DNA of 55,434 nucleotides from a virus (taxonomy: Duplodnaviria; Caudoviricetes): IMG/VR virus record IMGVR_UViG_3300025769_000146, positions 1 to 55,434 of that record; one strand, 5' to 3'. A program made the position numbers and the translations under genes. Shown here in pieces: positions 1 through 55,434 of the stretch. The notes under the pieces were generated by a model that was given only the letters and a program-made list of their open reading frames with translations, did not search any database and was not told the origin of the DNA. How positions within the stretch are numbered: the first letter of the stretch is position 1; each line of letters opens with the position of its first letter.

Positions 1-1
1 G

Positions 2-1426
2 GTTGGCACCACCTTCTTTAGTTGGGATGGCACGGGGGTCAGCCGGATGAAGAAGATCACCAACCAAGGTGGCTTCTCTATGGGGGCAGACTCGTCCATC
101 GTCATTGCTGCCGGGGATAATGTCGATGCCTACGTCACTGGTCGTGGCATCGTCGCCGCAACGACTGTGGAGAACTTGCATTTGGCCGCAGACGCCAATG
201 TGTACATCGCACCCAACCAGCAAAGCGGATATACGACCGCTGCCCAATGGGCGTTCACGACAAGCGGTCAAGTTCAGCCCGCATACAGTGGAGGGAACTC
301 GACTCCGACGTATTCGTTTAGCGCCGACCCCGACACCGGGATGCGCCTAACTACTGCTGGAAACCTACGCCTCAGTGCAACCACTGACGCCGCTTTTTTA
401 GACGTAGACGCTGTAAACTTGCGGATTAACACAAATCGGTACATCAGGGTTTCGGAGAGCCGCAACGAATTACTGTCTCTAAACCAAACATCCGCCACTG
501 GAAGCCCCTACATCTCTTGGAATCAAAACGGCACTCGCCGGATGTACCTCTCGTACAACAACAGCAACGCCTATACCTACCTCGTCAACGAAAACGGCGG
601 GACGATTGAATTGCAGACTACGGCTGACGAAGCCCTGACGGTGCGAGTCAGTAACGCGACCGGGAACCCTTACATCTCTCTTGCCAACAACGACGGCTAC
701 AAAGGCTATTGGCAGTCTTACGATGACGGTACGACCTACTTCGGCACGGCTATCGCCGGAGCCGCAACTCACATTCGCGATTTCGGAAACGCAATTAATC
801 TCCTGACGCTTGATTACAACGCAGCCTACATGGCTACGTTCAACGCCAACGTTGACTCTGTTGTGCGGATCAACACTACGTCAGCAACGGGGAGCCCGTA
901 CATCGCTTTCTCTCAAAACCTTAATAGGCGGGCGTACATCCAATACGCCGATTCTGGGGATTGGTTGAACATCGTCAACGAGGTTGATGGCGTTCGCATC
1001 TACGCTGCGAACAGTATCCGAATCCAATCAGATTCTACGACGTCCACCCAGTGTCGCACTGGATTTCTCAATGGACAGGTGTACGCGGCTGAATACCAGA
1101 CCCAGTACGAAGACACAGGCACGGTCAACCTAGATTGGGATCTCGGAAACCAGTTGGTGATCGACTTTGATTCTACGAGCACGACGACGACCATCGACAT
1201 CCAAGAGAATCTGATGCAAGCGGGTGGGTCATATGTCGTCCTCCTCCAGTACAACGGTGGCTCCGCTCAGACCGTCGCGTGGACAGGTACGGGCTTGCTT
1301 TGGGCCAACGGGGATGTGCCTACGACGGCCACGGGCGCAACAGCGGGAGACATTACGGTCGTCCAATTCTTCAAGACGACGACCGCGACCCCCAAGATCA
1401 TCGGCTCTTACTTCGTGGTGACTTGA
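2..1426 (+). CDS. Tail fibre / receptor-binding protein, C-terminal part (5'-truncated by window edge)
   Basis: Frame is open from base 2 (GTT GGC ACC...) into the listed 47..1426 ORF. T/N/S/G-rich, with three repeats of SATG(S/N)PYI and a PTYSFSADPDTGM fibre-type motif. Confidence 0.8.
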   Translation, partial: VGTTFFSWDGTGVSRMKKITNQGGFSMGADSSIVIAAGDNVDAYVTGRGIVAATTVENLHLAADANVYIAPNQQSGYTTAAQWAFTTSGQVQPAYSGGNSTPTYSFSADPDTGMRLTTAGNLRLSATTDAAFLDVDAVNLRINTNRYIRVSESRNELLSLNQTSATGSPYISWNQNGTRRMYLSYNNSNAYTYLVNENGGTIELQTTADEALTVRVSNATGNPYISLANNDGYKGYWQSYDDGTTYFGTAIAGAATHIRDFGNAINLLTLDYNAAYMATFNANVDSVVRINTTSATGSPYIAFSQNLNRRAYIQYADSGDWLNIVNEVDGVRIYAANSIRIQSDSTTSTQCRTGFLNGQVYAAEYQTQYEDTGTVNLDWDLGNQLVIDFDSTSTTTTIDIQENLMQAGGSYVVLLQYNGGSAQTVAWTGTGLLWANGDVPTTATGATAGDITVVQFFKTTTATPKIIGSYFVVT

Positions 1427-1965
1427 TGGCTTTCCCTTATCTAGTTGTCGGTGCCATCGGCGTTCCTGTCACAGACACAATTTGGGCAAACGGCGACCGC
1501 ACCACCTCTCAATGGGAGGACGAGGGTGGGGCGACGACGAACCTCTGGCAGTCGGTCGATAGCGAGTCCGACACCGATTACGTCACTCTCCAAATCGTCA
1601 TCCTCGATGACACGCGAACCCTCGGATTCAACATGGAGACACCAAACGGTGATCCGATTGGTTCGCAGACGGTCGAGGTTCAGGTGAGGGCTAGGTATCT
1701 AGAGCCGGGGGTGAGTCTGTCCAACGCACCAGAACTGACGATTCGGTTTGACGAAAACAACACCCAGCGGGCAACCGGATCAGCGACAGCCCTCACCACA
1801 GCGTTCGCTGACTACTCTTTGTTCCTAAACCAGACTCAAATCAACAGCGTCACCGATTGGGCCGACGTTGAAGTCGATATGCTATTCGATAACACGATGA
1901 ACACGGGCTTAGACGAAGAGGCCAATTTTGAAGTCTCTGAGTGCCGTGTGATTTTCTCACCCTAA
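1426..1965 (+). CDS. Fibre-associated virion protein (beta-rich, acidic)
   Basis: ATG at 1426 overlaps the fibre TGA (TGATG); reads MAFPYLVVGAIG...; lies directly after the fibre gene. Confidence 0.65.
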   Translation: MAFPYLVVGAIGVPVTDTIWANGDRTTSQWEDEGGATTNLWQSVDSESDTDYVTLQIVILDDTRTLGFNMETPNGDPIGSQTVEVQVRARYLEPGVSLSNAPELTIRFDENNTQRATGSATALTTAFADYSLFLNQTQINSVTDWADVEVDMLFDNTMNTGLDEEANFEVSECRVIFSP

Positions 1966-1979
1966 CCCCCTGAAGACTC

Positions 1980-2117
1980 ATGGCATCTTTCACCACACTA
2001 CACATCGCTGTCGTTGCCTTCGCCTTCTTTGCTGGCGCTTTGGTTGCCAAGATGGTCGCCAGGAAGCAAGTTGAGCCGTCCACTGGTGCTACCAAGCCTA
2101 GAGATCGACTCAACTGA
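1980..2117 (+). CDS. Small single-TM membrane protein (45 aa)
   Basis: Read by hand: MASFTTLHIAVVAFAFFAGALVAKMVARKQ...; its stop overlaps the next ATG (TGATG). Confidence 0.55.
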   Translation: MASFTTLHIAVVAFAFFAGALVAKMVARKQVEPSTGATKPRDRLN

Positions 2118-2374
2118 TGGCTATCACACGCAGACGTATTTCTGTTGCCTTCGACCTGGACCCTGAAACAGGTGAGGTCGTCATGGCGCACATCGGGTAT
2201 CAAGACGCTTTCCCCGACGAGCCTGCCAACCCAGGCTACACGCCCCCGCCTATCGCTAATCGCATCGGCTACAGCCGCGACGATTTCACGCAGGGCGAAA
2301 AGGCAATGATGGACGCCATCGTCCCGCTGTTGGGCGACAAGCTCGACGCCGACAGGCCGATCAACCAGGGGTGA
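2117..2374 (+). CDS. Hypothetical protein
   Basis: Translationally coupled ORF with normal composition. Confidence 0.65.
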   Translation: MAITRRRISVAFDLDPETGEVVMAHIGYQDAFPDEPANPGYTPPPIANRIGYSRDDFTQGEKAMMDAIVPLLGDKLDADRPINQG

Positions 2375-2438
2375 CGCGACCTATCGGGTGGCGTATTTTT
2401 AGCGGTTCCACAATTCCAAGGCGCAGGGAGTTTTCGCT

Positions 2439-2801
2439 ATGATCCAGATGGAAGTCCATCTCATTAAGCCGGTGATGCAGATCATTGAGCAGATTGGTGA
2501 GAAGTTGCCTCTCCGTACAGCGGTCAGGCTTGGCAAGGCCCACAAGGAACTCGACGTATGGCAGTCAGAGTTCGACAAGCGAGTTCAGGAAGTTCTGGCG
2601 ACCTGTCTCGAGGAGGGTGAGACGGAGATCAAGCCTGACCATCCGAAGTGGGTGGACTTTCAAAACGGAATCCAGGACATCGTTGGAGACGAGGCTCCCG
2701 ATATCGAGATTGAGCCGTTCAAATTTGACGATTTGGAGGGTGTCGATCTCACCCCGGTTCAGGCTCGCATTCTGTTTGAGGCAGGGCTGCTGACCGACTA
2801 G
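2439..2801 (+). CDS. Hypothetical helical acidic protein (resembles DUF1617-type proteins found after fibre genes)
   Basis: GGGAG RBS; KLPLRTAVRL...ELDVWQSEF pattern; position after the fibre genes. Confidence 0.6.
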   Translation: MIQMEVHLIKPVMQIIEQIGEKLPLRTAVRLGKAHKELDVWQSEFDKRVQEVLATCLEEGETEIKPDHPKWVDFQNGIQDIVGDEAPDIEIEPFKFDDLEGVDLTPVQARILFEAGLLTD

Positions 2802-2841
2802 GTTGCTTTGGGGCACAACCCTCAGAGTTTCTAGGAAGGCA

Positions 2842-3132
2842 ATGCAGATAGAAGAACAGAGGCAGGGGCGCGATGACCTCTCTGAAGAGGAGGTTGCACT
2901 CCTAATCGCCAAGCGCAAACAGCAAGAAGCTGAAGCGGAAGAGGCGGATGAACGTGAGCGCATCAAGACGATCATTATCGGCCTGGGTGGGCTTGCTGGG
3001 CTTTTGGTTGGTGTTGTTGGTTTCTTGGTGCGCGAAAACCTTCTTATCGGCAGTGCAGGGTTTATTGCGTCCTTCATCGCGGTCGGCGTCATCACAGCCG
3101 GTGAGGGTGCCAAGCTACTCGGACGAGGGTAA
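2842..3132 (+). CDS. Putative holin (2 TM)
   Basis: Two hydrophobic segments after a charged N-terminus; immediately upstream of the endolysin candidate. Confidence 0.6.
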   Translation: MQIEEQRQGRDDLSEEEVALLIAKRKQQEAEAEEADERERIKTIIIGLGGLAGLLVGVVGFLVRENLLIGSAGFIASFIAVGVITAGEGAKLLGRG

Positions 3133-3136
3133 AAGC

Positions 3137-3613
3137 CTGTTAACTCTTGAACTCCATCGCTTCGCGTTCGGAGAGACGAGCACTCTCGGAAAACTGTACG
3201 TCGATGGCGTACCTTCGCGACGGTTTGAGTGCTTCGTCTTAGAAGACGAACGCCGCGCCGTTAAGGTGGCGCACGAAACGTGTATCCCACCGGGGGTCTA
3301 CGAAATCCAACTGCGGGAAGGGTCGCCCAGCTTCGGTCACTACGACACGAAATTCGACAATCATAAGGGTGTGCCACATCTCCAAGCGGTGCCGGATTTC
3401 GAGTGGATTTACATACATCCAGGCAATCGCGAATCCCAGACCAGTGGCTGTCTTCTTCCTGGGCTTCACCCTGTCATCCTCCCTGACGGCGAGTTTGAAG
3501 TCCATAAGTCCACACAGGCGTACCTAGAGGTCTATCGGAAAATCAAGCTGGCGATAGACGCTGGTGACCGTGTCGTCATCCACATCACTGAAGATGCCCG
3601 TCCGAAAGCGTGA
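3137..3613 (+). CDS. Putative endolysin, DUF5675-type L,D-peptidase
   Basis: STLGKLYVDG...CFVLED...CIPPGVYEI...VPDFEWIYIHPGN...TSGCLLPG matches the His/Cys pattern of this family. Start (CTG after GAGGGT) is inferred. Confidence 0.8.
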   Translation: MLTLELHRFAFGETSTLGKLYVDGVPSRRFECFVLEDERRAVKVAHETCIPPGVYEIQLREGSPSFGHYDTKFDNHKGVPHLQAVPDFEWIYIHPGNRESQTSGCLLPGLHPVILPDGEFEVHKSTQAYLEVYRKIKLAIDAGDRVVIHITEDARPKA

Positions 3614-4136
3614 CGCGCTAACCCTAGCGATAGTCGTCGCAGCGTTCCTTTGGGGGCGGGGTGGACGCGCTGATCCAGAGGTGCGTTATCAACGGGTCGA
3701 GGTGCCGGTGGAGGTTCTCTTAGAGCGAGAACCGGACACGGTTGTCACTTTTGTGGATCGCATTAAGTACGTCAACGTACCCCCGGTGCAGGTCGCGGTC
3801 GCCTCCCAGGGGGCACAGAGCGAGGTTCAAGCGTTTTGTCGGCCCATTACGGTAAGCCAGACGGTGACGGATACAGTGTACGTTGAACCAACGCTGCTTC
3901 TTCGTTCAGTATCTGTCGATCAAGCGATGTGGACTGGACGCAATGAAGTGTTCTTGACCGGCTTACTCTCCAATGGTGATCTGATTGGCACGGATTACAG
4001 TGTTCGTGGCAGTTGGTCGGCTAGGGTGAATGCTGACTCAGTAATTGTGCTTCAATCTCGTATGTCCTGGCTCAAGGGTGCGATGGAGTTCGCGATCCCG
4101 TTGGCGGCGGGAGTCTTTTTGGGTGGTGCGTTTTGA
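3594..4136 (+). CDS. Putative lysis accessory / spanin-like membrane protein
   Basis: N-terminal and C-terminal hydrophobic segments; follows the endolysin. Confidence 0.5.
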   Translation: MPVRKRDALTLAIVVAAFLWGRGGRADPEVRYQRVEVPVEVLLEREPDTVVTFVDRIKYVNVPPVQVAVASQGAQSEVQAFCRPITVSQTVTDTVYVEPTLLLRSVSVDQAMWTGRNEVFLTGLLSNGDLIGTDYSVRGSWSARVNADSVIVLQSRMSWLKGAMEFAIPLAAGVFLGGAF

Positions 4137-4981
4137 CAAAGTCAGCTTTGGTGTTCTTCTCGGACACTCATTGTGGTTCTACGATCGGCCTCATGCACCC
4201 AGATGGTGTCATGCACGACGACGGTCAAATGATCATGCCGTCGAAATTGCAAGAGTATCTGTGGGGAAACTGGGTGAAGTTTCGCGCCGACATCGCACGG
4301 CTAACCAAGGGTTATCGCACTCACGTTTTCGGGGTGGGAGATCTTACAGATGCTGACCACCATCGTAGCACCCAGCTTCTGAGTAACGATGAAGGCATTC
4401 ACATCCAAGTCGCAGCGGATTGCATCCAATTCTTGCTAGAAGGTTTCAAGTACGAATCCCTCCACGCTGTGAGGGGAACACCAGCCCACGTTGGCAAAGC
4501 TGCGGGGCTAGAAAAGGCTGTCATGGGACGGCTGAACCGCGAGGGCGTCAAGCATATCGTAAAAGACCCCACTACGAACAGTTTTGTCTGGCCGTTCGTC
4601 TACGCGGAGATCGACGGTGTCCTCTTCGATATTCGCCACCATGGACGCGCCGGTCAGCGGGAGCACACTCGGGCAAGTTACTCGAGGCTCTACGCCTTGG
4701 ATATGTATTTGAGTCATCACCTAGAGGGTCGCCGACCAGCGGATGTGGCGATTCGGGCGCACCTACATAAGTACATGGACTCCGGCTATGACCACCGGGG
4801 CATCACAAGAGCGATCCAACTCCCCTGCTGGAAATTGCACGACGAGTTCACTCGCCGGATTAGTATCGAATCGATGCCGGATTGTGGCGGCTTGGTCATC
4901 TTGTTGCACGACGGTGTCCCTCAAGTCCACCCTCTTCTATACAAACCAGAGGCCGACCCTCAAAGGATTTGGAAGCCATGA
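4133..4981 (+). CDS. Calcineurin-like metallophosphoesterase
   Basis: Motifs DTH, GDLTD, GTPAH, HHG and AHLH. Confidence 0.85.
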   Translation: MTKSALVFFSDTHCGSTIGLMHPDGVMHDDGQMIMPSKLQEYLWGNWVKFRADIARLTKGYRTHVFGVGDLTDADHHRSTQLLSNDEGIHIQVAADCIQFLLEGFKYESLHAVRGTPAHVGKAAGLEKAVMGRLNREGVKHIVKDPTTNSFVWPFVYAEIDGVLFDIRHHGRAGQREHTRASYSRLYALDMYLSHHLEGRRPADVAIRAHLHKYMDSGYDHRGITRAIQLPCWKLHDEFTRRISIESMPDCGGLVILLHDGVPQVHPLLYKPEADPQRIWKP

Positions 4982-5223
4982 CAGAGAATGAGATGATTGC
5001 GGAGCTTGAACGCATTCAAGAGATCGTGCGCCAAGGTCCAGACGATGCGCTCACGACTCGGGAGTGGATGTCGGCGACAGGACTTGGGGAGAAGACGATA
5101 AGAAATCGGCTGCACGTTGCGAAGGACTTGGGACGCCTGGAGCGCGTCACAGTCTTTCGGGAAGATCTACGCGGGCAGACCTACCCTGTCGTCGCGTATA
5201 GACTCAGCCAGCCGGTAGACTAA
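4978..5223 (+). CDS. Small winged-helix DNA-binding protein
   Basis: ATGA overlap at 4978; LTTREWMSATGLGEKTIRNRL is HTH-like. Confidence 0.6.
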   Translation: MTENEMIAELERIQEIVRQGPDDALTTREWMSATGLGEKTIRNRLHVAKDLGRLERVTVFREDLRGQTYPVVAYRLSQPVD

Positions 5224-5249
5224 AGAAGTACAGGTTGCTAAAGATCTCC

Positions 5250-5294
5250 TTGATCGATTACAGTATCGTCCTAATACGAAATCGACGTAATCGA
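5250..5294 (+). promoter_or_regulatory. Promoter/operator region with inverted repeat TCGATTAC...GTAATCGA
   Basis: AT-richer intergenic gap; TTGATC at 5250; perfect 8-bp inverted repeat 5254-5261 / 5287-5294; strong AGGAGG RBS downstream. Confidence 0.45.
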
Positions 5295-5314
5295 AACATC
5301 ATCAAGGAGGTATC

Positions 5315-6208
5315 ATGGGGGAGTTTCCTCTCCTGCTGCCCGAAGACGACCAACCCCTCGTCTTCCCCAGAGTCCCCTTCCACATTTATCGGGGCTGGGA
5401 TGCGGTAAACTCAAGCCGACTGAACAAGCTCGGCAAAGGGTCGATGCGGCACTTCCTGGCGGATCATTCAGATTCCACTGCCGCGACCAACCTCGGACGG
5501 GTCTACCATAGTCTGGTGCTGACTCCCGCCCTCTTTACTGCGGAATACATCCTTCAAGGCCAGTGCTCACAGACCACAGCGCGTGGCTCGCAGTGTTCTA
5601 AGAAGGCGCAAGTTGTCATCGACGGCACAATGTTCTGCACCACACATCGACCCAGGGGCATGGAACCAGATGGGGTCGAGGTCGTCACCGCAACGGTTTG
5701 GGATCAAGCACATCGGATGATGGAGGCGACCCTAGAGTTGGACATGGCGGCTTTCCTGCTCGACTCTGCTGTCGAGCGAGAAATGGCCTACGTCTGGACT
5801 GAGGAGACATCCGGTATGCGCTGCAAGGCGTTGATCGATGCCGACTCGTCCGACGAAGACGCGATCATTGATCTGAAGACGACTCGGGACATCAACCCAG
5901 ATGGTTTCCGTCGCTCAATCCTTCGTTACGGCTATCATCGCCAAGCAGCTTTCTACTTCAACGGTGCGCTGAATGTCGGGCGAGCACGAAAGAATTTCTA
6001 CTGGATCGCTCAAGAGTCCGTTCCCCCTTACGACACGGTTGTGTATCAGCCGGGGCCAGACATGATCTCACAGGCAGCGGAGACGTTGTACCGTTGGCTG
6101 TCAGAGATTGGCGAGTGCCGTGAGTCGGATGAGTGGCCTGGGTTTGGGGCGAATGGCAGCGTCACCCTGTTTCTACCTGAGTGGATGAACTACGAGGAGG
6201 AGGAGTAA
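5315..6208 (+). CDS. RecE/exonuclease VIII-like PD-(D/E)XK nuclease (DUF3799-like) with CCCH insert
   Basis: NSSRL, LGRVYHSLVL, CKALID, IIDLKTT and YGYHRQAAFY motifs. Confidence 0.85.
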   Translation: MGEFPLLLPEDDQPLVFPRVPFHIYRGWDAVNSSRLNKLGKGSMRHFLADHSDSTAATNLGRVYHSLVLTPALFTAEYILQGQCSQTTARGSQCSKKAQVVIDGTMFCTTHRPRGMEPDGVEVVTATVWDQAHRMMEATLELDMAAFLLDSAVEREMAYVWTEETSGMRCKALIDADSSDEDAIIDLKTTRDINPDGFRRSILRYGYHRQAAFYFNGALNVGRARKNFYWIAQESVPPYDTVVYQPGPDMISQAAETLYRWLSEIGECRESDEWPGFGANGSVTLFLPEWMNYEEEE

Positions 6209-6209
6209 G

Positions 6210-7148
6210 ATGGATTTCGTAAAGGCGCGAAAATCGCAAGCTAAGGCGCGGGTCGCCTTGATTGGCCCAACCGGAGCAGGGAAGACCTATACCGCGCTCG
6301 TCATGGCGACGGGCATGGCGAAAGAAATCGGAAAGAACGCTTCGATTGTCGTCATCGACACAGAGCATAACTCTGCCGCGAAGTACAGCGATCAGTTCGA
6401 CTTCATGGTTCCTGCTTCGACGCTGCCCGACCACTCCCCTGCGAGTTACGTCAAGGCTATCGAAGCGTGTGAAGATGCTGGCTTCGACATCATCATTATC
6501 GATTCACTGAGTCATGCATGGGTCGGCAAGGGTGGTGCCTTGGAAATGAAGGATCGTTTCGCCGCACGGTCTAAGTCTGGCAACACGTTTCAAGCGTGGG
6601 CCAAGGTGACGCCGGAGCACAACGCTCTGATGGAGAAGTTGATTTCGTCCAAGGCTCACATCATCGCTACTATGCGGTCCAAGATGTCGTATGTCCAAGA
6701 GAAAGACGAGCGTGGGCGGACTCAGATCCGCAAGGTCGGCATGGCTCCGGTTCAGCGTGATGGCGTTGAGTATGAGTTCGATCTGATCGGCGACATCTCT
6801 CGCGAGCATACGATGACCATCGACAAGACTCGTTGGAGCGATATCGACAGCTTCCATGGGATCGTGACGGAGAACTTCGGTCGTGATCTGGTCCGGTGGC
6901 TTTCGGACGGTGTCGAGGCTCCCACGACCGCTGCTCGCGACTACAAGAGCCAGGTTCGCGACTACTTGAAGGCCAATCCAGATTTCGACTTCAACGCTTT
7001 TGTGTCTCAGGTCGTTGTCGATGCCCTTCCTGTTGAGTCAGACCCTAAGACATGGACAGAGGGTGATTTCCGTGAGGTCTTCGCGATGCTCCCCCAGGGA
7101 GGCACGAAGAAGGCGAAAAAGAAGAAGGGGAAGATCGCAGTTAACTAG
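6210..7148 (+). CDS. Sak4-like AAA ATPase (recombinase)
   Basis: Walker A GPTGAGKT, IDTE, IIIDSLSHAW, QRDGVEYEFD; next to the exonuclease. Confidence 0.85.
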   Translation: MDFVKARKSQAKARVALIGPTGAGKTYTALVMATGMAKEIGKNASIVVIDTEHNSAAKYSDQFDFMVPASTLPDHSPASYVKAIEACEDAGFDIIIIDSLSHAWVGKGGALEMKDRFAARSKSGNTFQAWAKVTPEHNALMEKLISSKAHIIATMRSKMSYVQEKDERGRTQIRKVGMAPVQRDGVEYEFDLIGDISREHTMTIDKTRWSDIDSFHGIVTENFGRDLVRWLSDGVEAPTTAARDYKSQVRDYLKANPDFDFNAFVSQVVVDALPVESDPKTWTEGDFREVFAMLPQGGTKKAKKKKGKIAVN

Positions 7149-7178
7149 GCAAGGCGTCGGGGCACCATCACATGAGAG

Positions 7179-7706
7179 GTGAAGATGTTTCGCACGATCC
7201 TTACTGTTGCTCTTCTTTTTGCAATCAGCCCTAGTGGCATTGCAGTGTCTGAGGTGGATGGATCGACACCTGTGCCTCTGCCAGAACCGTGGGAGCACCA
7301 TGTCTCAGACATTGAATCCAGCCTCTATCGTTGGCCCTTAGCGGACAGTTCCCTTGTTCCTCGAGTAGCGAACGCGGTAGCCAAGAATGCTTACAAGGCG
7401 GGGGTGAAGCCGGACTTAGTCCTAGCTGTCATGCGTGTCGAGAATCCTTGGTTGAAACCGGACACGGTTAGCTATGCGGGCGCAGTCGGTCTTCTTCAGG
7501 TGATGCCGCGTTACTGGAGTGAGGAGTTTCCTCATTGTGGTTACGACCTTGCCGACATCGACACAAATATCTGCAAAGGTGTTCTGATCCTACTCCACTA
7601 CTTAGAAACCAACGTCGATCTTGAACGTGCGCTGCTGGCTTACAACGGGTGCCGTTCGGCTTACTGCGAGGTCTATTACGATCATGTCACGCGACACCTT
7701 GACTGA
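7179..7706 (+). CDS. Lytic transglycosylase (SLT domain) with signal peptide
   Basis: AVMRVEN (catalytic Glu), GAVGLLQVMP, NICKG and ALLAYNG; hydrophobic N-terminus. Confidence 0.88.
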   Translation: MKMFRTILTVALLFAISPSGIAVSEVDGSTPVPLPEPWEHHVSDIESSLYRWPLADSSLVPRVANAVAKNAYKAGVKPDLVLAVMRVENPWLKPDTVSYAGAVGLLQVMPRYWSEEFPHCGYDLADIDTNICKGVLILLHYLETNVDLERALLAYNGCRSAYCEVYYDHVTRHLD

Positions 7707-8079
7707 TACAGAGTCGGCTGGTGGCACTCGCTATTCTGAGGGCAAGCCTTCAGGTTGGTGGTTCGCCCCCTTGAAGGGTTTGGAGTTGATCATGCCGGTG
7801 GCGACTGCCGGTGCCAAGAAGTATGCGCCCAAGGATTGGTTGGTCGGCCAGAGTTACTCCACGCTTCTCGACTGCGGAATGCGCCACATGATACAGGTCA
7901 TGCATTACGGAGTGGAAGCGAAAGACGCCGAAACGGGCCACCTACACCTCGCTCACGCAACATGGAATTTTCTCGCCCTACTCACTTTCATGGCTCTGGG
8001 TCGGGACGACCTAGACGATGTAAGCGTGTGGGATGGTGTCACAGCGGCAGAGCGCGACTCCGTTGATGCGAAGTGGTGA
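7684..8079 (+). CDS. dATP/dGTP diphosphohydrolase (DUF5664-like)
   Basis: GTRYSEGKP, GAKKYAPKDW, MRH and DAETGHLHLAHATWN. Confidence 0.85.
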   Translation: MSRDTLTDTESAGGTRYSEGKPSGWWFAPLKGLELIMPVATAGAKKYAPKDWLVGQSYSTLLDCGMRHMIQVMHYGVEAKDAETGHLHLAHATWNFLALLTFMALGRDDLDDVSVWDGVTAAERDSVDAKW

Positions 8080-8091
8080 GTGTGTAGTTGA

Positions 8092-8886
8092 ATGGAATTG
8101 AAGCACACTTTCTTCTCATCCGCCGCCTGGCTAAAGCCACGAAGGTTCTCTCAGCCTGAAGCGTTTCTGGACTTGGTGGGCTCGTATGAGTCAGGGATCG
8201 TTAAGGGCGAGGCTCGGGATTTTTTTTCCCTGCGGTGGTCGTGGGCACCCGACGAGGTGGAGCGATTCACTCAGTCCTTGGTCGATTCGGGGTGGTGGAA
8301 CCCCAAAAGGGAGCGTGTGGGGCGACCGGCGATCCGCCACGGTCTAGCACAAGGACCACCCGCCGCGCAACGTGAGATGGTAGAGGCCCTTCATAAGCTC
8401 TACAACGAACTTTTTGGTCGTCGCCTTACACTCACCAAAGCCCGTCGTGCGGCTTACGGTTGCCTTCTCTTCGCAGGACTGAACAAGGAAAAAGACCCGT
8501 TGGACAAATTTCGCAAGCTCTGTCGGGTCGTTCAGTCTAAGGAGTTCTATATGAGTGATCTGAAGCTCCACGCTCCAGAGTCGTTGTTTCGCAATACAGA
8601 TAGGTGTGAGTCTTGGTTAGAAGAGGCTTCAGGCCACAAGCCCCTCTCCCCGTCTCATGCGGAGGAGAGGAAGAAATTGTCAGGATTTGTTCGTCCTACG
8701 CCTAGTCAGCCAAGCCTAGAAACACCAGACATCAATGCGCTATATGCCGCCATGAGCGCGGAGCAACAAACGGTTCTTCAAGCTGAATTCAATGAGCGCA
8801 AGAAGCGCCTGACGGGCCTATCGCGATTCCGTGACACAATGGAAGAGGCTGTTTGGAGCGAGATCGTGACGAGGGCTGCGCGTTGA
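8092..8886 (+). CDS. Putative replication initiator / helicase loader
   Basis: FSQPEAFLDL...RWSW...VERF resembles phage replisome-organiser N-termini; coupled to dnaB. Confidence 0.55.
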   Translation: MELKHTFFSSAAWLKPRRFSQPEAFLDLVGSYESGIVKGEARDFFSLRWSWAPDEVERFTQSLVDSGWWNPKRERVGRPAIRHGLAQGPPAAQREMVEALHKLYNELFGRRLTLTKARRAAYGCLLFAGLNKEKDPLDKFRKLCRVVQSKEFYMSDLKLHAPESLFRNTDRCESWLEEASGHKPLSPSHAEERKKLSGFVRPTPSQPSLETPDINALYAAMSAEQQTVLQAEFNERKKRLTGLSRFRDTMEEAVWSEIVTRAAR

Positions 8887-10250
8887 TCGATCAGATACCT
8901 CAGTCGCGTGAAGCGGAAGAGAGTGTCGTCTGCGCTCTTTTGGCTGACCCAGATTTGGCGAGTGTGGCTACGGCGATCATCCAGCCGTCACACTTCTATT
9001 GGACGAGCCTAGGCCACATCTACGAAGCCATCCTTCAGGTTCTGTCTTCAGGTGGCGCACCAACCCCGGTTGCGATTCACGAAAAGCTGAAGAGCAACGG
9101 GACAGTGGAAGCTGTCGGTGGTATCAACACCTTGGCGGAAATGTACGGCGCTCCTGTTGACTTGAGCGTGGACTATCTCGAAACGCATTGTAAAATCGTA
9201 TCCGATTACGCGGCACTTCGGGCTACGGTCGAGGTTTGCCGCCAGGGTATTGTCAGTGCGACGAGCGGCAACACAGATCAGTCACCCAGAGAGATCATCG
9301 ATTCAATTGAATCGTTAATCCTTGAGGTCCAGGTCGGAGCCAATCACGAACAAACAAGTGCCAGGGCTGCGGATCTCATCTTCGATACAGTCGAGCGATT
9401 GGAGCGTTATGAGCCATCACGCAACGGTATCACTGGAATCGGTACGGGGTTCCGTGACCTAGATCGAATGACGGGTGGATTGCAGCCAGGCCAATTGTTG
9501 ATCGTTGCTGGGCGTCCTTCGATGGGCAAGACGGCTTTTGCGTTGAATGTTGCGATGAATGTGGCGCGGGGTAAGGACCATGGCGAAGTAGCTGTTTTCA
9601 GCCTCGAAATGGATACGGACAGTCTTATGGAGAGGCTGTTGTCCGCAGAGGCAATGGTGTCTGCTCATCAATGGCGGCGTGGTGCAATGACACCAGAGGA
9701 AATCAAACGGGTTAACGTGGGAGCAAGCTCCATCAGTGCCTCGACGTTGTGGATTGATGACCATGCCACCCAGACCGTGCTCGACATACGATCTAAGTGT
9801 CGTCGGCTCAAGGCGTCCCCCAGGGGCTTGAAGCTGGTCTTGATTGACTACCTTCAGCTTCTTAGACCAGTTAGTGGATCTTCAAGCCGCTCACGGGAAC
9901 AAGAGGTTGCTCAGATGAGCCTCGCGCTGAAAGGGCTCGCTCGAGAACTTAGAGTGCCCGTCATCTGCCTATCACAGTTGTCGCGTTCTCCAGAGCAACG
10001 GCAGGACAAGCGCCCCATGCTTTCAGACCTACGCGAGTCTGGCTCCATAGAACAGGACGCCGACTTGGTGGCTTTTCTGTTCCGGCCAGAGTACTATTTC
10101 CGTGACGATCCGGCGCTTGAAGGTGCTGCGGAACTAATCCTAGCCAAGCAGAGGAACGGGCCAACGGGTTCGATACCACTCTATTGGCATCGGGGGTACA
10201 CGCGCTTCGATGACGCGGAACACGCGCAAGAAGAAAGATTCGCCTACTAA
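8883..10250 (+). CDS. dnaB: Replicative DNA helicase DnaB
   Basis: PQSREAEESV, GRPSMGKT, FSLEM, IDYLQL, LSQLSR, DLRESGSIEQDAD and KQRNGPTG; TTG start at 8883. Confidence 0.97.
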   Translation: MIDQIPQSREAEESVVCALLADPDLASVATAIIQPSHFYWTSLGHIYEAILQVLSSGGAPTPVAIHEKLKSNGTVEAVGGINTLAEMYGAPVDLSVDYLETHCKIVSDYAALRATVEVCRQGIVSATSGNTDQSPREIIDSIESLILEVQVGANHEQTSARAADLIFDTVERLERYEPSRNGITGIGTGFRDLDRMTGGLQPGQLLIVAGRPSMGKTAFALNVAMNVARGKDHGEVAVFSLEMDTDSLMERLLSAEAMVSAHQWRRGAMTPEEIKRVNVGASSISASTLWIDDHATQTVLDIRSKCRRLKASPRGLKLVLIDYLQLLRPVSGSSSRSREQEVAQMSLALKGLARELRVPVICLSQLSRSPEQRQDKRPMLSDLRESGSIEQDADLVAFLFRPEYYFRDDPALEGAAELILAKQRNGPTGSIPLYWHRGYTRFDDAEHAQEERFAY

Positions 10251-10701
10251 GCTCGTCCTGCGACTCCCAGAACCTCCTAGCATGAACGCCATGTTGGATA
10301 TGGCGAAGAAGCGCACTAAGCGCGGCAGGGATGGCGGTTGGATGAAGCGAGCACTACCGATTGTGTACGACAACGCTCGCTACGCATACCAACGTGAATG
10401 TCTGCGGGAAGCTATGGCGCAGGGAATCCGGCCCCCAGAAGAGCCGTGGAAATACTGGCATCTGGAGTACGCCGGGTTTCGCCTACACGCCCTTCGGGAT
10501 CCCATTGAGTTGGCGGCTGGCTTGAAGTGGGCTTGCGACTTTCTAGTGAAAGAAGGTTTCGTAAGTGACGACTCGCCTCGGGAGCTTCACACTCCAACAG
10601 AATGGCCTCATCAGCGTATTGATCGTAAAAACCGTGGCCTAGACCTAATTATTCGCAAAAAGAGCCAAAAGCCTCGGAAGCGGCGGTGCCGAATGTTGTA
10701 G
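10210..10701 (+). CDS. RusA-like Holliday junction resolvase (divergent)
   Basis: LPEPPSMN...RDPIELAAGLKWACDFLVKEGFVSDDS follows the RusA pattern; position after the helicase. Confidence 0.6.
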   Translation: MTRNTRKKKDSPTKLVLRLPEPPSMNAMLDMAKKRTKRGRDGGWMKRALPIVYDNARYAYQRECLREAMAQGIRPPEEPWKYWHLEYAGFRLHALRDPIELAAGLKWACDFLVKEGFVSDDSPRELHTPTEWPHQRIDRKNRGLDLIIRKKSQKPRKRRCRML

Positions 10702-10707
10702 TTCAGA

Positions 10708-10735
10708 TTGATCCAGTGTTTCTGGCGCGTATTAT
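10708..10735 (+). promoter_or_regulatory. Putative sigma70-like promoter of the second virion-protein block
   Basis: TTGATC-N16-TATTAT upstream of 10792. Confidence 0.4.
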
Positions 10736-10791
10736 TGGAGAATCCGTGCCACCTCCCGTGGCGGTGCATCCACGTCTGACGCGAAGAAATA

Positions 10792-12750
10792 ATGGCTATC
10801 GGTGACGATTTTTCAGTAGCAGTGAACGGCGACATTCGCCACGTCTCAGGGACGACGACCTACACGGTCCTTGAGTTCCACCGTTGGCTGCAAGACCTCG
10901 CCGACGACGCCGTAGCATCCGGCAACGATCTGGTGGACATTAGCAGCCAGACGCCATCCGAACGCGCCACGGACAACATCATCACGCTCCTCGCTCCCGG
11001 TGGCGGCGTCATCTACAACATTGACGACACCGCCGCTGAGTACATCTACGACGGTTCAATCACCCAGAACGACGGGGATACCGTGTACTCTGGGCTGGTC
11101 GTCGTCGGATCGGTCGAGGCCGGTACCAACCTCCAAATCGTACAGGACAACGCGCTCCTGACGAATTACTGGGGGGCCGGCCTGAACGCCGACGCAGCGC
11201 AGAACATCCTGCTGCGCATTATGGTCAAGACCCGCGTCAACGGTGCCGACATCGACGGCAAGAAGGTGCGCGTACAGGCGCGTGAGTTCGGTGACACTTA
11301 CTCGGAGTTTGAGTCCACACTCGGTGTGGGTAACTCGACGGCGGCTATCTTTACCTCCAACGACCTAAACAACGAGACGGTTGTCGGTACCGTTGCGACG
11401 TACGATCAGTTCACCAACACCGAAGGCTATCAACTCTTTGATGTCACTGGCGATGGCACTGATGAGGAGTATTACTCAAAGTGGACGTGGGGAGCGGGTA
11501 CAACCCCAGCCTCGCCGGTTATTAACGACCTGTACGAGTGGACGAAATACACCCAGCGGCGTGGGAGCTCAACCAACCTTCACGGAATCAATGGCGAGCT
11601 TTTCCGTGGCATCACGCACCAGTGGGCATACCAAAACGAAAGCGGCACGGGGTTCATCGAAGACGAGACAGTCGTCTGGGGGACGAAGTTCTCCTACGAC
11701 GGTGAGGCCGGTGCGACATCGTGGACCGTCGGCGAGTACCTTGCCATCGGCACTGCGGTCGGCAAGCTGCTCTACGTTGATGACCAAGGCACAACCGGCA
11801 CGATGGTGGTTGCTGTCGAAAACGGTGCGACCCTTTCCGACAATGACGCCATCAGTCAGCTAGACGGCGGCGACATGACTGCCGACGTGTTCGGTACCCC
11901 TACCGGCAACGGCAACACCGGGGGGTCGGGCGTGTTGCTGGCCCTGGACGACAACGGTACCACCGGCATCCAGTGGATTCAGTTGACATATGGATTGCCC
12001 CCCGCCAACACCTACGAGATTACGGGCCGCACCAACGGAACGACCGCCGACGTAAACGGCAGCGTGACAACGCGCACAGTCTCTCCAGAGTATCTTGGAA
12101 CTTCGACGGGTGCTGCGCTCATCGGCTCGTTTGGTGTTGGCGTAGACCCGACAAAGCTCCTCGTCACCGACAAGCTGTTCGACCTCACTAACACTCAGCG
12201 TACGCCTCCTAACAACGTCACGTTCGAGGTACTTGGTCTTGTTTCTGGGGAGGATCGGGTGCTTGTTGGGCCGCGCACCGGCTCGGCGCTCAACCTCGGG
12301 CAGTTCACGATTGCCACCACGGCCCTGACGACTGCCAACATCACGTCGGTGGAGGTTAACACCACGATCCCATCGGATACGCCTTCCTCTGGTACGATTC
12401 GCGTTGCGGACAACGATGGCGTGTATCGCCGCCTGGTTTACACCTCGTACACTGGGGCAACGTTCACCATTGACCCCACCGCGTCGGAGGCCGCAGTCCC
12501 GAATGTCGCGGACTTCGATGTCACGAACGCCAGTATCGGCAACAACGTCTTCATCAGCTACATCGACGCCCTAGCCACCTCAACGTCAGAGACTTTCACG
12601 TCAGTCTACAGCAGCGACCGCGCTCTGTTTATTCGAGTTCGCGATGGTGGCACGGCTGGCGACAATATTGGCATCAAGACTTTTGAAACGAGCGGAACCC
12701 TTTTCTCGACGGGTGGATCTACGACTGCGATCCGCACCTCTGATGCGTAA
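10792..12750 (+). CDS. Putative virion structural protein (652 aa, T/G/D-rich)
   Basis: Long ORF with strong codon bias and beta-rich structural composition; N-terminus TYTVLEFHRWLQDLADD. Confidence 0.7.
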   Translation: MAIGDDFSVAVNGDIRHVSGTTTYTVLEFHRWLQDLADDAVASGNDLVDISSQTPSERATDNIITLLAPGGGVIYNIDDTAAEYIYDGSITQNDGDTVYSGLVVVGSVEAGTNLQIVQDNALLTNYWGAGLNADAAQNILLRIMVKTRVNGADIDGKKVRVQAREFGDTYSEFESTLGVGNSTAAIFTSNDLNNETVVGTVATYDQFTNTEGYQLFDVTGDGTDEEYYSKWTWGAGTTPASPVINDLYEWTKYTQRRGSSTNLHGINGELFRGITHQWAYQNESGTGFIEDETVVWGTKFSYDGEAGATSWTVGEYLAIGTAVGKLLYVDDQGTTGTMVVAVENGATLSDNDAISQLDGGDMTADVFGTPTGNGNTGGSGVLLALDDNGTTGIQWIQLTYGLPPANTYEITGRTNGTTADVNGSVTTRTVSPEYLGTSTGAALIGSFGVGVDPTKLLVTDKLFDLTNTQRTPPNNVTFEVLGLVSGEDRVLVGPRTGSALNLGQFTIATTALTTANITSVEVNTTIPSDTPSSGTIRVADNDGVYRRLVYTSYTGATFTIDPTASEAAVPNVADFDVTNASIGNNVFISYIDALATSTSETFTSVYSSDRALFIRVRDGGTAGDNIGIKTFETSGTLFSTGGSTTAIRTSDA

Positions 12751-12761
12751 GGATGGCCTAG

Positions 12762-13175
12762 ATGAGTATCGATGTCGCTGATCGGCGCTATCCAGATGTC
12801 ACGTTCAATCGGCTTCACGTTTCTCAATTTGTTTACTCTGCGCCTTCAAGTCCTGACCAACCTATACGAGGCGTCAAGGCGACTGCCAAACTAGTCGGCG
12901 TCGGGGAAGATGGAAAAAACGAATATCTGCCTGAGTCGTTGCGATTCATTTCTCAGAACTTCGATGAAGACGCGGTAGCATTTGCGATTAAGAAGGGCGA
13001 AGCGCAAGACGCAGCGGAGTTTGTCGCCGAAAATGCTGCTCACCTTGCCGCCATCGACGTTCGCCATGAGGCTGGAGAGATCACTCTGGCAGAAGCACAA
13101 GCTTGGTTTGAATATGCCATGGGCCTTTTATTCACGATCAACGGATCGCTGGATGGTTTTGAAGGGGTCAAGTAG
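12762..13175 (+). CDS. Hypothetical protein
   Basis: ORF within the operon. Confidence 0.65.
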   Translation: MSIDVADRRYPDVTFNRLHVSQFVYSAPSSPDQPIRGVKATAKLVGVGEDGKNEYLPESLRFISQNFDEDAVAFAIKKGEAQDAAEFVAENAAHLAAIDVRHEAGEITLAEAQAWFEYAMGLLFTINGSLDGFEGVK

Positions 13176-13177
13176 TA

Positions 13178-14818
13178 ATGACCGCCGTGGCTGTGTCATT
13201 CCAGGGCACGAGGGTAAACGCCTCCGACGCGAATACTAACTGGGGCAACCTTAACTCGACGGGGCCATCGCCGTCAGCAGAGCCGCAGAACCGTTATCAA
13301 GGCTCTAACATCGTCAACAAGCAGATAACCTCTGCGTCGTTCGGCGGCATTGATTACGACCCCGGCACTGGTGCTGTGGATATGACCGCCGCCAATCGTC
13401 CTCTCTGGTTTGTGAAGGCCGTAGTCGCAGACTTTGCGGACCTTGTGGTGGCCGCTGGCGCTAGGGTTTCACTCGGTTCTGCGAACAACGCCTTCTATCA
13501 CTACATTGTCGCGGGAACCAATGCGAATCGGGGACGTTTCGACGAATACCCTCCGCAGGGCGGCTTCCTCATTTTCGGACTCAACCCCAACATCGCAGCA
13601 TGGCGGGAAGGCACAGGGTCTGGTTCACCTAGCCTCACAGCGGTGGACTATTTTGGTTTTGAGGCGGCGTTCCAGAATGGAAACTCGAAGGCAGAAAACG
13701 TCGGACTTGACGCCATCGACATCGGCACGGGCCTCTTGCTGGTCAGTGGCGACGGTGCTGACCCTGACGGCACCTACGCCGACTTCGTGGAGAGCGACCA
13801 AAATACCTCCACCAACCGCTACGGCGTCGTAACGCAAGCCGCTGGTGCAGGGTCACCGATTACCTGCAATGGACGACTCGACATTGGATCAGCTACTGCC
13901 ACTGTCTTCACGTCGGCAGATGAGGTCGTGGTCTACCCTGACGGTTACCACGGGCCAGGTGACCTTGGCGTCCTCGTCGATCTGCAAAATGCCACCTCTG
14001 TGTTTTCGGACGCTTCCACGCATATCGGTCTTGGCTCATCGGCCACCAGCGACACGCGCCCTGACTTTGTGGTGTCTGGGACTAGCGGCACGGCGACGAT
14101 CACGGGCGTCTTGACGAACTTTCGCAACGTCACTCTGACTAGCGCAGTCGATGTTAATGGCGCGACGGTCGGATGTTCTCTTCTGACACAGAGCAGCGCG
14201 GAGATTCAGAACGCCAAGATCGTGACCGACTCCGCTTCTGCTGTGGCTTGCCTGCAAGATCCGACCTTCGGTACGACGACCGGCCTACACGATACGGAGT
14301 TTGAGCAGGCCGGTTCTGGTCACGCGATTGAACTGGATACGGCGACGACCTATAACCTGACCGGCCTCCGCTTCACCGGCTACGGTGCAGACACGACTAA
14401 CGACGCCGCGATCTTCGTTTCAGCCACAAGCGGCACGGTCACAATCAACATCGGCGGCGACAATACCAACACGCCGACGTATCGCTCGGCGGGCGCGTCA
14501 GTCGTAATCAACAATACAAAAACGGTGCGCGTCACGGTGCTAGACGCCGACGATCAGAGCGCGATCTCTGGGGCTCGCGTTTTGTTAGAGGCTGCAAGCG
14601 GCGGCGACCTGGCTGTTGGTACCGACATCCTGTCCGGCACGACCAATGGGTCTGGTGTCATCGAGGACGCGGGTTTTGCCTACACAAATCCGCAACCCGT
14701 CACTGGTCGTGTCCGCTACGCTTCGCCCCCCGGCCCGTATTACAAGACAGGGCAGATCACCGGAACCATTAGCGACACCGGTTTCGACGTGACCGTGCTG
14801 CTAATCCTCGACCAATGA
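13178..14818 (+). CDS. Putative virion structural protein (546 aa) with C-terminal Ig/carboxypeptidase-regulatory-like strand pattern
   Basis: T/G/S/A-rich; VRVTVLDADDQSAISGARV...GTTNGSG. Confidence 0.65.
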   Translation: MTAVAVSFQGTRVNASDANTNWGNLNSTGPSPSAEPQNRYQGSNIVNKQITSASFGGIDYDPGTGAVDMTAANRPLWFVKAVVADFADLVVAAGARVSLGSANNAFYHYIVAGTNANRGRFDEYPPQGGFLIFGLNPNIAAWREGTGSGSPSLTAVDYFGFEAAFQNGNSKAENVGLDAIDIGTGLLLVSGDGADPDGTYADFVESDQNTSTNRYGVVTQAAGAGSPITCNGRLDIGSATATVFTSADEVVVYPDGYHGPGDLGVLVDLQNATSVFSDASTHIGLGSSATSDTRPDFVVSGTSGTATITGVLTNFRNVTLTSAVDVNGATVGCSLLTQSSAEIQNAKIVTDSASAVACLQDPTFGTTTGLHDTEFEQAGSGHAIELDTATTYNLTGLRFTGYGADTTNDAAIFVSATSGTVTINIGGDNTNTPTYRSAGASVVINNTKTVRVTVLDADDQSAISGARVLLEAASGGDLAVGTDILSGTTNGSGVIEDAGFAYTNPQPVTGRVRYASPPGPYYKTGQITGTISDTGFDVTVLLILDQ

Positions 14819-15054
14819 GCCTCAACGACATCACTCCCGAAGAACGGCGCGTGCTTTCGCGGTCTATCGAATACCGCAACTCGGTGTCGCTGGCAGATGC
14901 GATTAGCCGGTTTAAAACTGAGAGCGCGGAGGAGGTCGCCGCCGTAAAGCAGCAGCACGTCGCCTTGCAGCAGCGGGTAGTAGAGCTAGAGGCACGAGTG
15001 CAAGCGTTGGCGGCTGTCGCCTTGGCGAATCGCGGCCCGACGAGTCGGAGTTAG
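14815..15054 (+). CDS. Small coiled-coil protein
   Basis: Heptad pattern LQQRVVELEARVQAL; ATGA overlap. Confidence 0.65.
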   Translation: MSLNDITPEERRVLSRSIEYRNSVSLADAISRFKTESAEEVAAVKQQHVALQQRVVELEARVQALAAVALANRGPTSRS

Positions 15055-15057
15055 GCT

Positions 15058-17790
15058 ATGGCGATCTCAGTGGATTGGGGGCAGAAGATCATTAATGTCC
15101 CGAAGGCCGACACGACGCTTGTTCAGTCTACTCCGACTGAGATTAGGCAGCTTGACCTCGACACGTTTCGCCTGACCCTGAAAGATCTCGAGGACGACGC
15201 GCAAGGGATGCCGTACCTCGACACGCACCGCCACAACACGACGGTTACGGTCGGGGGTGTGACACTTGCTCGCGTCATCGAAATCATCAACGGCTACACG
15301 GTGACTTTCGAGGACGGTCAATATGCGGTCAACCTGGCTGGCGCAAACAGCAACGTCGCGGACGTGACGAACGTCAACCAAGTGTCGATCCGGTCAGCGA
15401 ACTCGGCGGGCCTTCAGGACATCAGCGGCTTCCAAGAACGTCTCGACTATCAAGGCGCTGTGTGGCTTGACTCCATTAACGGCGCACCCGCGACCGCAAT
15501 CGAACATCCTTGGGGGACACCAGCTCAACCCGTAGACAATTTCTCGGACGCTGCCCAACTCTGTGCTGAGTATGGCATCTACGAGATTCGATTTTTCGCG
15601 GGTGGCGTTGCCACCCCGATCACGATTGACGTCGATGTGTCGGATCTCAACATCGTGCCGATCACGTCGGGTCAGCATATTTTCCTTGCCACGGGCAATG
15701 TCGTCAACGGCACACGATTTGAGAGGACGTATCTCTCGGGCACGGCGGGAGGTACAGATCCATTTTACGGTGATTTCGTCGGATTTTTTGGTGGTTTTCA
15801 AAATCTGCGAGGCATCTTCACTGAGAGTCTACTACTCCCTGACCCCGCCGGTTTAGACAACCGCGTTTTCCTGGGCGACGACTTTAGCTGCGTCAATCTT
15901 GCTTCTGGGATTCCCGGTGCGGCTCCCGGCGAGCTTTGCAACTTATTGGCGGCTGCGGACACAAACATCCAAATCATCGGCTACACAGGCGGGTTGGAAA
16001 TCCACAACACGCAAGCCGGTGACGTAGCGAACATTGATTTCAGATCTGGCTATCTGAGACTCAACGCCAGCGTCAGTGGCGGCGACTACGCGGTGCGTGG
16101 TGTTATTGCGCCGATTGACAACCAGGGGACACCGGACAGCCTCGACATCACCGGACTCATAACCTCAGAGGACGCGGAGTTCGCTTCGTATGCCGACGCC
16201 TCAGTCTGGGTGAGCACAGGCTCAGGCACTGCTGGGACTCTGTTCCCGGTGGGCACTTCACGTCAGCCCGTCAGCAACTCAACCGACGCGCAGACCATTG
16301 CAAACGCCAAGGGTCTTTCGACTATTCGCTTGACCGACCATCTGACTCTGGACATCGGCCCAGATCACACCGATATGCTTTTTCAGGGTCGCTCGCCGCG
16401 CACTACCGCGCTAACCATCCCTGCGGGTGCAACGGTGACAGGCGCTGAGTACAGGAATATGCTTCTGACAGGCCCTCTGTCTGGCGGCACCTATATCACA
16501 TCTGTCGCCTTGAAAGGCGTGGACAATTTCGCCGGTCACGCGGAGCGATGCGTGGTGCGTGGCGACCTAGCTGCTGGCCTTTCGTATAGCATGAGAGGGA
16601 ACCTCGCTGGGGGGATCATCATGCTGAACTCGTGCTCGTCCGCAGACGCTTTCAATGTCGGACAACCGGCGATTATCGACTGCAACGGTGACGCGATGAT
16701 CAACGCTCGCGCTTGGTCAGGCGAGATGAAGGTCGTCAACAAGACCGGCACCAAGCCCATGTCCATCGACATGGTAACGGGGACGCTTGAGCTTGACTCG
16801 ACCGTCACGGGTGCCTGTACCATTTACATCACAGGCGTCGGGACGCTAATCGACAACTCAGGGCCGAACGTCAACGTGGTAAACAACTTGATCGACGGCT
16901 CGTTCCAGCAAGATATGAGCTTCGGCGGTGCTGTACACATCGACGCCGTAAACGGCACATCCGGCACCCGCTATCCGCAGGGCACAATGCTCCACCCAGT
17001 GGACAACATCGCTGATGCGCTGACGGTCGCCGCAGAGCACAACATCACGCACCTCCATGCGATGTCGGACCTCACGATAGGCCCGGCCATAACGATGACC
17101 GGCTACACGATCATGGGTGAGGGGATGCGTCGGACGGCGATCACAGTCGATCAAGACGCCACACTGGAAGAGTGTACGATCACGATGGCGTATGTGACGG
17201 GGGTTCTCGATAACGAGTCCTCCCTCGTCAACTGCATGGCTGAGGATCTTGAGATCCGAAACGGCGAGCTTCGCGGCTGTACGCTGATGGGTACAATCAC
17301 GAAAAACACCGTTGGCGGCGGGAACACAACCGCGAGCATCGTGGACTGTTGGTCAGGCGTAGCCGGAGAAAGCACACCAATCCTAGACATGGGTGGCGCC
17401 GGCGGCACTCTATCTATGCGTGGCTATCACGGTGGCATCACCCTCCGCAATAAAACCGGCCTAGAAAGCGCGTCTATCGACCTCGCTAGTGGTCAGGTGA
17501 TTTTGGAATCGACAGTCACCGGGGGCACTGTGGTCGTTCGTGGAGTCGGCAAGCTCCTCGACTCATCGGTCGGCGCGACTGTGATAGACGAACTGATTGA
17601 CGGTCGCCGCCTCACGCTGATCGAAAAGATCACGCGCAACCGGCTGGAGACTGACCCGACCGCTGGCACTCTCACTATCTACGATGACGACGGCCTGACA
17701 CCCCTGGTTACTGCGAACATCTATGAGGATGTCGCGGCGACTCAGCCGTACCAGGGACAAGGTGTTGATCGTCGGGAGCGCCTCCAGTGA
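15058..17790 (+). CDS. Putative fibre/spike-like virion protein (910 aa) with three internal repeats
   Basis: Three units that begin with (G/A)xV(W/H)...GTxxxPVxNxxDA, each followed by beta-helix-like sequence. Confidence 0.7.
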   Translation: MAISVDWGQKIINVPKADTTLVQSTPTEIRQLDLDTFRLTLKDLEDDAQGMPYLDTHRHNTTVTVGGVTLARVIEIINGYTVTFEDGQYAVNLAGANSNVADVTNVNQVSIRSANSAGLQDISGFQERLDYQGAVWLDSINGAPATAIEHPWGTPAQPVDNFSDAAQLCAEYGIYEIRFFAGGVATPITIDVDVSDLNIVPITSGQHIFLATGNVVNGTRFERTYLSGTAGGTDPFYGDFVGFFGGFQNLRGIFTESLLLPDPAGLDNRVFLGDDFSCVNLASGIPGAAPGELCNLLAAADTNIQIIGYTGGLEIHNTQAGDVANIDFRSGYLRLNASVSGGDYAVRGVIAPIDNQGTPDSLDITGLITSEDAEFASYADASVWVSTGSGTAGTLFPVGTSRQPVSNSTDAQTIANAKGLSTIRLTDHLTLDIGPDHTDMLFQGRSPRTTALTIPAGATVTGAEYRNMLLTGPLSGGTYITSVALKGVDNFAGHAERCVVRGDLAAGLSYSMRGNLAGGIIMLNSCSSADAFNVGQPAIIDCNGDAMINARAWSGEMKVVNKTGTKPMSIDMVTGTLELDSTVTGACTIYITGVGTLIDNSGPNVNVVNNLIDGSFQQDMSFGGAVHIDAVNGTSGTRYPQGTMLHPVDNIADALTVAAEHNITHLHAMSDLTIGPAITMTGYTIMGEGMRRTAITVDQDATLEECTITMAYVTGVLDNESSLVNCMAEDLEIRNGELRGCTLMGTITKNTVGGGNTTASIVDCWSGVAGESTPILDMGGAGGTLSMRGYHGGITLRNKTGLESASIDLASGQVILESTVTGGTVVVRGVGKLLDSSVGATVIDELIDGRRLTLIEKITRNRLETDPTAGTLTIYDDDGLTPLVTANIYEDVAATQPYQGQGVDRRERLQ

Positions 17791-17945
17791 TCCCGACATA
17801 CGGGTATGGAAAGGGGTCAAACGCCGGTTCTGTGGCGTGTTTCGGCTACGGAAGACAAAGCCTTATACTAGAGGTGATTGGACGAGCCCACATCTTTGTA
17901 GTTGGGTTTTACCGGAGCTTTGCTGAGAAGGTACTGAAGGCATGA
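17787..17945 (+). CDS. Small hypothetical protein (52 aa)
   Basis: Read by hand: GTGA overlap, MIPTYGYGKGSNAGSVACFGYG...; coupled on both sides. Confidence 0.55.
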   Translation: MIPTYGYGKGSNAGSVACFGYGRQSLILEVIGRAHIFVVGFYRSFAEKVLKA

Positions 17946-18097
17946 CCGAATTAATCATTGTGCCCGTCGTTTACAGCCAAGCGACCATAAAATCGACCGA
18001 CGTATCAACCTTGATGCTTTGTGAAGCCGACTATGTAACCCGTGTGCTGCGTAAGGCACAAAAGGATTCAGCTTCGGTGAGTGAGGTACTGAGATGA
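17942..18097 (+). CDS. Small hypothetical protein (51 aa)
   Basis: Read by hand: ATGA overlaps at both ends; MTELIIVPVVYSQ... Confidence 0.55.
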   Translation: MTELIIVPVVYSQATIKSTDVSTLMLCEADYVTRVLRKAQKDSASVSEVLR

Positions 18098-18453
18098 GTC
18101 ACGAATACGATGCGACTGTGGGCCAGGTCGGCTTTCGCATCATTCTCCAACTTCAGGATCGTGACCCGTTGACGGGCTACAAGTCTGCGGCAAACATATC
18201 GGCGGCGACTACCAAGGAGATCGACCTCAAGCGTCCAGACGGTACGAGCAAGACATACACGGGTGGTAGTGTCACCTTTACGGGTTCGCCAATTGGTGCC
18301 GGTGATGGGACGGACGGCTACATTGAAGCGACGACTATTGCGGGTGACTTTAATCAGTCTGGTATCTACGAGGTAGCGGGTTACATCGTGGACGCTACCA
18401 CAGACGGGCCGACCCAGACGGCAACCATCAATGTCGGACCAAGCCTGAGGTGA
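18094..18453 (+). CDS. BppU N-terminal-like Ig-fold virion protein
   Basis: NISAATTKEIDLKRPDGT...GTDGYIEATTIAGDFNQSGIY pattern. Confidence 0.6.
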   Translation: MSHEYDATVGQVGFRIILQLQDRDPLTGYKSAANISAATTKEIDLKRPDGTSKTYTGGSVTFTGSPIGAGDGTDGYIEATTIAGDFNQSGIYEVAGYIVDATTDGPTQTATINVGPSLR

Positions 18454-18456
18454 TGA

Positions 18457-18795
18457 ATGATGATTTATGCCTCCACTCAAGGTGATGGCGACGGACGCCC
18501 TGTGAGGGTAATCGTTCACCCTTTTGTGCAAACAGTGCTTGGTGTGTGCCTGACGGTGGCGTTGGGTCTTGGGGCTTGGACGACCAGGACGTTGATGGAG
18601 CTAGGCCATCGTATCGCGACCCTTGAGGCTACAGCCGTATCCCAACGTCAGGCATCCCAACTCGTCACGTTGCGCGAGTTCTCTGTTGCGGTAGACCGCC
18701 AAGACGCTTCGTTGATCCGGCTTGAAGAGAAGTTGGACGAAATGATCCAACTGACCGTGCAAGACGATTCAAGGTCGCGCGACAGCGACCGATAA
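18457..18795 (+). CDS. Membrane-anchored coiled-coil protein
   Basis: One TM segment followed by heptads (LIRLEEKLDEMI). Confidence 0.6.
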   Translation: MMIYASTQGDGDGRPVRVIVHPFVQTVLGVCLTVALGLGAWTTRTLMELGHRIATLEATAVSQRQASQLVTLREFSVAVDRQDASLIRLEEKLDEMIQLTVQDDSRSRDSDR

Positions 18796-18858
18796 CTTGC
18801 GGCACTCTCACCATCGCTTGTATCGTTTCTAGCCAAACGAAAACAGGGGAGGTGATCG

Positions 18859-19020
18859 ATGGCAGCACGGAAGCGCGAAGTAGTGGGTACGAAGGAAGGC
18901 GAAGTCCAAAGACTGCTGGATCGTATAGCGAAGGCTGACGACGACAAGAGTTTACTGGGTTACGCTCGCCAGGTGCGCGCCCTCCTGCTCGGTAACGTCT
19001 ACCCACAGGAGCATCCATGA
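18859..19020 (+). CDS. Small hypothetical protein (53 aa)
   Basis: GGAGGTG RBS; MAARKREVVGTKEGEVQRLLD... Confidence 0.55.
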   Translation: MAARKREVVGTKEGEVQRLLDRIAKADDDKSLLGYARQVRALLLGNVYPQEHP

Positions 19021-19119
19021 ACCGTGACGCTTTGCGCGGCTGCTTATTGACGTTTGTCGTGTGTGGACTCTTTTGGGGTTCCGTAATCTGGTTCTTTCTA
19101 CAGGCGTAGACTTACCTCC

Positions 19120-19147
19120 TTGACACCCCCACTTATCGTGCGATCTT
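19120..19147 (+). promoter_or_regulatory. Putative sigma70 promoter
   Basis: TTGACA-N16-GATCTT with TG extension, upstream of GGAGGT-ATG at 19183. Confidence 0.4.
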
Positions 19148-19182
19148 GATGGACACAATTGATTGCACCATGGGAGGTGGCA

Positions 19183-19926
19183 ATGACTCACGAAGCACTC
19201 CTGCTTCGCATCCGCAAGCTCCGCGATCACGCGGACAGTGCGGCGGCTATCGGCAACGAGCATGAGGCTGCTGCGTTCGCGGCCAAGGTTAGCGAACTCC
19301 TGGCGCAGCACCGTCTGACCGCAACCGACATCGACTTCTCTCGTTATGAGCAAGAGGATGTCCAAGCGGAACAGGTGGACACCCGCGACATGGGTGTCGG
19401 TGGCGCAAGGAAGAGCACCCCTTGGGTGTCCCAACTGGCAAGCACTCTGGCGAGCCATCATGGATGCCGGATGTACTACACCAGTGGAACGAGCCGCATC
19501 ACCATTGTCGGCAAGGAATCAGATCGCGCTGTCGCGACCTACCTTCTCTCGCGCTTGGTGGCTGACCTCGACCGACTGTCGCGAAAAGCACTCAAGCAGT
19601 ACAAGGCTGAGTACGAATACGCGCCTCGTTACTGGCGTCGGTCTTGGCTAGAGGGTGCCGTCGATGGCATCCGTCGCCAGCTTCGTGACGCTAGGGTTAA
19701 GCGTGAACAGCAGTACGCCGGGAACACGACGGCCCTTGTGCGACTCGCCACCGGAACTGAAGCGGCTGACGCATGGATCAACGACAACGTCAGGCTTCGG
19801 TCTGCCACACCTCGCTACGCCAACACGCATAGCGGAGCATACTCAAGCGGACGCTCGCACGGGGCGGCGATGAACCTCAACGCAAACGGTTTGGGTCAGA
19901 GCCGGTCGAATGGAGCACTGAGATGA
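19183..19926 (+). CDS. DUF2786-domain protein
   Basis: LLRIRKLRDHA...NEHEAAAFAAKVSELLAQHRL N-terminus; RRSWLEG and AYSSGRSHG C-terminal motifs. Confidence 0.85.
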   Translation: MTHEALLLRIRKLRDHADSAAAIGNEHEAAAFAAKVSELLAQHRLTATDIDFSRYEQEDVQAEQVDTRDMGVGGARKSTPWVSQLASTLASHHGCRMYYTSGTSRITIVGKESDRAVATYLLSRLVADLDRLSRKALKQYKAEYEYAPRYWRRSWLEGAVDGIRRQLRDARVKREQQYAGNTTALVRLATGTEAADAWINDNVRLRSATPRYANTHSGAYSSGRSHGAAMNLNANGLGQSRSNGALR

Positions 19927-20234
19927 GCAAGGTGACGAGGTCAACGAAAGACGCGCTCACACGGCTGGCGGCACTCATGCCAGAGTTTGTGGTCGAGCCG
20001 ACAGGGGAGCGTGGGCGGGTCATGTTTGGGACAGCCCATGACCCGTGGGGTCTAGGGCTCGTATCCAAGCGGTACACCGACGCACTTGGCTTGATGGCAG
20101 AGGTGGCTCGCGGTCGCGATAACGCTGACGACATTCGTCTGGCAGTCAGGTGGGGTGGCAAGTCCCCAACTGGTCTGCCCTCACACTACGAGGTCGCTTT
20201 CGAGTGGCTCGGCAATTGGGAGGATGGAGCATGA
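19923..20234 (+). CDS. Hypothetical protein
   Basis: Coupled ORF (ATGA overlaps). Confidence 0.6.
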   Translation: MSKVTRSTKDALTRLAALMPEFVVEPTGERGRVMFGTAHDPWGLGLVSKRYTDALGLMAEVARGRDNADDIRLAVRWGGKSPTGLPSHYEVAFEWLGNWEDGA

Positions 20235-21280
20235 TTAATGAAATTCTGGCTCGACTAGACAACGCCCACGACCGTGGTGCCGTGATCGCATCGTTTGCCG
20301 GAATGACGTTGCGCGACATCGCAGCCGCCCAGCCGGAGGATGTCTTGGACGGCTGGAGCCCACCAAGCTCCTACGATCATGGCCGCGCCTTGAGTGTTGA
20401 TGAGTCGATCGATCTGTTGAGCCTCGCGGACTCTCGTCGTGATTACGCCATCCTCTACCTCGCCACTGTGATGGGGCTACGGCAGATTGAGATTCGCCGA
20501 CTCACCTGGAGTGATGTTCTCGACAACGACTCTTTGCGGGTTGTGGGCAAGGGTGGGAAGAGGCGCACTGTTCCTGTCGGCATGAGTGCCCTCGAGTTGC
20601 TCCCAGAGCGCGGCGATAGTCCGTTTGTCTTCACCTCATACAGGGGCGGTTCGATCAGTGAGTCGGGTATGAGGCTCATTATTTCGAACTACCTAGAGCG
20701 TGTCACAGACACCTCGACGCCCCACGCGCTACGCCACACCTCTTTGACGGCGATGCTTGATCAAGGTGCCGACATCCGTACAGCCATGGAGCTTGCTGGT
20801 CACTCCTCCGTGTCGTCGCATGAAGTGTATGCGGCTACGTCCTCTTCATGGATCGTTCGCGAATGGGTCGAGCGTCACCCGCTTGGTGAGGTTCCGTGCG
20901 TGACCGTTCGCATCCCCGGTACGCCGTTCAAAGGCAAGATGGCTCGGGGGGTGGAGAGGGCCGTGCTGGTGCCATCACGATACGCAGATGATGTACGAGC
21001 AGCTTTGGCCTACTTTGGGAACGCCAAACAAATGACGAATCGTGCTCGCAAGATCGGTGTGCGTTTCCAAGAGATTCGTGATGCCGGTGCTATTGGCATG
21101 GTCGAGGCAGACGCGCACCCATTCCTTATTGCCATGTGCATGGGTACGACCCCAGGTAACGTGATCCGTCGCCGATTTGACCGCATGACTTCAGATGCAA
21201 ACAATGCGCGAGTTGATGCCGTCGCTAGTGTGCGTCAGATGTTCACAACAAACAGATTCATAGAGGTGGCAGCAACATGA
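20231..21280 (+). CDS. Tyrosine recombinase (Xer-like catalytic domain) with degenerate recombinase-like flanks
   Basis: Complete catalytic set: GLR, GKGGK, HALRH, GHSS, EVY. No recognisable N-terminal core-binding domain. Confidence 0.88.
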   Translation: MINEILARLDNAHDRGAVIASFAGMTLRDIAAAQPEDVLDGWSPPSSYDHGRALSVDESIDLLSLADSRRDYAILYLATVMGLRQIEIRRLTWSDVLDNDSLRVVGKGGKRRTVPVGMSALELLPERGDSPFVFTSYRGGSISESGMRLIISNYLERVTDTSTPHALRHTSLTAMLDQGADIRTAMELAGHSSVSSHEVYAATSSSWIVREWVERHPLGEVPCVTVRIPGTPFKGKMARGVERAVLVPSRYADDVRAALAYFGNAKQMTNRARKIGVRFQEIRDAGAIGMVEADAHPFLIAMCMGTTPGNVIRRRFDRMTSDANNARVDAVASVRQMFTTNRFIEVAAT

Positions 21281-21414
21281 TCACAACCATCTGGAGTGCG
21301 ACGGTCTTAGCCGTCTACACTTATGCCGTCTGGCGACACGGCTGGAGGAGGGGACGCCGGACAACGCTGGCGCGGCTCAGTGGTCGAACGCTTCGGAACT
21401 GGTGGGAACGATGA
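21277..21414 (+). CDS. Small TM/basic protein (45 aa)
   Basis: GAGGTGG RBS, ATGA overlap; MITTIWSATVLAVYTYAVWRHGWRRGRR. Confidence 0.5.
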   Translation: MITTIWSATVLAVYTYAVWRHGWRRGRRTTLARLSGRTLRNWWER

Positions 21415-21589
21415 AGATGGTCTTGACCGCTGTGCCGATCACGTTCGCGGAAGCGTCAGGAGACGCCCATGACTGACTGCGAACACTGCGTTTGATTGAC
21501 CAGAAAGGGGGAGGTAATATCACCCTCAAGTGTCGGTCGCGTACTGCGCCACAGAACACGGGTATCCTCGTAACCCCTTCCGACGCCTA

Positions 21590-21632
21590 GCCCCTCCGAC
21601 CTTCCATATCGCCCCTTCCTGGTCGGAGGGGC
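21590..21632. terminator. Hairpin between convergent transcription units
   Basis: 12-bp perfect stem GCCCCTCCGACC / GGTCGGAGGGGC. Confidence 0.6.
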
Positions 21633-21640
21633 GCTGTCGT

Positions 21641-22111
21641 TTAGGGTGCTAGACGGAGTTCCGTGATCGGCAGCAACTGATGTTGCGGAACGAAGTACGC
21701 CGGGGATCTGACATCCTCTCGCCAGAAGTTCTTGTTCTTGCCGACATCTGTGTGGATATAGCCACGGACCCTCAAGTTCCAGTGGTCACCCGTCACAAGA
21801 GCGGAGTATGGAGCATCGTCGTGGGGGTAGATGATCAGCGACCCGTTATCGCGTTCAGTCCAGCGGACACTGATCCCGCCGCTGACATCTTCTGAGGATG
21901 GGTCGGGCACCAACCCATTAGACAGCCACTCGCGTCCTGTTGCCTCTGTGACCAACCACTCTGCGGCGGCAGACATCCCATCGACATACCTCTGACGATC
22001 GGTCGAGGGTTTCCACCCGTATCGGTGGGTGCCACCACGCGCTCTGGCGGCTTCCGATCTTCTTAGTCCGACTTTGTAGGCTGCGATCAAGCCTTCAAGA
22101 TTGTCGGGCAT
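21641..22111 (-). CDS. Hypothetical phage protein (possible PD-(D/E)XK-like fold)
   Basis: GMSAAAEWLV...D...ISVRWT...AYFVPQHQL pattern. Confidence 0.55.
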   Translation of the reverse strand: MPDNLEGLIAAYKVGLRRSEAARARGGTHRYGWKPSTDRQRYVDGMSAAAEWLVTEATGREWLSNGLVPDPSSEDVSGGISVRWTERDNGSLIIYPHDDAPYSALVTGDHWNLRVRGYIHTDVGKNKNFWREDVRSPAYFVPQHQLLPITELRLAP

Positions 22112-22117
22112 CAAAAT

Positions 22118-22885
22118 TCAGACCATGCAGAAACCGGAATCACAACCACCAAAAAGATCCAAGTTGTCATGGTCGAGTACGGCATCCTGAAGAGACACCC
22201 GACTCTTGTGCAGGAACAAAAGCCCATCTCTCTCGTCCTTATCCTGAATCTCTTTTTCGAGTTCTATGGCTTTCTGCCACTCCTCGGGGTAGTTGTCCCG
22301 AATGTGTCTCCATTCTTCATTGGATCGATACGGGCACATCCAACACGCTGACCTGGGCGGGGTAGGCAACCCAGACAGTTGCACCAGGTTAATACACTCA
22401 TCTCTTCGGCGTGGCACATCTAAAAGCAAAGGCCAGTGATAGTGCAGCCAGGGAATCCCACTAGGCTTCGCACGATGAACCTCATCGACAGAGATTCCTA
22501 ACCACATTCTTGCTGGATTCTTTTTGCCATAGCCTTGATCTTTTGCCCACCGACTAATCACACGTTTCTTCCACTCGTTACTACAGAAGCCAGGCAGGGC
22601 ACCAGATTCCCCAGTGAATGCAGGGATCAAGAGATCACCATTGAGCGCGTAGAGGTCTACTGTTGCGTAATCGTGTGACGCAATCTCGACCTCAAGGCCA
22701 ACGGGTTCCAGTAACGGGTTCACCACATCGCGCGTGTAATCCCATGTCTCCTGGGCCTCGCGCCCTGTGTCTGCGATCACCACCCTATCGGGACGAGGTA
22801 ACTCGCCCCTAGCAACCAACACGGCGATTGCTACTGATTGAGTGCCGCCTCCGTAGGACCAAATGATCGGCAGTTCGTCGCTCAT
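22118..22885 (-). CDS. PAPS-reductase-like (adenine nucleotide alpha hydrolase) Fe-S protein
   Basis: SYGGGTQS PP-loop, ADTGRE, CSNEWK, GISVDE, SACWMCPY and C-terminal CDSGFC. Confidence 0.82.
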   Translation of the reverse strand: MSDELPIIWSYGGGTQSVAIAVLVARGELPRPDRVVIADTGREAQETWDYTRDVVNPLLEPVGLEVEIASHDYATVDLYALNGDLLIPAFTGESGALPGFCSNEWKKRVISRWAKDQGYGKKNPARMWLGISVDEVHRAKPSGIPWLHYHWPLLLDVPRRRDECINLVQLSGLPTPPRSACWMCPYRSNEEWRHIRDNYPEEWQKAIELEKEIQDKDERDGLLFLHKSRVSLQDAVLDHDNLDLFGGCDSGFCMV

Positions 22886-23032
22886 TTCTCGTTGTCGTCC
22901 TCTTCCATCTCCTCAAGTCGAATCGATGTCGGCTTGGGTAGGATGGTCGTCTTACTCGACCCACCCCACCATTGAAGGACGACGACAGCGACCAGGAACA
23001 CAATGACTGTCACGGCGAAGGCTCCAAAATTC

Positions 23033-23242
23033 TCAGGCATTAAGTTCCTCCAAGCCCTGTTCGATGACCTCGTTAATCATCCTTAAGTTCCGAAACTCAC
23101 GGTATTCACTGCCGTATTTCCAAGGCTTCTCCAGAAATGTCAACATCCCCTGTTCGGAGTCGAACCAGCCGTGGAGGTAGAGGTGTCGCATAAAGGCGCG
23201 TAACTCTTTCGCGTCATCCCAGAAGGGTTGATGGCTGCTCAT
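23033..23242 (-). CDS. Hypothetical protein
   Basis: Coupled ORF with RBS. Confidence 0.6.
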   Translation of the reverse strand: MSSHQPFWDDAKELRAFMRHLYLHGWFDSEQGMLTFLEKPWKYGSEYREFRNLRMINEVIEQGLEELNA

Positions 23243-23466
23243 TTCATCGTCTCCACACGGGCCATATTAGGCGCATCTTTCGGGGTTGGATAACGCATAG
23301 TGCCGGAAGAGTCCCGACCTGGCATCGTCCCCTTGCCGGATGAAATGGCGACAAGTTTGCGCCACCTCTTGGCGATCTTTTCTGGGCTCATGGGTTTCGT
23401 GGACCGACCGCGTTCCTTCGCGACACCAAGCCAGCCGGTGTGTTTTCTTTTCCCCATCTCAATCAC
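23239..23466 (-). CDS. Small basic hypothetical protein
   Basis: Coupled ORF. Confidence 0.5.
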   Translation of the reverse strand: MIEMGKRKHTGWLGVAKERGRSTKPMSPEKIAKRWRKLVAISSGKGTMPGRDSSGTMRYPTPKDAPNMARVETMK

Positions 23467-23478
23467 TCTTTGTGAAGG

Positions 23479-23967
23479 TCAACTGAGTGCTCGGACAGCG
23501 TCAGCAAACGACATCCGTTTCGCCGCCATCCACAACTTTATCACATCGCCACCTTCGGCGCACACGAAACAGTACCAAAGGTTCTTGCCTGGCGTGATGT
23601 CTGTGGAGGGTCGAGAATCTTCGTGAAGCGGACACAGAGCCGTAACTCTATTCCCGCGTCTAATGGGACGACACCCAAGCTCCTCTAGGGCATCTACAAT
23701 TGGGTAAGATCGTGCTCGAGCGATTTGATCATCGGTGATTGAGGTTTGTAATCCCTGAGTTCTGGTGGGAGGCTTCGGGATCACGCCCGTGCAGCGGATA
23801 CAAGTACACCCAGGCACTGCTTCATAGGGCTTCAGGGGTTCCCCTCGCCGGAAGGCTTCTGCGATCTCCCACCAAAGATGACTACCCTCACGAAGACCGC
23901 CACTAGACCAACTGAGGACGATTTCGTCCAAGTCGATCTCACCCTTCTGCATGGTACTGGTCTTCAA
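23479..23967 (-). CDS. CHC2 zinc-finger protein (DnaG-type Zn-binding domain without TOPRIM)
   Basis: CPLHEDSRPS...WYCFVCAEGGDVI, plus an upstream CTCIRC. Start uncertain. Confidence 0.8.
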   Translation of the reverse strand: MKTSTMQKGEIDLDEIVLSWSSGGLREGSHLWWEIAEAFRRGEPLKPYEAVPGCTCIRCTGVIPKPPTRTQGLQTSITDDQIARARSYPIVDALEELGCRPIRRGNRVTALCPLHEDSRPSTDITPGKNLWYCFVCAEGGDVIKLWMAAKRMSFADAVRALS

Positions 23968-24124
23968 GGTCGGCCAGTTCTATAGAGAGGCTTTCATGCC
24001 ACCGCTCTAGCAAGGCGATGCGTTTGGCAATCGAAAGCCGTCGATACTCCTGACCACGCAGGACGGTAGGGCCGTTCTTATTCACGGCAAGCTCAACCAG
24101 GGTTCGCTGTTCACTGGTTGACAT
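23939..24124 (-). CDS. Hypothetical protein, possibly the frameshifted N-terminus of the CHC2 protein
   Basis: GAGGGG RBS; overlaps the next ORF in a different frame. Confidence 0.5.
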   Translation of the reverse strand: MSTSEQRTLVELAVNKNGPTVLRGQEYRRLSIAKRIALLERWHESLSIELADLEDQYHAEG

Positions 24125-24160
24125 CAGCCCCTCACTTGTTTTTGAAGAGAATCGCCATCA

Positions 24161-24239
24161 TGGAGGTGCTGGGAGTCGAACCCAGGTCCGGTCAGTGCCG
24201 CTAACGGCCTTACTAACCGTCGAAACCGTTACCACCCCC
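24161..24239 (-). ncRNA. ssrA: Minimal tmRNA-like RNA: tRNA-like domain only, no tag reading frame
   Basis: Minus strand reads GGGGGUG GUAACGGUUUCGA CGGUUAGU AAG GCCG UUAG CGGC ACUGACCG GAC CUGGG UUCGACU CCCAG CACCUCC A. This gives a 7-bp acceptor stem with G3:U70, a 13-nt tmRNA D-loop analogue ending GGxUUCGA, 8-bp helix 2a, GAC linker, T arm and discriminator A. CCA is not encoded. Confidence 0.85.
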
Positions 24240-24377
24240 CATGCGCCGGATGTGGGCTCAAATGCGCGCAGGAGCCATGACCTCCCTTTGCTACACCATC
24301 TCGCCCAACATCCGACTTCCCTAAGCCCGTTTCACTGGGTGCGCGCGGGCACCCTCCACGAACAAAGAGCATTGGAC

Positions 24378-24539
24378 TTACTCGTTGGTTGGCCCACCAA
24401 GAATGGAGAGGCTCACAAGCACACCACCGAAGAAGACTCCGACAGCCCACAGGTGATGTTGACCAAAATTGATCAACGAAACACCCAGCACACTTGTGAA
24501 CGCCATGACCACTCCAACTGATAGACGTTCGTCTACCAC
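24378..24539 (-). CDS. Small two-TM membrane protein (53 aa)
   Basis: Read by hand: GTG start overlapping the ssb end; MVDERLSVGVVMAFTSVLGVSLINFGQHHLWAVGVFFGGVLVSLSILGGPTNE. Confidence 0.5.
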   Translation of the reverse strand: MVDERLSVGVVMAFTSVLGVSLINFGQHHLWAVGVFFGGVLVSLSILGGPTNE

Positions 24540-24889
24540 GGGAGGTCGTCTTTCGGGTCAGCGGTAGGTGAGGGAGCGGCCTCACCATCGACGGCGCGGC
24601 GACCAAGGAACTCGACCTGGTTCACGATGACATCGGTCCAGTATCTGCCCTGCTCATCCTTTCGGATTTCGATACGACCGTTAATGCCGATCTTGTCGCC
24701 TTTCTTGACGTATTGAGCGATCAGTTCGCCCTTCTGGCCCCATGCTTTGCACCGGAACCAGTTGGTCAGCGTCTCACCTTTGAACTTACGGTTCTCGGCA
24801 ACACTGAACTCTACCAGCTTCGACCCAGAGTCAAATGTCCTGACTTCTGGATCGCCACCGACATTGCCAATTACGGTGAAGATGTTCAT
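24533..24889 (-). CDS. ssb: Single-stranded DNA-binding protein
   Basis: IGNVGGDPEVR, WFRCKAWG, KKGDKIGINGRI and acidic tail DDLPW. Confidence 0.95.
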   Translation of the reverse strand: MNIFTVIGNVGGDPEVRTFDSGSKLVEFSVAENRKFKGETLTNWFRCKAWGQKGELIAQYVKKGDKIGINGRIEIRKDEQGRYWTDVIVNQVEFLGRRAVDGEAAPSPTADPKDDLPW

Positions 24890-25122
24890 TACAAGTCCCC
24901 CTTGGCGGGTTCCTGCCTGAGATAACCCCAGGCTGTTTCGATGACGTGTCCGTGATTGAGTTGCTGATATAGGTAGTCAGCCATGGCGTCCCCATAACGA
25001 TCCACGATCAGCGTTCTGACCTCCGCTGGGTCCAACTGTATCCAACGGGTTTTTCGCCACTTCTCAGGATTTGACCCCTGAGTTTTGGGAACCATCTGAT
25101 ACCGCACAGCGCCCCTACTCAC
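24889..25122 (-). CDS. Hypothetical protein
   Basis: Coupled to ssb (TAATG). Confidence 0.55.
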   Translation of the reverse strand: MSRGAVRYQMVPKTQGSNPEKWRKTRWIQLDPAEVRTLIVDRYGDAMADYLYQQLNHGHVIETAWGYLRQEPAKGDL

Positions 25123-25132
25123 TAAGACACGA

Positions 25133-25153
25133 CCTCAAGGGGTATCCTTGAGG
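25133..25153. other. Intergenic hairpin / palindrome
   Basis: CCTCAAGG-GGTAT-CCTTGAGG, perfect 8-bp stem. Confidence 0.45.
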
Positions 25154-25162
25154 CTCATTAGG

Positions 25163-26053
25163 TTATTTGTGGGGCGTTTCGCTCGCAAGAGCATGGGTAA
25201 TAATCCGGTGGCCGATCCACTCGGCTACCTGTGGGACAACTGCATTACCTAGAGATCTAAGGCTGTCCACCCGACCGGGAACCCCATCAGCCACTCTACC
25301 CACCGGGGGTTCAATGCTCCACCAACCACCCGATTCCCCTTCTCCGTTTCTTCTAGGGTCGCGTCTCCCGAAAGAATCACCGCGTCCGTCAGCGTCCGAC
25401 CGTCGTTGTGCTGACTTCCAGGCTTCCTCACCGACGTAGCATTCCTCGCACCCTGAGCATCTTTTGCCACAGGAGTCGGCCAAAGATTGTGGCGAGCCAT
25501 TGATTGAAGACTGTGACGGATCGGCCCAACCCGTCCCGCCGACCCCCCTCTGTTGTTGCCATACGAACTCGCACTCGGTGTAGGCAACAATGAACATTCT
25601 CCATCGGAGATGCGGCGCACCAAAGGCGGAAGCTGGTACACAGAACCATTCCGCATCGTACCCCATTTCGGCCAAGGATGAGAGAACTTGGTCAAGCCCT
25701 CGAGTAGTGAGTACTGGGACGTTCTCCACGACAACGTAGCGGGGTCGTAGTTCGCGAATGACTCGGGCAAATTCAAACCACAGCCCAGATCTCGCTCCTG
25801 CCAGGCCCATCCCATTTGGCGCGGCTGTTGAGATGTCTTGGCAGGGGAATCCTCCGCAGATGACATCACATTCCTCCAGGTTATGAGCACCGACCTCTTC
25901 AACGAAAATGTGTTGAGGAATGTGAGGCCAGTGTTTGTGAAGAACATCACGGCAGAATTGGTCTTTTTCAACTTGCCAGATGACACTAAACCCAGCGCGT
26001 TCTAGCCCTAAATCTATCCCACCAATACCAGCGAACAGGCTTCCGACCTTCAT
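25163..26053 (-). CDS. dcm: C5 cytosine DNA methyltransferase, alpha chain (motifs I-VIII and X)
   Basis: FAGIGG, GFPCQ, ENV, HLRWRMF and LGNAVVP; ATG at 26053 overlaps the upstream stop. Confidence 0.92.
   Translation of the reverse strand: MKVGSLFAGIGGIDLGLERAGFSVIWQVEKDQFCRDVLHKHWPHIPQHIFVEEVGAHNLEECDVICGGFPCQDISTAAPNGMGLAGARSGLWFEFARVIRELRPRYVVVENVPVLTTRGLDQVLSSLAEMGYDAEWFCVPASAFGAPHLRWRMFIVAYTECEFVWQQQRGVGGTGWADPSQSSINGSPQSLADSCGKRCSGCEECYVGEEAWKSAQRRSDADGRGDSFGRRDPRRNGEGESGGWWSIEPPVGRVADGVPGRVDSLRSLGNAVVPQVAEWIGHRIITHALASETPHK
25249..25986 (-). CDS. Nested alternative-frame ORF: methyltransferase beta chain (motif IX); start uncertain
   Basis: LLPTP and LWPTP repeats and LNPRWVEWLMGFPVGWT, entirely inside the alpha gene in another frame. 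Confidence 0.75.
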   Translation of the reverse strand: MSSGKLKKTNSAVMFFTNTGLTFLNTFSLKRSVLITWRNVMSSAEDSPAKTSQQPRQMGWAWQERDLGCGLNLPESFANYDPATLSWRTSQYSLLEGLTKFSHPWPKWGTMRNGSVYQLPPLVRRISDGECSLLPTPSASSYGNNRGGSAGRVGPIRHSLQSMARHNLWPTPVAKDAQGARNATSVRKPGSQHNDGRTLTDAVILSGDATLEETEKGNRVVGGALNPRWVEWLMGFPVGWTALDL

Positions 26054-26442
26054 CCGTGGATATCGGGGCTCATCCAATGATCATACAACCACACGGCGAC
26101 TAATATCCCCATGACGGCGCGTTGGAAATCATTGGGCACCGGATAGACGCCCACCCACGACACCATGAGCACGATGGCTAACAAGGCGGCATTCCAACCT
26201 CGACCAAAGCGGCGGTGCTGCGAGAACGATCTCTGTAGGTAAGTCATCGTCTCGGAGAGGGTGTCGCGTTCCTGGTTCGGGCCTTTGTAGAACACGCCGG
26301 TTAACTCGACAGCCAAGAAATACACGAACCACATAGCCCACGGAGTTAGCGTTGGGCCTGTCGCAAACAGGTAGATCGTCGCCAACCCCCAGACACCCCA
26401 CAGCACAGAGAACACCGGATGGGGGTTTCTTTGGATTCCCAT
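26050..26442 (-). CDS. Multi-TM membrane protein
   Basis: Four hydrophobic segments; DTLSE motif; coupled to its neighbours. Confidence 0.7.
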   Translation of the reverse strand: MGIQRNPHPVFSVLWGVWGLATIYLFATGPTLTPWAMWFVYFLAVELTGVFYKGPNQERDTLSETMTYLQRSFSQHRRFGRGWNAALLAIVLMVSWVGVYPVPNDFQRAVMGILVAVWLYDHWMSPDIHG

Positions 26443-26738
26443 TAGTTCATCTGGGTCATATTAGGAGGTTGATCACCCTGGCTCGTTGCAATCCATTCCG
26501 CCTCGTGGTCATCAAGGATATTCTGCATGATCGCGATATATGTCTCCAACGCGGGGCACGTCACCTCTGGAGGCAATAACAGAAAGTCAGCGTCCAGTTC
26601 AATGGCACTTACGAATTCGTCGTCACCCACCTTCTGTAGCCCTAGAATGCCGACGATCTCGAAATTCTTACCCATCCTCATTGGCGTCTCCGCAGCGATA
26701 ACCCAGGGTGTCAGTCTCCACATAGACTCCAACATCAC
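26442..26738 (-). CDS. Hypothetical protein (start uncertain)
   Basis: ORF within the leftward operon. Confidence 0.5.
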   Translation of the reverse strand: MMLESMWRLTPWVIAAETPMRMGKNFEIVGILGLQKVGDDEFVSAIELDADFLLLPPEVTCPALETYIAIMQNILDDHEAEWIATSQGDQPPNMTQMN

Positions 26739-27075
26739 TGAGTAAGGAAATGACCTCTTCTCTCACAGTATGCCGCCGGGGGTTGTCAACGTCAAAAATG
26801 ACTTCTGCGGCTTGGCGGCGTAACTCGTACTCAATGTGGCAAAACCTGACCTCTCCACGCTCGTAACCCCAATCGATCCCATGTGACTTGAGGATTTCAT
26901 TGGCGCTGTTGGTCGGAGGCCACTCGTTCTTTTGTAGCGAGTCTTTTTCTTTGTCGCGGTTCAGAAACACATTCGCCCCAATCCAGTAAGGAAGGGCCGC
27001 TCTGATCGCGAGCACCTCACGCGCAATGAGGCGCGGCAAGCGGTAGAACTGATACAGAACTTCTTCTCGTATCAC
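26668..27075 (-). CDS. Hypothetical protein
   Basis: ORF with AGGTAGG RBS at the head of the leftward operon. Confidence 0.6.
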   Translation of the reverse strand: MIREEVLYQFYRLPRLIAREVLAIRAALPYWIGANVFLNRDKEKDSLQKNEWPPTNSANEILKSHGIDWGYERGEVRFCHIEYELRRQAAEVIFDVDNPRRHTVREEVISLLSDVGVYVETDTLGYRCGDANEDG

Positions 27076-27464
27076 CTACCTGACTCCCGCTGGGAAATTT
27101 GTGGCGGCTGTGAACTGTCACAATTCGAGCAATCTGTTTCTCGGAGCCAGATGCTGCAACCATACGTTCCCACATCCGGCTGAGTAGTTGGACTCGGAGG
27201 GTTAAGGCAAAAGGCAGAATGACTTCTGATGTTTATTCGCTCATAAGGATTTCGCCGCGAAAAATATTGACACCTCACGCCACACGAAGTCCTAAAAAAC
27301 TGTACAGCAATCGCCGTACTAATAAGCGCAAAGCCGGGGGGCGTTTTTGAGGGCGCGTTTCAACGCCGCTCGAGGGTTTGGGGTGTGTTCGGGTTTCGGG
27401 TGCTGTTCGGGGTCAGAGCCAGCCCGTCTCTCGCATTGTTCCCGATAAGGATTCAGGGCAACGG

Positions 27465-27494
27465 TTGACGATCAGGCGGTGCTTGGTTTAAGCT
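27465..27494 (+). promoter_or_regulatory. Putative sigma70 promoter of the rightward early-type genes
   Basis: TTGACG-N18-TAAGCT in a divergent intergenic region. Confidence 0.45.
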
Positions 27495-27556
27495 TTTCGC
27501 CCCGGTTCAATCCATGCGGGATGGAATCCGGCTTACACATTCTGGTAGGAGGGACT

Positions 27557-27790
27557 ATGAAAGTCCTATCAAAAGGGCGGGCCGTTCGGCTGCATCCGTC
27601 CATTGACCTCGACACCCTTTTCGCCGCCGTCGAGGAATCCCAGGTCGGCCTGACCGACGAAGGTTTTTGCATTGCTTGCGGGGCGAGCCGTTACCAGGTC
27701 GAGCCGGATGCGAGAAACTACCCGTGCGACACTTGCGGGGCGGATGAGGTCTTCGGGGCCGAAGAAATTCTTATGGAGGTGGCGGGATGA
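27557..27790 (+). CDS. Small Zn-ribbon protein
   Basis: GGAGGG RBS; GFCIACGA...VEPDARNYPCDTCGADEVFGAEE. Confidence 0.75.
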   Translation: MKVLSKGRAVRLHPSIDLDTLFAAVEESQVGLTDEGFCIACGASRYQVEPDARNYPCDTCGADEVFGAEEILMEVAG

Positions 27791-28035
27791 ATCGCAACGG
27801 CAAGGCACTACGGACCCTCGACGCCGGGGACAAGCGGCGCGTGTACGATGCTCGCAACGCATGGCGGAAAATGACCCCAGCACAACGTGCGGACGTTCTC
27901 TCCTGGATCATGTCCGACGCGGATCACAACCTGGTCGAGTGGGAGGGCACGGACGCTATCGTCACGAAAGTCGGGCTCAACGTTGAGACAGGCACCGGCC
28001 CAGGTCGCGCCTGGATCATGGGGGAGGTGCTCTGA
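27787..28035 (+). CDS. Hypothetical early protein
   Basis: GGAGGT RBS, ATGA overlap. Confidence 0.65.
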   Translation: MNRNGKALRTLDAGDKRRVYDARNAWRKMTPAQRADVLSWIMSDADHNLVEWEGTDAIVTKVGLNVETGTGPGRAWIMGEVL

Positions 28036-28259
28036 TGGAGATTCGTGTTGTGGTCGCCCTACTCGACAGCGACGGGACGGTCGTTTATGACGCCGTTTGT
28101 CTTGACAATGTCGAGGTCGAATTCGACCCAGAAGACGGGGCCTTTTACGCGGCGAGTGTGTCGCCAGGGTTTTCCGGCGATGTTGATGCCGCCATCGATG
28201 AGGCTTTGAGCGAGTGTGAGCAACTGTTGCCGTATGACACGAAGGGGGAGGCACGATGA
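28035..28259 (+). CDS. Small acidic hypothetical protein
   Basis: GGAGGT RBS, TGATG overlap; very acidic. Confidence 0.65.
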   Translation: MEIRVVVALLDSDGTVVYDAVCLDNVEVEFDPEDGAFYAASVSPGFSGDVDAAIDEALSECEQLLPYDTKGEAR

Positions 28260-28549
28260 CGGGCACAAGCAAGGCGCATGAATGGTGCCGCGCTCACGGG
28301 CTCCATGACGGCCAGGAGTGGCGCAGTTTGGAGGCCGCTATACGGCGCGAGGTGGACTGCAACGCATCGGAGGTCCACCCGTGCCGGTGGGCGCTGATTG
28401 GACCGGAGGGCGCCCGCGAGGAGCACCCCGGCATCGTCTGCCTGTCCGACTACTCTGGGGTATTGATGACCGAGTCATGGTGGGACGTTATCGCTGACGG
28501 CACTACTCCAGCCGTCTGGCCTGACGGACGGGTCGAAGGACCGATCTGA
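28256..28549 (+). CDS. Hypothetical early protein
   Basis: GGAGG RBS, ATGA overlap. Confidence 0.6.
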   Translation: MTGTSKAHEWCRAHGLHDGQEWRSLEAAIRREVDCNASEVHPCRWALIGPEGAREEHPGIVCLSDYSGVLMTESWWDVIADGTTPAVWPDGRVEGPI

Positions 28550-28550
28550 T

Positions 28551-28820
28551 ATGAGACACGCCAAAACCAACGGAGCGACGATGGAGCTTTTCACGAACGC
28601 GCCCGCCGCATACGACTATCACTATGTTATGGAACTGGAGGCCCGTCGCTGTCCGTTCACGGGCGATACGGTGCGCCGCCTCCAGGTCGCGATCGGGTGC
28701 GACCGTATGGTCGCCGACGCCCAGGCTCCCCGGTATCGGTCGGGCCTGTACTGGGTGACATGGGGGGATGACTTCTGGCCTTATAAGACGCCTTGGGGCG
28801 AAATGGAGGTGGCACGATGA
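28551..28820 (+). CDS. Hypothetical early protein
   Basis: Adjacent ORF within the operon. Confidence 0.6.
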   Translation: MRHAKTNGATMELFTNAPAAYDYHYVMELEARRCPFTGDTVRRLQVAIGCDRMVADAQAPRYRSGLYWVTWGDDFWPYKTPWGEMEVAR

Positions 28821-29068
28821 AAGGTGATTTCGTACTGCGGATCTCGACGGACAACGCAGCTTTTCAGGACGTTGATCCAGAAGCGGGTGGGGTTTCCGCC
28901 AAGGATCAAGAAGTCTCCTGGATTCTCGACCTGGTAGCGTCTGAGCTATCACAACGGGGCCTGGGTGAGGACGAGTGCATCCGGCTCCGCGATAGCAACG
29001 GGAACAAGGTCGGGGAGGCGTTTTACTGGTCACACGAAGGTGACGCAGAGGAGGACTCATGTCGGTAA
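28817..29068 (+). CDS. Hypothetical early protein
   Basis: GGAGGT RBS; ISTDNAAF...LRDSNGNKVG motif typical of small phage proteins. Confidence 0.7.
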   Translation: MKGDFVLRISTDNAAFQDVDPEAGGVSAKDQEVSWILDLVASELSQRGLGEDECIRLRDSNGNKVGEAFYWSHEGDAEEDSCR

Positions 29069-29298
29069 GCTTGGTCGGGCGCGTAATCGTGGAGGTCCGC
29101 CCCATGAGTCGGGAGGAAGTCGAGGCAGAGGGTTGGGACGATCACTCGACCGCGGCCATGGTGTTACTGCTGGACGATGGGACGATCCTTTACCCGTCGA
29201 GGGATGAAGAGGGCAACGGCCCTGGGGCGCTTTTCGGTGTCGAGGCGAACGGCGGCGCATTCGGGCTCTTCTCTGGGATGGTACAGCTATGGCTATGA
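29059..29298 (+). CDS. Hypothetical early protein
   Basis: GAGGAGG RBS; LVGRVIVEVRPMSREE...SRDEEGNGPGALF. Confidence 0.7.
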   Translation: MSVSLVGRVIVEVRPMSREEVEAEGWDDHSTAAMVLLLDDGTILYPSRDEEGNGPGALFGVEANGGAFGLFSGMVQLWL

Positions 29299-29486
29299 CG
29301 ATCCGAGCCGCAACCCGACGTGACGAAGACGGGAGGCCCTTACATGAATCATGGAAGCCCATCGTTCTCATGCTCGACCAAGCGCACCTCAGTCTGACCA
29401 TTGACGAGGCGCGACGGATCCACGAAGTGCTGGAGATCGCTATGAGCCGCCACGATAATGACGAGGAATACCATGACAACCGATAA
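29289..29486 (+). CDS. Hypothetical protein
   Basis: Overlapping ORF within the operon. Confidence 0.5.
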   Translation: MAMTIRAATRRDEDGRPLHESWKPIVLMLDQAHLSLTIDEARRIHEVLEIAMSRHDNDEEYHDNR

Positions 29487-29850
29487 GCCGGACGCTATCT
29501 GGTGGACCAATAACACCTCCCAGGACCGCTTAGGGGTGCCGGTGCTAGTCCAGGAGACGCGCCGCGCCTACGGCAACCTTCAGGCACGGATCACGCCGCT
29601 TGGGGGTCAGGGGTCCGTGTGGGTCAGCTTTCACAAGCTTGAGCAGTTCGACCCCGACGCGATATGGAAGGCGGGGGCCAACGATACACGGGTGCCGTGT
29701 GACGAGTGTGGGTTCGCGATTCGCCCAGGTGTCACGCACTACCAAACACGCGACGGCGTGACGCATCACTGTATCACGTGTCATCCGTTGGGTAGGCGTT
29801 GGCAGGTAGACGGGGACTCTGAAGATCTGGAGGCGATCCGAGGGTACTAG
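29473..29850 (+). CDS. Hypothetical protein with CxxC...CxxC Zn site
   Basis: GAGGA RBS; CDEC...CITCH. Confidence 0.6.
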   Translation: MTTDKPDAIWWTNNTSQDRLGVPVLVQETRRAYGNLQARITPLGGQGSVWVSFHKLEQFDPDAIWKAGANDTRVPCDECGFAIRPGVTHYQTRDGVTHHCITCHPLGRRWQVDGDSEDLEAIRGY

Positions 29851-29864
29851 GCCCGTTGGCTCCC

Positions 29865-29910
29865 AGCCCCCCGGCCCCTCCGTCGATGTTTTCGGCGGGG
29901 GGGCTTTCTG
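29865..29910 (+). terminator. Intrinsic terminator
   Basis: AGCCCCCC...GGGGGGCT followed by TTCTGTT after the operon. Confidence 0.55.
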
Positions 29911-30457
29911 TTGCTTGGCGGGTTCCGTGTAGAGGCTTTAGGCGTCCCGCTGTAGAAGAGCCCGAGGGTAACCAAACTCGCGGCGCACTCCTCCATGCCC
30001 TTGCGGCTCGTTTTCGGCTTAAAAAACCATGAGGCCGACGGATCTCACGCCCCCTCATATACCTGGAGCTCCGCGTTGGTAGGTACGTTTTTTCCTTGCC
30101 GAACCCAACGCGCTGGGCTCAAAAAATTGTACAGGTCGAGCCCGTACTACGCGCCCGCGCTCGCGTCGAGTAGCATGGCAAAAGGCGCGGCGGAATGGGT
30201 CGATTCCAGCCCCGCCGGATCGCGCCGGATCGCGCCAGGTTTCCCCATTAGCCGCACGAAAAAAGCGCCACCCATACGTTGGGCGCCGCCGCTTGTGTCC
30301 GTTCGCCGGAATTGTCGGTCATAGGGTAACGCAATCCGGGGCCGCGTAAAGGTGGCCGCAATATAAGGCCCTTGCGCCCGTTCTTTTTCGCGTTTATGAA
30401 TGCTGCACAATTCATACGGCGCCATTGCGGGGCGCCAAACCAATGGGGAGCGAAACA

Positions 30458-30754
30458 ATGCTTTACGGAATCATCCGCCGCTTTTCTGGCGAGCGCGCGA
30501 CGCGGACCGTTACAGATCTGCGGACGGGGCGCGCACAAGCCCCGAACCATGGCGGGCGCCTTGCCGCTCGCGCTTCCGACGTTCGGATCGGACGCGGTAT
30601 CGTTCGGGCAATGGATGGGGCCCGCCGCGCGGGGCGGATCGCCCGCCGCCTGGAGTCCGCTCACGCAGATTCTTTCGGCGTTCTCCTGATCGACGCCGAT
30701 AAATGGGCTACGGTTCGTCCTGACGGTGGGCGCTTTCTTTGGAGTGGCGAATAA
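30458..30754 (+). CDS. Arg-rich hypothetical protein
   Basis: GGGGAG RBS; TAATG overlap with the next gene. Confidence 0.55.
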   Translation: MLYGIIRRFSGERATRTVTDLRTGRAQAPNHGGRLAARASDVRIGRGIVRAMDGARRAGRIARRLESAHADSFGVLLIDADKWATVRPDGGRFLWSGE

Positions 30755-31146
30755 TGGCCGGCGCGCCGATCGTCCGCATCCACCGTAATCTTCACAATGC
30801 CAAGCGCGGCGGCCCACAATGGACGCGGACGGAGCGCGGGAAGGTCGTGGAATACTTGGACGCTGTCGCGCTTCGTGACGTTTCTACGCGCGTTCGCCCC
30901 GGAGGGGTGCGTCGGTGCCAGGACCGTGGCGTACGTGAAGTGTGCGCGTTTTTTGACGGGCAGCGCATCGATCCGACCGACCTTCCAACGTCGGAACCTG
31001 AGGCCGCAGTACGTTTCGACCCTCGCGTCGATTCGCAATTTTACGCGGCGGGCTTCGACGTTCCTGGCTCGCGCTTTCCTTTTTCGCGGGCGGATTTTAT
31101 CGCTCTAACGCATTCCGGGCGCGCCTACGTTTGGGGGGCGGAATGA
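30754..31146 (+). CDS. Conserved-type phage early protein
   Basis: VRIHRNLH...VALRDV...REVCAFFDG...VRFDP pattern seen in phage early proteins. Confidence 0.7.
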   Translation: MAGAPIVRIHRNLHNAKRGGPQWTRTERGKVVEYLDAVALRDVSTRVRPGGVRRCQDRGVREVCAFFDGQRIDPTDLPTSEPEAAVRFDPRVDSQFYAAGFDVPGSRFPFSRADFIALTHSGRAYVWGAE

Positions 31147-31886
31147 GGGCGTCGGGCGTAGTGCTTTGGTCCGGGCTTTCGCGTATCACAAGCGGGGCGA
31201 AAAGCGGCGCGCGTATTGTGGCCGTCGCGACGTTTAAAACGAGCAACCGGAAAACGGGAAAAGGCGATGCGCGCCGTACGTTGGGCGCCTTGGCTCAAAC
31301 GTGGATACTTCTCGAAAGCGTGAGCCCCGTTGAAGCTGTACGGCGGGCCATGGATGTCCACATATGCGGCGCTTGTGTCCATCGGGGGAACGCGAAAGCG
31401 GGGCGCCGACGTTCGTGCTATGTGAACGTGGGACAAGCGCCCGCCGCCGTTTGGAAAGCTTACAAGGCGGGGCGCTACGCGACGGAATGGACGCCCGAAA
31501 TGTTTCGGGGCGTCAAAATACGTTTAGGCGCCTACGGTGACCCCGCCGCCGTTCCGGCGCACATATGGGCGGACGTCCTACGCTACTCCGCCGGACATAC
31601 GGGCTACTCGCACCAATGGCGGAACCCTAGGCTCCGTGACGTTCTGCAGTGGTGCCAGGCTTCGACAGATAGCGCCGACGACGTCGCGCGCGTTCGGGCG
31701 CTTCCCGTTATCGGGCAGACTGCCGGAAGCTTTCGCGTGCTTCGCGATGGGGAAAGCTTGCTACCTGGGGAATTCTATTGCCCGTCAGAAACCGGCGTAA
31801 CGTGCGCGGAGTGCATGGCGTGCGACGGATCGGGCGCGCTTGTCGCAATCTCCGCCCATGGATCGGGGGCCAAGAATTATGCGTAG
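31143..31886 (+). CDS. GP88-like Cys-rich (putative Fe-S) protein
   Basis: SNRKTG, CGACVHR, CYV, RLGAYGDP, TGYSHQW, ASTDS, CP...CAECMAC and AHG. Confidence 0.7.
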   Translation: MRASGVVLWSGLSRITSGAKSGARIVAVATFKTSNRKTGKGDARRTLGALAQTWILLESVSPVEAVRRAMDVHICGACVHRGNAKAGRRRSCYVNVGQAPAAVWKAYKAGRYATEWTPEMFRGVKIRLGAYGDPAAVPAHIWADVLRYSAGHTGYSHQWRNPRLRDVLQWCQASTDSADDVARVRALPVIGQTAGSFRVLRDGESLLPGEFYCPSETGVTCAECMACDGSGALVAISAHGSGAKNYA

Positions 31887-32058
31887 CGCAAACGAAGTAC
31901 CCGCCCGCATCCGGCGGGGCGTAGTGGCCGCGATCCGCGTCGGTCGGTATTCGGTCGCTGTCGCAATGGTGCGCGCGTGGGCGCAGACGGACGGACGGAC
32001 GGCGCGCCGCATTGTGGGCGCGATTGCCAGGGATGCATTGCCGGGGCGCATAGCGTAA
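31879..32058 (+). CDS. Small basic hypothetical protein
   Basis: Overlapping ORF before the terminator. Confidence 0.45.
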   Translation: MRSANEVPARIRRGVVAAIRVGRYSVAVAMVRAWAQTDGRTARRIVGAIARDALPGRIA

Positions 32059-32081
32059 GCCCACGCGAACGCCGCCGCGCG

Positions 32082-32124
32082 AAGCCCCGCCGGATGCAGT
32101 CTAAACCGGCGGGGCTTTCGTTTA
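32082..32124 (+). terminator. Intrinsic terminator
   Basis: 12-bp stem AAGCCCCGCCGG / CCGGCGGGGCTT followed by TCGTTT. Confidence 0.7.
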
Positions 32125-32284
32125 TGCTGGATTCAACACCGCAGACTACCCGAAATAGTCCCCAGGCGCTCGAATTGCGCCCCTAACGCCCAGCGGACCT
32201 TTAGGGGTATCAACATACCTTTCGCCGCGCCGTGGCCGTTAGACGGCCCTCGAGACTCCGTAGCGTGGAAGCTTGGCGCGATAG

Positions 32285-32620
32285 GCGCGCCGCAATGGGA
32301 CGGCGGCGGGCAATGGGACGCGAACGCGCGAGCGGCGGACGCCCGAAATGGGCGCGCCGCACCCTACGGCGGCGGAGAACGGCGGCGGACGGCGGCGGGG
32401 ATGATGTCGGAAGCTTCGCCCGTACTAGACGGGCTCCGAGCGCCTAGAGCGATGCCATGGACTCGCCCCACGCGCCCCGATAGACGCCCGATAGGCGCCC
32501 CGATAGACCAAACGCGCGAACCCCGCAGACGCACCGGGGCGGGGGTTTTCGAGACGCGCGGACGGGGGGGGTAGCCCCCTCATCTTTGTCGCGCATTTCG
32601 TAGCCAGAGTTTTTTCCCTA
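32285..32620. repeat. Repeat-rich non-coding block, candidate cos/packaging terminus
   Basis: GCAATGGGACG x2, CCCGATAG x3 (32476, 32487, 32499), G8-TAG-C5 run and T tract, just upstream of the terminase genes. Confidence 0.5.
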
Positions 32621-32763
32621 GCTTCCTCGTTCTGTTAGGACGTTTTCACTTCATGGAGGCGTGATGATTTCTGTAACTGCTGGCTCCCCTGGTCTGATCA
32701 TCTTGGGCCTCTGGGTTTGCCCGACTCTCCCGTACCTGACCACCCTTTCGGTCACCCAGACGT

Positions 32764-33519
32764 ATGGGTAACTACAACTCGCTCGACACCTACCGGACTG
32801 ATCCTACGGGTCGTTTGAACCTGTATGACTCGTCGGCGGTGCCTTCCATTGAGGAGGCTGTTGACCAGGTATACGAGTACGTCCAATTCCGCGCCAACGA
32901 ACTAGGTCTGAGCATCAAGAAGAATCGTGGGGTGCCCAAGAAGGCAAACCCCGCGAATATGCTCACCGACCAAGAAAAGGCGTTGTACATCTTGGGCCGC
33001 GCTACAGGTGTTGCGTACAAAGAAATCTTGGCCCGCGTCCAGGCTCTCCGTGAGTCGGAGGGTCGTGAGTTGGGTGACTCGCGTTCGTTCTTCACAGCGG
33101 GCGAACGGGTGTTGGCTCGTCATCGCCCTATCGTCCAAGCCATCCAAGCTGATTTGATTGCTGCTGCGGAGGCTTTCTCCCCCTTGGTGGGTGGTGCCCA
33201 ACGCTTCTCTTGGCGCGCCCAGATGCTAGAGCACTATCGCCAGCGCATGATTGAGATCAGCAACGACAAGTCGCTCGAGGATCGCGAGCGCGATGATGCG
33301 ATGCGGCTGATCGATATTGCCATGCGCCCTCATCTCAAGTGGTTCGACTCGCTTAATGTGAGCCGTGATATGATGGGCAAGTTGGCAAATCCATCTGAAC
33401 GCGCAGCAGAGCAATCACAACGTAAGGCTGAAGCTGAGATCCAGGCTGATTTTGCGTCTGGCACCATCACTGATTCGGAGCGTATCTCGCGTCTCCGCAA
33501 ACTTCGTCATGGAGATTAA
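32764..33519 (+). CDS. Candidate terminase small subunit
   Basis: Helical, charged 251-aa protein heading the packaging operon; position only. Confidence 0.45.
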   Translation: MGNYNSLDTYRTDPTGRLNLYDSSAVPSIEEAVDQVYEYVQFRANELGLSIKKNRGVPKKANPANMLTDQEKALYILGRATGVAYKEILARVQALRESEGRELGDSRSFFTAGERVLARHRPIVQAIQADLIAAAEAFSPLVGGAQRFSWRAQMLEHYRQRMIEISNDKSLEDRERDDAMRLIDIAMRPHLKWFDSLNVSRDMMGKLANPSERAAEQSQRKAEAEIQADFASGTITDSERISRLRKLRHGD

Positions 33520-33522
33520 CCT

Positions 33523-33867
33523 GTGAGTTTGCCTTCCTATGCCGACGTATGGCGCAACAACAGTCTCCGGTTGCGTATGGGCCTCCAGCTTCACAATAAC
33601 CGTCTATACCCTATGAGTTTGTCGTCGGACAACGACATTCAAACGCTCTGCGCCAAGTGTCGCCGTTATTTGACGGTTTTCCCTCGCCTCTCGACTGATC
33701 CTGGTCCGAAACCCGCAGAAATGTTTTCAGCTTTTGCTGCCGATTTCTCTGATCTTGCTTCGGAGCTTACTGCATACGCGCAAGCTTACGAAAACGCTCG
33801 TCGTATTGAGCGTCTGTCTTCTGGTGCGTCTCCTCTCGACCCCATCGACCATCTCCCTGGAGATTAA
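33523..33867 (+). CDS. Hypothetical protein
   Basis: GGAG RBS with GTG start. Confidence 0.55.
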   Translation: MSLPSYADVWRNNSLRLRMGLQLHNNRLYPMSLSSDNDIQTLCAKCRRYLTVFPRLSTDPGPKPAEMFSAFAADFSDLASELTAYAQAYENARRIERLSSGASPLDPIDHLPGD

Positions 33868-33870
33868 TCT

Positions 33871-34029
33871 GTGTCTTCGATCCACACCCCTCTCCCTGAA
33901 GTGTATGAGCGTGTCGCCCGTATGGAATTCCTCTCCCGTCTCGACCTGCTCAGTCGTCGGCTTGAGGTTCTGGATGCCACGCTCGTAAGGCTCCACACGG
34001 CACTTCAAGCGAAGGACTCGCCATCGTGA
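33871..34029 (+). CDS. Small coiled-coil protein (52 aa)
   Basis: Read by hand: same GGAGATTAAxCTGTG start context as 33523; GTGA overlap with terL. Confidence 0.5.
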   Translation: MSSIHTPLPEVYERVARMEFLSRLDLLSRRLEVLDATLVRLHTALQAKDSPS

Positions 34030-35735
34030 GCCGCCCCTCGTTCCATGAATGGTTGTTCGTCAACGTCGATTGGCGCATCAGTTCAGGAGCGATGAAGGGT
34101 CAGCGATACACGTTTGACGCTTTCCCTTGTATTGAGGCTCTCGTTCGCGACGATTCTCACGAACAGGTCGTGATGAAGTCGGCCCAGATGGCTCTTTCCG
34201 AACAGTACACTCTTCAGCGTCCGCTCTACCACCTAGATGTCCATGGCAGAAACTGGGGCATCATGTTTCCGACCCAGGCGACGATGCGAAACTTCTACAA
34301 GTCTCGTATCCAAGGTGCGCTGGCTGCGAACCCTATCATCAATGGTCAGACGCTTCGTGCGAACGAGGACTCCATCGATGTGTTTGGTCGGTCGTTATAC
34401 CTCCGGTACACGACGAGTGAGGGTGCTATCGCGACCTTCGACGCGGACGGGATCACGATTGACGAGGCTGACATCCACAATCCCGACACTTTGTACGGTG
34501 CAAAGACGAGTCGTCGCCAGGGAGCGATGGGTAAGACCTTCTGGTACGAGATTTCGACCCCAACGTACCCCAACCATGGCGTCCATCTGAGCTTTGCGAA
34601 CTCTGACCAGCACATTTGGCTCATCAAGTGTGCCGGATGCGGCTCAGAGAACGATTTAACGTCTCAAATCGGGCCTTATGACGCTTCTGACGCCGATAAA
34701 TTCTTCCGTGAGTACCTTTCGGAGTCCGCTTTTCCCGATTCTCGCGATTTTGCGATTCCGTGTGTGAAATGTGGGAAAGCATTGGACCTCGTTACCCCTC
34801 TGGACCCCGCAAACCCCTCTTTTGGCGGCGGCAGATGGGTTCCGCGCTACGAAGATCGTGATACTCGCGGCTACCACATCCAAATCTTCCAAAGATTGTA
34901 CGAGGGTGGCTCCCCAGCGGTGTTGGCGCGTATTCGGGAGAGCCTTTTGGGGGCTCGCAAGACTCAACACGTTCGGCGTTGGTGGAATTTCACGATTGGC
35001 GTCCCCTACGTCCCCGCAGAGGGTCGCCTAACGGATGCCGACCTCGCTATGGCGACGACGAACGATTATCGCGAGTGGTCGCCTCTATACGGTCGGACGA
35101 TGTTCGGCTTGGCGGGTGAACACGCCGATTGGATGGGTGTTGATGTGCGGGAAGGTCAATACCATGTGTTTTGCCTCAAACGCCTCACAGATGGCACAAA
35201 GATCGTGAGTGCGGTCGGCTGGGTGCCCACCTCGACTGATTTGCGGGCTCTCTGGGATCGTCTAGGTCGCCCTCATTTCATCATGGACTCTGAGCCTGAC
35301 CTGAACGAGTCTCGCACCCTTGTCAGTGCGATGGGTCGTCGTGCCCACCGTGGCAAGTTCTCTCAGAAGCTCGGTGCGCTCTGGGCTATTGGTTCCGACA
35401 AGAACATGGTGGTCGTAAAACGTCCTGCCGTCATGGAGTCGGTCAAAGCGGAGGTGCTCGAGGGTAGCTGGGTCGTACCCTCAGAAGCCTGGGATGTTGG
35501 TGCGGGCATCGTTAAGCGAAAAGGCTCGACCGAAGAAGAGGAGACTCTCTCCCGCCATTTCAAGGCTCCGACGATGGTCGAGGTCGAGGTGTCGTCAACG
35601 GGTGCGATTACCTACGACTTCCCTAAGTCTGCTATGGGCGGTGTTGATCCCCACTACTACATGGCGGCGTGTCTTGCCTGGGTAGCTGCGGACATGAAAT
35701 CCGCGCCCGCTTTTAGGCTAAGAGTCCCTCGATAG
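34026..35735 (+). CDS. terL: Terminase large subunit, lambda gpA-like
   Basis: VVMKSAQMALSE (Walker A variant), IDEAD, ISTPT, CAGC...CVKC and nuclease MGVDV. Confidence 0.9.
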   Translation: MSRPSFHEWLFVNVDWRISSGAMKGQRYTFDAFPCIEALVRDDSHEQVVMKSAQMALSEQYTLQRPLYHLDVHGRNWGIMFPTQATMRNFYKSRIQGALAANPIINGQTLRANEDSIDVFGRSLYLRYTTSEGAIATFDADGITIDEADIHNPDTLYGAKTSRRQGAMGKTFWYEISTPTYPNHGVHLSFANSDQHIWLIKCAGCGSENDLTSQIGPYDASDADKFFREYLSESAFPDSRDFAIPCVKCGKALDLVTPLDPANPSFGGGRWVPRYEDRDTRGYHIQIFQRLYEGGSPAVLARIRESLLGARKTQHVRRWWNFTIGVPYVPAEGRLTDADLAMATTNDYREWSPLYGRTMFGLAGEHADWMGVDVREGQYHVFCLKRLTDGTKIVSAVGWVPTSTDLRALWDRLGRPHFIMDSEPDLNESRTLVSAMGRRAHRGKFSQKLGALWAIGSDKNMVVVKRPAVMESVKAEVLEGSWVVPSEAWDVGAGIVKRKGSTEEEETLSRHFKAPTMVEVEVSSTGAITYDFPKSAMGGVDPHYYMAACLAWVAADMKSAPAFRLRVPR

Positions 35736-35760
35736 AGTTGGGCCTGTAGACGGAAGAGTC

Positions 35761-35936
35761 TCGTGCCTTACCCGCGCCGACCCGCCGTGCCTCCCCACCC
35801 CTTTTAGGGGTTGGGTAAGGCGGCACGGTAGGGCTGGAAAACTGCGGCACCCGCATAGGCATTGGGGTGGCACGGTATCGGCACGGTTGCGCGGCACGGT
35901 ATCGCCAGAACAGTCCGGCACGGTTGGCGGCACGGT
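35761..35936. repeat. Iteron-like cluster GGCACGGT with central palindrome
   Basis: Six exact GGCACGGT copies (35822, 35869, 35880, 35893, 35917, 35929), inverted CGTGCC copies at the left, and ACCCCTTTTAGGGGT near-palindrome. Confidence 0.75.
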
Positions 35937-36439
35937 CAGACATGGTCGGTGCCTCCCTAAGAAGCCAATCGTAATACGCGGCAGTGGCGTCTTTTGGTCT
36001 AGCACCTCAGACATCAACTCACTCACAGGAACGACCTCTTGGCTTACATATCGACCTTAAAGGAAAGAGCCCCGTAACCGGTTGCAGCCGGCTACGAGGC
36101 CCTTTCGATGCGCCCAACGTCGAAGTCACAAGGCCCTCGACACTGTCAGGTGAGTCCTTCAAGCGCGTGAGGATCGTAATGGGTGGCTTGGCATTTCGCA
36201 AGAGCAGATCCCCCTATACCAAAACCTCTCTGCCCCGACAACCAATGGGAGGCGGCAATTCACGCCGGAACAGAGAGGTATCTGGTAGGGTGACGACGCA
36301 CAATTTGCGGGAGTGGGACGCCACGCAGGAAACCTCATAGCAAAGACGGTCGCCGTCAACCCCGCAAGATTTTGATAGGCCCTGTCTATAGTGCTCTTGA
36401 CAAGTCTTCGATTTCCGTTTACCCTCCGGTGCCACCGGG

Positions 36440-36660
36440 GAGTAACTAGATACTCTTTACTCTCTAGTGTGTTGACTATGACTATGTCGTTCGTACCGTG
36501 AATCACTAGAGGTTCTTACTGAGTGGTCGTGAATCACTACCCACTTATGAGAATGTCTGACTTACTAGATAGAAACACACATGAGTAGTGAATCATTAGA
36601 GAGGTCGTGATTCACTTTTCTGTTTTGTTTTTTTTCTTTTCTTCTAGTATAGACAGTATA
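36440..36660. repeat. AT-rich block with GTGAWTCAY palindromic repeats and T tract
   Basis: Copies at 36498, 36529, 36588 and 36607; several CTAGA/TCTAG; long T run at ~36616-36642. Confidence 0.65.
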
Positions 36661-36672
36661 AAGGGTCACGGT

Positions 36673-36915
36673 ATGCTCTATCGCACTGCCCACCAGATGA
36701 TCAAGGTGTCCCGTGCCAGCGAAGACCGGGAACTTGAGCTTTTGTTGAATATGCTGCGGATGGGGTGGCGTATCACCAACGTCATTTCACTGCCTACCAA
36801 CAAGACCGCTGTCTACTTTCGTCGTCGGGTTTGGTGTCGGCCCATTAGGTTTTTGCTACGAGCATCCGTAGTTTTGTCGAGCCGGAAACGCTCCTACGCA
36901 GTGAAGCGTGGGTAG
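36673..36915 (+). CDS. Small basic hypothetical protein
   Basis: ATG at 36673 after AAGGG. Confidence 0.5.
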   Translation: MLYRTAHQMIKVSRASEDRELELLLNMLRMGWRITNVISLPTNKTAVYFRRRVWCRPIRFLLRASVVLSSRKRSYAVKRG

Positions 36916-36996
36916 TTAGCGTTTCGCTTTTAGGGTGTCGCGTAGTACAATCTGAAGTTGACGACCGGGACACCCCGAAACCCCTATTGTCACCCC

Positions 36997-38640
36997 ATGG
37001 CAATACGCGACACAATCACAGAGATCTCCAAGCGCCTTTTTGGCTCACTTGGGGATGCGACGATGGATGGTGGATTCGATGTCGTTCGTAAAGTCATCGA
37101 TGACACCGCATCCGAACGCGACGAGATCCAGAAGCTCCGCGACTATTACGACGGATACCAGATCCGTGGTCGCGGACTCCAGAAGGGCAAGAAGTACATC
37201 AGCCTCTGGCCTGGCGAAGACGACACAGATCTCGACACCCGTGCTGACCGCATGGAGCAGATCTCCTGGAACCGCATTCGTGACGGCGTTAACACCCACG
37301 CAGACGCTCTTTATGCTTGGGGTAAAGGACGCGCAGTCAGTCGCGACATTATCTGGGATGACGCAGAGGTAGACTCAGAAGAAGATCGCTTTTGGTGGGA
37401 AGAGTTCTACCGGAAGCGGTTCCTGGAGTTCAACAACTTCCCTCGTCTCGCTTGGGAGGTTTGGAATAAGGCAGGGGCGGAGCGCCATTGCTTAGGTATG
37501 CTCCGCTGGATGGACGGCTCGTCTCGACGGCTCGAAAGGTTCAACAGAGACGCACTAGACCGTTCCGTTCATCGTGAGCGTGGAGTTGTGTGGGTCGAGA
37601 TGCTTGACCCGCTTCACTATGTCGCCCTCCCACACCCCGACCAGACGTCCACCCTTGGCGCGGTCATTCGCTGGTATCTAGATCCTGAGCACGAATGGGG
37701 TCGCCAGATCTCCGGCAACCTTGTGCCCACGCCTGGTCACGACAACACAATCACAGAGCTTGTGACGGATCGCCTATGGCTCCGTTGGAAAGGTCGTGTC
37801 CTCACCCCACATCAGTGGGGTATGACGAACCGTTACGGTGACGTTCGGACACTGTTTGTTCTGGCGAAGAACCCCGGCATGGTCGCCGACTCAGAGGACG
37901 CTCTGAAAGCGCAAACCACGCTCAACGAACATCTGTATTCGGGAAGCGAGATCAAGCGCCAACACGCCTTCCCAGAGACGCTGTATCGTGGCTACGAGCC
38001 ACCCATGCGCGAAGACGCCAACGGCAACAAAGTGCTCGACCGTGGTCCGAACATCGCGCACGTTGCCGCCGACGCTTCCGCTGACATCGTGAAGGCTTCA
38101 CCACGCACAGGTCTTCAGGATCTTGGTATGGCGGAAGCCTCCATCCACCAGATGCTGGATGACGCGCTGGGTATCTCTCAGTTTGATCGCGGAGAAACCG
38201 AAGGCATGGGCCAGATGCGGTCTGCCCCAGCGATTGCGCGAATGCAAGCTCGCTCGGAGCGCCGTCGTCGCCGCAAGATTATGTATGCCCACGAATGGGA
38301 ACAGGATGTGTTCCGCAGCTTCGTGGACATGACGCTCTATCATGCTTTTGCGGAAAATGAACGTCAGGCGTATCGCGATTTGGGCCTCCGTGTAACGTGG
38401 CCCGACGATGCCTTTATGATGGACCCGTCCACGGAAGCAATGAAGGACGCGCTCGAGATTCAGGCGGGCATGGATACGCGAGAAAACAAATTGAGGAAGC
38501 GTCACCCCGACGCATCTGACGAGCAGATCGAAGAGATGCTTGAGGACATCGAAATGTCTTCAGTTGACTCGGATGTTTCTGAGTCTCAAGATGTGGCGAT
38601 GACCACGCCCACGGAGCAGTCAAATCTCCAAGGGCAATAA
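36997..38640 (+). CDS. Portal protein (SPP1 gp6-like)
   Basis: LRDYYDG near the N-terminus, VTWPD, acidic tail; size and position between terL and scaffold. Confidence 0.85.
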   Translation: MAIRDTITEISKRLFGSLGDATMDGGFDVVRKVIDDTASERDEIQKLRDYYDGYQIRGRGLQKGKKYISLWPGEDDTDLDTRADRMEQISWNRIRDGVNTHADALYAWGKGRAVSRDIIWDDAEVDSEEDRFWWEEFYRKRFLEFNNFPRLAWEVWNKAGAERHCLGMLRWMDGSSRRLERFNRDALDRSVHRERGVVWVEMLDPLHYVALPHPDQTSTLGAVIRWYLDPEHEWGRQISGNLVPTPGHDNTITELVTDRLWLRWKGRVLTPHQWGMTNRYGDVRTLFVLAKNPGMVADSEDALKAQTTLNEHLYSGSEIKRQHAFPETLYRGYEPPMREDANGNKVLDRGPNIAHVAADASADIVKASPRTGLQDLGMAEASIHQMLDDALGISQFDRGETEGMGQMRSAPAIARMQARSERRRRRKIMYAHEWEQDVFRSFVDMTLYHAFAENERQAYRDLGLRVTWPDDAFMMDPSTEAMKDALEIQAGMDTRENKLRKRHPDASDEQIEEMLEDIEMSSVDSDVSESQDVAMTTPTEQSNLQGQ

Positions 38641-38655
38641 ACGAGGAATGTGATT

Positions 38656-39291
38656 ATGGAAGAGACGGCGAGCCCTGGCGGCGAATCCGTCACCCCTGAA
38701 CCCAACGACGGGGGCCAGCCTCTTGAGGAGGCGGGCAATTCGTTGGAGAAGAAGGATGCGGCTGAACTGGTTAGCATCATCCGAAGCCTGAGAAGTGAAT
38801 CGGCCAACTATCGGACGCGGGCTAAGACCGCTGAAGACTCTCTGGCCTCCCTTACGACTCAGTCAGAGGAGTTGTCTGCAAGGCTGACCGAACTGGAGTC
38901 GCAGAACAAGACGGCTGAAGAGAAGGAAGCGGAGCGCATCGCCGCCCTGGAGGCGCGAGCAGCTTCAATTTCGGCTCTGGAGCCGTACCTCGAGCACGTC
39001 AAATCTCAGTACGAGGCTGGGGTAGCAGAAATTGACGGACTCAAGGACGACGAGCAGAAGAGTCGGATCAAAGACCTCATGGAATCGTTCCCAGAGAATG
39101 ATTACTTGGGTCGCCTACGGGCAATCCGTGCTCTTCAGGTCGTACAGAGCAACACACGGCAGTTGGAGCCTGGTGATGAGGGTAATCCCGCAGAGCCAGG
39201 GGGAGGGGCCAGCGAAAAGAGCATCGCCGATATGCTTGGCTGGTCCGCAGATGGACTCAGAGAAGCAAGGTTGGCGGGGCTCATCAAGTAA
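38656..39291 (+). CDS. Capsid scaffolding protein
   Basis: Acidic coiled coil with LRSESANYRT; lies between portal and capsid. Confidence 0.8.
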   Translation: MEETASPGGESVTPEPNDGGQPLEEAGNSLEKKDAAELVSIIRSLRSESANYRTRAKTAEDSLASLTTQSEELSARLTELESQNKTAEEKEAERIAALEARAASISALEPYLEHVKSQYEAGVAEIDGLKDDEQKSRIKDLMESFPENDYLGRLRAIRALQVVQSNTRQLEPGDEGNPAEPGGGASEKSIADMLGWSADGLREARLAGLIK

Positions 39292-39316
39292 ACCCCCGTC
39301 GTAGGAGCCACTAATC

Positions 39317-39742
39317 ATGGCTGATCTTGCCGTCACCACTGCGGCGTTCCGGCTTGTTCGGAGCGACCCAGAGGATGAGCGGACGTTTGACGCCGCATCG
39401 GGTTATACCCCGGCGCTTGGCGATCTCGTCGCTCTCAGTGGTGCGGGTGAGGTTGATCAGTGCGATGCGACCGACGCCAACTCTCTCGTAGAGCCTGTTG
39501 GTGTTGTCGCCGCCATTCAGTCCATCCGTACCGCCGCCGGAGCCGCAGGATACAAGGTGTCCTGTGCCCGTCGTTGTCTCGCAGAAGGCTTCACAGGCCA
39601 GACTGCGGGCACCGTTCTCTACAACTCGACCACTCCTGGCGCAGTTGCCGACGCAGACCCCACCACGACCGGCGTGACCGGCAAGGCTGTGGGTTACGTC
39701 CATTCTGCGACTCAGGTCGAGTTCATTCTCCCCTCCCTCTAG
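39317..39742 (+). CDS. Capsid cement/decoration protein
   Basis: A/G/T-rich; GDLVAL...VGVVAA...VGYVHS pattern; before the MCP. Confidence 0.7.
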   Translation: MADLAVTTAAFRLVRSDPEDERTFDAASGYTPALGDLVALSGAGEVDQCDATDANSLVEPVGVVAAIQSIRTAAGAAGYKVSCARRCLAEGFTGQTAGTVLYNSTTPGAVADADPTTTGVTGKAVGYVHSATQVEFILPSL

Positions 39743-39762
39743 CCGCTTAAAGGAGCCATCCA

Positions 39763-40884
39763 ATGGCTGATGCAACGTATGGCGGCTACCTGTCAGCAGA
39801 TTTTGAACTGCTGGGGGGAGTCGTCGATGGAATGGATATCGAGGATCTTAGTCAGGAAGAACTGGCGACGTTCCTTGATATGCGGATGATGGCGCGTAAC
39901 AATGCCATCAATCTCATCCTGGGAGAGCTTTCTCTTCCGACCACGGCGCGTGGTGCCCTGCTTGGTCAGGAATCCGCGATGCCGGATTGGTCACCTGGAA
40001 CCGAACTGTCGCGTGGTCAGAGGGTCAAAACCTCTGGTCTGGATGCGGTCGGTTTCCCTGTCACGAAGTTCGGGCCGGTTCGCTCCGGTTGGACCCGTGA
40101 CTATGTCGCCAAGGCGACGAATCGTGAGATCGTCCGTCATATGGACTCTGTTATGCAGGCCCATATGCAGACGAACTGGAAGGAGGCGCTCCGCGCAATC
40201 TTCAACAACGTCGAGTGGACCTGGACCCACGATATGTTCCCAGAAGATGGGAGCCTCAAGGTCAAGCCTCTCCTCAACGCTGACGGGTACGTCTCTCCTG
40301 AGTGGATGAGCTACTCGTTCGACGGAACCGAAAACCACTACCTCGCGCTCGGCGCAGGTACGCTTGACGAAGCTGATCTCCAGACGATGGCTGATGAGCT
40401 TCGCAAGCACGGTTACGGTGTCTCGAGCGCCGCTGGTGGTATGGGTGGTCGGCTTGAGATCTGGATCAACTCGGCGGAGGTCGCCGATGTTCAGGCGCAC
40501 ACGAACTTCGTGGCGTCCAACGATCCCATCGTCGTGGATATGAACAAAATCGCCGTCGCCCTCGACCAGGATACCCACATCGGATACAACAGCGCAGCCC
40601 GCTGCTACATCCGTCAGGTGGATTACATCCCGGCAGGGTACGCGATGATGTTCGCCACCAACTCCGATCCGAACGGTCAGCAAATCGCTCGGGTCAACTC
40701 GTTTGCACCGCTTCGTCGTCGCATTCCGACGACTCCGTCCCTCCAAGGGATTCAGCGGATCAACGAGTCGCAGTACCCCCTCCAGGAATCCTTCTGGGAG
40801 GATTGGTTCGGCTTCGGCACCTACGCGCGTGGGTCTGCCATTGTCGGCCAGTTGGCGGGTGCTTACAGCATTCCGACCATCTAA
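39763..40884 (+). CDS. Major capsid protein
   Basis: 373 aa, strong RBS and codon bias, canonical position. Confidence 0.8.
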   Translation: MADATYGGYLSADFELLGGVVDGMDIEDLSQEELATFLDMRMMARNNAINLILGELSLPTTARGALLGQESAMPDWSPGTELSRGQRVKTSGLDAVGFPVTKFGPVRSGWTRDYVAKATNREIVRHMDSVMQAHMQTNWKEALRAIFNNVEWTWTHDMFPEDGSLKVKPLLNADGYVSPEWMSYSFDGTENHYLALGAGTLDEADLQTMADELRKHGYGVSSAAGGMGGRLEIWINSAEVADVQAHTNFVASNDPIVVDMNKIAVALDQDTHIGYNSAARCYIRQVDYIPAGYAMMFATNSDPNGQQIARVNSFAPLRRRIPTTPSLQGIQRINESQYPLQESFWEDWFGFGTYARGSAIVGQLAGAYSIPTI

Positions 40885-40952
40885 GTCAGGTGCGGGTGGG
40901 GGGCCTAGTGCCCCCCGCCCAACCCTCTCTCTAACCAACACGAGGTTTTCAA

Positions 40953-41204
40953 ATGGCAAAGCTGAACTTTGCCCAGCGGTTCTCCGCAGATAAGCAGTTT
41001 CGCGCAGCGGTGGAAAAGATCCACCTTGAAGCAGTGTTGGAGTCGGCTGGCATCGACCCAGAAACACTGAACGCCATGTATGAAGCGGGAGTGCGTCCCC
41101 TGACGCTGTCCGCATACAAGGAACACGCGAAGCCGAAAGCCCCTGCTGCTCCGAAGAAAAAGGCAGCACCCAAGAAGAAATCTTCGGAACCCAAGGCTGA
41201 CTAA
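40953..41204 (+). CDS. Small protein with K/P/A-rich tail
   Basis: GAGG RBS; KPKAPAAPKKKAAPKKK. Confidence 0.65.
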   Translation: MAKLNFAQRFSADKQFRAAVEKIHLEAVLESAGIDPETLNAMYEAGVRPLTLSAYKEHAKPKAPAAPKKKAAPKKKSSEPKAD

Positions 41205-41623
41205 TGCCATTTACGTCCTATGCCGTTCGTGCTGATGTAGATCTCTACATCCCCAACCTGACCCACGAATTGTGGTCAGGTGACGGCTCAGACGTAGATG
41301 CAAGTCTCACCAGGGCGGCGCGACAGATCAACGAGTTCCTGAGAGGACTTGGGCGTGTCGCGAATGACGAGATTCCGGTGGGATTGGAGGCTGACGGGTC
41401 TTACCCAGAAGTGCTCATCGAACTCAACGTCTACTTGGCGGTCTGGCAAGTTGTCACGGGCACGATGGCTGGTGAAGCGTTTGAGGACCACTGGTCTTGG
41501 GTTGCCGCCAAGGTGCGCGACCTGAAACGTGGTATCCGTGAGGGTGAATACTCGTTTTCCGCGCTCACTCAGGATATCGGTTCCGCCTCATCTGTTGTCA
41601 GCTTGAGTAGGAACTCTGTCTAA
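41204..41623 (+). CDS. Head-tail connector / adaptor
   Basis: YAVRADV...LTRAARQINEFL pattern; position. Confidence 0.7.
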   Translation: MPFTSYAVRADVDLYIPNLTHELWSGDGSDVDASLTRAARQINEFLRGLGRVANDEIPVGLEADGSYPEVLIELNVYLAVWQVVTGTMAGEAFEDHWSWVAAKVRDLKRGIREGEYSFSALTQDIGSASSVVSLSRNSV

Positions 41624-42096
41624 TGCCGATTGGTGACGTGAATCTGCGCGAGCTTGCGGACGCAGTCGTTGATCGCATCAAGGACAACACCACCGTGTTT
41701 GATGATGTACTCATCATGGACGGTGACCCCGACGACATCCAAGCCCTCTCCAAGAACATGGGGCGGAAGAAACGTGTGTGTCGGGTCAGTTACGATCCTG
41801 TGTCGGCAGTCTCTGTGGAGGCTAATCTCGGCAGGAACGTGACCTATACATATCGTTTGATCGTCACGACCCTCGTCTCTACTTTAGGCTCTGCTAGGAC
41901 GCGGTTGGGTGATGGTGTCACCGACAATGTCACCACCTCAGTGAAGGCAGCGATGAGTGCGCTAGAAGGCGAAACTCTGAGCTTGCTGAACTCGGGAGCA
42001 CTCCAATGCGGCTCGGCACGATACCTGAAGTCTGGGGACTCACTACAAGCCATGCAGTTTCAAATCACAGGCTCATCGCGAGAAGCTAGGAGCTAA
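41623..42096 (+). CDS. Putative tail terminator
   Basis: LRELADAVVDRIK N-terminus; directly before the tail tube. Confidence 0.55.
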   Translation: MPIGDVNLRELADAVVDRIKDNTTVFDDVLIMDGDPDDIQALSKNMGRKKRVCRVSYDPVSAVSVEANLGRNVTYTYRLIVTTLVSTLGSARTRLGDGVTDNVTTSVKAAMSALEGETLSLLNSGALQCGSARYLKSGDSLQAMQFQITGSSREARS

Positions 42097-42101
42097 GAGC
42101 A

Positions 42102-43334
42102 ATGCCAGCAGGATACGAATCCGGTCTTCGGGTAGTCGAACACTACCTCGGACGCGCCAACGCGACGAAACAGCCTCGCGGTGTGTTCCCGTCAATTACT
42201 TCTGCGCCCACAATTACTGCTGGTCGTAATATTCGGGTGCGGGACGGCGTCCTGACGGGCATCGCCGCAATCCCCGAATCTGCTGTCTCAGTTCATGGTG
42301 TGCGCCCCACCTTCAGCGTGCAGTTCGACGGCATCCCAGAGGATCTGCCCCCGTTCTTAGGTGCGTTCTTCCATAATGTGCAAGTCACGAACCCACCAAC
42401 CGCTCCGGTGCCGTCACCGTTTCGGGTGACATCAACATTCAAATATGGAATGTTGGATTCTCGTCCCGACCATACGGGTGTCGTCATGGGGGACTACGAT
42501 CCTGCTGCGGTGGCCTACAGTGACCTAGTCGCGATTGCTGACCTTTACACGATTGGTCTGGAGTGGTTGTACGGGCGCGGTGATCTCGGTGACACCAGCA
42601 ACGGGATTTCCATCGACAACTGTGTCGTGAATAGGCTGGCCTTTGAGTGTCAGAGAGGTGCAGACCAGGTTCTTCAGGTGACTGCGGAAGGGTTCGGTCG
42701 CGCTGCTAATGAAATTGAGGACTATGCGGCAGCGTCTTGGGGGCCAGGGGTAAATGGCACCTTGAGCACTCAAGCCGTTCTTTCCCCAGAAGATTTCACG
42801 TTTCAGTTGCTTGAAATCAACACAGTGGACAAGGCTGCGGTCTTTACTGATTGGATGGACTCCATTTCGGTAGAGATGACGAGTGGCATTTCCGGTCGTG
42901 ACAATCTCGGCAGTGACGTATTCGGGTCGATCCTGACAGACGGAAGACCACAGGCGAACTGCACTCTCGGGTTCTCCCACATCGATCCTAGCTTCTTGAC
43001 CGCAATGGTAAACAACCAAGCCATTGAGGTGACTGCCCGATTCTCTGATGGCGCGGGGCAGATTCTCGACATCAAGTTCCCGAATCTGCGAGTGACAGAG
43101 GAATTCGCTCCGAATTCTGGTGATGCAAATACCGACATCGATGTGCAGGTGCCCATGGTCGCGGTGGTCAATCCAGACGCGGCTACAAAAGTGCCACTTG
43201 TCGAGGTTTCTCTGACGACTGAGTATGATGCTCGCCACTTCTCATACTGGGGGCAGAACACGATAAGCTCGCTCGGCGACCTCACCCCCGGTGAGACTCA
43301 GACTGGCTTTGCGACGGGCCGCATCTCTACTTGA
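42102..43334 (+). CDS. Major tail (tube) protein
   Basis: 410 aa beta-rich; NCVVNRLAFE and ILDIKFPNL; precedes chaperones and TMP. Confidence 0.7.
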   Translation: MPAGYESGLRVVEHYLGRANATKQPRGVFPSITSAPTITAGRNIRVRDGVLTGIAAIPESAVSVHGVRPTFSVQFDGIPEDLPPFLGAFFHNVQVTNPPTAPVPSPFRVTSTFKYGMLDSRPDHTGVVMGDYDPAAVAYSDLVAIADLYTIGLEWLYGRGDLGDTSNGISIDNCVVNRLAFECQRGADQVLQVTAEGFGRAANEIEDYAAASWGPGVNGTLSTQAVLSPEDFTFQLLEINTVDKAAVFTDWMDSISVEMTSGISGRDNLGSDVFGSILTDGRPQANCTLGFSHIDPSFLTAMVNNQAIEVTARFSDGAGQILDIKFPNLRVTEEFAPNSGDANTDIDVQVPMVAVVNPDAATKVPLVEVSLTTEYDARHFSYWGQNTISSLGDLTPGETQTGFATGRIST

Positions 43335-43347
43335 TAGGTAAACAGCG

Positions 43348-43533
43348 ATGAAGCGTGATAACGCAGATCTGGTCAGCCTTTGGGCGAAAAACGAAGTGGC
43401 TTGGGCACAAGAGCCGCGACAAGTGCATCTAAAGTACGGCGCTGCGGTTGAGGAAGCCCGTCAGGCTCTTGCCAAGAAGGAAGATAAGCCCAAGACTGAG
43501 GCGAAGCCTTCAAAGACGAAGGCGAAGAGCTAA
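43348..43533 (+). CDS. Small basic protein
   Basis: ORF within the tail operon. Confidence 0.5.
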   Translation: MKRDNADLVSLWAKNEVAWAQEPRQVHLKYGAAVEEARQALAKKEDKPKTEAKPSKTKAKS

Positions 43534-43559
43534 CATAGGCCATACGAGGGGGCCGAACG

Positions 43560-43934
43560 ATGCTACACATCTCCTTGGTGGATGATGAGATTCCACCGCT
43601 GTCAGTCGAGACGGAAGATGGGCTGACGCTGCGCTTTGAGTTTCACCCACGCCTGACCCGTGATGAGATGAGTTCCATCATGGTGCGGAACGGCGTCGGG
43701 AAGGACTCTGTCGAGGTGCCTAGCTTTCAGCGGATTGCGCGGAAGTGCATCAAGAAGGTCGAGGGCGTCCAAGTCACGACTAAGGACGGCAAAGAGTACG
43801 GACCTGTAATTGAAAAGGCGTCCGTGCTGGCTATGATCTTCAACGACACCCGTCTCCCACAGGATGTGGTGAACGCAGTTGTGTCCCATGTGCTTGATGC
43901 GAACCAACTCGGCGACGAAGAGGGAAACTCCTAG
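43560..43934 (+). CDS. Tail assembly chaperone (gpG-like)
   Basis: Position; ends in slippery G-GGA-AAC just before the stop. Confidence 0.75.
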   Translation: MLHISLVDDEIPPLSVETEDGLTLRFEFHPRLTRDEMSSIMVRNGVGKDSVEVPSFQRIARKCIKKVEGVQVTTKDGKEYGPVIEKASVLAMIFNDTRLPQDVVNAVVSHVLDANQLGDEEGNS

Positions 43935-44449
43935 CGTGGGCCGCGCTTAGTCACTTCCTCGCGATGGGCAGCGATAAGGACGGCTGCTCACATTGCCCGC
44001 TAGTCGATGACTCACAGAGGGAGAACAACTCCCTTTGTTTAGCCGCGTCCCCGTACCCGTTCACGCTTGTTGAAAAGAGTCTAAAGCTCGAGATCGAAAT
44101 CTCGAACGAAGGTGAGTTGGTTCATGGGTTCACCTCGTTCACTCAAGAAGTTTTCGCGTCTTTAGGCAAGCCTAACACCACGCTACATCCACGCGCATTC
44201 CTTCGCGCCACAGTGGATGGGCGACGGAAAGGGATTTGCCCGTATTCGTGGCCTACGCCACGTTGGGCGTCCTTGATGATCGAACAGATCCAGTTCGACA
44301 CTTCTGGAATGGCACCCCGGCTACTGTATAATGATAGACCGTGGTTAGCGCAGCCAGCGATCTACACCCAGGTCTTCGCGATTGTGAGTAGGGCGAAGAA
44401 GGTGGCAGACGATTGGCTTGAAATTCAGAAGAAGAGTGCGGGCAAATGA
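43922..44449 (+). CDS. Tail assembly chaperone -1 frameshift extension (gpT-like)
   Basis: The -1 frame is open from GGGAAAC (43922-43928) into the listed 43964..44449 ORF. Confidence 0.7.
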   Translation, partial: GKLLAWAALSHFLAMGSDKDGCSHCPLVDDSQRENNSLCLAASPYPFTLVEKSLKLEIEISNEGELVHGFTSFTQEVFASLGKPNTTLHPRAFLRATVDGRRKGICPYSWPTPRWASLMIEQIQFDTSGMAPRLLYNDRPWLAQPAIYTQVFAIVSRAKKVADDWLEIQKKSAGK

Positions 44450-44961
44450 GCATCAACAAGGTGATCAAGAATATCCACAAGATCGCAAAAGCTCATCAGC
44501 ACTATGGCGACCTACTAGATCGGTCGGCGGAAAGAATCGTCCGCGAAATCAAGGACAACTTTGATCGCGGTCAGAACGCCGGTCGGTATCGTGTCGCAGA
44601 TGCGGGATCTCGGGCCAATATGCCTATGGATCGACCAAGTAAGTACACGCTAGAGAGGAGGGAGAATCTTAGTGAGGCTCCCCTAAAGGACACTGGCGAA
44701 TTGTATCGGTCCATCTCTGTAGTGGGGCGTTCCAAGCTGGGTCGGCGTGTCGGTGCCAAGGGAGCGAAAAACAAGCGGAAACTCTACGCTCAGTTAGGCA
44801 CAGGGTATACTGGAGTGGTATCTTCCGATCTAGGCAGGGAGATCCCCCCTCGCAATCCCGTAGGGTTCAAGGAATCGACCTGGAGACAAGTGCGCGGTTC
44901 GTTTCTTTCCGCATACGGCGTAAACGACATCGCGACAGGCAAGATCAACATCGGGTTCTAG
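44446..44961 (+). CDS. Virion morphogenesis / tail completion protein (Mu gpG / P2 gpS-like)
   Basis: Basic; PLKDTGELYRSI...IPPRNPVG. Confidence 0.75.
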   Translation: MSINKVIKNIHKIAKAHQHYGDLLDRSAERIVREIKDNFDRGQNAGRYRVADAGSRANMPMDRPSKYTLERRENLSEAPLKDTGELYRSISVVGRSKLGRRVGAKGAKNKRKLYAQLGTGYTGVVSSDLGREIPPRNPVGFKESTWRQVRGSFLSAYGVNDIATGKINIGF

Positions 44962-44970
44962 GTCAAGCTG

Positions 44971-47856
44971 ATGGCTAACACTGCTGAAATCCATATCAAG
45001 CTTACTGGTACAAACAGCAGAACAATTGAGAAGCGAGCTATCGCTCTCAACCGCTTGACCGGCTCCGTCGCCCGCCTTTCTAAAGTGGCGAAGCAGTTCC
45101 CAAGCGTCTCCACAGCGGCGAACAATTTCGCTCGGGGAGTGCAGAACGCTGGTGGCGCGACTGAGCAGATGGGCAAGAAAGTCCAAACTGCCGGCAACTA
45201 TCTAGATAATTTCGGCAACCTGTTCAGCCGCATGGTCCGTATCATGGCGGCGTTCACGATTATCACCACCGTCACCAGCGCGTTAACGGCTCTGGTGCGC
45301 GTTTTGTTTCAAGCGCCGGCCCAATTAGAGCTATGGAACAAGCAGCTTACCACGCTCGCTGGGTCTGCAAACATCGCAGCAGAGAAACTGCGGCTCTTGC
45401 AGGATGTTGCGATTGAGACGCCGCTTGAGTTGCCCGACCTGTTCCAAGGTCTGAACACACTCAAGGCGTTCAACGTCGAAATCGAAGAACGAACCCTAAA
45501 GCTGATCACCGACCTCGCCGCAGTGAGTGGGCGAACATTCCAGGATGTGAGTGAGGTTGTTGGTAAGGTGATTCAGGGGTCCGCGACTGCAATTACTCGG
45601 TCGCTCCCGACACTTGGTATCAACACGCAAGAGTTTCGTGAGCTTGCGTCTGAGATCGGGCGCTCTGCCGCACTATTCCAGATCATCGAAGAACGCTTCA
45701 AGAACTTCGCAAGCGAAAGCGCCAACACGACAATCGGTATCGTCAGTAACATCAAAGATGCCATCTTCGTGATTGCAGCAGATGTGGGCCAAGGACTACT
45801 GACTGCGATTCGCCCAGCGGTCGAGGGTGTGTTTGAGTTCCTCCAGAATCTTCGCGATGACGAAGACACATTGCAGCGTTATCGCGACACTTTGTTCGAC
45901 GTCGGACAAGACCTCGTGGCGATTACTCGGGGTCTTGCTGCCCTTACACGCGCCTTGCTCGACCTTCGCCCAATCGTCAAAGAGGTGCTCGACGCTCTAG
46001 GTGGTCTGAAGAGTGTGATTGCCTTCTTGGTGGCACGAAGGGTCACAGCGGCGTTATCCGGCCTTGCCGGTCCACTCAAGGCGATAGCTGGTCTAAATCT
46101 CGCTCGCAAATTTGCTGCACTGTCGCGTTTGTTTCAGCGTGGCGGCGCGTTCTTCACTTTTGTGAGTGTTCTGCTCCCTCGCGCTCTGACCCTACTCAAA
46201 GCCATTAGCCCCCAAGCGCGCATTCTTGGCTTGGCTTTCACTGCTGCTTTTGTCGGGACGCGCCAATTATTGGGTGGCGTGAATGAGGAGCTTGAGGATG
46301 TCGGCGACACCGCTTCGCTTACGGCTGCAAAAATCAAGAGCGTTTTTGAAAGCTTGGATAGTGAGGTGGCTATCGATGACGCCTTTGAGGTTCGTTCAGT
46401 GTTGGAGGGCTTTCAGAGACGGTTAAGTGGCGCAGCGGGTCAGGCTGGTGAAGTCGCAGTTCGTGGTCCGGCGAGCCTTTTGGGTCCTCTAATTGAAGAA
46501 TTGGGTCGTGATTTTGGAGCTTCTCCGGTTGCCAATCTTCTAGACACTGCGTCTATCAGACTGGCGAAGGGCGAAATAGAAGCGACTATTCAAGTGCTGC
46601 AAAACTTCATCGACTACCAAAGAGAGGCGATAAACCAAGGCATAACGGACGCGCAACAGCGTGTCACTACCGTCGAAGAAGCGTTTGTCCCAGCAACCGG
46701 GATTGTTGCGGCGAGCACTGAAGAGACTATCGAAGCTAACATTGCTCAATTCCGCGAGTTCTTCGACTTCCTGCAATTAAGGCGTGAGTTCGACTTAGTC
46801 GAAACCGAAGAGTACCGGAGAGGAGTGAGCACATTACTCTCCGCTATTCCTACGGAGATCGAAGCAGCATTCGCGAAAACGGACATTACCGACAGCGTGA
46901 AAACACGGGTCGTTCGGTTGCTTCAAGAACTTCTCACAGAGGTTGACCAAGCGCAGACCGACCTCTTATTACAGACCGCCGAAATCACGGAACGGGTTCA
47001 ACAGGCAGTCGCAATACCGGCTATGGATGGTGCCATCACCGCTGCGTCACCTGACGAAATCATGCGTAATATCAGAGCGACCCAGGCCGGTTTTGCAGAA
47101 CAGATCGAAACTGACTTTGCGAACCTTGAAGTGGATTTCGGTCTGGGTTTGATCGATGACTCTAGTTTCAATGTGGCTCGACAAGCTTTGATTGATCGCA
47201 TTGATGCTCTCATGGCCGGAACCAGTGATAAGGAGTTCTTGCTTGAACTCAAGCAGTTGAAATTGGATGTCGAGGGGCTTGAGGACCAGATAAGCAACCC
47301 ACTTGAGAGTGCGTTACGCAACGCAGCGAAACAGGCGGCAGACGCCTTCAGTGAAGTGCTAGGTGCGCTGATCAGTAGGCCGGAAGGCGCGAACCTGGGC
47401 GATATCTTTAAACGATCAATCGCCGGTATTCTGAATTCCATGGGTGATGCGCTGATTCAAGCTGGTATCGCGAGTGAGGCGTTTAACGCACTCATTGCGA
47501 GTTTTGGTCTGCCGGGAGCGGGTTTGGCAGCTATAGCTATCGGGATTGGCTTGAAAGCGTTTGCGAGCGCGATTGGTAATTCCGTTCGCTCCCAAGCCAC
47601 GACAGGTGGTAGTGCCGCATCGGGTGTTAGCGCGTTTAGCGGAACAACCACAGGACCAATCGACTTCGGCACAATCGCTCCACAGCCGTCTTCGGTGATC
47701 AATTTGAACATCAACACAATCGACGCCGCTGGGGTTTCTCAGTTCGTAAAGAACAACGCGGAGGAGTTGGGCAACGCTGTGGTCTACGTTGCTGACCGTG
47801 ACCGCGCTACTGCGGGAGAGGCGTTTGGAGTATTCACCCCGGCGTTTGGAGGCTAA
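44971..47856 (+). CDS. Tape measure protein (961 aa)
   Basis: Long A/L-rich helical ORF; LQDVAIETPLELPDL tape-measure N-terminal pattern; hydrophobic segments. Confidence 0.9.
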   Translation: MANTAEIHIKLTGTNSRTIEKRAIALNRLTGSVARLSKVAKQFPSVSTAANNFARGVQNAGGATEQMGKKVQTAGNYLDNFGNLFSRMVRIMAAFTIITTVTSALTALVRVLFQAPAQLELWNKQLTTLAGSANIAAEKLRLLQDVAIETPLELPDLFQGLNTLKAFNVEIEERTLKLITDLAAVSGRTFQDVSEVVGKVIQGSATAITRSLPTLGINTQEFRELASEIGRSAALFQIIEERFKNFASESANTTIGIVSNIKDAIFVIAADVGQGLLTAIRPAVEGVFEFLQNLRDDEDTLQRYRDTLFDVGQDLVAITRGLAALTRALLDLRPIVKEVLDALGGLKSVIAFLVARRVTAALSGLAGPLKAIAGLNLARKFAALSRLFQRGGAFFTFVSVLLPRALTLLKAISPQARILGLAFTAAFVGTRQLLGGVNEELEDVGDTASLTAAKIKSVFESLDSEVAIDDAFEVRSVLEGFQRRLSGAAGQAGEVAVRGPASLLGPLIEELGRDFGASPVANLLDTASIRLAKGEIEATIQVLQNFIDYQREAINQGITDAQQRVTTVEEAFVPATGIVAASTEETIEANIAQFREFFDFLQLRREFDLVETEEYRRGVSTLLSAIPTEIEAAFAKTDITDSVKTRVVRLLQELLTEVDQAQTDLLLQTAEITERVQQAVAIPAMDGAITAASPDEIMRNIRATQAGFAEQIETDFANLEVDFGLGLIDDSSFNVARQALIDRIDALMAGTSDKEFLLELKQLKLDVEGLEDQISNPLESALRNAAKQAADAFSEVLGALISRPEGANLGDIFKRSIAGILNSMGDALIQAGIASEAFNALIASFGLPGAGLAAIAIGIGLKAFASAIGNSVRSQATTGGSAASGVSAFSGTTTGPIDFGTIAPQPSSVINLNINTIDAAGVSQFVKNNAEELGNAVVYVADRDRATAGEAFGVFTPAFGG

Positions 47857-47859
47857 ACG

Positions 47860-48258
47860 ATGCCACTGCCGAATTATGATGGGGCGGGTAACCCGTATAG
47901 CGCCGGTTCGGCGTTCCCCACTACTACCGTGGACTGTGACTACCCACACACAGCGATAGTGGAATTCAAGAATGCGGTTGTAGCGTCTTACAGCGGCAAA
48001 GAGAAGCGGTCAGCCATGATGCCAGCGCGCAAGGTGTTCAATCTGCGATTTGAACAGTTGACCCACGCAGACGCGGACGCACTCTGGAATCACTATCTCG
48101 CTCAAAGTGGCACTCTGGAATCTTTCTCGTACCAGGACTACAACGAAGATCCCGGTAACCCCGCGCATACGGTACGCTATCAGAACGAGAGCCTGTCTCG
48201 TGAATCGTTTATCTATGACGCGGAGAGGGTAGGCATCACACTCATTGAGGTTCTGTAA
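47860..48258 (+). CDS. Distal tail protein (gpM/DUF2460-like)
   Basis: SGKEKRS...FNLRF...GTLESFSYQD; follows the TMP. Confidence 0.7.
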   Translation: MPLPNYDGAGNPYSAGSAFPTTTVDCDYPHTAIVEFKNAVVASYSGKEKRSAMMPARKVFNLRFEQLTHADADALWNHYLAQSGTLESFSYQDYNEDPGNPAHTVRYQNESLSRESFIYDAERVGITLIEVL

Positions 48259-51200
48259 TGAGGAATTTGCCTGGGTCCGTCCAGACCCTCATCGACGCAG
48301 ATGCGGTTCGGCCCGTTGTCACTGCGACGATCACCTTGCGAGACAACGCGACGGTTCTCTACCTAGCGACACAAGACATTACGATTTCGAGCCAAGCGTA
48401 TGATGGCGACTTGATCGATATGCCTCGTGTGTCGATCTCAACAGGCGACGGTGTCGATCATCTGCGCCTCGAGATTACCGACACAACCAACGAACTTGCG
48501 TCACCCTCACCGTACTGGACGTATGAGGCTAACGACGAGTTCGACGGAGCAACGTGCGAGGTCAATATGTACTTCGCGACGGATGCGACTTATGGCACCC
48601 TTGAGGGTCCGGTTGGACTTTTCCAGGGCGTTGTGTCTGAACCGATAGCTCTAGATGATCGAATCATCCTGACGGTTATGAGCCGGTCACGGGTGAACGT
48701 CGGCACAATCGGACGGAAGATTTCCAAAACGTGCTTAAACGACTTTAAGAGTGCGAACTGCGGCTACACGAACTCCGCAACTATTACGGGCGCGGCGACG
48801 AGCTACAGTGATAATGACGAGATCCCCATCGACACAACGGGTTCCCCCGCCGCTCAAGACGGGATTGCTCTAAAGGGCGAAGGCACTGGGTTTCTTGGTA
48901 ATCAAAATCACGTTCGTATCGTTCGTGGTGGGTCAACGGTTGTATTGGATAATGCGGTCGTCACGGACAGCAACTTGGGAGCCAATTGGATCAAGTTGGA
49001 AAAACCGCTTGGCTTCACTGAGACGTTTCAAGCTGGCGATGTAGTTGAGTATATCCGTTGTCCGCGTGATTCAATGGAGAACTGTGGGAGGCGTTGGAAG
49101 GTTGGAAACACGACCCCGCAAACGGATCGGTTCATGGGGTTCGACTATCATTACCCCGAACTCCCTATTCTCAGTGCCGACGATGTAGGAATCCTGGCAC
49201 GGTTCCTCGACGGGCCGGATATCATTGTACCCATCCCATATGGTCAGCGTTGGGTGAGCCCCCTACTTGTAGGTGTCCACGCCTCTACGACGGAAAACAA
49301 CAAGCCTTGGGCGTCATGGAACTCAACGCTCAAAGGGCCGTTTGTGATCGCGTTGATCGGGGAGGGTCCGGTAGAGGGTGGTATCCTCCCTGCCCGTGCC
49401 GGTGCAGACCAGTTGACGGGTGTGCTCCTAGATGACACGCCACTGGAGTACGTCCCTGCTTACGCGGACGGGGATGGTGCCAAGGTCACTATCTCACTAG
49501 GGGGCACAACCCCTACCGTGTCCGACCTCAACCCAAGATGGGAGCTTGGTGTTGCTGAGTCTTCTATAGCGGGGTTCGGTGGTCTGCCAAACGTGGCCTA
49601 TTGTGTCATCGACCTCCCAGATGAATACGACCTAGAACCTGTGGCTAAGGTGCGGGTTCGTCTTGAGGGTGGCCTATTGGGAGGGTTCCAAGGCACCAGA
49701 TTTATTCCCGGTAGCAATGTGCTGCCCTCAAATAGTCAATTCGTCACCAAGATCTTCCAAGCCAAAGAACCTGACATCCGCATCTACGCCAAAGGACGCA
49801 AGGTTCAATTGTGGAATTACGTCGGTGTCACCCCGACAAAGAGCGGGACAGGGACATACTCTCGCAATCCTGTCTGGCAGATCCTAGATCTACTCTCTGC
49901 GCCACAACGTGTCGCGTCAGATGATGTGTTCTCTGCTGGCATTCCCGAATCTGGGATAGACCATGCCTCGTTCATCGATTGGGCGGGTTATGCGGATGAG
50001 AATGTCACGGTTTATGACGCGGGTGGCGCAGCGGTGACCACGGAGCGATACCGTAGTGACCTCTACATTAACGATGCCACGCGAGCGAATGCCCTAGCAG
50101 CCCTACTGATGACTTGTAGGGGCACCCTGGTCGAACGGGACGGTAAGGTCGGTATATCTTGCGAGGCGCCTCGGGGTGGCACAGGGACTGCGACGGGCGG
50201 AACCACGACTACCCTTCAGGACACGAACCGAAACGGTGCGACACTTCCAAGTTGGCCGACGAGCGGTGTCCAGGGTCTACTTCAAGACTACAAAGTAGAG
50301 ATCGTCTCTGGCACAGGTGCGGGGCAAATCCGCACGATTGATTCCAATACCGCGAACACCGTGACGGTCACCAGTGCTTGGGATGTCGGTCAAGAGCCTG
50401 ACAACACTTCTGAGTACATCATCTACGCGATCCGACTAGACCAAGACAATGTCGGCAAGGTTGAGTTCAAGCGTAAACAACCGACTCACAGCGTCACAAA
50501 TGAGATCGTCGCGACTTTCGATGTGAACACTCAGTACGGCAGAGAGGGAACTGTCCGCGTTCAGGCCACAGGTCAAGACGGGTTTGGTGAAACCTACATC
50601 GATAGGTTCGGCAGAAACTCACGCTCAATGAGCCTCTCTGCGACAACAGACTACAGTTACGCGGTCAGACAGGCTTGGTACACTCTGCAACGGGGAATCA
50701 TTGCGAACCGGCAACTGATGGTAACTGATGCGAACATTGAGGCGATGCCGCTCGAGATTGGCGACATTGTGGCGGTGTCGCACCCAACCGCAGGGTTGGC
50801 ATCAGAGTTGTTCATGGTGAACAGGAAGGTCAGTAAGCCAAATCAGACATATGACCTCACCTTGTCGCTGTACCGTGAGGATCTGCACTTAGATTGGCCC
50901 AGCTACAGCCCTGACGGTATCAAGATCCGCACTCGTTTCCGTTCGGCGCATGAGGTTCCGCCACACGTTACGAGCTTGGTTGTCACTAAGACAGAGAAGG
51001 ACAATGCTGCCCCGGTCATTAACGTCTCTTGGGTGCGCCCGCCTTGGGAGTACCCAGGTGCCAAGACCATCGTAGAAGCTTCTACAGATGGTGGGGCCAC
51101 TTTCGTAGAGGTGGGCAGGAGTGACTTGAGCAATCTCTCCTTCACTGCTTTGGCGGGCACATCCTACACCATCCGTGCGGTCTTCGTCTCACACACCAAC

Positions 51201-51839
51201 ACCCGCGCAGATGATTCGCTAGTGGTTGATACAGCTTCGGGCGGCGCGGCTACGACTTTGGTGGATACGGGTCGGTCATATGAAACCAACCTCTATACGG
51301 GCTGGACCGTGCTGCTTCGGGAGGGTGTCGTTGGCCCACCAGGGGAGGAAACGGCTACGATCACTAGTAACACGGACGACACCTTAACCGTGTCATCGAC
51401 TTGGACGAATAATCCAACGAGTGGTGACACCTACGAGATCTTTAAGGCTGCGCCCTCGACTACGACCGTGACCAGTGATACGAGCAACAAGAAGGTCACC
51501 ATCCTGCAATGGCTCGGGGACACAAAAGAGACACCCGCCACCCCAACTAGCCTCAGTGCCCAAGAAGGCACCACGCAAAACACGGTAGATCTCACCTGGA
51601 CAGACAATGCGACTGACGAGCTAGAGTACCATATCCAACGGGCTCCTGACGTGTCTGGCTCACCGGGAACTTGGGTGACGATCTCTGATAATGAGCCCGC
51701 GAATTCAAACTCGTATCTCGACTCTGATACCAGCACATTGAGTGGTCAGGCGCTTTGGTGGTACAGGGTCCGGTGTCGTAGTATCTACGGGTTCTCGGAC
51801 TACAGTGCTCAAGTCCAGGTAGACCTATCTCTTGCCTAA
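48258..51839 (+). CDS. Tail tip / hub protein (gpL+gpJ-like fusion) with C-terminal FN3 domain
   Basis: CLNDFKSANC...CPRDSMENC cysteines, PIPYG, RNPVWQILDLL, LEIGDIVAV, and PTSLSA...LTWTDN...YRVR FN3. Confidence 0.85.
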   Translation: MRNLPGSVQTLIDADAVRPVVTATITLRDNATVLYLATQDITISSQAYDGDLIDMPRVSISTGDGVDHLRLEITDTTNELASPSPYWTYEANDEFDGATCEVNMYFATDATYGTLEGPVGLFQGVVSEPIALDDRIILTVMSRSRVNVGTIGRKISKTCLNDFKSANCGYTNSATITGAATSYSDNDEIPIDTTGSPAAQDGIALKGEGTGFLGNQNHVRIVRGGSTVVLDNAVVTDSNLGANWIKLEKPLGFTETFQAGDVVEYIRCPRDSMENCGRRWKVGNTTPQTDRFMGFDYHYPELPILSADDVGILARFLDGPDIIVPIPYGQRWVSPLLVGVHASTTENNKPWASWNSTLKGPFVIALIGEGPVEGGILPARAGADQLTGVLLDDTPLEYVPAYADGDGAKVTISLGGTTPTVSDLNPRWELGVAESSIAGFGGLPNVAYCVIDLPDEYDLEPVAKVRVRLEGGLLGGFQGTRFIPGSNVLPSNSQFVTKIFQAKEPDIRIYAKGRKVQLWNYVGVTPTKSGTGTYSRNPVWQILDLLSAPQRVASDDVFSAGIPESGIDHASFIDWAGYADENVTVYDAGGAAVTTERYRSDLYINDATRANALAALLMTCRGTLVERDGKVGISCEAPRGGTGTATGGTTTTLQDTNRNGATLPSWPTSGVQGLLQDYKVEIVSGTGAGQIRTIDSNTANTVTVTSAWDVGQEPDNTSEYIIYAIRLDQDNVGKVEFKRKQPTHSVTNEIVATFDVNTQYGREGTVRVQATGQDGFGETYIDRFGRNSRSMSLSATTDYSYAVRQAWYTLQRGIIANRQLMVTDANIEAMPLEIGDIVAVSHPTAGLASELFMVNRKVSKPNQTYDLTLSLYREDLHLDWPSYSPDGIKIRTRFRSAHEVPPHVTSLVVTKTEKDNAAPVINVSWVRPPWEYPGAKTIVEASTDGGATFVEVGRSDLSNLSFTALAGTSYTIRAVFVSHTNTRADDSLVVDTASGGAATTLVDTGRSYETNLYTGWTVLLREGVVGPPGEETATITSNTDDTLTVSSTWTNNPTSGDTYEIFKAAPSTTTVTSDTSNKKVTILQWLGDTKETPATPTSLSAQEGTTQNTVDLTWTDNATDELEYHIQRAPDVSGSPGTWVTISDNEPANSNSYLDSDTSTLSGQALWWYRVRCRSIYGFSDYSAQVQVDLSLA

Positions 51840-51848
51840 AGGGTTACC

Positions 51849-54800
51849 ATGGCGGTTATCGGCCAGTACAAGTGTGAAATCCAGCTTAACCCTGGGCCGA
51901 ACACCCTAAGCTACAGGATCGTTGTCGAGGGCTACCATCTTGGCTCGACCGATTCTGGTCCGAACGTCGAGCAAGATTGGCAGCACACCTACGATTGGAA
52001 TGTAGGCGCGGCATCGACGCCGGAATCCCACGTTTTGCGTCACACTGACCAAGACCTTGCGGCGACTATTCCAATCAATCCAGCAAACGAGCTCTATTTC
52101 TTACCAGACATCGGGGCCAATGTCCTCGAGGTAACCCTGACGCCCTATGATGCTGTCGATGGTGCTCAGGGTTCGGGGACGGCGGGTGATCCCCAGACGC
52201 TGTATCTAGGCACCCCGGCAAGTTCCTCGGTGATGCGGGCAGAGAACGCTGGAGGCGACAATATCGTTGCGCCTCTGATGAAGGGGACAGGCGGCATTAC
52301 GATGACGTTCGCGAACAGCGTCATCGAAGTGGACGGCAGTGGTGCCGGTGGTGCGACCACGCTCGCTGCCCTGACTGACACGACAATCAGCAGTCCTGGT
52401 GTCGGAGAGTACCTTCGGCATGACGGCACTGATTGGAAGAACGCCGCAATCACAGAAGCTGACATCACAGACGGCACCCTCTTGGCTCGCCTGGCGGGCA
52501 CAGAGACGATCACCGGAGCATGGCTTTTCAGCACGAATGCGACTGTCGGAGACGATGTGGCTTGGCAGTTTGGCAGCGGCACCGACTACTGGTTTGAGTA
52601 CAACAGCACTGGCACACAGTTTGAGTTCTGGACGACTGATTCTAATGGGGCGGGTCTGGACGGCCTCGTCTTTAGTGTCGAGGACGGAACGGACGATGTC
52701 GTCTTTACCGGGATCATAGACCCGCTCGCCATTCAGTTTGGTAACGACCCAGCGAATGACGGTGAGGTTCGGCTACCCAACCTGGGCGACATTTCTTGGC
52801 GCAACGCTGCCAACAATGCGAACGTCACGATCACAGTCGGCACCGACGATGAGGTATCAGTTGGTGCCATCCTTCGCCCAGACGGAAATAACACCCGTGA
52901 TTTAGGGACGACAGACGAGCGTTGGGCCACTCTCTACGTCAACAATATTGTCGGTGCGAGCATTGTGTCGTCTGTGTCCGTTCATAACGGATTAGAGGAC
53001 ACAGGTTCGGGGAGCGCCCCCAACATTGGACTCGACCTCACCTCTACGGACAATTACATCTTTGCCGGGACGAACGAAGAGAGTTCTCCGATTCCCTCTG
53101 GGGCTAGAATCGCATTCAGTGACACAGATAATGATGTCAAACGTGCGTTTGTTAGCGATCTACCATTCCCTGAACAGACGGCTTCAGAAAGCATTACGGG
53201 CACCTGGACGTTCAATGCGACCACAACGGTTGCGGACGATCAGTTGTGGCAGTTTGGGACAAGTGGTGATTACTGGATGGAGTACAACACCACGGGTACG
53301 CAGTTTGAATTCTGGACGACAAATGCAGATGGGGCGGGCGCAGACGGGCTGATCTTCACGGTCGATGACGGAACGGATGATGTAAATTTTACCGGCCTCA
53401 TCACACCGCTCGCGCTCAAGGTCGGGGCCACGCCAGCCAGTGCCGGATCTGTACGTCTGACAAATAACCAAGAAGTCTATTGGCGTAACTTTGCCAACTC
53501 TGCGGATCTGGGCTTTTATGTCGGCGTAGATGATGAGCTTACCGTCAACACTATCCTCCGACCTAGTGGCGACGGAACGCTCGACCTCGGGACAAGCGAC
53601 GAGCGATGGCAGACGGTCTATACTGACGACATCGTTGTCACTAATGGTTTGGTCACATCTGTGTCCACCACGGCCAATAACCATGGTCTGACAATTTCTC
53701 CGACCTCCGGTGATGTACTCGTCAGCATCAATTACGGGTCTGGGGCTGACGCTCTTATCGGCGGTGCAGCCGCCTCCGCGATCACGGTCGAGGGGTTAGA
53801 TGCTGTCCTGGTTGGGGATGGGGGGGTAACTGGCCCAACCGAAGCGGTGGTTTTGAATACGATTCCCTTGACCGTGTTCAGTAAGGGCAACTTCCTCGAA
53901 AGTGGGGACAATGCCACGATCAGTGGGTCTTGGACGTTCAATAGTGACGCCACCCTTGGCGACAATGTCGCACTTCAGTTTGGTGCTGGACCGGACTACT
54001 GGTTTGAGTACAACAGTGCTGGAACTCAATTCGAGTTCTGGACAACTGATGCAAACGGGGCTGGTCTTGATGCTCTTCTGATGAGCGTCAGTGATGGTGG
54101 CACGGTTGTGGACTTCAACGGACAAGTGATCACCCCGGCGATTCGTGTTGGAGGTGGCCCCCAATCCAGCACAGGTGAGGTGCGCCTCTCTTATACGGAC
54201 ACTATCGCCTGGCGTAACTCCGGTGACACCGCAGATGTGATCGCTCTGACGGTGGATGACACTGACAATCTCCTGGTTACACCCACCGATCTACGACCCG
54301 CCACAGACGGTGGCACTGATCTTGGTACGAACTTGATCAGATACGGGCACATCTACACTGACAACATCACCGTTAGTAACGGTTTGGTGACTTCGGTATC
54401 GGAGGCGACCAACGGGGGTATCACTGTCAGTCCGACATCGGGTGCTGTCCTAGTCGGTATCCGTTTGACGGGTACAGACAACTACATCATTGAGGCCCCA
54501 GATCTTCGTGGCACCGGGATCAGCACATCTGCTCGCGTGGCTTACTCGGACGCAAGCAACAATGTCCAGTACGGTAACGTCTCGGACCTTCCGTTCTACG
54601 ACACGGCAACGGGTATCCTAGAAGGAGACATCGTTGACGGCTCCATTCTCGCCCGCCTCGCAGCAGACGAAGTAGTCTCTGGCTCGTACAGGTTCAGCAA
54701 TCAGACTACAACATTCTCGAATGCCAATGCCGAAATCCTCTTTGATGGCATAGGCACGACTGCCCTGACTCGGATTACTCGTAACGACGGCAACGGCAAC

Positions 54801-55434
54801 TTCAACATCCGAAACGGGCATTACTACTCGTCGGGCGAGAAGTACGCCAATGCGGGTAATGGTGCCGTTCACGTTGAGATCAACACAGACTCGACGGCGG
54901 GTGTGTTCCGCATCCGCAACTCGAACAGTACCGGGGTGGCTGCGAATGATCCGGTGACGTTCAACAACTTCTTCGAGATCGACACTAGCTCACTCACCTG
55001 GTCTACGACCGAAGGCGGTACAACGGACTTCCGCGTTACCTCGTCGGGACTCATCACCGCTGGTGAGTGGGATGCCACCACAATCGCCGTCGATCACGGT
55101 GGCACAGGGATTACCGGTGGCATAGCCGCCGACCAATTCCTGATCGGTGACGGGACAGGAAGCCCTTATGTCGCTTCCGGCGCGAACCTCGTGTGGTCGG
55201 GTACGCAACTCACGATCAATAACGCGACGATAACGCACACGGGCACGGGTGGGTTCGTTGGTGATGGGTCAGGGCTGACAGACATCTCTGCTGACAATCT
55301 CACCCTGAACGCGACAGTCGCCACGAACACCTACTATCCGGTATGGTCCGACGCCACTTCGGGTTCGGGCCAGACGACCTTTGGTGACAACGTAATAAGA
55401 GTCGTCATCGGTACGCCGGATGAGGTTACGATTG
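51849..55434 (+). CDS. Long tail fibre, N-terminal part (>1190 aa, 3'-truncated; absent from the ORF track because it has no stop)
   Basis: ATG at 51849 (MAVIGQYKCEIQL...); frame reads ...GTPDEVTI at the window end; three repeats containing DYW(F/M)EYNxxGTQFEFWTT. Confidence 0.85.
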   Translation, partial: MAVIGQYKCEIQLNPGPNTLSYRIVVEGYHLGSTDSGPNVEQDWQHTYDWNVGAASTPESHVLRHTDQDLAATIPINPANELYFLPDIGANVLEVTLTPYDAVDGAQGSGTAGDPQTLYLGTPASSSVMRAENAGGDNIVAPLMKGTGGITMTFANSVIEVDGSGAGGATTLAALTDTTISSPGVGEYLRHDGTDWKNAAITEADITDGTLLARLAGTETITGAWLFSTNATVGDDVAWQFGSGTDYWFEYNSTGTQFEFWTTDSNGAGLDGLVFSVEDGTDDVVFTGIIDPLAIQFGNDPANDGEVRLPNLGDISWRNAANNANVTITVGTDDEVSVGAILRPDGNNTRDLGTTDERWATLYVNNIVGASIVSSVSVHNGLEDTGSGSAPNIGLDLTSTDNYIFAGTNEESSPIPSGARIAFSDTDNDVKRAFVSDLPFPEQTASESITGTWTFNATTTVADDQLWQFGTSGDYWMEYNTTGTQFEFWTTNADGAGADGLIFTVDDGTDDVNFTGLITPLALKVGATPASAGSVRLTNNQEVYWRNFANSADLGFYVGVDDELTVNTILRPSGDGTLDLGTSDERWQTVYTDDIVVTNGLVTSVSTTANNHGLTISPTSGDVLVSINYGSGADALIGGAAASAITVEGLDAVLVGDGGVTGPTEAVVLNTIPLTVFSKGNFLESGDNATISGSWTFNSDATLGDNVALQFGAGPDYWFEYNSAGTQFEFWTTDANGAGLDALLMSVSDGGTVVDFNGQVITPAIRVGGGPQSSTGEVRLSYTDTIAWRNSGDTADVIALTVDDTDNLLVTPTDLRPATDGGTDLGTNLIRYGHIYTDNITVSNGLVTSVSEATNGGITVSPTSGAVLVGIRLTGTDNYIIEAPDLRGTGISTSARVAYSDASNNVQYGNVSDLPFYDTATGILEGDIVDGSILARLAADEVVSGSYRFSNQTTTFSNANAEILFDGIGTTALTRITRNDGNGNFNIRNGHYYSSGEKYANAGNGAVHVEINTDSTAGVFRIRNSNSTGVAANDPVTFNNFFEIDTSSLTWSTTEGGTTDFRVTSSGLITAGEWDATTIAVDHGGTGITGGIAADQFLIGDGTGSPYVASGANLVWSGTQLTINNATITHTGTGGFVGDGSGLTDISADNLTLNATVATNTYYPVWSDATSGSGQTTFGDNVIRVVIGTPDEVTI

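What the first reader, a model, noticed from the sequence alone, without database searches (positions are those of the whole stretch)
24161..24239. Phage-encoded tagless mini-tmRNA: the tRNA-like domain alone
Seen: a 79-nt minus-strand element carries every hallmark of the tmRNA tRNA-like domain (TLD) in one-piece order. These are a GGGGGUG/CACCUCC acceptor stem with G3:U70 and discriminator A (alanyl-tRNA synthetase identity), a stemless 13-nt D-loop analogue GUAACGGUUUCGA, helix 2a CGGUUAGU/ACUGACCG, a GAC linker and a canonical T arm. The region that normally holds pk1, the tag ORF and pk2-4 is replaced by 15 nt (AAG-GCCG-UUAG-CGGC), capped neatly as a tetraloop hairpin, which argues for selection rather than decay. 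Established: bacterial and known phage tmRNAs carry a tag frame; TLD-only forms are known from some mitochondria (e.g. jakobids); in vitro, TLD plus SmpB can add Ala on ribosomes without a codon. Inference: the phage RNA could (a) sequester host SmpB and block trans-translation, (b) add Ala or poly-Ala to stalled chains without template switching, or (c) rescue ribosomes stalled by anti-phage mRNA/tRNA nucleases; it has no anticodon to cut. No smpB is visible here, so it would use the host protein. tRNA and tmRNA finders would probably miss it.
Basis: partly seen in the sequence, partly recalled or inferred. Interest (0 to 1): 0.93.

Follow-up and report, generated by a model that had tools for sequence, protein, structure and literature searches.

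The report
Phage tag-less mini-tmRNA gene
This freshwater phage carries a real 79-base gene that copies only the alanine-accepting, tRNA-like end of the bacterial ribosome-rescue RNA (tmRNA); one such phage RNA is already published, the type is common but rarely annotated in phages, and it probably interferes with the host's rescue-and-tag system.

Summary
Window 24161-24239 (minus strand) matches Rfam tmRNA end to end (64.6 bits, cut-off 47), with 15 nt where the model has 308 positions.

It is neither chance nor an assembly collapse. A contig from another sample spans it unchanged. All four helices covary across 90 distinct sequences. Where the acceptor stem was not imposed, G3:U70 is kept in 92 of 93 and discriminator A in 93 of 93.

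The kind is already known. Mycobacteriophage DS6A is listed as 'TLD only' (TLD = tRNA-like domain) and reported to inhibit E. coli tmRNA (PMC4131195, PMC11915505). I located that copy, and it has the same architecture, including the A-rich bulge and CC/GG cap. This scan has also reported the kind on other DNA (23 notes).

The most likely role is a host-SmpB-dependent, alanine-charged competitor of host tmRNA. This is inferred; expression, charging and binding are untested.

Verdict: new member of a known kind, moderate interest.

The parts
24161..24239 (-). Mini-tmRNA (TLD-only), 79 nt from G1 to discriminator A. The Rfam match runs 3 nt further, to 24158, where CCA would lie; the DNA reads UGA there, so CCA is not encoded.
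   Evidence: model R1: 96.2 bits
24233..24239 (-). Acceptor stem, 5' strand GGGGGUG (G3 pairs with U70)
   Evidence: 7 of 7 pairs
24220..24232 (-). D-loop analogue GUAACGGUUUCGA, with no D stem; it contains the conserved GG and UUCGA
24212..24219 (-). Helix 2a, 5' strand CGGUUAGU
24209..24211 (-). A-rich bulge AAG; the family consensus is A-A-R
24197..24208 (-). Cap hairpin GCCG-UUAG-CGGC. It corresponds to the start of helix 2b of full tmRNA, closed by a tetraloop.
24189..24196 (-). Helix 2a, 3' strand ACUGACCG
24186..24188 (-). Linker GAC; the A is invariant in 90 of 90 family members
24169..24185 (-). T arm CUGGG-UUCGACU-CCCAG
24162..24168 (-). Acceptor stem, 3' strand CACCUCC
24240..24377 (-). 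138-nt non-coding 5' leader with a long hairpin (about 24245-24316) that ends about 5 nt before G1. The 125-aa ORF 24229-24606 drawn across it looks spurious.
24378..24539 (-). 53-aa hydrophobic small ORF upstream, same strand
24533..24889 (-). Single-strand DNA-binding protein gene upstream, same strand
23939..24124 (-). 61-aa ORF that starts 36 nt after the discriminator, same strand
23479..23967 (-). DnaG-type zinc-ribbon (primase-like) protein gene downstream, same strand
20150..21280 (+). Tyrosine integrase, 2.9 kb away on the other strand. It is not adjacent to the RNA gene, which matters for the attP rival.

Best explanation
The element is a functional phage gene for a 'TLD-only' mini-tmRNA. 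It comprises the acceptor stem, D-loop analogue, helix 2a and T arm of tmRNA. Helix 2 is closed after an A-rich bulge by a short CC/GG hairpin. There is no resume codon, no tag frame and no pseudoknot.

Proposed course of events (inferred, not shown):
1. It is transcribed inside the minus-strand early/replication operon (SSB to primase-like gene).
2. It is cut out like a tRNA, by RNase P at the 5' end and by trimming plus CCA addition at the 3' end.
3. It is charged with alanine by host AlaRS through G3:U70 and A73.
4. It is bound by host SmpB at the elbow.
5. It is delivered by EF-Tu to ribosomes stalled on non-stop mRNAs.

Because it offers no template, it competes with host tmRNA for SmpB and for stalled ribosomes. 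This blocks or diverts the tagging arm of trans-translation during infection.

Shown here: the anatomy, membership of a large covarying phage family, conservation of the alanine identity set and of residues I map to SmpB contacts, and absence of a phage smpB.
For: Identity
- RF00023 scores 64.6 bits against a cut-off of 47, end to end.
- My model R1 scores 96.2 bits here and 52.3 bits on the published DS6A copy.

Not an artefact
- A 352-nt contig from a sample not flagged as the source covers 23968-24319 with 0 differences and 0 gaps.
- Two viral-contig scans each stopped at 119 rows.

Selection on structure
- In 90 distinct sequences, 95.7% of cells are paired against 65.6% in shuffles.
- 18 of 24 pairs show changes on both sides.
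- The covariation score is 0.688 against 0.136 shuffled (0 of 500 shuffles reach it) and 0.03-0.08 for slid controls.

Selection on charging
- The second scan did not constrain the acceptor. Among its 93 unique sequences with at least 6 acceptor pairs, G1:C72 occurs in 93, G2:C71 in 92, G3:U70 in 92 and A73 in 93.
- Pair 4 varies freely: GC 66, CG 16, AU 5, UA 4, GU 2.

Elbow and SmpB surface
- The D-loop GG is kept in 87 of 89 and 71 of 89. The linker A is kept in 90 of 90. Neither was imposed by the first pattern.
- PMC8363625 passages name A15, U17, A334 and G19 as SmpB contacts. My mapping of these onto UUCGA and the linker A is recalled, not aligned.

Dependence on host SmpB
- PF01668 has no match in the window.
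- It also has no match in 0 of 5 complete (99-100%) carrier phage genomes. Each of those 5 has the mini as its only above-threshold tmRNA match.

Function
- PMC4131195 and PMC11915505 state that the DS6A-like form inhibits endogenous tmRNA in E. coli, citing Mao 2009.
- PMC3895274 (discussion passage) reports that a TLD-only tmRNA undergoes peptidyl transfer in vitro, citing Shimizu and Ueda 2006.
Against: - None of expression, processing, alanylation or SmpB binding has been shown for this RNA.
- Hudson et al. (PMC4131195) say inhibition by the similar molecule did not depend on chargeability. A pure SmpB sponge would therefore not explain why G3:U70 and A73 are kept.
- Some phages need host trans-translation. 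PMC2481249 passages say the lambda-immP22 hybrid plates only on tmRNA-proficient cells. Blocking the pathway is therefore not obviously good for a phage.
- The E. coli inhibition result is known to me only through two citing papers; Mao 2009 is not held.
- The host of this phage is unknown.
- Both viral scans imposed parts of the TLD consensus, and alignment A3 was fitted to the model. The pair counts therefore lean towards the structure.
Confidence: 0.55

Rival explanations
1. Tag-less rescue helper. The same charged RNA-SmpB complex enters stalled ribosomes and accepts the nascent chain on alanine. With no template, it hands the complex to a release route (an ArfB-type factor, peptidyl-tRNA hydrolase after drop-off, or further rounds that add more alanines). 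Ribosomes are freed without marking phage proteins for proteolysis. That would help when host nucleases cut phage mRNAs or tRNAs.
For: - The alanine identity set is conserved where it was not imposed, which a pure sponge does not need.
- TLD-only RNA accepts peptidyl transfer in vitro (PMC3895274 passage).
- CDS-less tmRNAs persist with SmpB in mitochondria and are thought to help with incomplete mRNAs (PMC11915505 passage).
- Many copies sit in phage tRNA arrays: 12 of 60 loci have a tRNA within about 100 nt. Others sit inside late head-gene operons, where translation capacity matters.
Against: - PMC2481249 passages state that, to support phage growth, tmRNA must resume on its template and terminate at a stop codon. 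In E. coli a template-less form is therefore not expected to release ribosomes by itself.
- The DS6A-like form is reported as an inhibitor, not a substitute.
- No release step has been shown for any TLD-only RNA.
Confidence: 0.27
2. Decoy for host defences or RNases. The RNA mimics tmRNA or tRNA to soak up or mislead host factors other than SmpB, such as RNase R, tRNA- or tmRNA-cleaving nucleases, or defence proteins with SmpB-like domains. It has no anticodon loop to cut.
For: - CoCoNuT defence systems carry SmpB-like OB folds predicted to bind tmRNA (PMC11090510 passages).
- A phage anti-CRISPR works through tRNA and tmRNA fragments, and that paper's discussion notes that tmRNA-SmpB regulates RNase R (PMC11662646 passages).
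- The A-A bulge and CC/GG cap are conserved in sequence as well as in pairing, as expected for a recognition site.
Against: - No defence or counter-defence gene is consistently next to the RNA.
- The conserved residues are those of a working TLD (charging, elbow, T loop). The ordinary SmpB/AlaRS/EF-Tu partners explain them more simply.
- Nothing here tests any such interaction.
Confidence: 0.08
3. Integration-site relic or decaying remnant. The element is an attP-type copy of ssrA sequence, or a deleted ssrA picked up from a host, with no RNA function of its own.
For: - tmRNA genes are common phage integration sites (PMC10865867 and PMC11915505 passages).
- The window phage has a tyrosine integrase.
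I did not test that.
- Streptomyces phage Alone3's copy has mismatches in the T stem and helix 2a and scores only 33.4 bits, so some copies do decay.
Against: - An attP needs only the 3' part of ssrA, whereas this element has both halves joined and folded.
- The integrase lies 2.9 kb away on the other strand, and nothing tRNA-like lies beside it.
- In other phages the RNA sits in tRNA arrays or between head genes, not by integrases.
- DS6A integrates at a tRNA-Lys site (PMC10865867 table).
- In 4 of 4 bacterial genomes that hold both forms, the mini differs from the resident ssrA in acceptor, helix 2a and T stem.
- Covariation across 90 sequences is not expected of relics.
Confidence: 0.04
4. 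Assembly artefact. A full-length ssrA was collapsed during metagenome assembly.
For: None found. The window is a metagenome assembly.
Against: - An independent sample's contig spans the element with no gap or joint (tables 4, 5, 8).
- The same architecture is found in cultured, finished phage genomes: DS6A, pSt2308, LuckySocke and BRock.
- It is also found in more than 150 other viral contigs.
Confidence: 0.01

Closest known systems
'TLD only' (CDS-less) tmRNA of Mycobacterium phage DS6A (Hudson, Lau & Williams 2014, PMC4131195; Mao et al. 2009 as cited; PMC11915505)
   Same: - Phage-encoded and one-piece, with a complete tRNA-like domain.
- Helix 2a is followed by an A-rich bulge and a short CC/GG hairpin with a 4-nt loop, in place of the tag frame and pseudoknots.
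- G3:U70 and discriminator A are present.
- I located it at JN698994 28478-28560, unannotated. Model R1 aligns it end to end at 52.3 bits.
   Different: - The sequences differ: BLAST with the window's 82 nt did not list DS6A in its best 40 rows.
- The host and habitat differ (actinobacterial versus an unknown freshwater host).
- DS6A's copy lies between gp33 and a DNA polymerase III gene. The window's lies between SSB and primase-like genes, behind a 138-nt structured leader.
- DS6A's copy scores below the Rfam cut-off (43.2 bits) and the window's scores above it (64.6 bits).
Standard one-piece bacterial and phage tmRNA (Rfam RF00023), e.g. the annotated tmRNA of Mycobacterium phage Kumao
   Same: The same tRNA-like domain, including the GGnUUCGAC / GGAC elbow motifs, helix 2a and T arm. 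The A-rich bulge and CC stem match the 'GAa' bulge and the start of helix 2b in the Rfam consensus.
   Different: It lacks 308 model positions: the resume codon, tag reading frame with stop, helix 5 and all four pseudoknots. It therefore cannot serve as a message.
CDS-less organellar tmRNAs: jakobid/oomycete mitochondrial tmRNA and the ~65-bp plastid forms of Mallomonadaceae (PMC11915505 passages; Jacob et al. 2004 as cited there)
   Same: A tRNA-like domain without a tag frame, retained under selection and working with an SmpB encoded elsewhere.
   Different: These are organellar rather than viral and descend from the organelle's own ssrA. I made no sequence comparison here. Rfam's clan competition kept RF00023 as the best model for the window element.
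Engineered TLD fragments used in biochemistry and crystallography (Shimizu & Ueda 2006 as cited in PMC3895274; the truncated tmRNA-SmpB-EF-Tu-ribosome crystal structure as cited in PMC8363625)
   Same: Acceptor, D-loop analogue, T arm and a capped helix 2. These constructs are reported to bind SmpB and EF-Tu, enter the A site and accept peptidyl transfer.
   Different: They are artificial, and I have seen their exact sequences and caps in no call. The natural family keeps a specific bulge-plus-hairpin cap.
Phage-encoded tRNA genes (tRNA-Ala in particular)
   Same: The same acceptor identity (G3:U70, A73) and T arm. In other phages the gene is often placed inside tRNA arrays.
   Different: There is no D stem and no anticodon arm. 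ARAGORN calls no tRNA here. The best Rfam family is tmRNA, not tRNA.

Membership tests
tmRNA (RF00023; functional trans-translation RNA) | Score at or above the family's curated gathering score, matching both ends of the model | tested here: met
   64.6 bits against 47; model positions 1-374
tmRNA (RF00023; functional trans-translation RNA) | 7-bp acceptor stem with G3:U70 and discriminator A (alanine identity) | tested here: met
   In the family it is kept in 92 of 93 and 93 of 93 where not imposed.
tmRNA (RF00023; functional trans-translation RNA) | D-loop analogue without a D stem, GG...UUCGAC / GGAC elbow, helix 2a and a canonical T arm | tested here: met
tmRNA (RF00023; functional trans-translation RNA) | mRNA-like domain: resume codon, tag reading frame and stop codon | tested here: not met
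   Only 15 nt lie between the strands of helix 2a, where the model has 308 positions. ARAGORN finds no tag peptide.
tmRNA (RF00023; functional trans-translation RNA) | Pseudoknots PK1-PK4 and helix 5 | tested here: not met
   (positions absent)
tmRNA (RF00023; functional trans-translation RNA) | Alanylation by AlaRS and binding of SmpB and EF-Tu | not testable with these tools
   Only the sequence determinants could be checked
Phage TLD-only (CDS-less) mini-tmRNA, DS6A type | Complete one-piece TLD, with helix 2 closed by a few tens of nucleotides or fewer in place of the tag frame and pseudoknots | tested here: met
   79 nt with a 15-nt insert. The family ranges from 61 to 86 nt, and 37 of 90 are 79 nt.
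Phage TLD-only (CDS-less) mini-tmRNA, DS6A type | Encoded in a phage genome | tested here: met
   The record is a virus record carrying DnaB, integrase, SSB, terminase, scaffold and tail-hub genes
Phage TLD-only (CDS-less) mini-tmRNA, DS6A type | A-rich bulge plus CC/GG mini-hairpin cap, shared with DS6A | tested here: met
   Window AAG + GCCG-UUAG-CGGC; DS6A AAAA + CCGC-ACGC-GGU region. Column counts: A 76 of 81, A 68 of 78, C 73 of 77, C 62 of 75, G 61 of 77, G 71 of 78.
Phage TLD-only (CDS-less) mini-tmRNA, DS6A type | Inhibits host tmRNA when expressed | not tested
   Reported for the DS6A-like form in E. coli by citing papers only. The primary paper is not held.
tRNA (RF00005 / ARAGORN) | D stem and anticodon arm | tested here: not met
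   ARAGORN makes no call. No tRNA match was kept at this place in the Rfam search at gathering threshold.
attP copy of the 3' end of ssrA | Lies beside the integrase gene and consists of the 3' part of the host gene only | tested here: not met
   The integrase is 2.9 kb away on the other strand. The element includes the 5' half. No tRNA-like match lies near the integrase at E <= 1.

The most novel reading that the evidence does not exclude
The mini-tmRNA is not a passive SmpB sponge. It is a widespread, actively charged phage tool that rewires ribosome rescue. Ala-mini-tmRNA-SmpB enters non-stop ribosomes and takes the nascent chain. Having no template, it forces an untagged outcome: release by an ArfB-type factor or drop-off, or repeated rounds that build a short alanine tail. 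This shields phage proteins and mRNAs from the ClpXP and RNase R arm of trans-translation, or blunts abortive-infection nucleases that act by creating stalled ribosomes. The sequence-conserved A-A bulge and CC/GG cap would then be a dedicated recognition site. A syntenic copy at the head of a ThiF/VWA gene cluster in Nostocales suggests that cells or their islands use the same RNA.
Probability: 0.25. Interest if true: 0.75.

Novelty: new member of a known kind. Interest (0 to 1): 0.42.

Why it matters
Trans-translation is the main bacterial ribosome-rescue pathway and a drug target. A natural, compact RNA that phages of many lineages keep under selection, and that is predicted to compete with tmRNA for SmpB and stalled ribosomes, would be a ready-made antagonist. 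It would also mark an unexplored front of phage-host conflict.

In practice, these genes are above the Rfam threshold yet unannotated in the cultured phage records I looked at (DS6A, pSt2308, LuckySocke, BRock, Alone3), and GiJojo has a 'hypothetical protein' drawn over it. Annotation pipelines therefore miss a common phage RNA.

For this window the finding adds one more member, not a new kind.

Tried and rejected
Host and relatives
- BLAST of the 1-kb region against cultured phages found nothing.
- The terminase has matches of at most 26.1% identity among the 15 cultured-phage records listed; all 691 matching records fall in the under-60% band.
- The search for related loci with the primase-like protein found no relative.
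- With the terminase it found one 18-kb fragment (78% identity, 29% complete) without the RNA, which says nothing.
- The host stays unknown. The phiJL001-gp84-like hub only hints at a proteobacterial host, and I make no claim from it.

Expression
- The one RNA-library run laid (X24) covers only 24868-25000 and nothing over the element. Contigs of X9 and X11 also do not cover it. This is absence of cover only, not evidence.

Promoter and terminator scan
- The scan of 23400-25000 found 0 sites of either kind, which is uninformative.

Other checks
- MAFFT alone misaligned the 5' ends, so I built model R1 from 8 equal-length members and realigned.
- The 125-aa ORF 24229-24606, which overlaps the RNA's 5' end, was rejected as coding on its composition only; I ran no homology search.
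- No protein family recurs next to the RNA across lineages, so I dropped the idea of a dedicated partner protein and did not use complex prediction.
- ARAGORN on 60 carrier loci made no call at the mini in 57. It made 2 spurious long 'tmRNA' calls (L009, L079) and 1 'tRNA-Glu' call (L078) over it.
- Of 66 genome contigs pattern hits, only 36 loci scored 43.8 bits or more with R1. I treated the rest as doubtful.
- L147 (Sphingomonas) was not confirmed by R1, and its genome gave no above-threshold RF00023 match.
- Supplementary files of papers were not opened. The tmRNA database tables of PMC11915505 and PMC4131195 may list further phage TLD-only entries that I could not see.
- Literature searches for prior description of a broad phage family found only the DS6A statements.
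Full report
WHAT IS THERE

On the minus strand, 24239 to 24161 reads as follows:
- a 7-bp acceptor stem (GGGGGUG / CACCUCC, with G3 opposite U70)
- a 13-nt D-loop analogue without a stem (GUAACGGUUUCGA)
- an 8-bp helix 2a (CGGUUAGU / ACUGACCG)
- a 3-nt bulge (AAG)
- a 4-bp hairpin with a tetraloop (GCCG-UUAG-CGGC)
- the linker GAC
- a T arm (CUGGG-UUCGACU-CCCAG)
- a discriminator A

Rfam's tmRNA model RF00023 matches 24158-24239 from its first to its last position at 64.6 bits (gathering score 47, E 5.4e-23). Fifteen nucleotides stand where the model has 308 positions. The minimum-free-energy fold reproduces the four helices at -35.4 kcal/mol, and 2 of 200 shuffles fold as well. ARAGORN reports no tRNA or tmRNA anywhere in the window. 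Its guess that finders would miss the element holds for ARAGORN but not for Infernal with Rfam.

THE WINDOW IS A PHAGE

The window is a whole virus record of 55,434 bases, estimated 89% complete. It encodes:
- a DnaB helicase, a PD-(D/E)XK protein and an AAA ATPase
- a tyrosine integrase, a C5 cytosine methylase and SSB
- a DnaG-type zinc-ribbon protein
- a gpA-type large terminase, a scaffold protein and a tail hub

The stretch around the element is held by runs labelled freshwater or estuary metagenomes from many samples. No smpB is present: PF01668 gives 0 matches, while the control search matches 10 of 14 reference genomes, all of them bacteria.

NOT AN ARTEFACT

A 352-nt contig from a run not flagged as the source sample covers 23968-24319 with no differing letter, gap or joint (tables 3-5 and 8). 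The same architecture also occurs in finished genomes of cultured phages (see 'Already known' below).

A LARGE COVARYING FAMILY

Together with the window this gives 120 loci and 90 distinct sequences of 61-86 nt, of which 37 are 79 nt long.
- All 120 have 7 of 7 acceptor pairs, although the pattern fixed only 4 of them.
- All 90 have 5 of 5 T-stem pairs, although the pattern fixed only 2.

I built covariance model R1 from 8 equal-length members including the window. It found one match in each of the 90 sources, at 45.5-99.1 bits. On that alignment:
- 95.7% of cells are standard pairs, against 65.6% after shuffling.
- 18 of 24 pairs show changes on both sides. The six that never vary are the ones the pattern fixed.
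- The covariation score is 0.688, against 0.136 for shuffles (0 of 500 reach it) and 0.03-0.08 when partners are slid by 1-3 columns.
- Helix 2a covaries at 8 of 8 pairs and the cap hairpin at 4 of 4.

Caveats: the alignment was fitted to the model, the sequences are related, and the pattern preselected TLD-like sequences.

IS THE ALANINE IDENTITY KEPT WHEN IT IS NOT IMPOSED?

A second pattern fixed only the internal elbow and T-loop motifs and left the acceptor free. It also stopped at 119 contigs, 41 of them new. It gave 96 distinct sequences, of which 92 have 7 of 7 acceptor pairs. Among the 93 with at least 6 pairs:
- G1:C72 occurs in 93 and G2:C71 in 92.
- G3:U70 occurs in 92 and the discriminator is A in 93.
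- Pair 4 varies freely: GC 66, CG 16, AU 5, UA 4, GU 2.

Three sequences with 3-5 acceptor pairs (L208, L222, L216) look like something else and were left out of these counts. The conservation of G3:U70 and A73 argues that charging with alanine is under selection, not only protein binding.

THE 15-NT CAP IS A CONSERVED MODULE

In the model-based alignment the bulge is A in 76 of 81 and A in 68 of 78. It is followed by C in 73 of 77 and C in 62 of 75, pairing with G in 61 of 77 and G in 71 of 78. The D-loop GG is kept in 87 of 89 and 71 of 89, and the linker reads G 80, A 90 and C 76 of 90. None of these positions was fixed by the first pattern.

The Rfam consensus, seen on a full-length phage tmRNA, shows a 3-nt 'GAa' bulge after helix 2a and then a C-rich helix 2b strand. 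The mini form therefore keeps helix 2a, the bulge and the first pairs of helix 2b, closed by a tetraloop. A shorter subtype caps helix 2a directly (61-66 nt: L034, L038, L048, L078, L112, L117).

PMC8363625 (passages) names A15, U17 and A334 as the pocket for SmpB Trp122. It also names G19 as a residue whose change to C prevents SmpB binding. I equate U17 and G19 with the UUCGA motif and A334 with the invariant linker A. That mapping rests on recalled numbering and was not checked by alignment.

CONTEXT

In the window, the gene lies on the same strand as, and between, SSB plus a 53-aa hydrophobic ORF upstream and a 61-aa ORF plus the primase-like gene downstream. It has a 138-nt non-coding leader that folds into a long hairpin ending about 5 nt before G1. 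CCA is not encoded; the next bases are UGA. In the family, CCA follows in 31 of 90.

In other phages:
- 15 of 60 carrier loci hold tRNA genes, and in 12 a tRNA lies within about 100 nt of the RNA.
- In two unrelated groups the RNA sits inside the head-gene operon on the coding strand. One group has it between large terminase and portal (L002 type, 6 loci). The other has it between prohead protease and major capsid protein (L005 type, 6 loci). See; Pfam was run on representatives only.
- No protein family recurs beside it across groups.
- Five complete (99-100%) carrier genomes of 74-168 kb have no SmpB match (0 of 5). In each, the 81-84-nt mini is the only RF00023 match above threshold, at 51-76 bits, so none carries a full-length tmRNA.

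DISTRIBUTION OUTSIDE VIRAL CONTIGS

The first pattern found only 66 stretches in one genome each of 185,579 prokaryote species, and 36 of those loci score 43.8 bits or more with R1. In four such genomes (a Streptomyces, a Mycobacterium MAG, a Terracoccus and a Nostoc) the mini form coexists with a normal full-length tmRNA of 131-170 bits. It differs from that tmRNA in acceptor, helix 2a and T-stem sequence. The mini is therefore an extra, separately evolving gene and not a recent deletion of the resident ssrA.

ALREADY KNOWN

- Hudson, Lau and Williams 2014 (PMC4131195; table 2 and text passages) list 'Mycobacterium phage DS6A (TLD only)'. [quoted passage not shown] 2009).
[quoted passage not shown] It also mentions CDS-less mitochondrial and ~65-bp plastid forms.
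- Mao 2009 itself is not held.

I located the DS6A copy at JN698994 28478-28560, unannotated, between gp33 and a DNA polymerase III gene. It scores 43.2 bits with RF00023, below the cut-off, and 52.3 bits with R1, and it has the same bulge-and-cap design.

Unannotated copies also sit in the tRNA arrays of cultured Streptomyces phages:
- pSt2308: 61 bits with RF00023
- LuckySocke: 57.8 bits with R1
- BRock: 53.4 bits with R1
- Alone3: 33.4 bits with R1, with mismatched T-stem and helix 2a pairs
- GiJojo: BLAST only

This scan has reported the same kind on other DNA: 23 notes hold the search words, and the 8 shown reach the same reading.

HOW IT MOST LIKELY WORKS

Shown:
- a complete, covarying TLD
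- a conserved alanine identity set, elbow and T loop
- no template
- no phage SmpB

From the literature:
- TLD fragments bind SmpB and EF-Tu on the ribosome and accept peptidyl transfer (PMC8363625 and PMC3895274 passages).
- The DS6A-like form inhibits tmRNA in E. coli.

Inferred: the RNA is cut out of the operon transcript like a tRNA, receives CCA, is alanylated and binds host SmpB. It then competes with host tmRNA for SmpB and for non-stop ribosomes. I give this 0.55.

The main rival, at 0.27, is that the same entry step serves productive, tag-less rescue. Conserved chargeability favours some ribosome-level action over pure titration. Against productive rescue, PMC2481249 (passages) says that supporting phage growth in E. 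coli requires resumption and termination on the tmRNA template.

The decoy (0.08), att-site or relic (0.04) and artefact (0.01) readings are weaker, for the reasons given under rivals. DS6A integrates at a tRNA-Lys site, not at ssrA (PMC10865867 table).

VERDICT

The element is real, well formed and under selection, but it is a new member of a published, if obscure, kind. What goes beyond the two papers I read is the following:
- the breadth of the family
- the test of acceptor identity without imposing it
- the conserved bulge-and-cap module
- the placement inside head-gene operons
- the syntenic Nostocales copy

Function in a natural phage-host pair remains untested.

LIMITS

- The host is unknown.
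- There is no expression data.
- Both scans were capped and motif-biased.
- The primary functional paper and all supplements were unseen.

Noticed in passing
window 24240-24377 (minus strand): The 138-nt non-coding leader directly upstream of the mini-tmRNA folds into a long hairpin (about 24245-24316) that ends about 5 nt before G1. A GC-rich stem-loop lies further upstream. It could be a processing or stability element of the precursor. The 125-aa ORF drawn across it looks spurious by composition.
   Followed up: partly
L129 6465-6545 (-), with L135, L148, L161, L164, L189 (and L151, L165, L166): Nostocales genomes (several Nostoc, Aetokthonos, Tolypothrix) share an ~81-nt mini-tmRNA at a syntenic spot; flanking DNA is 80-94% identical in five of them. 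It lies downstream of an aldehyde dehydrogenase gene and at the head of a same-strand cluster encoding a VWA (CoxE-like) protein, a ThiF-family protein and unknowns. The Nostoc genome also has a normal tmRNA. This may be a cellular or island-borne use of the same RNA.
   Followed up: partly
L002, L046, L068, L069, L086, L099 and L005, L016, L043, L075, L105, L116: In two unrelated phage groups the mini-tmRNA sits inside the head-morphogenesis operon on the coding strand. One group has it between large terminase and portal, the other between prohead protease and major capsid protein. That is an unusual place for a tRNA-like gene and implies late co-transcription and processing.
   Followed up: partly
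L034, L038, L048, L078, L112, L117: A shorter subtype (61-66 nt) lacks the bulge and second hairpin; helix 2a is capped directly by a 2-3-nt loop.
   Followed up: no
L236 1478-1554 (Streptomyces phage Alone3): The copy in Alone3 has two mismatched T-stem pairs and two mismatched helix 2a pairs (33.4 bits with R1, against 57.8 in its relative LuckySocke). It may be a decaying copy and could serve as a natural loss-of-function comparison.
   Followed up: no
L009 2976-3318 and L079 2266-2698: ARAGORN builds long 'tmRNA' calls with implausible tag peptides that end on the 3' end of a mini-tmRNA. These are likely false full-length annotations triggered by the mini form.
   Followed up: no
L205, L210 (second viral scan): These are longer variants (about 95 nt) with an extended, GC-rich helix 2 in place of the short cap. 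They fit the earlier notes of 'long-form' mini-tmRNAs in this scan.
   Followed up: no
window 25163-26077 and 22118-22885 (minus strand): The same early operon carries a C5 cytosine DNA methyltransferase and a PAPS-reductase-like protein (phrog_424). These are probably DNA-modification or anti-restriction functions.
   Followed up: no
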